Shown here: one piece after another, positions 1 to 32,610 of the stretch
Numbering within the stretch: position 1 is the stretch's first letter
Layout of the letters: every line of letters begins with the position of its first letter
DNA from: Candidatus Anstonellaceae archaeon
GTDB taxonomy: Archaea; Micrarchaeota; Micrarchaeia; Anstonellales; Anstonellaceae
Assembly (NCBI GenBank): GCA_046295675.1
Contig: JBKBMW010000001.1
Location: forward strand, 1-32,610
Length of the DNA stretch: 32,610 bases
Direction of reading: 5' to 3'
Made by a program: the position numbers and the translations under genes
Notes under the pieces: generated by a model
Database searches by the model: none
What the model saw: the letters and a program-made list of their open reading frames with translations, nothing else
Told to the model about the DNA's origin: nothing

Positions 1-196
1 TTGGGTCAATGTTTAAAGAAACAGCCTTCCCCCAGTTTAGAGTATACAATATTCCTTCAATATTTTTTCTAACCAAACAAAGCCCTTCTTTATTCTCAGG
101 AATTAGGCAATAATGCGAACAAAGACGACATCTAATCAAATTTTTTAGTTGTGAATTTTGGACCAAATTATAAAACATTGCTTGTCTTTTTTTCAT
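1..196 (-). CDS. radical SAM enzyme, AmmeMemoRadiSam/PflA-activase-like, N-terminal fragment running off the window
   Basis: Absent from the ORF track because it has no stop in the window. The reverse-strand ATG at 196 reads MKKRQAMFYNLVQNSQLKNLIRCRLCSHYCLIPENKEGLCLVRKNIEGILYTLNWGKAVSLNIDP. This matches the N-terminal C-x2-C-x2-C ... G-x-C-x-V-R ... Y ... DP pattern I recall for AmrS/COG1180 proteins. The radical-SAM CxxxCxxC motif would lie beyond the window edge. Confidence 0.45.
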   Translation of the reverse strand, partial: MKKRQAMFYNLVQNSQLKNLIRCRLCSHYCLIPENKEGLCLVRKNIEGILYTLNWGKAVSLNIDP

Positions 197-370
197 TTTT
201 CCGTTATACTATTTTTTTTACAATATTTAAATCTTTGTTATTTTTTTGAGCCAATTTAAAAGTGATATCTTTTTTTATTTTCGCTTTGGATATTTTTATA
301 AATATTAATAATTACAATACTTTATAAAATAAATAAATTATTTTATCTGTTTAATGGTAAGGGAAATTTT

Positions 371-1480
371 ATGGTCATAGATCCTGTGGATAAAATCGCA
401 GAACAAATTTCTCAACAAAAAACAAGCACTGGTAATAGTGATGAAGAACTCTTGGCTTTTTTAGAGCAAACCAAACCAAAAATTTTGGTAGTTGGTACTG
501 GTGGCTCTGGATGCAATACTCTAAATAGGATGATAGAAGTTGGAATTGAAGGAGCAACTCTAATAGCAATGAACACTGATGTGAGGCATTTAATAAAAAT
601 CAAAGCAGATAAAAAAATTCTCCTCGGTAAGATGACTACAAAAGGTATGGGGGCAGGTTCCAACCCTTTACTTGGAGAAAATGCTGCAAAAGAATCCCAA
701 GAGGAGATAAAAAAAACCTTAAATGGCGCAAGTATGGTTTTTATTGCCTGTGGGCTTGGGGGAGGGACAGGCACTGGTTCAGCACATATTATTGCAGAAG
801 TAGCAAGACAAGTAGGGGCTCTTACAGTTGCTGTAGTTACTCTTCCATTTGCTTCAGAAGGAAAAATCCGAATGCAAAATGCTTTAGAAGGTTTGGAAAA
901 ATTAAAAAGACATGCTGATACTGTAATAATTATTCCAAATGACAAGCTTCTTAGTGTTGCTCCAGACCTACCTTTAAACACTGCCTTTAAAGTTTGTGAT
1001 GAAGTACTTACTTCGGCAGTAAAGTCAATAACAGAATTGGTTACAAAAGCAGGTTTGGTAAATCTGGATTTTGCTGACCTTAAAACAATTCTCTCCAGTG
1101 CAGGCTGTGCTGTGGTTGGTGTAGGTGAATCTACAATAGATGCAAAACCAGAAGATAGGGCATTATTGGCAGCAGAAATGGCCCTCAACTCTCCTCTTTT
1201 GGATGTGGATATCTCGCAAGCACAAAGAGCATTGATAAATGTTATTGGTGGGGAAGATATGTCCTTAAAAGAAGCAGAATTAATTGTTAATACTATTTCA
1301 AAAAGGATTGACCCAAACGCCCATATCATCTGGGGGGCAAGAATAGAAAAAGACTCCAAAAAAAACAGGGTGAGGGTATTAACTGTGGTAGCAGGAACAA
1401 AATTTCCAAAATACGATTTAAACTATTTTCAAAATAAGGAATTTTCCTTTGAAGATATGGATTTAGATTTAGTTGTTTGA
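371..1480 (+). CDS. ftsZ: cell division GTPase FtsZ (paralog 1)
   Basis: N-terminal VVGTGGSGCNTLNRM, tubulin signature GLGGGTGTGSAHIIAEVAR, and NLDFADLKT. The acidic C-terminal peptide is EFSFEDMDLDLVV. It sits in the conserved archaeal ftsZ-secE-nusG neighbourhood. Confidence 0.95.
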   Translation: MVIDPVDKIAEQISQQKTSTGNSDEELLAFLEQTKPKILVVGTGGSGCNTLNRMIEVGIEGATLIAMNTDVRHLIKIKADKKILLGKMTTKGMGAGSNPLLGENAAKESQEEIKKTLNGASMVFIACGLGGGTGTGSAHIIAEVARQVGALTVAVVTLPFASEGKIRMQNALEGLEKLKRHADTVIIIPNDKLLSVAPDLPLNTAFKVCDEVLTSAVKSITELVTKAGLVNLDFADLKTILSSAGCAVVGVGESTIDAKPEDRALLAAEMALNSPLLDVDISQAQRALINVIGGEDMSLKEAELIVNTISKRIDPNAHIIWGARIEKDSKKNRVRVLTVVAGTKFPKYDLNYFQNKEFSFEDMDLDLVV

Positions 1481-1488
1481 GTGTTTTT

Positions 1489-1686
1489 ATGTTAAACAAA
1501 ATAAGCAATTTTAAAGAGTTTCTTTCAAATGAGCTAAAAAAGATAATTAGAGTATTGAAGGTAGCAACTAAACCATCTCAAAAGGAATTTTTTTTTATAG
1601 CAAAAATCTCCATAATCGGAATTTCCATTTTAGGAATATTTGGATTAATAGTTTCATTAGTCTTTTCAGTTATAGATTTACTATAG
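1489..1686 (+). CDS. secE: protein translocase subunit SecE / Sec61-gamma
   Basis: MLNKISNFKEFLSNELKKIIRVLKVATKPSQKEFFFIAKISIIGISILGIFGLIV is a single C-terminal TM with the KP..E motif typical of archaeal SecE. It lies between ftsZ and spt5. I chose the ATG at 1489 over the track's TTG at 1477. Confidence 0.85.
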   Translation: MLNKISNFKEFLSNELKKIIRVLKVATKPSQKEFFFIAKISIIGISILGIFGLIVSLVFSVIDLL

Positions 1687-1754
1687 AATCATTAACTTTA
1701 AAAATAAATTAAATAAATTAAAAAATAAATAAAAATAATATTTGGAGTGATTTT

Positions 1755-2228
1755 ATGCCAATCTATTCATATAAGGTGGTAGCAGGCCAAGAAAAAATAG
1801 TAATGGAGATGCTAGTTAAAAAAATAACCTCCGAAAATTTGGGTGTTTATTCTATACTTCATATTGAAGATATAAAGGGTTATATGTTTGTAGAAGCAGA
1901 AAACGAGATGGCAGCAAGGCAAGCAGCAAATAAAATTCATCATATCAAAGGACTAGTTTCAAGGGGAGGAAAAGCCCAAGAATTTAGGCTTGAAGATTTG
2001 GAAGGGCATTTCTCCACAAAAATGAAATCCATTTCAGATAAAATCTCAAAAGGAGATATTGTAGAATTGATAAGCGGACCATTTAAAGGTGAGCGGGCGA
2101 AAGTATTAAGAATTGATGATAAAAAAGACGAGCTTACTGTAGAACTAATGGATGTGGCAGTTCCAATCCCAGTTACAATAAAATCTAACACTATGAAGCT
2201 TAGGCAAAAAGCAGAAGAAAATAGTTAG
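1755..2228 (+). CDS. spt5: transcription elongation factor Spt5 / NusG
   Basis: An NGN-like N-terminus (GQEKIVMEML...GYMFVEAE) is followed by a KOW motif, GDIVELISGPFKGERAKVLRID. A GGAGTGA Shine-Dalgarno lies upstream of the ATG. Confidence 0.9.
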   Translation: MPIYSYKVVAGQEKIVMEMLVKKITSENLGVYSILHIEDIKGYMFVEAENEMAARQAANKIHHIKGLVSRGGKAQEFRLEDLEGHFSTKMKSISDKISKGDIVELISGPFKGERAKVLRIDDKKDELTVELMDVAVPIPVTIKSNTMKLRQKAEENS

Positions 2229-2234
2229 CAATCC

Positions 2235-2753
2235 TCAAAAAGAAAATTTTGAAAGCTTTATAAATGATGGAATAGAATTTTTAATAAATCCGAATACAAA
2301 TTCCATTCTAAATTGCCTTGCTAAAGCCAACTTTGCTTCTAAATCCTCAAAAAGCATAGGGTTTTTTATATCTACTAAATTAAGAAGAATTTGCGCTCGT
2401 TCTTCCTCCCTTCCCACTCCAGGAGAGTATACAAACCAGTAGTTTGGGTCAAAAGAATTGAATCTTACCACTCTTCCTACTGAGCGAATTTCTTTATATA
2501 TTAAATACTGTTCTTCTGGATTTAAATTAAATTGCTTTTTATCATCATTTATCAAATCCAAAATTTTTTTCCAATTTTGTTTTTTCATTGAACTATTTAC
2601 AACTTCAATTAATCTTAATTCTGTCAAATAAGCGGCTTCTAATGGGTGAAGTATCAAGTTTTGCCCATCTATTTTTCCAAATGAGCCAGAAAGGAGGTTT
2701 TCTATCTCTTCTTTTTTAGTGCAAATTATTTTCTTATTTTTTATCTGAGCCAT
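2235..2753 (-). CDS. endA: tRNA-splicing endonuclease family protein (EndA-like; probably a non-catalytic/structural subunit)
   Basis: By-eye alignment to M. jannaschii EndA (recalled): SGSFGKIDGQNLILHPLEAAYLTELRLIEV vs [30 protein letters not shown]. Also YLIYKEIRSVGRVVR vs YLVYKDLRTRGYIVK, and WFVYSPG vs FRLYERG. Catalytic Tyr is retained (Y109), but the His and Lys positions read R119 and M150. Confidence 0.8.
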   Translation of the reverse strand: MAQIKNKKIICTKKEEIENLLSGSFGKIDGQNLILHPLEAAYLTELRLIEVVNSSMKKQNWKKILDLINDDKKQFNLNPEEQYLIYKEIRSVGRVVRFNSFDPNYWFVYSPGVGREEERAQILLNLVDIKNPMLFEDLEAKLALARQFRMEFVFGFIKNSIPSFIKLSKFSF

Positions 2754-2806
2754 AACAATTTAAATTAGAAACAAGAAAATTTAAACTTTTAGTATAAAAT
2801 TATTTT

Positions 2807-4222
2807 ATGATAAAGCTTAAAGATACTTTAGATGAACAATTGAAAGAAATCTATCCAAAAAGCTCTAACCAAATTCTTATGTATGTTTGTGGGCTTACTC
2901 CTTATGATGATACCCATCTTGGTCATGCAAGAACCTTTGCTTCAATAGATATTTTAAAAAGATATTTAGAATATAAAGGGCAAAAGGTTTTTCATATTCA
3001 AAATGTGACCGATATCGACGATAAAATAATCAATCGAGCACTACAAAAAAACATGCTCCCATTAGATCTATCCTCTTTTTATGACCAAAAAAGTCGTCAG
3101 GAGTTATTAGGATTAAATATTCTCCCTCCATCTTTTATGCCAAAAGTATCTGAAAGCATTCCCATAATCTTAGATTTTATTTCAAAAATATTACAAAAAG
3201 GTTTTGGCTATGTAAGTAAGAGTGGGGTATATTTTGATGTTTTAAAATATAACAAAGCCTTTGGTTCTTATGGTGCTCTTTCAAAGCAGAATTTAGAAAA
3301 AATAAAGTCTGGGGCAAGAATAGAACCAAAAGAAGATAAAAAAGACCCTTCTGATTTTGCTTTATGGAAGTTTGAAGAAGTTAAAGGAGCAACATTTTTT
3401 TCTCCCTGGGGGGAGGGAAGACCAGGTTGGCATATAGAATGTTCAGCAATGTCCATGGCAGCTACAAAAGGCAAGCCACTTGATATGCATTGCGGTGCAA
3501 GGGATTTGATTTTTCCTCATCATGAAAACGAGATAGCCCAAGCCCATGCTGCAGGTTATATTCCTTTTTGCTATCAATGGCTTCATACTGGGTTTTTAAC
3601 AGTAAATGGAGAAAAAATGGCAAAATCGTTAGGAAACTTTATTACTCTTTCTGAAGCTATGCAAAAATGGAAAACTCCTGTTTTAAGGCTGTTTTTCGCT
3701 TTAAGCCACTATTCCTCTCCTTTAGATTTTTCTATTAATGCCATTGAAGGAGTAGAAAAGACTTTTGAAAATCTAAAGCGTTCTTTGTTTATAGCAGAAC
3801 AAAAATTTCTAAAAATTACTCCCTCTACGAATTATATAAGGGATTTTGAACAAAAAATAGATCAAAAAATCCAAGAATTTGATAAGTTTATGGAAAACGA
3901 TTTGGATACTCCTCTTGCTTGCTCTTCTCTTATTGCTGCTTCCAAAGAAATTTCAAAAGCAGCCGAATCAGGTCTTTGTCCTTATTCTCTAATATCTAAT
4001 AAAGCAAGCAAAATCAAGGAGCATTTCAATATTTTAGGAGTGGAGATCCCATTACCAGAACTTAAAATTTCAAAAACAGAAATTGAAAAGCTTTTAGAAA
4101 AGCGACAGGAGGCAAGGGAGGAAAGAGATTTTGAACAAGCAGATGCTATTAGAACAGAATTACAACAAAAAGGAATAATTTTGGAAGATACAGAACACGG
4201 AACAATCTGGAAGTATTTATAA
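2807..4222 (+). CDS. cysS: cysteine--tRNA ligase
   Basis: Class I HIGH motif (THLGHARTF) and KMSKS motif (KMAKSLGN), CysRS-type WGEGRPGWHIECSAM, and a typical 471-aa length. Confidence 0.95.
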   Translation: MIKLKDTLDEQLKEIYPKSSNQILMYVCGLTPYDDTHLGHARTFASIDILKRYLEYKGQKVFHIQNVTDIDDKIINRALQKNMLPLDLSSFYDQKSRQELLGLNILPPSFMPKVSESIPIILDFISKILQKGFGYVSKSGVYFDVLKYNKAFGSYGALSKQNLEKIKSGARIEPKEDKKDPSDFALWKFEEVKGATFFSPWGEGRPGWHIECSAMSMAATKGKPLDMHCGARDLIFPHHENEIAQAHAAGYIPFCYQWLHTGFLTVNGEKMAKSLGNFITLSEAMQKWKTPVLRLFFALSHYSSPLDFSINAIEGVEKTFENLKRSLFIAEQKFLKITPSTNYIRDFEQKIDQKIQEFDKFMENDLDTPLACSSLIAASKEISKAAESGLCPYSLISNKASKIKEHFNILGVEIPLPELKISKTEIEKLLEKRQEAREERDFEQADAIRTELQQKGIILEDTEHGTIWKYL

Positions 4223-4242
4223 TTTTAAAATTTATCTAAAAA

Positions 4243-4265
4243 GGCAAAAAAAACCTTTTTTTGCC
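4243..4265 (+). terminator. perfect 10-bp hairpin (GGCAAAAAAA-ACC-TTTTTTTGCC) with a T7 run, downstream of cysS
   Basis: Read directly from the sequence, 21 nt after the cysS stop. Oligo-T tracts are archaeal termination signals. The hairpin overlaps the track's TTG-extended histone start, which argues against that start. Confidence 0.35.
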
Positions 4266-4314
4266 AAAAGCAAAGATTAAAAAGCTTTTTAAGTTAAATA
4301 AAATTGGTGAGAAA

Positions 4315-4530
4315 ATGATTTTACCAAAAGCACCAGTGGAAAAATTAATTAGAAGTGCTGGGGCTGAAAGGGTTTCAGATGGTGCTTCTTTGGAATTGCT
4401 TAACATCTTAGAAAAAATCAGTCAGGAGATTTCTCAACAAGCAAAAACCTATGCTGCACATGCAGGAAGAAAAACCATTTTAGCAGAAGATATTCGATTG
4501 GCTTTTGAAAACCTTTATGGAAAGCATTAA
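4315..4530 (+). CDS. archaeal histone (HMf family, single histone fold)
   Basis: MILPKAPVEKLIRSAGAERVSDGA...AAHAGRKTILAEDIRLAFE carries the classic archaeal histone motifs. The ATG at 4315 is preceded by a GGTGAG Shine-Dalgarno. Confidence 0.9.
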   Translation: MILPKAPVEKLIRSAGAERVSDGASLELLNILEKISQEISQQAKTYAAHAGRKTILAEDIRLAFENLYGKH

Positions 4531-4609
4531 TTTTTGTCTTAAAATTCCTAATTAATCAAAAATAAAAATCCATATAAAACCTTTATTTAAATCAATTTTT
4601 ACTAAAATC

Positions 4610-5458
4610 TCAAAAGGCTATTTTTATAAATTTTTTTCCCTCTTTTTTGGCTGTTTGAAGTTCTTGTTCAATTTTTTCCATATTCTGTTTTATATGTTCT
4701 ATTGCTTTTTTGAAAAAAATAATTTGTTTTTCAATATCTTCAAGGTTTTGTTTTTGATTTTGTAGTCTTTTTTGTAGTTTTTGCTTTATTTTTTCTTTTT
4801 CTACATCCATCTCTTTTGGTTTTTTTTCTTCCTCTATTCGATCCAAAAATTCTATTGCCTCTGATAGGCTTGAAAATTTTTTTGTTATATTTAAACCAAT
4901 ATCTTTTGGCTCAATAGCCCAAACCTCATTATTATAAACCAAAAATTCTTTTATGTCCTTGATTTTGCCTTTATCTATCTCTTGAGAATTTTCATACTTC
5001 TTTCCAAAATATATTCTTTGCTCAAATTCCTTTTTTGGAGGATAAGAAAAAAAATCGCCTTTTTTTAGTTCTTCTTCTGCATAAAAAAAAGCAATTACTT
5101 TTTCCTCTTGGAGTAAAATCATATTCCCTTTTGAAAACTGTTTCAAAACAAGTTTATAATTTGGAAAAAATTCCAAAATATAATATCTATCAAAATCATA
5201 TTGATAAAAAGAGATAAGTTTTTTTCCTTGCAAATGTTTTCTTAAAAGCATAACAAAATTGCTTGCTTGTTTTAAAGCTGTGTTTTTAGTAGATGAAAAA
5301 TAAAAATTTTGTCCAAGGTTAATCACCAAGCCTTTTTTTCCAAAGGAAAAAAGAAATTTCTTTTCTCCGATCTGATAAATTTTTTTTAGCCTTTGATTTA
5401 AAATCTCCTCTCCTTCTTTCAAAATAAGGGAATATTCCCACATAGACAAAGTTTGCAT
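4610..5458 (-). CDS. NFACT-N domain protein (truncated Rqc2/RqcH/FbpA-like) with a C-terminal coiled coil
   Basis: LKKIYQIGEKKFLFSF...FVMLLRKHLQGKKLISFYQYDFDRYYILEF...FSKGNMILL matches the NFACT-N consensus (kiYq ... F.m.LRKhL.G ... Q...DRi..leF ... GNiiL). The K/E-rich C-terminal half is a coiled coil. There is no NFACT-R/DUF814 part. The start could be 5458, 5443 or the TTG at 5473. Confidence 0.7.
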   Translation of the reverse strand: MQTLSMWEYSLILKEGEEILNQRLKKIYQIGEKKFLFSFGKKGLVINLGQNFYFSSTKNTALKQASNFVMLLRKHLQGKKLISFYQYDFDRYYILEFFPNYKLVLKQFSKGNMILLQEEKVIAFFYAEEELKKGDFFSYPPKKEFEQRIYFGKKYENSQEIDKGKIKDIKEFLVYNNEVWAIEPKDIGLNITKKFSSLSEAIEFLDRIEEEKKPKEMDVEKEKIKQKLQKRLQNQKQNLEDIEKQIIFFKKAIEHIKQNMEKIEQELQTAKKEGKKFIKIAF

Positions 5459-5507
5459 AAAAAAATAGAGCAAACAAATATTAAAAACAAAATGCTATAG
5501 TTTTCAT

Positions 5508-7055
5508 ATGGGGTTTTTAAGTCAGAATGCTCCGCAGCCAAGAGATTATCAAGTAAATATCGCTAATTCGGTTTTAACAAACGGCTCTACTTTAGTTGTA
5601 CTTCCAACAGGGATGGGAAAAACTTATCTTGCCTTATTGGTCGCAGACAAAATTTTAGATTCTGGTTCTGTTCTTTTCCTGGCTCCAACAAAGCCTTTGA
5701 TTGCCCAACATCAAAAAACCACAAAAGAGCTTTTAACCTTGAAGGAGGATCAAATTGTTTTGGTAAGCGGGCAACTGCCTGCAAAAAAGCGACAAGAATT
5801 ATATCAACTAAAACCAAAATTTTTGCTCTCTACTCCACAAACCATAGCAAATGATCTAAAAAAAAATCGCTTGGAGTGGTATTTTAATTTAGTGGTATTT
5901 GACGAGGCACATCGAGCTGTTGGAAAATACGCCTATACTTATATAGCAAACATAGCAAAAGAAAAAAAAGCAATTTTATTGGGATTAACAGCATCTCCAG
6001 GAGGGCAGAAGAAAAAAATAGAGGAGATTGTGCAAGCTTTAGGGATTGAGAATGTAGAAATTAGAACCAATCAAGATAAGGATGTTTTGCCCTATATTAA
6101 GCCAATGGAAATAAGCTGGATTAGGGTGCCTCTTAGTCCAGAACTATTAAAACTAAAAAGGCTTCTTGAAACCATGATTGAAAAAAATTACGAAGGGCTA
6201 AAAAATTTAGGTTTTTCAATACCATTTAAAAGCAAAAAAAAGCTTCTTGAATTAAAAGAGAAAATTTTTGCATTAAACAAAGGCTATAAATACCATGCCC
6301 TTTCGCTTTATTTTACTGTTTTTAGTTTGGTTCATCTTCTTGAGCTTACAGAAAGCCAAGGAGTGGAGGCTGCAAAAAAGTTTGTAGATAAATTAAAAAA
6401 GAGAAAGCAAAGCGCTTCATTAAAAAGAATATTTAAAGATCAACTATTTGTTGAATTTGAAAAGCTTTTATACTCTGCTAAAGAGCATCCAAAAATCAAC
6501 AAGTTGCTTGAGATTATAAAATCAAGAGAAGAAAAAGAAAAATTTATTGTTTTTTGTCAATACCGCGATCAGGTTAATTTTCTTGTAGAGCATCTAAGAA
6601 AGAATGGGCTAGCTGCAAAGCCATTTATGGGAAAAAAAGAGGGCTTTAACCAAAAGCAACAAGCCCAAATCATCTCAGAATTTAGAGAAGATAAATTCAA
6701 TATTTTAGTGGCAACTTCTATTGGTGAAGAAGGCTTGGATATTCCATCAGTAGATAATGTAATTTTTTATGAGCCTGTACCATCGGAAATAAGAGCAATA
6801 CAAAGAAGAGGGAGGGCTGGAAGGGCAAAGCTTGGAAGAATTTTTGGACTTATTGCACAAAATACTAGAGATGAAGGCTTTTATTGGTCTGCATTAAAAA
6901 AAGAGCAAAAAATGAAAAGAATAGTTAAAGAATTAGCTGAACAAAGTAAAAATACAAAAGGCAGGCAAAAAAACATACAAGAAAAGGAAAAAGAAAAAAA
7001 AGAAGAAACAAAACACAAGCCAAAACAAACCAATCTTTTAGATTTTTTTGGTTAA
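5508..7055 (+). CDS. hef: Hef/FANCM-like SF2 helicase (helicase domains only, no ERCC4 nuclease domain)
   Basis: Motif I VLPTGMGKT, motif II FDEAH, motif III LGLTASPG and motif VI QRRGRAGR, with an insert domain between the RecA lobes. The Lys-rich tail ends in QTNLLDFFG. Confidence 0.85.
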   Translation: MGFLSQNAPQPRDYQVNIANSVLTNGSTLVVLPTGMGKTYLALLVADKILDSGSVLFLAPTKPLIAQHQKTTKELLTLKEDQIVLVSGQLPAKKRQELYQLKPKFLLSTPQTIANDLKKNRLEWYFNLVVFDEAHRAVGKYAYTYIANIAKEKKAILLGLTASPGGQKKKIEEIVQALGIENVEIRTNQDKDVLPYIKPMEISWIRVPLSPELLKLKRLLETMIEKNYEGLKNLGFSIPFKSKKKLLELKEKIFALNKGYKYHALSLYFTVFSLVHLLELTESQGVEAAKKFVDKLKKRKQSASLKRIFKDQLFVEFEKLLYSAKEHPKINKLLEIIKSREEKEKFIVFCQYRDQVNFLVEHLRKNGLAAKPFMGKKEGFNQKQQAQIISEFREDKFNILVATSIGEEGLDIPSVDNVIFYEPVPSEIRAIQRRGRAGRAKLGRIFGLIAQNTRDEGFYWSALKKEQKMKRIVKELAEQSKNTKGRQKNIQEKEKEKKEETKHKPKQTNLLDFFG

Positions 7056-7091
7056 TCTCCTATCTTAGTTGGATTTTTAGAGATAAAATTT

Positions 7092-7280
7092 TTACACACG
7101 GTTTGTTTGAGACATCGAGTATATTCCGACCGCCGCAGCGATTACAATAATTATTCGGATAATCCACAGAATTGGGTCTGGAGAGCTCCAGTCAATTAAT
7201 AGATGCCAAAGAAATTCGTAAATCCCTTTTAACCCTTGAATTTGCAGATTATCTGGAAATACAGATAACAAAACTTCCAA
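7092..7280 (-). CDS. hypothetical small membrane protein (doubtful; TTG start)
   Basis: It has one strong TM (ILWIIRIIIVIAAAVGIYS). There is no ATG start, and it uses locally atypical GC-rich codons (GCG GCG GTC GGA ... TCG ... CGT). It overlaps the tail of the 38-aa ORF upstream in another frame. Confidence 0.25.
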   Translation of the reverse strand: MEVLLSVFPDNLQIQGLKGIYEFLWHLLIDWSSPDPILWIIRIIIVIAAAVGIYSMSQTNRV

Positions 7281-7365
7281 AGATAAAAGAAAAACCTACT
7301 ATAACAAAAATTGTTTTAATAAATTCCCCAATATGTTGAAAAATACTTTCCAAAGACTTTATCAT
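7249..7365 (-). CDS. hypothetical 38-aa single-TM micropeptide downstream of the P-type ATPase
   Basis: Below the track threshold. The ATG at 7365 reads MIKSLESIFQHIGEFIKTIFVIVGFSFIFGSFVICISR*. An AGGTAA lies 9 nt upstream, and the ORF starts 29 nt after the ATPase stop on the same strand. Confidence 0.25.
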   Translation of the reverse strand: MIKSLESIFQHIGEFIKTIFVIVGFSFIFGSFVICISR

Positions 7366-7394
7366 TTTTTTTTACCTAATTTTAAAAAACTTTC

Positions 7395-10064
7395 TTATTT
7401 AAAAATTTTCTTTTTTATTATTTTTATAAAATCTGTATAGACTAAAAATACCAAAATTATAGCAAAAGAAGTTATCCACTCGTTTAAATCTAGTTCCCTT
7501 ACTCCAAAAAATTCTCTCAATATCTCAGTATTAAATATTGCAATATGAACTATCAATACTCCTCCAACAGCTGCCAATAAGTACTTATTTGAACTTATCT
7601 CTCTTAAAAAAGATCCAGAAGAACGTACTGCAAATGCATTTGCAAGCTGCAAAAGTACAAATATATTAAAAAGATTACTCAATGCACTTATTCGATCTAT
7701 TTTGACATAATTCTCAAAAACAATCAAAGAAACAGAAACTATAAAAACAACACTGCAAAGCATTGTAAATAAAACCTCTTTATTTACTATTTGGTCGTTT
7801 TTTTCTACTGGTTTTAAAACATCTTTTTTTGGTTTTTCCAAGCCTAAAGCAAGTGCAGGTGGACCATCCATTACCAAGTTAATCCATAATAACTCTAATG
7901 GCTTTAATACTACTCCAAAGTTTAGAAATTGAGCAAAAAACATCAATGAAAGTGCAGAAAGATTAGTAGTTAATTGGTAGGAAACAAAAGACCTAATATT
8001 TAAAAAAATGGCTTTGCTATATTCAATAGCTCTAATAATCGTTCTTAAATTATTATCCACTAATATTATATCTGAAACTGATTTTGCAACTTCACTTCCA
8101 CCTTTCCCAATAGCAATTGAAACATTTGCTTTTTTTAATGCTGGTGCATCATTTACTCCATCCCCAGTAAGTGCAACAATATATCCTTTGTTTTGAAATG
8201 CAGAAACTATTTTGAGTTTATGTTCAGGAGAGGCTCTTGCACATACCTTTGCCTCCAAAAATTTTTCTACAATCTTCTCATCGCTCATTTTTTCTAGTTC
8301 ACTTCCTAAAATTGGAAGTTTTTGTAATTCATTCTCTTTTACTAGTCCTATCTGTTTTGAAACTGCCATTGCAGTGTGGGGCGAATCTCCAGTAATCATA
8401 ATAATAGAAATACCAGCTTGTTTGGCTTGTTCTATTGCCTCCTCTACCCCTTCCACTGGCTGATCAAAAAATCCTATTAGCCCAATAAAGATAAGATTAG
8501 AGGAGCATTTTTCAAATTTATATTTTTTAGTAGGTTCTAGGTCTTCCTCTTTATACGCAACTGCAATTGTTCTTATAGCCTGCAAGGAATAAAATTTTAC
8601 TCTTTCTTCCAATTCAATTAATATCTCCTTGCTTAGCCTTTTTATTTCCATATTTTCATCTAAATAGTGAGTGGAAAAAAGCAAGACCTCCTCCGGAGCT
8701 CCTTTAAATTCAATCATTACTTTTTTTTGATCTTTTCTTTTTCTTACATAACATGCACTTCGTCTTTTAAAATCAAAAGGAAACTCTGCCTGGGTTTGAT
8801 ATTTTGAATAAAGTAACTCTGTGTCATATCCCAAATCTTGATAAAATCTTCCAATCTCTGCTTCTAATGGATCACCAAAAGATTCCATTTCCTCTTTTTT
8901 TATTTCTTTTTTCTTTGGAATAATTTTAGAGGCAAGGATAGCTGTTTCAATTATTTTTTTTATTTTTTTATCATTTTTAAGCTCCTTCAAATCTCCCAAA
9001 CCAATATTTTCATATTCTTTTAAACAGGAAAAAATTTTTACAATTTTAAGCTGATTTTTTGTGAGTGTGCCGGTCTTATCTGCACAAATTAAAGAAACTT
9101 TTCCAATTGAAGAAATTGCAGAAAGTTTTCTAACAATTGCATTTTGTTGTGCTAATCGCTTTACTCCATATGCCAATGTTATAGCAAGTACTGTTGGTAA
9201 GCCTTCTGGAATTGCTGCAACAAACAATAAAATTGAGCTAATAAGTAAATCGTTTATTTCAATATTTTTTTCTATTCCTAACAAAAATATCACTACTACT
9301 AAAAAAACAGAAATTTTGACTAGTTGATCTCCTAATTTTTCCAAATCTTTTGATAATTCAGAAGGTTCTTGTTTTATTGTAGTCAAGGCAGAAGTTATTT
9401 TTCCAAATTCAGTAAATTTTCCTGTAGCAATAACCAGAGCCTTTACATCTCCTTTTAAAATGTGCGTTCCAGCATACAAAATATTTTCCCTTTCAGCTAC
9501 TTCTCTCTTTTCTGTAATCTCCAACGAGGATTTTTGTACTGGTTCAGATTCTCCTGTTAAAATAGCCTGATCTACCAAAACATTTTCTCCCAAAAGTATT
9601 TTACAGTCTGCAGGAATTAAATCTCCAGATGTCAATATCAATATATCTCCAGGTACAATCTCTGTAGAATCAATCATTTGTACTTTTTTATCTCGCATTA
9701 CCTTTGCTTTTGGTTTGGTTAATTGATACAAATACTTCAATTGTTCCTCTGCCTTATATTCCTGAATAAAACCAAAAAACATAGCAGTAAGAGCAGCTAT
9801 AAATATTCCAATAGCATCTAAATAATGATGAATAAAAAATGCAATCGCAGATGCAACAATTAAAATAAAAGTCATTCTATTGAATTGTCTTAAAAAAATT
9901 TCTAATGCACTGGGAGTTTTTATTTCAAACAAAATATTTTTGTACTCCTTTCTTTTTTCTACTTGTTTTCCTGTTAATCCATTTTCAGAGGTTTTCAAGC
10001 TTTCAAATAAGTCCTTGTTTTTTGTAAGATAAGCAGAATCCTTTATTTTTTTAATATCAAACAT
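7395..10064 (-). CDS. P2-type cation-transporting ATPase (Ca2+/Mg2+-ATPase-like)
   Basis: Motifs present: TGES (ILTGESEPV), PEGLP in TM4 (AIPEGLPTVLA), phosphorylation site ICADKTGTLT, KGAPE, MITGD and TGDGVNDAPALKKA. There is an N-terminal Cation_ATPase_N-like segment and about 10 TM helices. Confidence 0.95.
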   Translation of the reverse strand: MFDIKKIKDSAYLTKNKDLFESLKTSENGLTGKQVEKRKEYKNILFEIKTPSALEIFLRQFNRMTFILIVASAIAFFIHHYLDAIGIFIAALTAMFFGFIQEYKAEEQLKYLYQLTKPKAKVMRDKKVQMIDSTEIVPGDILILTSGDLIPADCKILLGENVLVDQAILTGESEPVQKSSLEITEKREVAERENILYAGTHILKGDVKALVIATGKFTEFGKITSALTTIKQEPSELSKDLEKLGDQLVKISVFLVVVIFLLGIEKNIEINDLLISSILLFVAAIPEGLPTVLAITLAYGVKRLAQQNAIVRKLSAISSIGKVSLICADKTGTLTKNQLKIVKIFSCLKEYENIGLGDLKELKNDKKIKKIIETAILASKIIPKKKEIKKEEMESFGDPLEAEIGRFYQDLGYDTELLYSKYQTQAEFPFDFKRRSACYVRKRKDQKKVMIEFKGAPEEVLLFSTHYLDENMEIKRLSKEILIELEERVKFYSLQAIRTIAVAYKEEDLEPTKKYKFEKCSSNLIFIGLIGFFDQPVEGVEEAIEQAKQAGISIIMITGDSPHTAMAVSKQIGLVKENELQKLPILGSELEKMSDEKIVEKFLEAKVCARASPEHKLKIVSAFQNKGYIVALTGDGVNDAPALKKANVSIAIGKGGSEVAKSVSDIILVDNNLRTIIRAIEYSKAIFLNIRSFVSYQLTTNLSALSLMFFAQFLNFGVVLKPLELLWINLVMDGPPALALGLEKPKKDVLKPVEKNDQIVNKEVLFTMLCSVVFIVSVSLIVFENYVKIDRISALSNLFNIFVLLQLANAFAVRSSGSFLREISSNKYLLAAVGGVLIVHIAIFNTEILREFFGVRELDLNEWITSFAIILVFLVYTDFIKIIKKKIFK

Positions 10065-10087
10065 AAAAAAGATAAATAAAAGGAATT

Positions 10088-11068
10088 TTATAAATTGTTT
10101 GGATTGTACTTCTCAGGATCCAATAAAATCGGAGAGGGGACTCCAGTAAAAATTACAAAAGCTTCTAAAAAATCCCTTCTTTCTTCGACAATTCTTGCCC
10201 CCCAACTAACCATTGCATTTGGAGATATTTTAAAAGTTATCTTTTCACAAATATCGTTTGCATCTCCTAATCTTAGAGAACTATCTCCAGTAAGATGCAC
10301 CAACACACCAGAGGCTTTTGAATAATCTACAGAAAGCAGGGGAGTATTTAACACATGTTCAGGAAGAGAATGGACCTTCATTGGTCCACTATCAGAGGCA
10401 TAGGATATCATCCCAAGTCCCTTTCCCTTAGTAATTGCTGCCAAATCAGCAAAATCAAGATTGATTAATGAAGGTTCGGTAATGGTTCGAATGATTCCTT
10501 CCACTGCCTTGGAAGCAACATCATCTGCCATTTTAAATGCCTCGTTAATTGGAACATTCCCTGCCCATTCTGTTAATTTGTCGTTTTCTATTAAAATCAA
10601 ACTATCAGAATAATCTGCTAATTTTGAAACTGCTGTTTGAGCTTTTCTAATTCTTGCTCTTTCTAATTTAAATGGAAAATAGCAAAAGCTAATCACTATT
10701 GCATCTGTCTCCTCTTTTGCAATCTGGGCTATAACAGGGGCTGCTCCTGACCCAGTACCACCACCTGCTCCTGTGATTAAAAAAACCAAATCTGTATCAA
10801 TAAGTTCTTTTTTTATTTCTTTTCTGCAAGCAAGTGCTGATTTTTCTCCTATTGCAGGATCTCCTCCTGCTCCCAGCCCTTTTGTAATTGATTTTCCTAT
10901 CAAAACTTTTTTTGCATTATTTATTAAATCTAATTGTTTCTTATCTGTATTAAATGCAACTAAGGTTGTTTGTTTGAAAACCTGCTCACCTAGGCGAATT
11001 ATACTATTACATCCTGCTCCCCCTATGCCTGCAATAACAAATTTTAGATTTCCTTCTTGATCTACCAT
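10088..11068 (-). CDS. FtsZ/tubulin-family GTPase (paralog 2, FtsZ2-like)
   Basis: IAGIGGAGCNSI, the tubulin signature ITGAGGGTGSGAAPVIAQIAKE, and NLDFADL. The ATG at 11068 is preceded by GGTGTGAGG; the track's GTG at 11074 falls inside that Shine-Dalgarno. Confidence 0.9.
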   Translation of the reverse strand: MVDQEGNLKFVIAGIGGAGCNSIIRLGEQVFKQTTLVAFNTDKKQLDLINNAKKVLIGKSITKGLGAGGDPAIGEKSALACRKEIKKELIDTDLVFLITGAGGGTGSGAAPVIAQIAKEETDAIVISFCYFPFKLERARIRKAQTAVSKLADYSDSLILIENDKLTEWAGNVPINEAFKMADDVASKAVEGIIRTITEPSLINLDFADLAAITKGKGLGMISYASDSGPMKVHSLPEHVLNTPLLSVDYSKASGVLVHLTGDSSLRLGDANDICEKITFKISPNAMVSWGARIVEERRDFLEAFVIFTGVPSPILLDPEKYNPNNL

Positions 11069-11291
11069 CCTCACACCATTAAAATAAACTAATTATTTAA
11101 TGAAGCTACTATTTTTATTTTTATCTCAATGGTTATTTTTAAGAGTTTTTTTATCTTTTAGTAGAGTTTTTTGAGTTTGTCCACATCCTTTAAGTGGAAA
11201 ACACCCCCTACCAAATATTTAAACTTCCTTTTATATATAGATTAGGAATAGACAAGGGGGAAAAAGTCTCTCAAAAAAGAAGGTGAAAAAA

Positions 11292-11579
11292 ATGAAGAAT
11301 TTTGAAGAAGAAGAAAATAACGAATCTTCAATAGTGATTGATGAAGCTCCTTCAACCTCTCTTTTATCTGAAAACGAAGGAGAAAGTTTAGAACAACAAC
11401 CCTCTAAGCAGCCAGAATTTAGAATCTTACAACAAGAATATAATCAGAAAGAAGGGCGAAGTGTTTTAAAAGAGGTTGGGGTTGCCTGGAAAAATATTTC
11501 AAAAGATGGAAAAGAATTTTATACTATTAAAATCGGAAACTTAAGATTGTTGATGTTTAAAAACCAAAGATTAAGGTAA
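11292..11579 (+). CDS. hypothetical small protein with an acidic disordered N-terminus and a beta-rich C-terminal core (DUF736-like?)
   Basis: An AAGGTGA Shine-Dalgarno lies 6 nt before the ATG at 11292. The N-terminus is E/S/N-rich. The core FRILQQEY...KEVGVAWKNISKDGKEFYTIKIGNL resembles the FRI...ElGAAWkK.S..G..YLSvKLD pattern I recall for DUF736. Confidence 0.5.
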   Translation: MKNFEEEENNESSIVIDEAPSTSLLSENEGESLEQQPSKQPEFRILQQEYNQKEGRSVLKEVGVAWKNISKDGKEFYTIKIGNLRLLMFKNQRLR

Positions 11580-11623
11580 GTTCTAAGTTTTATAGAATTG
11601 CCTCTTAAATATGGTGGTGTGTT

Positions 11624-12658
11624 ATGGCTAAAAAATCAGAAATAAATGAAGAAGAGGACAGCGTAGAGGAATCTGTTCAATTGGAAAATCAAGAAGAAGA
11701 AAAATCAAAAAAACCAAAAATTACTGATTTAGAGGATCTTCCAGGAATTGGTCCAGTTACTGCAGAAAAATTAAAAAAAGCAGGCTATGTTGACATAGAA
11801 AAAATTGCTGCTTCCTCTCCATATGAATTAGCAGAGGTAGCAGAAATAGGGCCAGAGCAGGCAAAAAAAGCAATATCAGCAGCAAGAGATGCTCTTGAAA
11901 TGGGCTATGAAACTGCAGATATTATTTTCACAAAAAGAAAAAATATCAAAAAAATTACTACTAGCTCAAAAAATCTTGATGCTCTAATTGGTGGCGGAAT
12001 AGAAACAATGGCAATTACTGAAGCCTATGGAAAATTTGCTTCAGGAAAATCTCAACTTGGTTTTCAGTTGGCAGTAAATGTACAAAAGCCTTTAGAACAA
12101 GGTGGTTTAGGTGAAGATTCTGGAGTACTTTTTATAGATACAGAAAGCACCTTTAGACCAGAGAGGATTTTACAAATTGCCCAAGCCAATAAAATGGATG
12201 GTGAAAAAGTACTTAAAAATATTTTTGTTGCAAAGGCAATCAATTCTGACCATCAAATTATTTTGATAGAAAAGGCAGAAGAAATGATAAAGAAGCACAA
12301 CATCAAACTTATTATTGTAGATTCTCTTACTAGCCATTTCAGATCAGATTATGTTGGACGAGGCTCGTTGGGGGAAAGACAGCAAAAACTAAACAAGCAT
12401 GTCCATCATTTGCAAAAATTGGCTGATCAGTACAATATAGCAGTCTATGTCACCAATCAGGTAATGGATAATCCTGGAATGCTTTTTGGGGACCCAACTA
12501 CTCCTGTTGGTGGGCATGTACTTGCTCATGCTGCAACCTATAGAATCTATCTAAGAAAAAGTAAAGAGGAAAAAAGAATTGCAAGATTAGTGGATTCTCC
12601 ATCAATGCCAGAGGGTGAATGTGTATTTAAAATAACCTCAGAAGGCTTAAAGGATTAG
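11624..12658 (+). CDS. radA: DNA repair and recombination protein RadA
   Basis: An N-terminal HhH domain ([20 protein letters not shown]), a Walker A-like GKFASGKSQ, Walker [13 protein letters not shown], and the conserved VYVTNQV...[17 protein letters not shown]. Confidence 0.95.
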
Positions 12659-12703
12659 TCTAAAGATAATCTTATAAAAACTTCCTTTATATAATATAAA
12701 TCA

Positions 12704-12871
12704 ATGGCAAAACCAACAGCTCAGATTTACACTCAAGCAGGTATTCTTGGATTTAGTCCAAATACAAACTTAGGTGGAGTCAAAATAGAACCAAAGTTAA
12801 TTTTACTTGTGAGTTTAGCATCTATATTATTTATCAAAGTCCTTGGAATAATTTTAAGAAAAGTAGGATAA
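12704..12871 (+). CDS. preprotein translocase Sec61-beta (archaeal SecG) subunit
   Basis: A 55-aa ORF below the track threshold: MAKPTAQIYTQAGILGFSPNTNLGGVKIEPKLILLVSLASILFIKVLGIILRKVG. Compare M. jannaschii Sec-beta (recalled) ...TSAGLIRYMDE...KIRVKPEHVIGVTVAFVII. The aGl..y/f box, a basic K-I/V-x-P and a C-terminal TM anchor are shared. Confidence 0.7.
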   Translation: MAKPTAQIYTQAGILGFSPNTNLGGVKIEPKLILLVSLASILFIKVLGIILRKVG

Positions 12872-12891
12872 GCTTACAAAATATATTTTCC

Positions 12892-13311
12892 TTATTGTTT
12901 TGGTCTATCTGAAAAATACACCACTCCATTTTCATACCATACAAAAGCTTTTCCTTTATACTCCCCATTATTTGTTAATTCAATATCACATAGAAAGGTC
13001 CTGCTAAGTGAGGAAGTACCTGTTTGGATTTTGAGTGTTTTTTTATCCTGCTGACTAATTTTTAGATTTATATTTGCTAATTTTAGAGTATAATAATTTC
13101 CATCGCCCAATATACAAGCTTGGTTTACAAACTCCTCAATCTGATCAGCCTGCATATTTAATATTGAACCATATGCTACCTTTCGCTGGGTTTTATCAAG
13201 CACACTAACTGTTGCAAAGGCAATCATAATCACACTTAAGGAAATTAAAAAAATAAGAAGGGATTCAATTGTTATTTGGCCAAGTTTTTGTTTTAAAATA
13301 TTTCTATTCAT
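12892..13311 (-). CDS. class III signal peptide (type IV prepilin-like) protein A
   Basis: N-terminus MNRNILKQKLG|QITIESLLIFLISLSVIMIAF has Glu at +5 after the predicted G|Q cleavage site, followed by a hydrophobic helix. It starts 12 nt downstream of protein B on the same strand. The mature domain is unrecognised. Confidence 0.65.
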   Translation of the reverse strand: MNRNILKQKLGQITIESLLIFLISLSVIMIAFATVSVLDKTQRKVAYGSILNMQADQIEEFVNQACILGDGNYYTLKLANINLKISQQDKKTLKIQTGTSSLSRTFLCDIELTNNGEYKGKAFVWYENGVVYFSDRPKQ

Positions 13312-13323
13312 ATTTCTCTCATT

Positions 13324-13575
13324 TTAAGCAGTACATGTACTTGTGGTAGTATCACATTTCCATTCACTATTGACTTTCTCGCAATCACTATCTTTTGTAC
13401 AAAATATATCAGAAGGGGAAACATCAGTCATGTTTGCTATTTTCTCTGTTCTTTCTGATGTTTTTTGGCTTAGAGTTTTAACATTTGAGCTAAGTTGTGA
13501 ATAGATTATAAAAACCAATCCAAGGATCAATACTAAAACAATAAGCATCTCAGCAGAGAGTTGTCCTTTTTTCAT
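13324..13575 (-). CDS. small class III signal peptide (type IV pilin-like) protein B, Cys-rich C-terminus
   Basis: MKKG|QLSAEMLIVLVLILGLVFIIY carries the QxSxE (DUF361-like) motif. A GGTGAAAG Shine-Dalgarno precedes it. The C-terminus is CTKDSDCEKVNSEWKCDTTTSTC (4 Cys). Confidence 0.75.
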   Translation of the reverse strand: MKKGQLSAEMLIVLVLILGLVFIIYSQLSSNVKTLSQKTSERTEKIANMTDVSPSDIFCTKDSDCEKVNSEWKCDTTTSTCTA

Positions 13576-13698
13576 TCTTTCACCAATGTTTAATCAGAAC
13601 TAATAATTTTAAATTTTTCTACTTCTTATTAACAATCTTTTTTTGGCTCTTTTTCTTTTTAGAATAAACTTTAAAAACTTCATTTTTTTACTATATTT

Positions 13699-14313
13699 AT
13701 GATTCTTAGATACAAAAAAGCATTTATTTTTTCCTTAGATGCTTTTATAGCTTCCATCATTATTTTTTTCACTTTACAATACTTAATTTTTTTAAGTTAT
13801 TCTCCTTATAGTTATTTTAATTCTCTTAGGCAAGCACAATATTTAGCATCAGACACGTTGAATTCTCTTTATTTGCTTGAATATGAAAATAGTTCAAACA
13901 ACTTCCTTTCAAAGGCAATCAGATTTGCCTATGGTTATGGCTCATTTCCAAATGAGTTAATATCTTTTTCCAATATTGTTATACCGCCAACTTATTCATA
14001 TGCTTATGATTTTTATGATTTTTCTTCTGGAACATGGATTCCAATTTACAATGCAACCGCTATCCCAGCAAGAAATATTTCTTTTTATAAAGTAATGGCT
14101 TCTTCTTATGTTTTACAAGTTTCTTATCTTGATCCACTAATAAAAGGTGATTCTCCTTATTGTAATATTGAATGCAAAGGTTATGATTTAGCTACAGGTA
14201 AGTATTCAAAACCACAAAATTGTACTCAAGTTCCTTGTGATATAAAACATGGTACAACATTTGACCCAGGAAATGTAACTATTGGAGTGATGAGGTTAAC
14301 CGTATGGGGATAA
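13699..14313 (+). CDS. class III signal peptide (type IV prepilin-like) protein C
   Basis: MILRYKKA|FIFSLDAFIASIIIFFTL. It has several N-x-S/T sequons and 4 Cys near the C-terminus. It is the first gene of the plus-strand unit. Confidence 0.6.
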   Translation: MILRYKKAFIFSLDAFIASIIIFFTLQYLIFLSYSPYSYFNSLRQAQYLASDTLNSLYLLEYENSSNNFLSKAIRFAYGYGSFPNELISFSNIVIPPTYSYAYDFYDFSSGTWIPIYNATAIPARNISFYKVMASSYVLQVSYLDPLIKGDSPYCNIECKGYDLATGKYSKPQNCTQVPCDIKHGTTFDPGNVTIGVMRLTVWG

Positions 14314-16163
14314 AAAAAGGTTTTTTTTTCATTGTTATTGCTTTGGTGGTACTAAGCCTTATGGCGTTATCTTTGTTTTTATGGTCCGAGCAATCCTCAC
14401 TTCAATATTTATCTGATAGCGAGAAATTTAGAGTTAACTCTTTACAACTTCCCTTTTCGTTTATATCTGAAAATAATGTAAATAAAATAGCAAATATTTC
14501 TGCAATTTATGCAGTTAATAAATTGGCTGATGCCCTTATTCAGCATCCAGAGAAAATAAAAGGAATTAAAGTACCTGCTAATTGCGTTTCTTCTCAAAGC
14601 GGTGGAGATGATTGTATAATGTATGTAAATAGTTCTATCTTTGAGCTTATGTTTTATGGAAACACTTCTGGGTACCTTTTGGACGAATTCTCCTCTCCCC
14701 AAAAATATTTTTATCAATTACCGCAGCAAAATCTAACCTATAATACAGATGAAAAAATTTATACTCTCTCAAACTATTTTGATAGAACTTCTGCATTAGC
14801 AAAAAGTTTTGGTTTTGATCTTTCTTGGGGAAAACCAGAAAGTTTTTCAATAAAACATGATGATTATAGGACTTTAAGAGTGATTTTTAATATTCCTGTA
14901 AAACTAAGTTCTAAGTATTTCAATATGGACAAAAAAATAAAAGTTAATACTTCCTTTGCAATCGATGGGCTTCCTGATCCCTACTTAGCTGTAAGATATA
15001 GACAAAGACTAGATTTTACTTATAATCCATCTGGTTCTTTAAATCCTCCTAATGGTTTTACTCCAATCAATTATGGCCCTAAGCCAGTTCCATATAAAAA
15101 TGTTTATTTTTCATCTTATCAAAATCCTTCCCAAGCAGCAGCTAAACTCATATCCTCTGGTTCCCAAGGACTTGGTTGGTTTTATGGGCCAGTGGTAACA
15201 AAAAGCCACAAGTTCTTTTCTGATACTGATCCAATATATAACAAATCAAAAATAAATCAATTTATTTTTGCAACTAACAATCCTGATGAAGCAAGAAGAG
15301 AATCACAATATTTTGGAGCGGTTATTCTATACGGAGTAACACCTTATTTTAGCTCTACCAATCAGGTTCAACAAGGACGAAGAATTTCTGAAGAACAAAA
15401 TTGTATCTGGTGCATAAGAATAGAAAACACTCTCTCTCCAGGTGGATCAAACACTATCTACTCTTTTTATAAATATCCGATAAAAAGAGATATTCCCTTT
15501 ATTATAACCAATTTACAGCTTGGAACACTTTTAAGTAGTGTTAAACCAAATTATCGTACTGGCTTAAAAGAGGTTTTAATAACCTCCAATTTTAATATTC
15601 AAGATATTTGCTCTGATTATAAGGATACTCCTCCAAAATGTTCTGGCAAGCAACTAACTTACAAAAATAACCAATATTCTAAAGCATCTTTTTATAATTT
15701 AGATGGCCCAAGAGATATGGCAATTTGCGGATTTTATCTTCCATCTGAATATGGCTTATCTTATTTGCAGAGATTTACTAATCTTGAGTTTTCTTCTTCT
15801 CCATCCATACCAATAAGCAAATACGGAATAGAATCTTTTGATGTAGGCTCTTGGGCTGGGGGATATCTATCTTTTCAATATGGTCTTTCCAAAGATGCAC
15901 AATCCTCTTCTCCTTTTGAAACTTCTTCTCGTATAGATTATCACTTTTTATTAAATGATCCAGTCAATAATCCTTATTGTAGGGGGATATACATTAAAGG
16001 AATGCCTGGTTGTAAAGATAGCAACATGTGTTCTTCTTTAGACCCATACTTTAATTCTACTGGAAGATTTTCATTAACAAATAAGTCATTTAATCCAACA
16101 TTTAGGTACAATCTTTTTAGTTTAACTATTCCAACAAACTATCCTCAAAGTGATTGTAGGTGA
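14304..16163 (+). CDS. large (619 aa) class III signal peptide-anchored surface protein D (candidate adhesin / minor pilin)
   Basis: MGIKKG|FFFIVIALVVLSLMALSLFLW. A GAGGT Shine-Dalgarno precedes it, and it overlaps the end of C by 10 nt. It has 11 Cys, many N-x-S/T sequons, and no domain I recognise. Confidence 0.6.
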   Translation: MGIKKGFFFIVIALVVLSLMALSLFLWSEQSSLQYLSDSEKFRVNSLQLPFSFISENNVNKIANISAIYAVNKLADALIQHPEKIKGIKVPANCVSSQSGGDDCIMYVNSSIFELMFYGNTSGYLLDEFSSPQKYFYQLPQQNLTYNTDEKIYTLSNYFDRTSALAKSFGFDLSWGKPESFSIKHDDYRTLRVIFNIPVKLSSKYFNMDKKIKVNTSFAIDGLPDPYLAVRYRQRLDFTYNPSGSLNPPNGFTPINYGPKPVPYKNVYFSSYQNPSQAAAKLISSGSQGLGWFYGPVVTKSHKFFSDTDPIYNKSKINQFIFATNNPDEARRESQYFGAVILYGVTPYFSSTNQVQQGRRISEEQNCIWCIRIENTLSPGGSNTIYSFYKYPIKRDIPFIITNLQLGTLLSSVKPNYRTGLKEVLITSNFNIQDICSDYKDTPPKCSGKQLTYKNNQYSKASFYNLDGPRDMAICGFYLPSEYGLSYLQRFTNLEFSSSPSIPISKYGIESFDVGSWAGGYLSFQYGLSKDAQSSSPFETSSRIDYHFLLNDPVNNPYCRGIYIKGMPGCKDSNMCSSLDPYFNSTGRFSLTNKSFNPTFRYNLFSLTIPTNYPQSDCR

Positions 16164-16170
16164 TTTACTT

Positions 16171-16722
16171 ATGAAAGCTCAAGTAGCCTCTGAATCTCTA
16201 ATACTTCTTGGATTTATTACATTTTTTATTATCCCGTTATTATTTTATTTTCTTTCTTTTTCATCTGAAAAACTTTCTTTTATAGGAGATTATCAAATTC
16301 TTTCTTTAATTAATCAAATATGTGACACTGCTGCAGAGGTTTGGTATCAAGGACCAGGAGCAAAGAAATCAATCATAGTTTTTTATCCGATGGGAATTAA
16401 AAACATCATATTAGGTGGAGACACAGTTTCACAATTATCGTTGTTTAATACTCAACAAAATGAATTAAATAAAAGAAAAATCATAATAGAGAGCGAGCTT
16501 TTTAATAAGAAGAAATATTTCGTGGATTATTGTTCATCTCCAATAAAAAACAGTAAACGCTTTATGTCTATTGCTCCAGATCTTTCATTAAACTTTAAAT
16601 CTTCAAATGATATTTATCTTCCTTCTGGAATGAGAAGATTAAATTTTGAATACATATCAGAAAAAATTAATGGGGAAGTTCACAATGGAGACTATGTTCT
16701 GATAACAAGGGGAGGAACATGA
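16171..16722 (+). CDS. class III signal peptide (type IV prepilin-like) protein E
   Basis: MKA|QVASESLILLGFITFFIIPLLFYF, with Glu at +5. The ATG at 16171 lies 7 nt after an AGGTGA, and I prefer it to the track's GTG at 16150. Confidence 0.65.
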   Translation: MKAQVASESLILLGFITFFIIPLLFYFLSFSSEKLSFIGDYQILSLINQICDTAAEVWYQGPGAKKSIIVFYPMGIKNIILGGDTVSQLSLFNTQQNELNKRKIIIESELFNKKKYFVDYCSSPIKNSKRFMSIAPDLSLNFKSSNDIYLPSGMRRLNFEYISEKINGEVHNGDYVLITRGGT

Positions 16723-17219
16723 AGGGAAAAAAAGCACAGATTTCAGTAGAAGTGATGGCCTATATTAGTTTTCTTATTTTAGTCTTTGTACTCTTTTCTT
16801 TTTATCTTTTGCTTAACTTTAATTCAGAGATAAAAAATAGACAATATCTTTTGCTAAGGGAAGAAGGGGAGCAGATAGCACAATATTTTCTTTTTGTTTT
16901 AAATTCTGGGCCAGGAACAACTTTTAAATTTTCTGTTAAACCATATCTTTCCTATCCTTTCGGCCAAAAATCAAATTTTTCTATTCTTATATCAAACAAA
17001 AATGGTTGGCTATATATTGTAACTAAATCTTCCACTGGCACAAATACTAACACTCCTTGGTTTTCTTTTCCAATTGGATTTAAAAATTTTGTTTGCAATC
17101 CAAATCAGCCTCCATCTTTAGTTCCATCCTGTAAGGTAAATGGGCAGACTATAGAAATAGATCCATCAAAGGGTTGGATTTTTTTAAATTATACTTCTAA
17201 TAAAATTGAGGTTGAATAA
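16719..17219 (+). CDS. class III signal peptide (type IV prepilin-like) protein F
   Basis: MKGKKA|QISVEVMAYISFLILVFVLF carries the QxSxE motif. A GGAGG Shine-Dalgarno precedes it, and its start forms an ATGA overlap with the stop of E. Confidence 0.7.
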   Translation: MKGKKAQISVEVMAYISFLILVFVLFSFYLLLNFNSEIKNRQYLLLREEGEQIAQYFLFVLNSGPGTTFKFSVKPYLSYPFGQKSNFSILISNKNGWLYIVTKSSTGTNTNTPWFSFPIGFKNFVCNPNQPPSLVPSCKVNGQTIEIDPSKGWIFLNYTSNKIEVE

Positions 17220-17858
17220 ATGAAAAAAGGGCAATATTTTTCAGCTGATATTGTTGTTGCAATAATAATCTTTATTTTTTCCTTATCCATCTTACTTAAC
17301 TACTGGCATGGTCTTAAAAGTCAAGGAGGGGAAGGTTTTCTTTATTCGGAAGCTTTAAGAATTTCAGATCTTCTTTTAAGCCCTGGAGATTACAATGTAT
17401 CTGGAAAGTCCATAATTTCCTCAGGGAGTATGAAATGGGTTAACTGGTATGATGACCCTGATAATGCAATTAGAGCTGGTTTAGGAGTAGAAGGAATGAA
17501 AAACAAAATCATCTACTCTCCCAAATCTGCACAATTAGGTTCAAATTATCCAAGTTTTGATAATCCTAAATTAAAAATTTTTTCCAGTTCTTCTGATCCA
17601 GACTACAAAAAACTAAAAGCACTTTTTGGCACTTATTTGGATTTTTATGTTGAATTTAATTTTTATTCACCTTCCTCTTTAATTACAACGGTTCCTCCTA
17701 CCTTCACTAAACAATTTGGACTAAATTTTGATCCAACAAAGCAGAACCAAATAGCAAAGGTAAGAAGGGCAGTTTACATCTATTATTCTTTTGGGCCAGT
17801 GAAAACTCCTCAATATATTGGATATATGGATATTTATGTTTGGCAAAATAAACAATAA
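17220..17858 (+). CDS. class III signal peptide (type IV prepilin-like) protein G
   Basis: MKKG|QYFSADIVVAIIIFIFSLSILL. Its ATG directly abuts the TAA of F, and a GAGGT Shine-Dalgarno precedes it. It has no Cys. Confidence 0.7.
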   Translation: MKKGQYFSADIVVAIIIFIFSLSILLNYWHGLKSQGGEGFLYSEALRISDLLLSPGDYNVSGKSIISSGSMKWVNWYDDPDNAIRAGLGVEGMKNKIIYSPKSAQLGSNYPSFDNPKLKIFSSSSDPDYKKLKALFGTYLDFYVEFNFYSPSSLITTVPPTFTKQFGLNFDPTKQNQIAKVRRAVYIYYSFGPVKTPQYIGYMDIYVWQNKQ

Positions 17859-18794
17859 TTAAACATATCTTTCATAATTTTCTGGAAGGAATTTTCCAAT
17901 CATAGAGTTAAGTTTTATTTCTAAAATTTTTTTTAAATTAATATCTTGGGCTAAATTTTTTATTCCTAAAAGTGCTGCCAAATCCTCTATTTTTTTAAAC
18001 ACAATCTTTTCTTTTTCACCTTCAATTATAGCCCTATCCTCTTGGAGAAGAAAATTTTTTATTTTTATTTTTTTCTTTTTAGAAGGTTGAAAAAGAAGTC
18101 TAGAATTTGCTTTAAGCCAAATTTCATTATTTTTTACATATCCATTTTCAATCCTAACATGTGCATCCTCTGTCAATATTCCTTTCAATCCTTCACTTTC
18201 CCATTGGACTACTCGATAATCTTTTTTATTTATATTAATATAAAATGTAGTCATCATCTTTGTTTCTCCGTTTTTTGTTTTATATGTTCTATCCTCTATG
18301 TTTTTTATTTTTCCCTCAAAATTTCCAATCATCCCATTTTTTATATTAGTTATTGTCGGTGCTTTTTTAAGCAGCCTAATTTTTCCTTTGTTGAGCATTC
18401 TAAATTCATCATTAAAATTTTTCATTGGACCAATTAGAATTTTATCTCCTATCATTAGTTTTTGCCATACTTCTATTGCAGCCAAATCAAAAAATACAAC
18501 AGTTGCCTCTTCGCTCTCATCTTTAACTAAAATTCTCAGAGTTGTAAAGTCCTGATTATTTTTTAGAGTTTTTTGTAAAAGATAAACTTTTTTAACCTCT
18601 ACTTCAAGTTCAAATGGAAAAAGGCTTTTTTTTGCTTCCTTTATGGTTTTTGGTTTAAAATAATCTGAAGATTCTTCTAAAGAAATTAAATACCTTGCTT
18701 GTTCATCATTGATCAAATAATGATATTCTTTAAGTTTTTCTTCAACCTTTTTCTCAATTTCTTCTTCTTTTTCATCTATAGTACTTATTTTCAT
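17859..18794 (-). CDS. RPA/SSB-like protein with two OB folds
   Basis: Two segments fit the RPA-type OB pattern (beta-strands, an acidic D/E-x-x-G/A centre, W, then Gd.i.i): FELEVEVKKVYLL...LRILVKDESEEATVVFFDLAAIEVWQKLMIGDKILI, and GNFEGKIKNIEDRTYKTKNGETKMMTTFYININKKDYRVVQWESEGL...AHVRIENGYVKNNEIWL. There is no zinc finger. Confidence 0.55.
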   Translation of the reverse strand: MKISTIDEKEEEIEKKVEEKLKEYHYLINDEQARYLISLEESSDYFKPKTIKEAKKSLFPFELEVEVKKVYLLQKTLKNNQDFTTLRILVKDESEEATVVFFDLAAIEVWQKLMIGDKILIGPMKNFNDEFRMLNKGKIRLLKKAPTITNIKNGMIGNFEGKIKNIEDRTYKTKNGETKMMTTFYININKKDYRVVQWESEGLKGILTEDAHVRIENGYVKNNEIWLKANSRLLFQPSKKKKIKIKNFLLQEDRAIIEGEKEKIVFKKIEDLAALLGIKNLAQDINLKKILEIKLNSMIGKFLPENYERYV

Positions 18795-18831
18795 AATTAT
18801 TTTTTTTAGAGAAGTTTTTTAATTTGTTTTG

Positions 18832-19788
18832 TTATTTCAATTGACTAAAAAATAATTCTTTTGCTTTCTCTAATGCAATTTGACATTTTTTTTTCTCTTT
18901 TCCTGAAACAGCAGCTGCTAATGGATGCCCACCGCCTTCTCCTTTTATAATCTTTCCAATCTCCTCAACTATAGATATAAGGTCTACTTTAAACAAATTT
19001 CTTTTATGCATTCTGGCACATATAACACAATCTTCTTTATTGCTTGCAACAAAGGCAACATCCGCTCCAATTCTAATCAAATTTTCAGCAATTATTGCTT
19101 GATATTCTTTTACTATTCCAAAAGCACAAACATAACCTTTAGATTCAACAATTTTGATATTTTTTATAGCCTCAAGTACTTCTACTCTTTTTTTGGAACT
19201 TTCTATTATATCCATATCTGTTAATATTTTTTCAAAATCCAAATTATTTTCTTTTAAAAGTTTGTACATTATATAAAATGTTTCTGCGTTTGCATGAGTT
19301 AAAAAAGAAGAGTCTGCCAAAATTCCCATTATTAGTAGTTTTGCAGTTCTTGGATTTGGTTTTATTAATTTTGCAATAAGCTCTGCAGTTGAACTTGCTT
19401 CAGGCCAAACAAAAGAGTGTTTTACCTTAAGACTATCCTTTCCAATAGCATGGTGGTCAATTAAAAAATCCACTTCATTTATTTCATGCCTAAGTAAACT
19501 CTTATGATTACAATCCACCAAAATTATTTTTGCGTTTTTATAAATTTTTCTTGCTTGCTCGAATTTAAGAAATTTTTTGTAGTAGTCCTTTAGTACAATC
19601 TTTGCTTGGGAATTAATCGTATCTTGAACTGCTATTATTGTTTTCTGGCCAAGAAATTCTTTTAAGGCTATGGCACTACTACAAGCATCTAAATCTCCAA
19701 AAGAATGAAATGTAATAATTGTTGGAATATTTTTTAATTTTAAAAAAGCTTCTTTAAATTTTTTTGATGGCTTGTTTGAATATTCCAT
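18832..19788 (-). CDS. DHH/DHHA1 family phosphoesterase (NrnA-like nanoRNase/pAp phosphatase or short RecJ-like)
   Basis: Motif I FGDLDACSS, motif II ILVDCN, motif III LIDHHA, motif IV GILADSSFL, and the DHHA1 motif GEGGGHPLAAA. The 318-aa size fits the NrnA class. Confidence 0.85.
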   Translation of the reverse strand: MEYSNKPSKKFKEAFLKLKNIPTIITFHSFGDLDACSSAIALKEFLGQKTIIAVQDTINSQAKIVLKDYYKKFLKFEQARKIYKNAKIILVDCNHKSLLRHEINEVDFLIDHHAIGKDSLKVKHSFVWPEASSTAELIAKLIKPNPRTAKLLIMGILADSSFLTHANAETFYIMYKLLKENNLDFEKILTDMDIIESSKKRVEVLEAIKNIKIVESKGYVCAFGIVKEYQAIIAENLIRIGADVAFVASNKEDCVICARMHKRNLFKVDLISIVEEIGKIIKGEGGGHPLAAAVSGKEKKKCQIALEKAKELFFSQLK

Positions 19789-19795
19789 TTCTATC

Positions 19796-20161
19796 TTATG
19801 ATTGTTTTGTTTGCTTATTTTGTTCTAAACTTTTCTCTATTATTTCTTTTAATTGTTCCATTTTTTGTTTAATGTTTTCCTTTTGTTTTTTAATTGTATT
19901 CAATCTTGTTTGATAAAGTTCTATCTTTTGTATAACATCTTCTGTAGCATCTTTTTTATTTACTTCAATCATCAAATGCCCAACTGCTCTAAATATTTTT
20001 CCTTGGCTATTTTTTAATTCTTGGTCGGCTTGTTTTAATTCCTCAAGCAAAAAACTAATTTGTTGTTCTTGAGCATCATATATTTGAAGCTGTTGCCCTA
20101 ATGTTTGATACTGATTAACCTGCTCTTGCAATTTTACAGGATCTCTTATAGGTTCTGCCAT
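19796..20161 (-). CDS. pfdB: prefoldin beta subunit
   Basis: Two coiled-coil arms flank a central beta hairpin (KIFRAVGHLMIEVNKKD). It has a GGGTGA Shine-Dalgarno and occupies the conserved position at the end of the exosome superoperon. Confidence 0.85.
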   Translation of the reverse strand: MAEPIRDPVKLQEQVNQYQTLGQQLQIYDAQEQQISFLLEELKQADQELKNSQGKIFRAVGHLMIEVNKKDATEDVIQKIELYQTRLNTIKKQKENIKQKMEQLKEIIEKSLEQNKQTKQS

Positions 20162-20179
20162 TTTTTCACCCTATCTAAT

Positions 20180-20389
20180 TTAAATATCATCAAGCTTTAT
20201 TAATAAATCCATTAGTTTAGAAGCATTCTTTTTTATATACTCTTTCCCAATCTTCTTTGTGTTAATCTCATATTCAATTTCATTATTTTTTTGCTTTATC
20301 TCTATATTTAGCCCCCCTCTTTTCAAATAACTCAAATGTTTTTTTATTATCTTAGTTGCTATCAAAAAGGTTTTTTCATCTTTAAACAT
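20180..20389 (-). CDS. small conserved-position protein, tentatively the KEOPS subunit Pcc1
   Basis: A 69-aa protein between the Brix gene and prefoldin beta, the slot usually occupied by Pcc1 (COG2892) in this superoperon. The sequence resemblance is only loose (FLIATKII...LNIEIKQKNNEIEYEI...NASKLMDLLIKL). It overlaps the Brix stop by 8 nt. Confidence 0.35.
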   Translation of the reverse strand: MFKDEKTFLIATKIIKKHLSYLKRGGLNIEIKQKNNEIEYEINTKKIGKEYIKKNASKLMDLLIKLDDI

Positions 20390-20870
20390 TTATCCACCTA
20401 TACTCAATTTCCAGTAGCTTTTTTTTATTATAATAAAATTTCACTTTATTTTTTTTTGCTTTAATTCTATAAACATTATCTACTTTTAAATAGATCCCTG
20501 TAAGTGGGTTTTGATTTATTTCAAAAAATTGTGCAATTTTTTTCTCCTCTTTACTCTTTAGCTCAACTCTTAAAGGTTCTTCAAAATTTATTTTAGAAGT
20601 AGCAAATCTTATTTTTTTAATCTCCATTAAATTTTTCCACCATCTAAACACTCTAAGTTTTTTATCATAATAATATTTGCTTAAAGTTGGATTTTTTCCT
20701 CTACAGTATACAATTACCCCTAAATAATTTTTTTTAATTGCTTTTTTTGCAAGGTCTTCTAAGGAAAAATCTTTTCTTGAATGATACTTCAAGCCATAAA
20801 TAAAAGAACTCAAGTTCTTAACTAATCTTCTGTTTTCTTTAGTATAATTCTTGGAAGTTGTCAATATCAT
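20382..20870 (-). CDS. Brix/Imp4-domain ribosome biogenesis protein
   Basis: MILTTSKNYTKENRRLVKNLSS...SRKDFSLEDLAKKAIKKNYLGVIVYCRGKNP fits the archaeal Brix pattern (iiTTSr.ps.r.r.f...L...Rgk.sl.el...a...g...iv....GnP). I prefer the ATG at 20870 to the GTG at 20876. Confidence 0.8.
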   Translation of the reverse strand: MILTTSKNYTKENRRLVKNLSSFIYGLKYHSRKDFSLEDLAKKAIKKNYLGVIVYCRGKNPTLSKYYYDKKLRVFRWWKNLMEIKKIRFATSKINFEEPLRVELKSKEEKKIAQFFEINQNPLTGIYLKVDNVYRIKAKKNKVKFYYNKKKLLEIEYRWINV

Positions 20871-20884
20871 AAACACTAATATTT

Positions 20885-21016
20885 TTAATCAGTAGAAATC
20901 TCTTTTGCTACAGGTGGTCTTTCTTTAAAAAGAATTCTATATCCACATTCTGGACATCTTACAAATCTTTCTTCCAATTCTTTTATTACTTTTTTACATT
21001 TTCCGCATTTATACAT
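20885..21016 (-). CDS. rpoP: DNA-directed RNA polymerase subunit P (Rpo12/RPB12)
   Basis: A 43-aa ORF below the track threshold: MYKCGKCKKVIKELEERFVRCPECGYRILFKERPPVAKEISTD. It has a CxxC...CxxC zinc ribbon followed by RIL.K.R, in the expected slot after L37ae. Confidence 0.8.
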   Translation of the reverse strand: MYKCGKCKKVIKELEERFVRCPECGYRILFKERPPVAKEISTD

Positions 21017-21042
21017 TTTTTTCCCTCTATCCTGATAATTTT

Positions 21043-21309
21043 TTATTGCTTTTTGCTTTCTTCTTTTTCTTTATACTCCTTTAGCATTCTATCAAAGATC
21101 TCTCCTGCACTTGTAGTAAAGCTATATGCTCCTCCAGCATAAACATACCCTGCATATGATTTATAAATACTAAAAGAAATTCTTTTTAGTTTTTTTCCAC
21201 TTTTTGGGCAAACATAAATTGCTCTTTTATCTTTTTTTCTTTTTTCATATAATTCCCTTAATCCAGGACCAAATCTTACTTTGTCATCTACCATAAAAAT
21301 CACACTCAT
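21043..21309 (-). CDS. rpl37ae: ribosomal protein L37Ae (eL43), zinc-ligand-deficient form
   Basis: RFGPGLRELYEK...IYVCPKSGKKLKRISFSIYKSYAGYVYAGGAYSFTT aligns with the consensus kYGaslRk...Y.CpfCGk..vkR...GIW.C..C...faGGAY.p.T. Only the first of the four Cys is retained. Confidence 0.8.
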   Translation of the reverse strand: MSVIFMVDDKVRFGPGLRELYEKRKKDKRAIYVCPKSGKKLKRISFSIYKSYAGYVYAGGAYSFTTSAGEIFDRMLKEYKEKEESKKQ

Positions 21310-21344
21310 ACTTTTGAAGTATTTTTTGTATTACTATTTTAAAC

Positions 21345-22127
21345 CTAATCTAATTTAAGCATTTGCCTTATTTCCTGGCTCTTTTGGAAGGATATTTCCA
21401 TCAGCTCAATTATTTCCTTTTTTAAAAATCCGCCCCCTTTGGATTTCTGTACAGCACAGACAAAATTTTTTTCAGTTGCTATTGTAATCATTCCATCTAA
21501 AGCCATTTCCTCTGAAAATGTTGGGTCAAGTATAAGATGGCGTTCTATTTTTCCAAAAGTACAGCTAATTGGACAAGCAAGAGTTTGAAGTTTTTCCTTT
21601 CTCTCCTCATAAATTACCTTGTCGTGTTCTATTTTTGGCATTAAAGTATTTTTTAATGCAACTACAGCCGCAATAGTAGAAGTATCAAATAAATTTCCAT
21701 CATAGTCTACAATCCATAAATCTAAATATACTGCTTTTACCATTTCTGAATTTTCAATTTTGAGGCTTTTTAAATCAATCATATTTGAGGATCTTATCCC
21801 CCTATCCACTACTCTTGCAAGTTCAATTGCTTCCACTGGAGGTGGTCCAGGTTCAAAATGTGATGCTCCAATAGGAGTAAATTCTGCATTTGTGCTCAAT
21901 ATACCTTCATCAGGTCTATCTGGATAAGGTGTTGCTATGCCTATTTTAACAGCTGCTAAAACCTGTGTGCTTCCAATTCTACATATTGCCGAACCTTCTG
22001 CATTTGGAATGATTCCTTTTTCTACTTCAATCTTTCTATATTGAAGCTTTCCTCTTCCATCTGCTCTTTTTCCTTGTTTTAGAAGATTTTTGATAAGTTC
22101 TCCGTTGATTTCATTTTGAATTTCCAT
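21345..22127 (-). CDS. rrp42: exosome complex component Rrp42 (RNase PH-like, non-catalytic)
   Basis: RADGRGKLQYRKIEVEKGIIPNAEGSAICRIGSTQVLAAVK. The ATG at 22127 (MEIQNE) is preceded by AAGGTGAA. The track's upstream start at 22166 would overlap rrp41. Confidence 0.9.
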   Translation of the reverse strand: MEIQNEINGELIKNLLKQGKRADGRGKLQYRKIEVEKGIIPNAEGSAICRIGSTQVLAAVKIGIATPYPDRPDEGILSTNAEFTPIGASHFEPGPPPVEAIELARVVDRGIRSSNMIDLKSLKIENSEMVKAVYLDLWIVDYDGNLFDTSTIAAVVALKNTLMPKIEHDKVIYEERKEKLQTLACPISCTFGKIERHLILDPTFSEEMALDGMITIATEKNFVCAVQKSKGGGFLKKEIIELMEISFQKSQEIRQMLKLD

Positions 22128-22140
22128 CTCTTCACCTTTT

Positions 22141-22899
22141 TTAGATTCGTTTAGCAGGCAAACCAAATTCTAAAATAGTTTTATGTTCTATGTCATATGC
22201 CTGCTCCAAAGCTTCTAATTGAAGTTTATGAACTTTTTTAATTGCTTCTTTTGCCATATCCAGTCCTTTTTCTATTTCTTCCTTTGTAAGCATTCCATCC
22301 ATTTGATAAAGCAGGATTTGTTCATCCCTTATACTCATTGCAATAGGATTATCAGACTGGCCATAATTATCTTCATCTTTAGACAAGTCTAAAACAATTT
22401 CATCCTCTATTTTCCCAACTGCAACTGCAGCCACCATATCTTTTAGAGGAATTCCAGCATCTGCCAATGCAACTGATACTGCACTCACAGCTGCACACCT
22501 TGTGCCTCCATCAGATTGAAGCACATCTATAAAAACATCAATTGCAGTTTTCGGAAATTGTTCAGTTATCACTACTTTTTCAAAAGTTTCAGAAATAACT
22601 TTAGAAAGTTCTAAACTTCTTCGTGAAGGTCCACTTTTTCCATGTTCAGACAATGAACAAAATGGAGCCATGTTGTATCTACATCTTAGCTGTGCCCTAT
22701 AAGGAGAAGACTCATGCTTTGGAATGCATTCTCTTGGGCCATAAACAGCTACTAATATTTTGTTATTTCCCCATTCTATATATGCAGAACCATCTGCATT
22801 GTTTAATACCTTTGCTTTTATTGCAATTGGGCGTAATTCATCTATTTTTCTTCCATCTATTCTTTTTTTATTTTCATCAAGTAGTTTTGGAATCTCCAT
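22141..22899 (-). CDS. rrp41: exosome complex exonuclease Rrp41 (RNase PH)
   Basis: RIDGRKIDELRPIAIKAKVLNNADGSAYIEWGNNKILVAVYGPRE and DGGTRCAAVSAVSVALADAGIP. An AAGGTGAA Shine-Dalgarno precedes it. Confidence 0.95.
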   Translation of the reverse strand: MEIPKLLDENKKRIDGRKIDELRPIAIKAKVLNNADGSAYIEWGNNKILVAVYGPRECIPKHESSPYRAQLRCRYNMAPFCSLSEHGKSGPSRRSLELSKVISETFEKVVITEQFPKTAIDVFIDVLQSDGGTRCAAVSAVSVALADAGIPLKDMVAAVAVGKIEDEIVLDLSKDEDNYGQSDNPIAMSIRDEQILLYQMDGMLTKEEIEKGLDMAKEAIKKVHKLQLEALEQAYDIEHKTILEFGLPAKRI

Positions 22900-22912
22900 T
22901 TTTTCACCTTAT

Positions 22913-23680
22913 TTATCTTCTATATCTATTTCTTGTTCTATTAAAAAAGGACCTTCTTTGAGGACGATTATATCCTTCTTTTCTTCTAAAGCCAGATTGA
23001 TCGGTTTTATTACCCGATTCTTGGCTTTGATTTTGAGCATGTTGCTGAATTTTTTCAATAGAAATTTCTTTGTTTGTTTCCTTGGCTAAAAAATCACTAA
23101 TTTTTTGAGTCAATCCACTGGTATGAGTTTGTTTTTCAACCATCTTCATTACTTGTGCAGCTAACGGATAGTTTCCATCTTCTGAAACAAATACCAAACC
23201 ATTTTTTCCAATGTATATCTTGCAACCAGTAGCATAGGATATCATATTTATCATTGAATTATTTTTTCCAATTAAACGAGGAATTTTTAATGGAGAAATT
23301 CTAATTACTATCCCGCCTTTTAATAAAATTGGATTTGTAAGCTCTATCTCTCTAATCTCGTTCACATTCGTTATTTTTGCAATTATTATTTCACCAATAC
23401 CAAATTTGTGTTGCTCTCCCCTCTCAATAGGAAGAAATGCCTTATATGGGCTTTTTATATCTACTTCATAGCCGCCAAATCTCAATTCGCTTATCTTTCC
23501 TATTACATAATCATCTATATTTGGTTGATATGGTCCTTCTAATGGTATTATTCTACCATCCTCTGATTGAAGGGCTATTACAGTTACATAAGTACCTTTT
23601 TCATCGCTGTAAGTATAATTATTTTTCTGATAATCTGGAATTTCATTTCCTGGCATAATCATCTTGGCCATATTTTCCAC
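22913..23680 (-). CDS. rrp4: exosome RNA-binding subunit Rrp4 (S1 + KH) with a basic C-terminal tail
   Basis: The S1 region is DYVIGKISELRFGGYEVDIKSPYKAFLPI and the KH region is IPRLIGKNNSMINMISYATGCKIYIGKNGLVFV. The last roughly 45 aa are Q/N/R-rich (..GFRRKEGYNRPQRRSFFNRTRNRYRR). Confidence 0.9.
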   Translation of the reverse strand: MENMAKMIMPGNEIPDYQKNNYTYSDEKGTYVTVIALQSEDGRIIPLEGPYQPNIDDYVIGKISELRFGGYEVDIKSPYKAFLPIERGEQHKFGIGEIIIAKITNVNEIREIELTNPILLKGGIVIRISPLKIPRLIGKNNSMINMISYATGCKIYIGKNGLVFVSEDGNYPLAAQVMKMVEKQTHTSGLTQKISDFLAKETNKEISIEKIQQHAQNQSQESGNKTDQSGFRRKEGYNRPQRRSFFNRTRNRYRR

Positions 23681-23703
23681 CTTCTTTTTGAAATTTTTTA
23701 CAT

Positions 23704-24396
23704 TTATTGAAGAATTTTTGTTTGTACAGAACCAGAAGTAAGTTTATTTAGTTTATCATAAAACTCACTGCTTATTCCTGCAGGTATGTTAACTACACAA
23801 ATAAATTCACCATTTTTAGTCCATTCTTCTTTTTCAATATTATAACTTTTCAAAAACCCATAAATTTTTTGGGCATACTCTGGTCCAATTTTTAATGCAA
23901 TTTTTCTTTTCATCATTTTTATAGGTATTTTTAATTTTATTGCATCCAATACTTGTTGCACTTGCTCGCTTGCTTCCTTAAACGGATCTATATTTATTTT
24001 TGCTTCTTCCATAGCTTGTGTTATCCTTAAGATGGTATGTGGAGCTCCAGTGCGGGGATCAATTGCCTCTCGAGAAATCAAAGAAATTATTTGTTGTTTT
24101 TTTTCTTCAATCATTCTTCTTTTTTGTTCAGTAGTAAGAGATATCTCACCTTCCTTTAAAATAATTTCTGTTATCTTGTATACATCTTCAGTTCCAAAAG
24201 CCTTTTTTAAATCAGCACTTTTGGCTCTTTCAGCTTTTTTAGCATCTTTATAAATTTCTTCTACAACTAAAATATTGTTTAATTCTTTTTTTTGTCCCAG
24301 TCTATACATCAAAGATAGATCCGGGTCAACCAAAATTTCAAAATCCTGTCCAGCTTTTCTTATTTTTGCAATTATTGCCTTATCTATTCCAGTCAT
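23704..24396 (-). CDS. SBDS (Shwachman-Bodian-Diamond) family ribosome maturation protein
   Basis: AIIAKIRKAGQDFEILVDPD is the N-terminal FYSH-domain pattern. The 230-aa length and the position between psmA and rrp4 both fit. Confidence 0.9.
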   Translation of the reverse strand: MTGIDKAIIAKIRKAGQDFEILVDPDLSLMYRLGQKKELNNILVVEEIYKDAKKAERAKSADLKKAFGTEDVYKITEIILKEGEISLTTEQKRRMIEEKKQQIISLISREAIDPRTGAPHTILRITQAMEEAKINIDPFKEASEQVQQVLDAIKLKIPIKMMKRKIALKIGPEYAQKIYGFLKSYNIEKEEWTKNGEFICVVNIPAGISSEFYDKLNKLTSGSVQTKILQ

Positions 24397-24407
24397 ATCT
24401 TTTTACC

Positions 24408-25118
24408 TTATGTTTTTAGATATTTTTCAATTTCTTTTTCATTCAAAGGCACAAATTTTTTCTTTTCAGTAGTACAAACTGCAATCTCAATTGTCTTTGA
24501 ATCAATTCTTAATTCAGTATTTTTTCTTATTGCTTTTAGTGAAAGTGCAATTGCTTCATCTAGCTTAATTTTTTCATTATACTCCTTCTCCAGAAATTCT
24601 TCAACTTCTTTTTTATCTGCTCCAATTGCACATGCATTATAACCAGTGAGGGCTCCAGATGGTTCAGCTTCAAATACTCTGGGTTGTTCGTCTATTCCTG
24701 CAATCAAAAGAGAAACTCCAAATGGCCTAACTCCTCCATACTGGGTATATGCTTGCATCAAATCACAAAGTTCTTTTGCAACTGCTTCCACCTTAATTTT
24801 TTCCCCATATGCTATTTCATGGCGTTGAGCCTCAAGTCTTGCATTATCTACTAATCTTCTTGCATCTGCAATAAGCCCTGCTGCAGTGGCTGCTATATGG
24901 TTATCAATTTCAAATATTTTTTTTACAGATTCTGGAACTATTAATTTTGAAGGAGCATTTTTATGTGCTACCAAGCATACTCCATCCTCAGCCACTATCC
25001 CAATAGCAGTAGAGCCTCTTTTTACTGCTTCTTTTGCATATTCCACTTGGAACAATCTGCCATCAGGAGAAAAAATCGTAATTGCTCTATCATAGCCTTG
25101 TGTTGCTGCCGGATACAT
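24408..25118 (-). CDS. psmA: proteasome alpha subunit
   Basis: YDRAITIFSPDGRLFQVEYAKEAVKRGSTAIG is the hallmark alpha-subunit N-terminus. A GAGGTGTGA Shine-Dalgarno precedes it. Confidence 0.95.
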   Translation of the reverse strand: MYPAATQGYDRAITIFSPDGRLFQVEYAKEAVKRGSTAIGIVAEDGVCLVAHKNAPSKLIVPESVKKIFEIDNHIAATAAGLIADARRLVDNARLEAQRHEIAYGEKIKVEAVAKELCDLMQAYTQYGGVRPFGVSLLIAGIDEQPRVFEAEPSGALTGYNACAIGADKKEVEEFLEKEYNEKIKLDEAIALSLKAIRKNTELRIDSKTIEIAVCTTEKKKFVPLNEKEIEKYLKT

Positions 25119-25200
25119 TTATCACACCTCTAATTTAAATAGGATACTCTTACCCTCTTTTCTATTTATTATTTAACTTAGGTAAATATTTAAACTATTA

Positions 25201-25220
25201 GGTTTTTATTGGTTTTTATT
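25201..25220. repeat. perfect tandem direct repeat, 2 x GGTTTTTATT
   Basis: Read directly from the sequence. It lies in the 171-nt region upstream of psmA. Confidence 0.9.
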
Positions 25221-25252
25221 AGAATTTTAAATACTAAACTATTTTATCAACT

Positions 25253-25274
25253 ATTAGATAATCATTAGATAATC
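25253..25274. repeat. perfect tandem direct repeat, 2 x ATTAGATAATC
   Basis: Read directly from the sequence. It is followed by a low-complexity TATACTAATACTATACTATA stretch, in the same intergenic region upstream of psmA. Confidence 0.9.
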
Positions 25275-25289
25275 TATACTAATACTATA

Positions 25290-27059
25290 CTATATCTTAT
25301 TTAACATCCAAATCACTATAACCATGGAGCCAACTATCAACAAAGGAACCATTATCTTTGTAATTGCTAACACTGCATTTAATGTAGCAGTGATTTCTAT
25401 AGTTTGATATGGTCCAATAACTTTTAGTTCAATTTGTTCTTTTCTCATATCAAAAAAAGCATCTTCTAATTTTTCATATGCTTCTTTTGATAGCATTAAG
25501 CAAATCTCAATCAATTTTTCTTTTTGGTTTTTTCCAGCAGGATTAAATACTCCAACCTTAGTATTGAGTTGATGGGTGTCAGTAGTAAATACTTCTACCA
25601 TTTCTGTTTTTGAAAATTCTTTACTTATTTTTTCAATTATTTCCTCCCTTACTTCCCCCAAAATAGAGTTTGAATCCAATACTATCCAAAAATTAGGTTT
25701 ATTATTTTCTCCTTGCATGCAGAGTACTTTTATCCCTCCAAAACCAATTCCTTCTATATCCTCTGGATAAAATGCAGCTGTTCCAATCCTCATTTTTGTT
25801 AAAAAAGATTTTTGTTTTAAACAAAGCTTTAAGGTATGAAGCATATCCATAGCACTCGGTGAGCCAGGTTCTATATAATCTACACTCTCAGTTTCACAAT
25901 TATGGCAATCAATAACCAATGCTGTGGAAGTTTTTCTTTCCATATGCTCCATCAAAGCCCATCCTACAGCTAAATTTATATCTTCTGTAGAGTGTGGTGC
26001 TCGGCTGTAAGAGGCTATCATCGTATCATTTATTGTTAAAAGATAACAAATTGTCTCTCTATATTTTTTTTGTTTTAAATCAAAATAAGCAGGTCGATAT
26101 TTTAGTTTTTTAATTGCATCTTGACATTTTTTTACAACCATATTTATACTATCTGAACTCACAGGGTCCATGGAATGTGTAGCAGTGCCATGGAATACAA
26201 AAACCTCCTCTTTTGGAGTTTTTATCATCTGTTCTATTTTATAAGAAAATTCACTTCCACCAAGACTTCCAAAAGGTCCAAAATGAAAATATGGTACAAT
26301 TAGATATACTGTTTTTGTTTTTGTTTTAAAACCAGCAACACCTATCCACGTTTTAGCCATTTGCCCAAGTTCATCTAAAGCTTCCTCCATATCCTTTTCC
26401 TTATAAAGCCATTGTGAAAAAAACATTTCAATCATTTCGTTTGAACTCACATTAAGATTTTTTTTCAAAGGCCTTGAAATTATAAATAAAATAAGATAAA
26501 GAAGCACAAAAAAAGAGGCAACAGTCAAAATAATTTTGATAGCAATTTCGGTTTTTTCCAGTTTTATAAAAGAAAAAGTAAAACTAAAAAAAAGAAGATA
26601 TAACAAGAGCTGTGCACTAGCAAAAATAACAGCAGATTTTTTTAATCCAATTATCATATTAAGGCTAAAAAACCAAAGCAAAAAAGAAAATGCAAAACCA
26701 ACAAAGATTAAATTAAATGAAATCTGTCCAAAAATCGGTATTAATAAAAATGTTAATAAAATAAAAAAAAGATAATTAAGCATACCTAAAAAAGACAGAA
26801 AAAGAGCCTGATTTAATTTTATTTTTCTTCTAAAAATCTTTAATATTGCGGCGCTGATAAATGCAGGTAGGATTAACCCAATTAATCCAGCCCCTGCTCC
26901 ATAAAAAATTTCTTTTATTTCAAATTCTTTTATCAAAAAAAAATTTATTGCTATTCCACCAAAAACAGCAGTAATTATCATCAAAAAAATTATTTCTCTA
27001 GAAGGTGGTAATGAAATAAAATATTTTGTTATATCAAGCATTTTTTTTGCAGCTTCCAT
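25290..27059 (-). CDS. polytopic membrane protein with a large C-terminal soluble domain (possibly archaeal DUF2070/COG3356-like)
   Basis: The N-terminal ~200 aa hold 6-7 hydrophobic helices. The soluble part carries His/Asp-rich motifs (PYFHFGPFGSLGGSE, FHGTATHSMDP, VIDCHNCE, TTDTHQL), and a final TM (VPLLIVGSMVIVIWML) closes the protein. The family assignment is from memory only. I prefer the ATG at 27059 to the TTG at 27068. Confidence 0.5.
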   Translation of the reverse strand: MEAAKKMLDITKYFISLPPSREIIFLMIITAVFGGIAINFFLIKEFEIKEIFYGAGAGLIGLILPAFISAAILKIFRRKIKLNQALFLSFLGMLNYLFFILLTFLLIPIFGQISFNLIFVGFAFSFLLWFFSLNMIIGLKKSAVIFASAQLLLYLLFFSFTFSFIKLEKTEIAIKIILTVASFFVLLYLILFIISRPLKKNLNVSSNEMIEMFFSQWLYKEKDMEEALDELGQMAKTWIGVAGFKTKTKTVYLIVPYFHFGPFGSLGGSEFSYKIEQMIKTPKEEVFVFHGTATHSMDPVSSDSINMVVKKCQDAIKKLKYRPAYFDLKQKKYRETICYLLTINDTMIASYSRAPHSTEDINLAVGWALMEHMERKTSTALVIDCHNCETESVDYIEPGSPSAMDMLHTLKLCLKQKSFLTKMRIGTAAFYPEDIEGIGFGGIKVLCMQGENNKPNFWIVLDSNSILGEVREEIIEKISKEFSKTEMVEVFTTDTHQLNTKVGVFNPAGKNQKEKLIEICLMLSKEAYEKLEDAFFDMRKEQIELKVIGPYQTIEITATLNAVLAITKIMVPLLIVGSMVIVIWMLNKI

Positions 27060-27069
27060 AACTACCAAA

Positions 27070-27297
27070 TTAGTATCTGCTTCTTTTTCCTTTTTTTATT
27101 GTTTGATTTTCCTTTTTTCTGTAATATTCTTTTACATTTTTTATAACTATTTCTTCAAGCATAAAAACATTTTTCACATATTCTTGTGCAATTTTTCTAA
27201 AAGGTATCTTTGTTTTTTTTGCCAGTTTAGTTAATTCTAATGTCAAATATCTAATTTCGCTGTTTATTTCTCCTCTTTCTGATTTTTCTTCTTCCAT
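27070..27297 (-). CDS. hypothetical small basic/helical protein
   Basis: A 75-aa ORF whose stop lies 10 nt before the ATG of the downstream membrane protein, which suggests co-transcription. I recognise no motif. Confidence 0.45.
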   Translation of the reverse strand: MEEEKSERGEINSEIRYLTLELTKLAKKTKIPFRKIAQEYVKNVFMLEEIVIKNVKEYYRKKENQTIKKGKRSRY

Positions 27298-27349
27298 AAT
27301 TAATTTTTATTCCTAAACTATTATAAATACTCGTATTTTTATTTTATAT

Positions 27350-27997
27350 GTGGCCAGGTACTGTCCAAAATGCGGTAAGATATCTTCTTCTATAAATATT
27401 TTAGGAGATTTTTGTTTAGAACATGGGCTAGAACAAAAATTTTCTTTTCCACAACCAAAAATAAAGTTTTTTTATTGTACTTCTTGTAAAAAAATTAAAA
27501 TTTTTTCAAAAGAAGAGAAAAAAATTTTATGGGTGGAAAAAGAAAGTAAAGAATTTTTTGACTTTTTGTTTCAAAAATTAAAAATCTTCAAAGAGCTCAA
27601 TATAAAGCATGCATATTTAAAAAATAATATTTTGCATTTTCAAATAGAAAACCTCTATCATTCCATCCACTTAAAGCTTATTTTTTCTCCTAGTTTTTGT
27701 GAACAATGTAAAAGAAAAAACTCAAGAGGCTTTAAATCAATTATTCAGTTGCGTGGTCCTAAAGAAAAGATCCAAGAATTTAAAAAATTTTTATCTAAAA
27801 ACTTTTCTTTTTACGATATTTTTATTATTAAAGAAGAAATGCTAAAAGAAGGAGAAAATTTATTTGTATCAGAAAAAGAAAAATTATTGCAGATTTTTTC
27901 AGAAAAGAAAATAAAATTTTTACGCACTTCAAAATTGGTTGGCCAAAGAAGAGATGGAAAAAAAATTTATTTAGATACTTTTTTAATCAGACTTTAA
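27350..27997 (+). CDS. nmd3: NMD3 family protein (N-terminal zinc-binding domain only)
   Basis: CPKCG...FCLEHG, YCTSCKK, and FCEQCKRKNSRGFKSIIQLRG, the last matching the NMD3 signature C..C.r...y.a.vQlR. It uses a GTG start. At 215 aa it is shorter than the archaeal NMD3 proteins I recall. Confidence 0.7.
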   Translation: MARYCPKCGKISSSINILGDFCLEHGLEQKFSFPQPKIKFFYCTSCKKIKIFSKEEKKILWVEKESKEFFDFLFQKLKIFKELNIKHAYLKNNILHFQIENLYHSIHLKLIFSPSFCEQCKRKNSRGFKSIIQLRGPKEKIQEFKKFLSKNFSFYDIFIIKEEMLKEGENLFVSEKEKLLQIFSEKKIKFLRTSKLVGQRRDGKKIYLDTFLIRL

Positions 27998-29383
27998 AAA
28001 ATTTCTCAAAGTTTCTTTTAGATATGCAATGGTTTTTTTAATATTTGGTAATTTTGGCTCAATCCCAATTCTTATTGCATAATTTTCAGTCAAAGGGCCT
28101 ATTGTTATGGGGGGATTTAAATTTTGCAAATAATCCTTCAACAAGATTGCTTTTTGTGGATTTTTTAGATGAAAAGAAATAATATCATCCACTGCATTAA
28201 ATCTATTTACATTAAAATAAATATTTTTTTCTTGATTTAAAAATTTTGTTATATCCTCTTTTTGTTCTGCAATTATTTTTTGAAATTCCCAAAAGTTTTG
28301 ATAGTTATCCTCAAGAGCATTTTTTAAACTAATAATCTCTGGTAATGAAATAAAAAAATATGGCTTGCCTTCATCATTTGCTTTTTTTAATATTTTTAAA
28401 TTTTCTTCCTCGCCTTCAAATTTAAATAGTTTTTGATAATAAAATTCTGTATTTTCCAATCTTTTTTTTATCAAAGAGTTCAACTCACTTTTTACTATGA
28501 ATGCTGCACTAACCATAGCCCCAAGTGCTTTATGTCCAACTATCATATATCCATCAGCCATTCTTATTATATTCTTTATTTTTTCATAACTCATTCGTCC
28601 TATAGCTTGCGCACCATCTACAAATACTAAAAGGTCTGGTCTTAAATCTCTTGTAATCTTAATTAAATCCTCTACTGGTAAAATTCTACCTGTCCTGCTT
28701 ACATGCAATAATAAAACAAAATCTATCCTGTTATCTTGTATCGCCCTATGGTATTGGTCAATTATTTCTGCATCTGAGCAATAAGTTAGATCTGGTTTAA
28801 ATATTTCTATTCTAATCAAATTATCTGGAATAGGTCTTTTTATATTAATCTTTTGTTTAGGAGGAGGGGCTTCAAATAATCCTATCTGTTGTTCAAAATT
28901 AGCTACAAATTTTCTTATTGTTTTACTTTCAAAAACCAAGGCAGCATAAACCAATCTTCCTTGATCAGAAAAGGTTAAAGATAGTTTTTCTTTCTTTTTA
29001 AAAATTTTTGCCATAGTGGAACAAAGCATAGAACCATTTGAATCAAAAATTATACTATACTCATTTGGTTTTAATTCAAAAATTTTTTTTATTTTGTTTC
29101 TAACACTTTCCACTCCTTGAGCCTGAAGTTGTGCAATCTCTTCAAATTCTTTTTTAGCATGCAAGTCTTTAATTTTTCTAAAATATTTTATGGCTTCTGT
29201 CCAATATTTTGGATAAGGCCTATTTATACCTGGGTTTGCAAGCCAATGCCTTGCAACCTCTCCCCATCTTTTATACCTTATTCCCATTTTTTTTGCCTTT
29301 TCTTTATTTGCTTCATATCTTCCAGTAAGATGCACTTTTTCAAAGTTAAAATTAGGAAGCTTTCTAATATTTTTATACCACAT
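27983..29383 (-). CDS. PLP-dependent aminotransferase class V-fold protein (cysteine desulfurase/epimerase-like, divergent)
   Basis: FVDGAQAIGRM matches the DaaQ..G motif, and MIVGHKALGAM supplies the HK PLP-lysine context. The N-terminal ~100 aa are atypical. Its 3' end overlaps nmd3 by 15 nt in convergent orientation. Confidence 0.6.
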   Translation of the reverse strand: MWYKNIRKLPNFNFEKVHLTGRYEANKEKAKKMGIRYKRWGEVARHWLANPGINRPYPKYWTEAIKYFRKIKDLHAKKEFEEIAQLQAQGVESVRNKIKKIFELKPNEYSIIFDSNGSMLCSTMAKIFKKKEKLSLTFSDQGRLVYAALVFESKTIRKFVANFEQQIGLFEAPPPKQKINIKRPIPDNLIRIEIFKPDLTYCSDAEIIDQYHRAIQDNRIDFVLLLHVSRTGRILPVEDLIKITRDLRPDLLVFVDGAQAIGRMSYEKIKNIIRMADGYMIVGHKALGAMVSAAFIVKSELNSLIKKRLENTEFYYQKLFKFEGEEENLKILKKANDEGKPYFFISLPEIISLKNALEDNYQNFWEFQKIIAEQKEDITKFLNQEKNIYFNVNRFNAVDDIISFHLKNPQKAILLKDYLQNLNPPITIGPLTENYAIRIGIEPKLPNIKKTIAYLKETLRNFLKSD

Positions 29384-29437
29384 ATTTATATTTTTAAAAA
29401 CATAAATTAATAAATCTTATCTTCAGAATTTATATTT

Positions 29438-30346
29438 ATGGAAAATGGTTTTTCCTTACAGCAAAAAAAATGTTCAAAACCATTTTTTACCAAAGAATTT
29501 TTACAAAAGATTAAAAACCAACCATTCCATCTTTCTACTTTATATATAGATTCACTTTCTACTGTTTTATCCCAATTTGAAATTAGATTTCTAAAAGCAT
29601 TTGCTTATTTTCTAAATAAAAAATATAATGAAGTAATAAATGAACTAAAAAACATTGTAAACAACCACTCTCCAATTTATATTTACCCTATTTATATCTA
29701 TAGCTTGTTAAAAGAAAACAAAGTAGCAAAGGCTTTGGATTTATGTCATAAAGCATTAAGCAAATCCAAATCTTCTTCACTTTTTTGGCTTACTGGAAGA
29801 GCATATCTTCAAAAAAAGAATATATCAAAGGCAATACATTTTTTGCTTAAAGCAAAGTCTTCCTGCCCACCTAAAGCCTCTATAAGAAAAGTTTTGATTT
29901 TAGCTGATCTTGGAAAAGCTTATACTAAGAAAAAAAATTATTCTAAAGCTTTGAAATATTTTTCCCAGGCTATTCATTTATATCCAAACTCTTTTATTCT
30001 TTTAAAGAGGCTAGGTATGTATTATTTCTCCCTAGCTTTCAACTCCCAAGAGCCTAAAGAAAAAGAAAAAAATTTTAAATTGGCAATAGAATATTTCTCT
30101 AAAGCCTTATTGCTAAGTTCGCAAAAAACTTCCACCTCCTTTTTATTTTTTAAATTAGGCCTTTGTAATTTTTATTTACAAAAATTTGAACAAGCTAAGC
30201 TATACTTTGAAAAAAGTTTAAATATGCAAGAAGAAAGCAATAAAATTTTACAATATACTAAAGCATATCTTAAATTTAGTGAATTTTTAAATCAGAAAAA
30301 CAAAGAAAATCTAAAGGGCCAAGACTGGGATTTGAACCCAGACTAA
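29438..30346 (+). CDS. TPR repeat protein
   Basis: There are at least 5 TPR-like 34-mers, for example LGKAYTKKKNYSKALKYFSQAIHLYPN and KLGLCNFYLQKFEQAKLYFEKSLNM. The last 30 nt read through the antisense of the tRNA-His gene, so the true C-terminus is uncertain. Confidence 0.7.
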   Translation: MENGFSLQQKKCSKPFFTKEFLQKIKNQPFHLSTLYIDSLSTVLSQFEIRFLKAFAYFLNKKYNEVINELKNIVNNHSPIYIYPIYIYSLLKENKVAKALDLCHKALSKSKSSSLFWLTGRAYLQKKNISKAIHFLLKAKSSCPPKASIRKVLILADLGKAYTKKKNYSKALKYFSQAIHLYPNSFILLKRLGMYYFSLAFNSQEPKEKEKNFKLAIEYFSKALLLSSQKTSTSFLFFKLGLCNFYLQKFEQAKLYFEKSLNMQEESNKILQYTKAYLKFSEFLNQKNKENLKGQDWDLNPD

Positions 30347-30425
30347 GGGAGCTTTGCAGCAGGCTGCTTATATTTAAGCAGAGGGCTTCCACAATCCCTT
30401 GTGCTGCCGTTACACCATCTTGGCC
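30317..30425 (-). tRNA. tRNA-His (anticodon GTG) with a 37-nt intron at the canonical 37/38 position (intron 30352-30388)
   Basis: The reverse strand reads G(-1) GCCAAGA TG GTGT AACGGCA GCAC A AGGGA TTGTGG [AAGCCCTCTGCTTAAATATAAGCAGCCTGCTGCAAAG] C TCCCT TAGT CTGGG TTCAAAT CCCAG TCTTGGC C. It has an 8-bp acceptor stem with G-1:C73 (the His identity element), GG in the D loop, a TTCAAAT T loop, and anticodon GTG (plus-strand cac, 30390-30392). No CCA is encoded. It is the only GC-rich island in this part of the window. Confidence 0.85.
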
Positions 30426-30599
30426 ATTCAATAATCTTCTTTATGATTAAGGTATTAATAATTTTTTCTTTTTATCAGCTATAAAAGCAAAATAAAATTT
30501 TTTTGTAGCAAATCTAGATTTTAGCTTTTTAGAAATTCAACAAATCTTTTACATCACATTTAAAACTTTTTCTTTCCAATTTATATTTGGTGGGTTAGT

Positions 30600-31754
30600 A
30601 TGAAATTTAAAGAATCAAGGTTTGCTGAAATAAAAAACAAAACACTAAATAATGCTAAAAAAACATTTATGGCTTTTTTTCTTGCAGGTAGTCTTTCTTT
30701 GGGGTTAAATAGCTGTACTACTGAGTGTGATGTTCTTAGATCCAGGATTAACTTAAAGACCCCTTTTATGGAAGAGTACCCATCAGTTTACGAAAAATAT
30801 TATAAAGAGCTAAAACCACAAGCTGATAGTTTGCTTAATTCTATTGAGATGAAAAAAACAAATTCTAAAGGACAAAGTCTAGATATAGAAAAAGAAAAAG
30901 AACAATTAAATCAGATAGTAACTCAATATAAAGATTTAAGTGAAATTTGTAAGTGTGGATCTAGAGAAGCCTGGGGAAAATTTAGAGATGATAATATTTC
31001 CGCTTATAATAGAAGATCCCTTTTTCTTTATCACTACATAGATGACAATCCCTCTCCAGATACATGGCATCTCTCTTCTGATTTGAAGGATCTTGCTAAC
31101 AGTTTTATGGACCTAAGTCGTAAAATAAAGACTAGTTCGTTAGCAATACCAATTATAATTAATTATTTTACCTCTACTAACCCTGATTCTGTTTTAGGAA
31201 AATTTATTTATAAGTACCTATTTTATTGTCAAGAAAAAGGAGAAGAAGAATTCAGCTCTAATTTAGAAAAATTAATTGTATTTCTAGCTGATTCTTCTAA
31301 TTCTAATTACCTTAAGGAGCTCGTTCTGGATAAGCTTCAAACCCAATCTAAATTTAGAGAAAATTTAAAAGAAGTATGTAAATACATTTCTCCTAAAGGT
31401 AAGAGTGTTCATGGGATTTATGATCTTTTTGATAGCCCGGATATTGAAATAAGAAGGAAATTTAAGGGTATTTCCCTAACAGGAGATCCCTCCATCGATG
31501 AAGAAGTTTTTGATGAACTTTCTCTCTTTGATTCAAAGAATCCTCTAAAATTAAGACTCCAGCTTAGCTTGTACAAAAATATACGCAAGAAGAGGTTTTT
31601 GTCTAATGACTCTTCTTTCATTAAAAAATGGAATGGTATCCTTAAAGCATTTGGCCTTACTGAAGATTCTCTGGAGGCTACGGAAAAACTTTTCCGTAAA
31701 GTTGGCCTTCCTAAAGATTCTCTGAACGAAAAAAACCTTACCCCTAAAAAATAA
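30600..31754 (+). CDS. hypothetical secreted or lipoprotein-like protein
   Basis: A GGTGGG Shine-Dalgarno precedes it. The N-terminus ...KKTFMAFFLAGSLSLGLNSC resembles a signal peptide with a lipobox-like L-N-S-C. The rest is helical and K/E-rich with no recognisable domain. Confidence 0.5.
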   Translation: MKFKESRFAEIKNKTLNNAKKTFMAFFLAGSLSLGLNSCTTECDVLRSRINLKTPFMEEYPSVYEKYYKELKPQADSLLNSIEMKKTNSKGQSLDIEKEKEQLNQIVTQYKDLSEICKCGSREAWGKFRDDNISAYNRRSLFLYHYIDDNPSPDTWHLSSDLKDLANSFMDLSRKIKTSSLAIPIIINYFTSTNPDSVLGKFIYKYLFYCQEKGEEEFSSNLEKLIVFLADSSNSNYLKELVLDKLQTQSKFRENLKEVCKYISPKGKSVHGIYDLFDSPDIEIRRKFKGISLTGDPSIDEEVFDELSLFDSKNPLKLRLQLSLYKNIRKKRFLSNDSSFIKKWNGILKAFGLTEDSLEATEKLFRKVGLPKDSLNEKNLTPKK

Positions 31755-31959
31755 ATTTTCCAAGTCAGGCAACCTTTTAAGAAAAATTAGTAAACAACTA
31801 CTTTAGATAAGAGGTAATCCAAGGGCTAATTTTTCTGTAGAGCTTTCTTTTAATCTAGCACTGTTTTTCCAAATTTTAAAATTAAACCTTAAACTTTTAT
31901 AGTTTTTATTTTCTTACTTTTCTCTCAACATTTAAAAATTTTCTTGAGATAAGTATTTT

Positions 31960-32610
31960 ATGATCTATAAAAAGTTGGGGGCTAAATTTCTTCTTTTGTT
32001 TTTTGTATCTTTTACTATCATCTTTGCTCAATCACAAAACCCAGCTTGTCAAAATCCTCCCCTGTCTTCATTTTTAAAAATGTATTATGAACATGATATA
32101 AAATCAGATCAAACAAAGCTTTATCTAACCCTATATGGAAAAACTCAGCCTGACCAAAATAATTTAGGTAATGCTTTTGTTGAACCTTATCAACCTCTCA
32201 AGTATGGTTATATCCTAATAAGCCAAAAAGAAGAATTATCTCAACAGCAATCTCAACAAGAAACATCTTGCTATGTTGTAACTAACGAAAGTGGGCAAGC
32301 AACTGTTTTTCTTAATTCTCAGCCTGGTTTTTGTTATGTTATTTCTGCTAAATTCATTCCTGATTATTCAAAGATTTCTTCCAACCCTTCATGTCAATCC
32401 TTTATTTCTAATAACCCTTCTATTCATAAAGAATATCTACCCTCATTAAATCAACTAAAGTATTGTGTGCCTGGAGAAAAAAAACAAACAACTACTGTGT
32501 GCTGGTTTAGTACTATAATAGCAGGGCTGATTTTCGCAGCTACTTTTATTATGGGAAGAAATCCACTACTTTTTTTTGATTTAGGAGTCTCCCGATCTCT
32601 CCCTTCAAAA
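31960..32610 (+). CDS. hypothetical secreted / C-terminally membrane-anchored Cys-containing protein (partial, runs off the window)
   Basis: Absent from the ORF track because it has no stop. My manual translation from the ATG at 31960 gives MIYKKLGAKFLLLFFVSFTIIFAQSQNPACQNPP..., a signal peptide. Later comes ...TTTVCWFSTIIAGLIFAATFIMG, a TM segment. The frame stays open for 217 codons to the window end. Confidence 0.5.
   Translation, partial: MIYKKLGAKFLLLFFVSFTIIFAQSQNPACQNPPLSSFLKMYYEHDIKSDQTKLYLTLYGKTQPDQNNLGNAFVEPYQPLKYGYILISQKEELSQQQSQQETSCYVVTNESGQATVFLNSQPGFCYVISAKFIPDYSKISSNPSCQSFISNNPSIHKEYLPSLNQLKYCVPGEKKQTTTVCWFSTIIAGLIFAATFIMGRNPLLFFDLGVSRSLPSK

Follow-up and report, generated by a model that had tools for sequence, protein, structure and literature searches.

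Archaeal type IV pilus (T4P) systems combine small (~70 aa) stand-alone major pilins with at least five minor pilins per system; stand-alone genes for the major pilins are common in archaea, and sets of pilins encoded in trans to the ATPase and TadC have already been described for these systems (Makarova 2016, PMC4858521). T4P machinery has also been reported for Micrarchaeota (PMC5498576), including the Anstonellaceae, MAGs of which are reported to possess type IV pili in a study that scored these as FlaIJK (PMC8561730). In the micrarchaeote Candidatus Mancarchaeum acidiphilum Mia14, an ATPase–TadC pair is followed by seven consecutive proteins that carry an annotation as class III signal-peptide pilins or components (MIA14_0252-0260; Golyshina et al. 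2017), with a single A24-family prepilin peptidase encoded away from them (PMC5498576).

The window analyzed here, 32,610 nt of contig sequence from a MAG assigned to Candidatus Anstonellaceae (Micrarchaeota), carries a comparable set of seven neighboring ORFs spanning positions 12892-17858, with B-A on the minus strand and C-D-E-F-G on the plus strand (Table 1). The likeness to Mia14 is one of count and annotation; unlike in the window, the pilin set of Mia14 adjoins the machinery, and Mia14 is absent among the listed matches of D and G. All seven ORFs, with the N-termini that the initial annotation had assigned to them, are present at the positions in Table 1, and the junctions it described are borne out, namely a 10-nt overlap of C and D, an ATGA shared by E and F, and zero spacing between F and G (TAAATG). 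B is separated from A by 12 nt, and D and B are, respectively, the largest and the smallest of the seven subunits. The reported absence of assembly machinery in the window was likewise reproduced: Pfam detected neither a T2SSE ATPase nor T2SSF/TadC nor an A24 peptidase among all ORFs of at least 90 aa, in a check that also took in the window ends and TM profiles.

Table 1. Features of the prepilin-like gene cluster, in window coordinates; the predicted processing junction is marked by an arrow.
Feature	Position	Strand	Description
A	12892-13311	(-)	139-aa prepilin-like, ..KLG↓QITIE.., two Cys conserved; transcribed together with B; putative minor pilin
B	13324-13575	(-)	83-aa prepilin, MKKG↓QLSAEMLI..., mature form 79 aa; candidate major pilin
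Intergenic	13576-13698		123 bp, AT-rich, between divergent B-A and C-G; divergent promoters presumed from gene arrangement
C	13699-14313	(+)	204-aa prepilin-like, ..KKA↓FIFSLDAF.., 4 conserved Cys; putative minor pilin
D	14304-16163	(+)	619-aa prepilin-like, MGIKKG↓FFFIV.., ~7 conserved Cys, many sequons; candidate tip/adhesin-type minor pilin
E	16171-16722	(+)	183-aa prepilin-like, MKA↓QVASESL.., counted from ATG (MKAQ); putative minor pilin
F	16719-17219	(+)	166-aa prepilin-like, MKGKKA↓QISVEVM..; DUF7266-related putative minor pilin
G	17220-17858	(+)	212-aa prepilin-like, MKKG↓QYFSADI..; DUF7287-related putative minor pilin

Each of the seven proteins has only one hydrophobic segment, located at the N-terminus, and all seven, together with their orthologues, open with a leader that is short and basic and closes on [K/R]-[G/A], immediately before a hydrophobic helix of ~20 residues. 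Among orthologues from ~27 Micrarchaeota loci besides the window, Q+1 and E+5 are retained in 10 of 10 sequences for A, 22 of 23 for E and 21 of 22 for F, while all 11 B orthologues preserve G↓QLSAEMLI. In the remaining families, G (G↓QYFS.DA) has Q+1 and D+6 in 22/22, the motif G/A↓F.FS.DAF is kept in ~24 C orthologues, and D displays [KR][KR]G↓FFF with F+1 in 23/24. The acidic residue is therefore an invariant or near-invariant E+5 in A, B, E and F, and D+6 in C and G, with none in D. E+5 is typical of bacterial type IV pilins and of many archaeal ones, without being universal among the latter. Being conserved across orthologues from these other loci, the junction stands far above chance; the homologues keep it, so that the finding withstands the refutation test set out in the initial annotation. 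The proposal of class III (type IV prepilin-like) signal peptides for all seven proteins is supported.

Similarity among the seven families is confined to the N-terminal helix region and sets {A,B,E,F} apart from {C,G,D}: this region of A is related to those of B, E and F (hhalign 88-96%) and that of C to those of G (89%) and D (62%). Such helix-only similarity, combined with unrelated mature domains, matches the pattern of pilin sets. We regard it as highly improbable that the proteins are instead plain N-anchored or Sec-secreted surface proteins with a chance class III resemblance. This interpretation could draw on the lack of nearby machinery, the lack of fold matches to solved pilins, and the failure of every window protein to meet the threshold of a curated pilin model: no Pfam or NCBIfam pilin model reached its gathering threshold, with Class_IIIsignal/DUF361 (PF04021, cutoff 23.7 bits) scoring 14.3 bits for A (E 0.041), 11.4 bits for B and 18.9 bits for the best orthologue (of B). 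However, the junction (Q/F+1, with E+5 or D+6) is conserved residue-by-residue at deep divergence, in contrast to the diverging mature domains, the leaders of 3-12 aa are too short to resemble Sec signals, and four of the seven families have homologues within canonical ATPase/TadC loci (see below).

The initial annotation recognized no mature domains. At Pfam thresholds this is true of the window proteins; at the family level, however, F is related to DUF7266 and G to DUF7287. DUF7266 (PF23928) is matched by seven of 23 F-type sequences (20 Micrarchaeota F orthologues and three Nanoarchaeota F-like genes), with a best E of 2.3e-8 and no match for window F; the F-like genes of two Nanoarchaeota loci (L036 and L037) also carry DUF7266 in the precomputed Pfam annotation. 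The G family comprises 1,679 representative clusters, and G relatives align with DUF7287 (PF23958) over model positions 3-157 of 157 at 26.2-28.9 bits (cutoff 27), more distant members reaching 15-22 bits and window G (P0021) giving no match even at E 10. With window G unmatched and its relatives near the threshold, the relation is at the superfamily level, via intermediates. Through these links both DUFs gain a context-based role as T4P pilins in DPANN archaea.

D has no Pfam match, and its AF2 model, of low confidence (pLDDT 60.7), features a 50-residue N-terminal helix at 4-53 and has no fold match in the PDB, solved pilins included. The G model (pLDDT 84) displays an N-terminal helix (9-33), a second helix (38-53) and then an alpha/beta domain whose sheet has four strands; a Foldseek search of the PDB with it recovered no solved pilin, the best E being 0.04 with spurious matches to uS3. 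In the pilin fold, an N-terminal alpha-helix packs against a head formed by a beta-sheet. Sequence profiles of B and G likewise found no match in the PDB. The extracellular look attributed to the proteins is supported by the single N-terminal TM segment and by conserved Cys pairs in A-D. The paired Cys that had been ascribed to the whole set are conserved in A, C and D (Table 1) and in B, whose C-terminal knot comprises four invariant Cys, but not in E, F and G. As for the claimed wealth of N-glycosylation sequons, their density of 1.06 per 100 aa does exceed the 0.32 of the window's cytoplasmic proteins (0.09 with a smaller background set); however, composition-preserving shuffles predict 1.03, and the density therefore reflects an Asn/Ser/Thr-rich composition with no further enrichment.

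The mature domains lead to T4P loci of Pacearchaeota/Nanoarchaeota. In three of these (L035-L037), G homologues lie directly downstream of a T2SSE - T2SSF - T2SSF - KaiC-like ATPase array, and on the P0246 contig a five-gene block with a G homologue is convergent with a T2SSF-T2SSF-(268-aa gene)-T2SSE operon. Homology to D, E, F and G, mature domains included, extends to the remaining class III genes of these three loci, with scores of 35-77 bits against the window families and hhalign values of 93-99% once the helix is removed. D matches a ~300-aa gene (35-56 bits; hhalign 98.5% full length, 96% helix removed), E a divergent ~136-aa gene (38-57 bits; 98.1% and 93.4%), F a ~129-aa DUF7266 gene (39-55 bits; 98.6% and 96.4%), and G its own homologues (67-77 bits; 99.6% and 98.9%). 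The first ~70 residues of C match the N-terminus of an 855-1127-aa VWA protein of the Nanoarchaeota loci (hhalign 94.9% full length), its mature part showing no significant hhalign match to that protein. Neither A nor B has a specific counterpart in Nanoarchaeota T4P loci, their similarity being N-terminal only, and L035-L037 carry another candidate major pilin, KG↓QAAMEFLMTYGWAIL.

Beyond these homologues, L035-L037 share with the window both N-terminal types, Q...E as well as F/Q.FS.D, and the presence of two small pilin genes divergent from the main operon. They differ in that their pilin genes flank the ATPase-TadC-TadC-KaiC genes, whereas those of Micrarchaeota are detached and lie amid housekeeping genes. 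The gene order is F-E, machinery, G-VWA-D-pilin as against A-B, C-D-E-F-G in the window; D, at ~540-690 aa in Micrarchaeota, is twice the ~300 aa seen in L035-L037; and the C-type protein is 204 aa long in the window as opposed to the large VWA protein. L035-L037 resemble the euryarchaeal 'clade 2' T4P (Makarova et al. 2016), which has a PilB3-like ATPase, two TadC and its own pilins, a likeness based only on their pair of T2SSF genes and on a faint match to PilB3_C.

We consider it very probable that the locus is the pilin module of a T4P common to several DPANN lineages, detached from its assembly module in Micrarchaeota. The initial label of 'orphan' is not supported: mature-domain homologues of D, E, F and G occur in canonical Pacearchaeota/Nanoarchaeota T4P loci and, as G homologues occur inside such loci, the locus is an orphan by position only. 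Nor is the idea of an undescribed filament supported, given that homologues adjoin T2SSE, two T2SSF and a KaiC-like ATPase and that T4P machinery is on record for Micrarchaeota (PMC5498576, PMC8561730). The machine is not of a new kind, motor-detached pilin sets being already known in archaea; what is new is most likely the addition of this locus as a member of a known DPANN type IV pilus system. Consequently, seven Micrarchaeota genes filed publicly as 'hypothetical protein' become annotatable as a type IV pilin set.

By established T4P biology, the seven precursors would each insert into the membrane via the N-terminal helix, an A24-family prepilin peptidase encoded elsewhere would cleave them after [K/R]-[G/A], and a PilB/VirB11-type ATPase acting on a TadC-type platform, likewise encoded elsewhere, would pull out the mature subunits. 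The helices of the extracted subunits would then stack into the filament core, with the minor pilins C, D, E, F and G priming or capping it. B, with 79 mature residues and a mature N-terminus better conserved than that of any of the six other families (mean pairwise identity of 70% in residues 1-25), is the candidate for the bulk (major) pilin, A is a putative accessory subunit, and the large, Cys- and sequon-rich D is likeliest to be a tip or adhesive subunit.

The set is also reminiscent of the bacterial GspH-K, FimU/PilVWX and ComGC-GG subunits, which similarly comprise one small abundant and four or five minor subunits with unrelated head domains on a shared N-terminal helix; there, too, the genes are translationally coupled, and one large member is associated with the tip. 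However, sequence and fold similarity to the window proteins ends at the helix, archaea have different leaders and peptidases, and a secretin or outer-membrane part is absent; the likeness is an analogy of working and not family membership. We deem it improbable that the same machine serves another job, as a short pseudopilus or a competence-type (Com-like) pilus that takes up DNA or substrates or secretes proteins, in place of a long adhesive filament. One small plus several minor pilins does recall the ComGC-GG and GspG-K sets, B weakly matches ComGC and ComGE, and the authors of the Mia14 study speculated on T4P-mediated DNA exchange (PMC5498576). The Com matches are, however, far below threshold and limited to the hydrophobic helix, the locus has no DNA-binding or channel components, and related loci encode large proteins of the VWA, Big_1/Invasin/beta-helix or laminin-G kind that bear class III leaders and point toward an adhesive function. 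For a pilus in a host-associated archaeon, the most plausible use is attachment to surfaces or partner cells, and the cell-cell attachment role suggested in the initial annotation would be a reasonable one. Studies of how ultra-small, host-associated archaea attach to partners could target B, probably the filament subunit, and D, probably the tip.

Among archaeal systems, the Epd ('clade 1') pili of Methanococcus maripaludis resemble the window in that a very small major pilin (~70 aa) is encoded outside their main locus, Gln stands at +1 in several of their essential minor pilins (DUF361-type), and the system is scattered over several loci (PMC4858521). In contrast to Epd, the window proteins reach PF04021/DUF361 only below threshold, no DUF2341 adhesin or EppA is seen, and the ATPase of the related DPANN loci is PilB3-like, by a faint PilB3_C match, and not a demonstrated clade 1 ATPase. 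An assignment to clade 1 finds no support, there being no peptidase or ATPase in the window and no DUF2341 in D, as follows from its lack of any Pfam match. The archaellum, which combines archaellins with ArlC/D/E, F, G, H, I and J genes, was set aside as well, with no archaellin or Arl-family match from Pfam or NCBIfam in the locus or the window.

Among the ~30 Micrarchaeota loci recovered, every one of sufficient length contains the C-D-E-F-G operon, in each case amid housekeeping genes, and all assigned sequences among the 19 D homologues found in the search are from this lineage. In a motif-level scan over ~0.5 Mb and in gene tables, none of the recovered Micrarchaeota loci showed an ATPase, a TadC or a peptidase less than 10 kb away from the operon. 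B-A adjoins C-G in one sub-clade only (the window, L001, L005, L006, L009-L014 and L018) and is not next to it in L015-L034 other than L018, which is listed among the carriers. With this restricted adjacency and no Nanoarchaeota counterpart, we infer the membership of A and B in the C-G filament from adjacency alone. Rather unlikely, to our mind, is a pair of neighboring systems, in which C-D-E-F-G would be the DPANN minor-pilin module and B-A an independent lineage-specific pilin pair belonging to a different filament, or stand-alone major pilins served by another ATPase. The sub-clade distribution would suit it, as would the purely N-terminal resemblance of A and B to Nanoarchaeota T4P locus proteins, the separate candidate major pilin of those loci and the frequency of stand-alone major pilin genes in archaea (PMC4858521). 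Against it, the divergent B-A arrangement with its short shared intergenic region is kept across distant genomes despite differing flanks, which suggests co-regulation; A and B have their N-terminal type in common with E and F; and C-G alone would be left without an obvious small major pilin.

Returning to the shared DPANN pilin module, we tentatively raise, as a possibility we would not yet favor, that Micrarchaeota possess, as a vertically inherited core feature set within their housekeeping gene neighborhood, a remodeled version of it, with D doubled in size, C without the VWA part and a lineage-specific B-A pair added in comparison with other DPANN, forming a dedicated host-contact filament. 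If so, B and D would be direct molecular handles on how an episymbiont recognizes and holds its host, and the tip protein D would have a fold without a solved relative. Of the Anstonellaceae MAGs scored for type IV pili (PMC8561730), LFW-29 corresponds to our locus L009 and carries A-G.

The initial annotation placed seven adjacent genes for class III (type IV prepilin-like) signal-peptide proteins, here A–G, in two units, B-A on the minus strand and C-D-E-F-G on the plus strand. Its ORF positions and quoted N-termini were recovered in the window sequence, as were its gene junctions, with a 10-nt overlap of C and D, an ATGA overlap of E and F, and zero spacing between F and G; B and A are separated by 12 nt. 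The remaining window genes are archaeal housekeeping genes: two FtsZ genes, Spt5, EndA, CysRS, a helicase, a P-type ATPase, RadA and Sec61-beta lie upstream, while DHH, prefoldin, exosome subunits, SBDS, the proteasome alpha subunit, DUF2070 and NMD3 lie downstream. The window, its ends included, lacks any T2SSE ATPase, T2SSF/TadC or A24 peptidase.

The prepilin-like junction, on whose retention in homologues that annotation had made its reading depend, is kept in the orthologues. Among non-redundant orthologues (the bar marks the predicted cleavage junction), B displays [KR]G|QLSAEMLI in 11/11 and G displays [KR][GA]|QYFS.DA in 22/22, while Q+1 together with E+5 is found in all 10 sequences of A, 22 of 23 of E and 21 of 22 of F. 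C is characterized by G/A|F.FS.DAF and D by [KR][KR]G|FFF, with F+1 in 23/24. In profile-profile comparisons the N-terminal region alone sorted the families into two groups, {A,B,E,F} and {C,G,D}; their mature domains are mutually unrelated. Pilin sets in general combine a common N-terminal region with unrelated mature domains.

Through homologues of D, three long contigs were identified in which the genes are arranged alike, and a scan of species-representative genomes recovered 27 loci, all from Micrarchaeota. By iterative HMM assignment, C-D-E-F-G occur in identical order wherever a locus is long enough to reveal it. The genes around the operon are housekeeping and partly syntenic (DUF2070, NMD3, the exosome block); it is therefore inherited vertically and is no mobile island. 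The divergent B-A pair adjoins C–G in one sub-clade only. It might thus be a separate pilin pair merely neighbouring the operon; we consider this rather unlikely, and A and B fall with E and F in the N-terminal comparison.

A divergent G sub-group with the junction K-G|QAWGFDLI is found in Pacearchaeota/Nanoarchaeota, where three loci (L035–L037) are canonical type IV pilus (T4P) loci. These code, in order, for two small divergent class III proteins, one annotated as DUF7266; a membrane protein of ~180 aa; a T2SSE ATPase with a faint PilB3_C match; two T2SSF proteins; a KaiC-like ATPase; the G homologue; a VWA protein of 855–1127 aa; a ~300-aa protein; and a pilin of 146–196 aa. On another contig, a G homologue sits in a block of five genes that converges with an operon ordered T2SSF-T2SSF-(268-aa gene)-T2SSE. 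D, E, F and G are homologous to proteins of the canonical loci, and for C the relationship is to the N-terminal region of the VWA protein; for A and B, neither HMMs nor hhalign revealed a specific counterpart there. Each of A–G has one hydrophobic segment, N-terminal in every case, and they could be plain anchored surface proteins, which the linkage of their homologues to assembly machinery makes very improbable.

Window families compared with genes of L035–L037, using HMMs from the Micrarchaeota families and hhalign at full length and with the first 40 residues removed (trimmed)
Family	Counterpart	HMM (bits)	hhalign full	hhalign trimmed
G	G homologue	67-77	99.6%	98.9%
D	~300-aa gene	35-56	98.5%	96.0%
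E	~136-aa divergent gene	38-57	98.1%	93.4%
F	~129-aa DUF7266 gene	39-55	98.6%	96.4%
C	VWA protein, N-terminal ~70 residues	8-21	94.9%	not significant

The terminal pilin of L035–L037 has almost the same N-terminus in each of these loci (KG|QAAMEFLMTYGWAILAAIIAIGVLAYFGVFSP) and is likely their major pilin; the window locus lacks an orthologue of it. In another Micrarchaeota MAG (L038), the gene after a G paralogue (101 bits) codes for a protein of 1,638 aa whose leader, KKA|QVALEFLTTYGW, is of class III type and is joined to Big_1/Invasin_D3/beta-helix domains, which makes it a pilin-anchored giant adhesin.

Pfam and NCBIfam gave only sub-threshold matches for the seven window proteins, and Pfam gave none for orthologues of C, D and E in other clades. 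An exhaustive search placed 1,679 representative clusters in the G family (E <= 1e-3), whose relatives match DUF7287 end to end at the Pfam threshold. DUF7266 is matched by 7 of 23 sequences (20 Micrarchaeota F orthologues and three Nanoarchaeota F-like genes; best E 2.3e-8). A literature search on DUF7287, DUF7266 and neighbouring DUF numbers found no papers. The AF2 model of D (pLDDT 60.7) has an N-terminal helix (4–53), beta-rich domains and an unresolved C-terminal third, and that of G (pLDDT 84) has helices 9–33 and 38–53 followed by an alpha/beta domain with a four-stranded sheet. Foldseek against the PDB returned no meaningful fold match for D and no significant match for G; the models are compatible with pilin architecture but are no proof of it. 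Profiles of G and B against PDB sequences retrieved nothing or designed coiled coils, dismissed as a composition artefact.

The initial annotation had also pointed to paired cysteines and N-x-S/T sequons as suggestive of glycosylated extracellular proteins. Cysteines are indeed invariant in B (four) and conserved in C (four), with two in A and ~7 in D. The sequons are ~3x denser than in cytoplasmic proteins of the window (1.06 versus 0.32 per 100 aa), but a density of 1.03 is expected from composition alone, and we accordingly rejected them as independent evidence of glycosylation.

We posit that A–G most likely constitute the pilin module of a DPANN T4P, whose precursors would be processed by an A24 peptidase and assembled by an ATPase/TadC module encoded elsewhere. 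C–G would be minor pilins, among which D is probably the subunit at the tip or the adhesive one. Our candidate for the major pilin is B, as it is the smallest of the seven (79 aa mature) and has the most conserved N-terminal helix (70% versus 38–62%) and an invariant disulfide knot. That the machine functions in uptake or secretion instead of adhesion seems unlikely to us.

When ~0.5 Mb of Micrarchaeota flanks was scanned for the T2SSE Walker A and A24 GxGD motifs, the only matches were to ABC transporters, a P-type ATPase and a conserved AAA+ protein. Literature on related MAGs suggests that the source genome may encode the ATPase/TadC machinery in trans. The Micrarchaeote Mia14 has one A24 peptidase and two T4P systems, one with ATPase-TadC followed by seven class III proteins, and key T4P components are stated to be common to many Micrarchaeota (PMC5498576). 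The study in which the Anstonellales were defined reports type IV pili, scored as FlaIJK, for Anstonellaceae MAGs (PMC8561730), among them LFW-29, which corresponds to our locus L009 and carries A–G. A census of archaeal T4P describes ATPase/TadC modules serving pilin sets encoded elsewhere, stand-alone major pilins of ~70 aa, and at least five minor pilins per system (PMC4858521). What is lineage-specific here is that the pilin genes are detached from the machinery, D is doubled, C is short and a B-A pair is added; such details interest DPANN specialists and help annotation, and define no new system.

In ~14 loci of the other sub-clade (L015–L034, without an adjoining B-A), the conserved AAA+ of the motif scan, an ATPase of ~470 aa (Mg_chelatase/MoxR-like; Walker A GPPGTGKS, AAA domain interrupted by an insertion), lies directly 3′ of G. 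The census links archaeal T4P to MoxR-type ATPases and vWA proteins (PMC4858521). We considered this gene as dedicated pilus machinery but set that reading aside, as DUF2070 and NMD3 come next, just as near the window locus; it is possibly a regulator or equally well in conserved synteny with them. In several high-GC loci, the starts of E and F are preceded in frame by one or two extra degenerate junction copies (e.g., 'RGQAIIECRCGATAGRLRGQATIECRCGATAGRLRGQATIEML'), suggesting tandem duplication of 5′ ends.

Coordinates of the features discussed
Feature	Location	Strand	Remark
tRNA-splicing endonuclease gene	window 2235-2753
D start, public NCBI record	window 14304-14360	+	600 aa from internal Met vs 619
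H	window 17859-18794	-	311-aa acidic cytoplasmic protein, no Pfam match
tRNA	window 30317-30424	-	Rfam match, 108 nt for 71-position model
384-aa ORF	window 30600-31754		precedes partial ORF; lipoprotein-like N-terminus (..LGLNSC)
Partial ORF	window 31946-32610	+	at least 221 aa, runs off right end
AAA+ ATPase, examples	L015:4255-5679; L032:10529-11938	same as G	immediately downstream of G
Extra junction copies	L027:4184-4720 and 4680-5258; L023:12100-12732; L031:1089-1775
Terminal pilin	L035:13995-14585; L036:14821-15267; L037:14845-15285
G paralogue and 1,638-aa protein	L038:6265-11804		GCA_026396385.1

With the NCBI start, D loses its leader, MGIKKG|FFF, along with part of the helix; the longer start is backed by orthologues. 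H, whose orthologues display a faint tRNA_anti-codon OB signal, is always just downstream of G in the B-A sub-clade, beside a DHH/DHHA1 (RecJ/GAN-like) gene, and is probably a nucleic-acid-binding housekeeping protein with no relation to the pilins. The tRNA, given its span relative to the model, probably contains an intron; ARAGORN detected no tRNA anywhere in the window. The partial ORF has a signal-like hydrophobic stretch at its N-terminus and a C-terminal hydrophobic segment, and probably codes for another surface protein.
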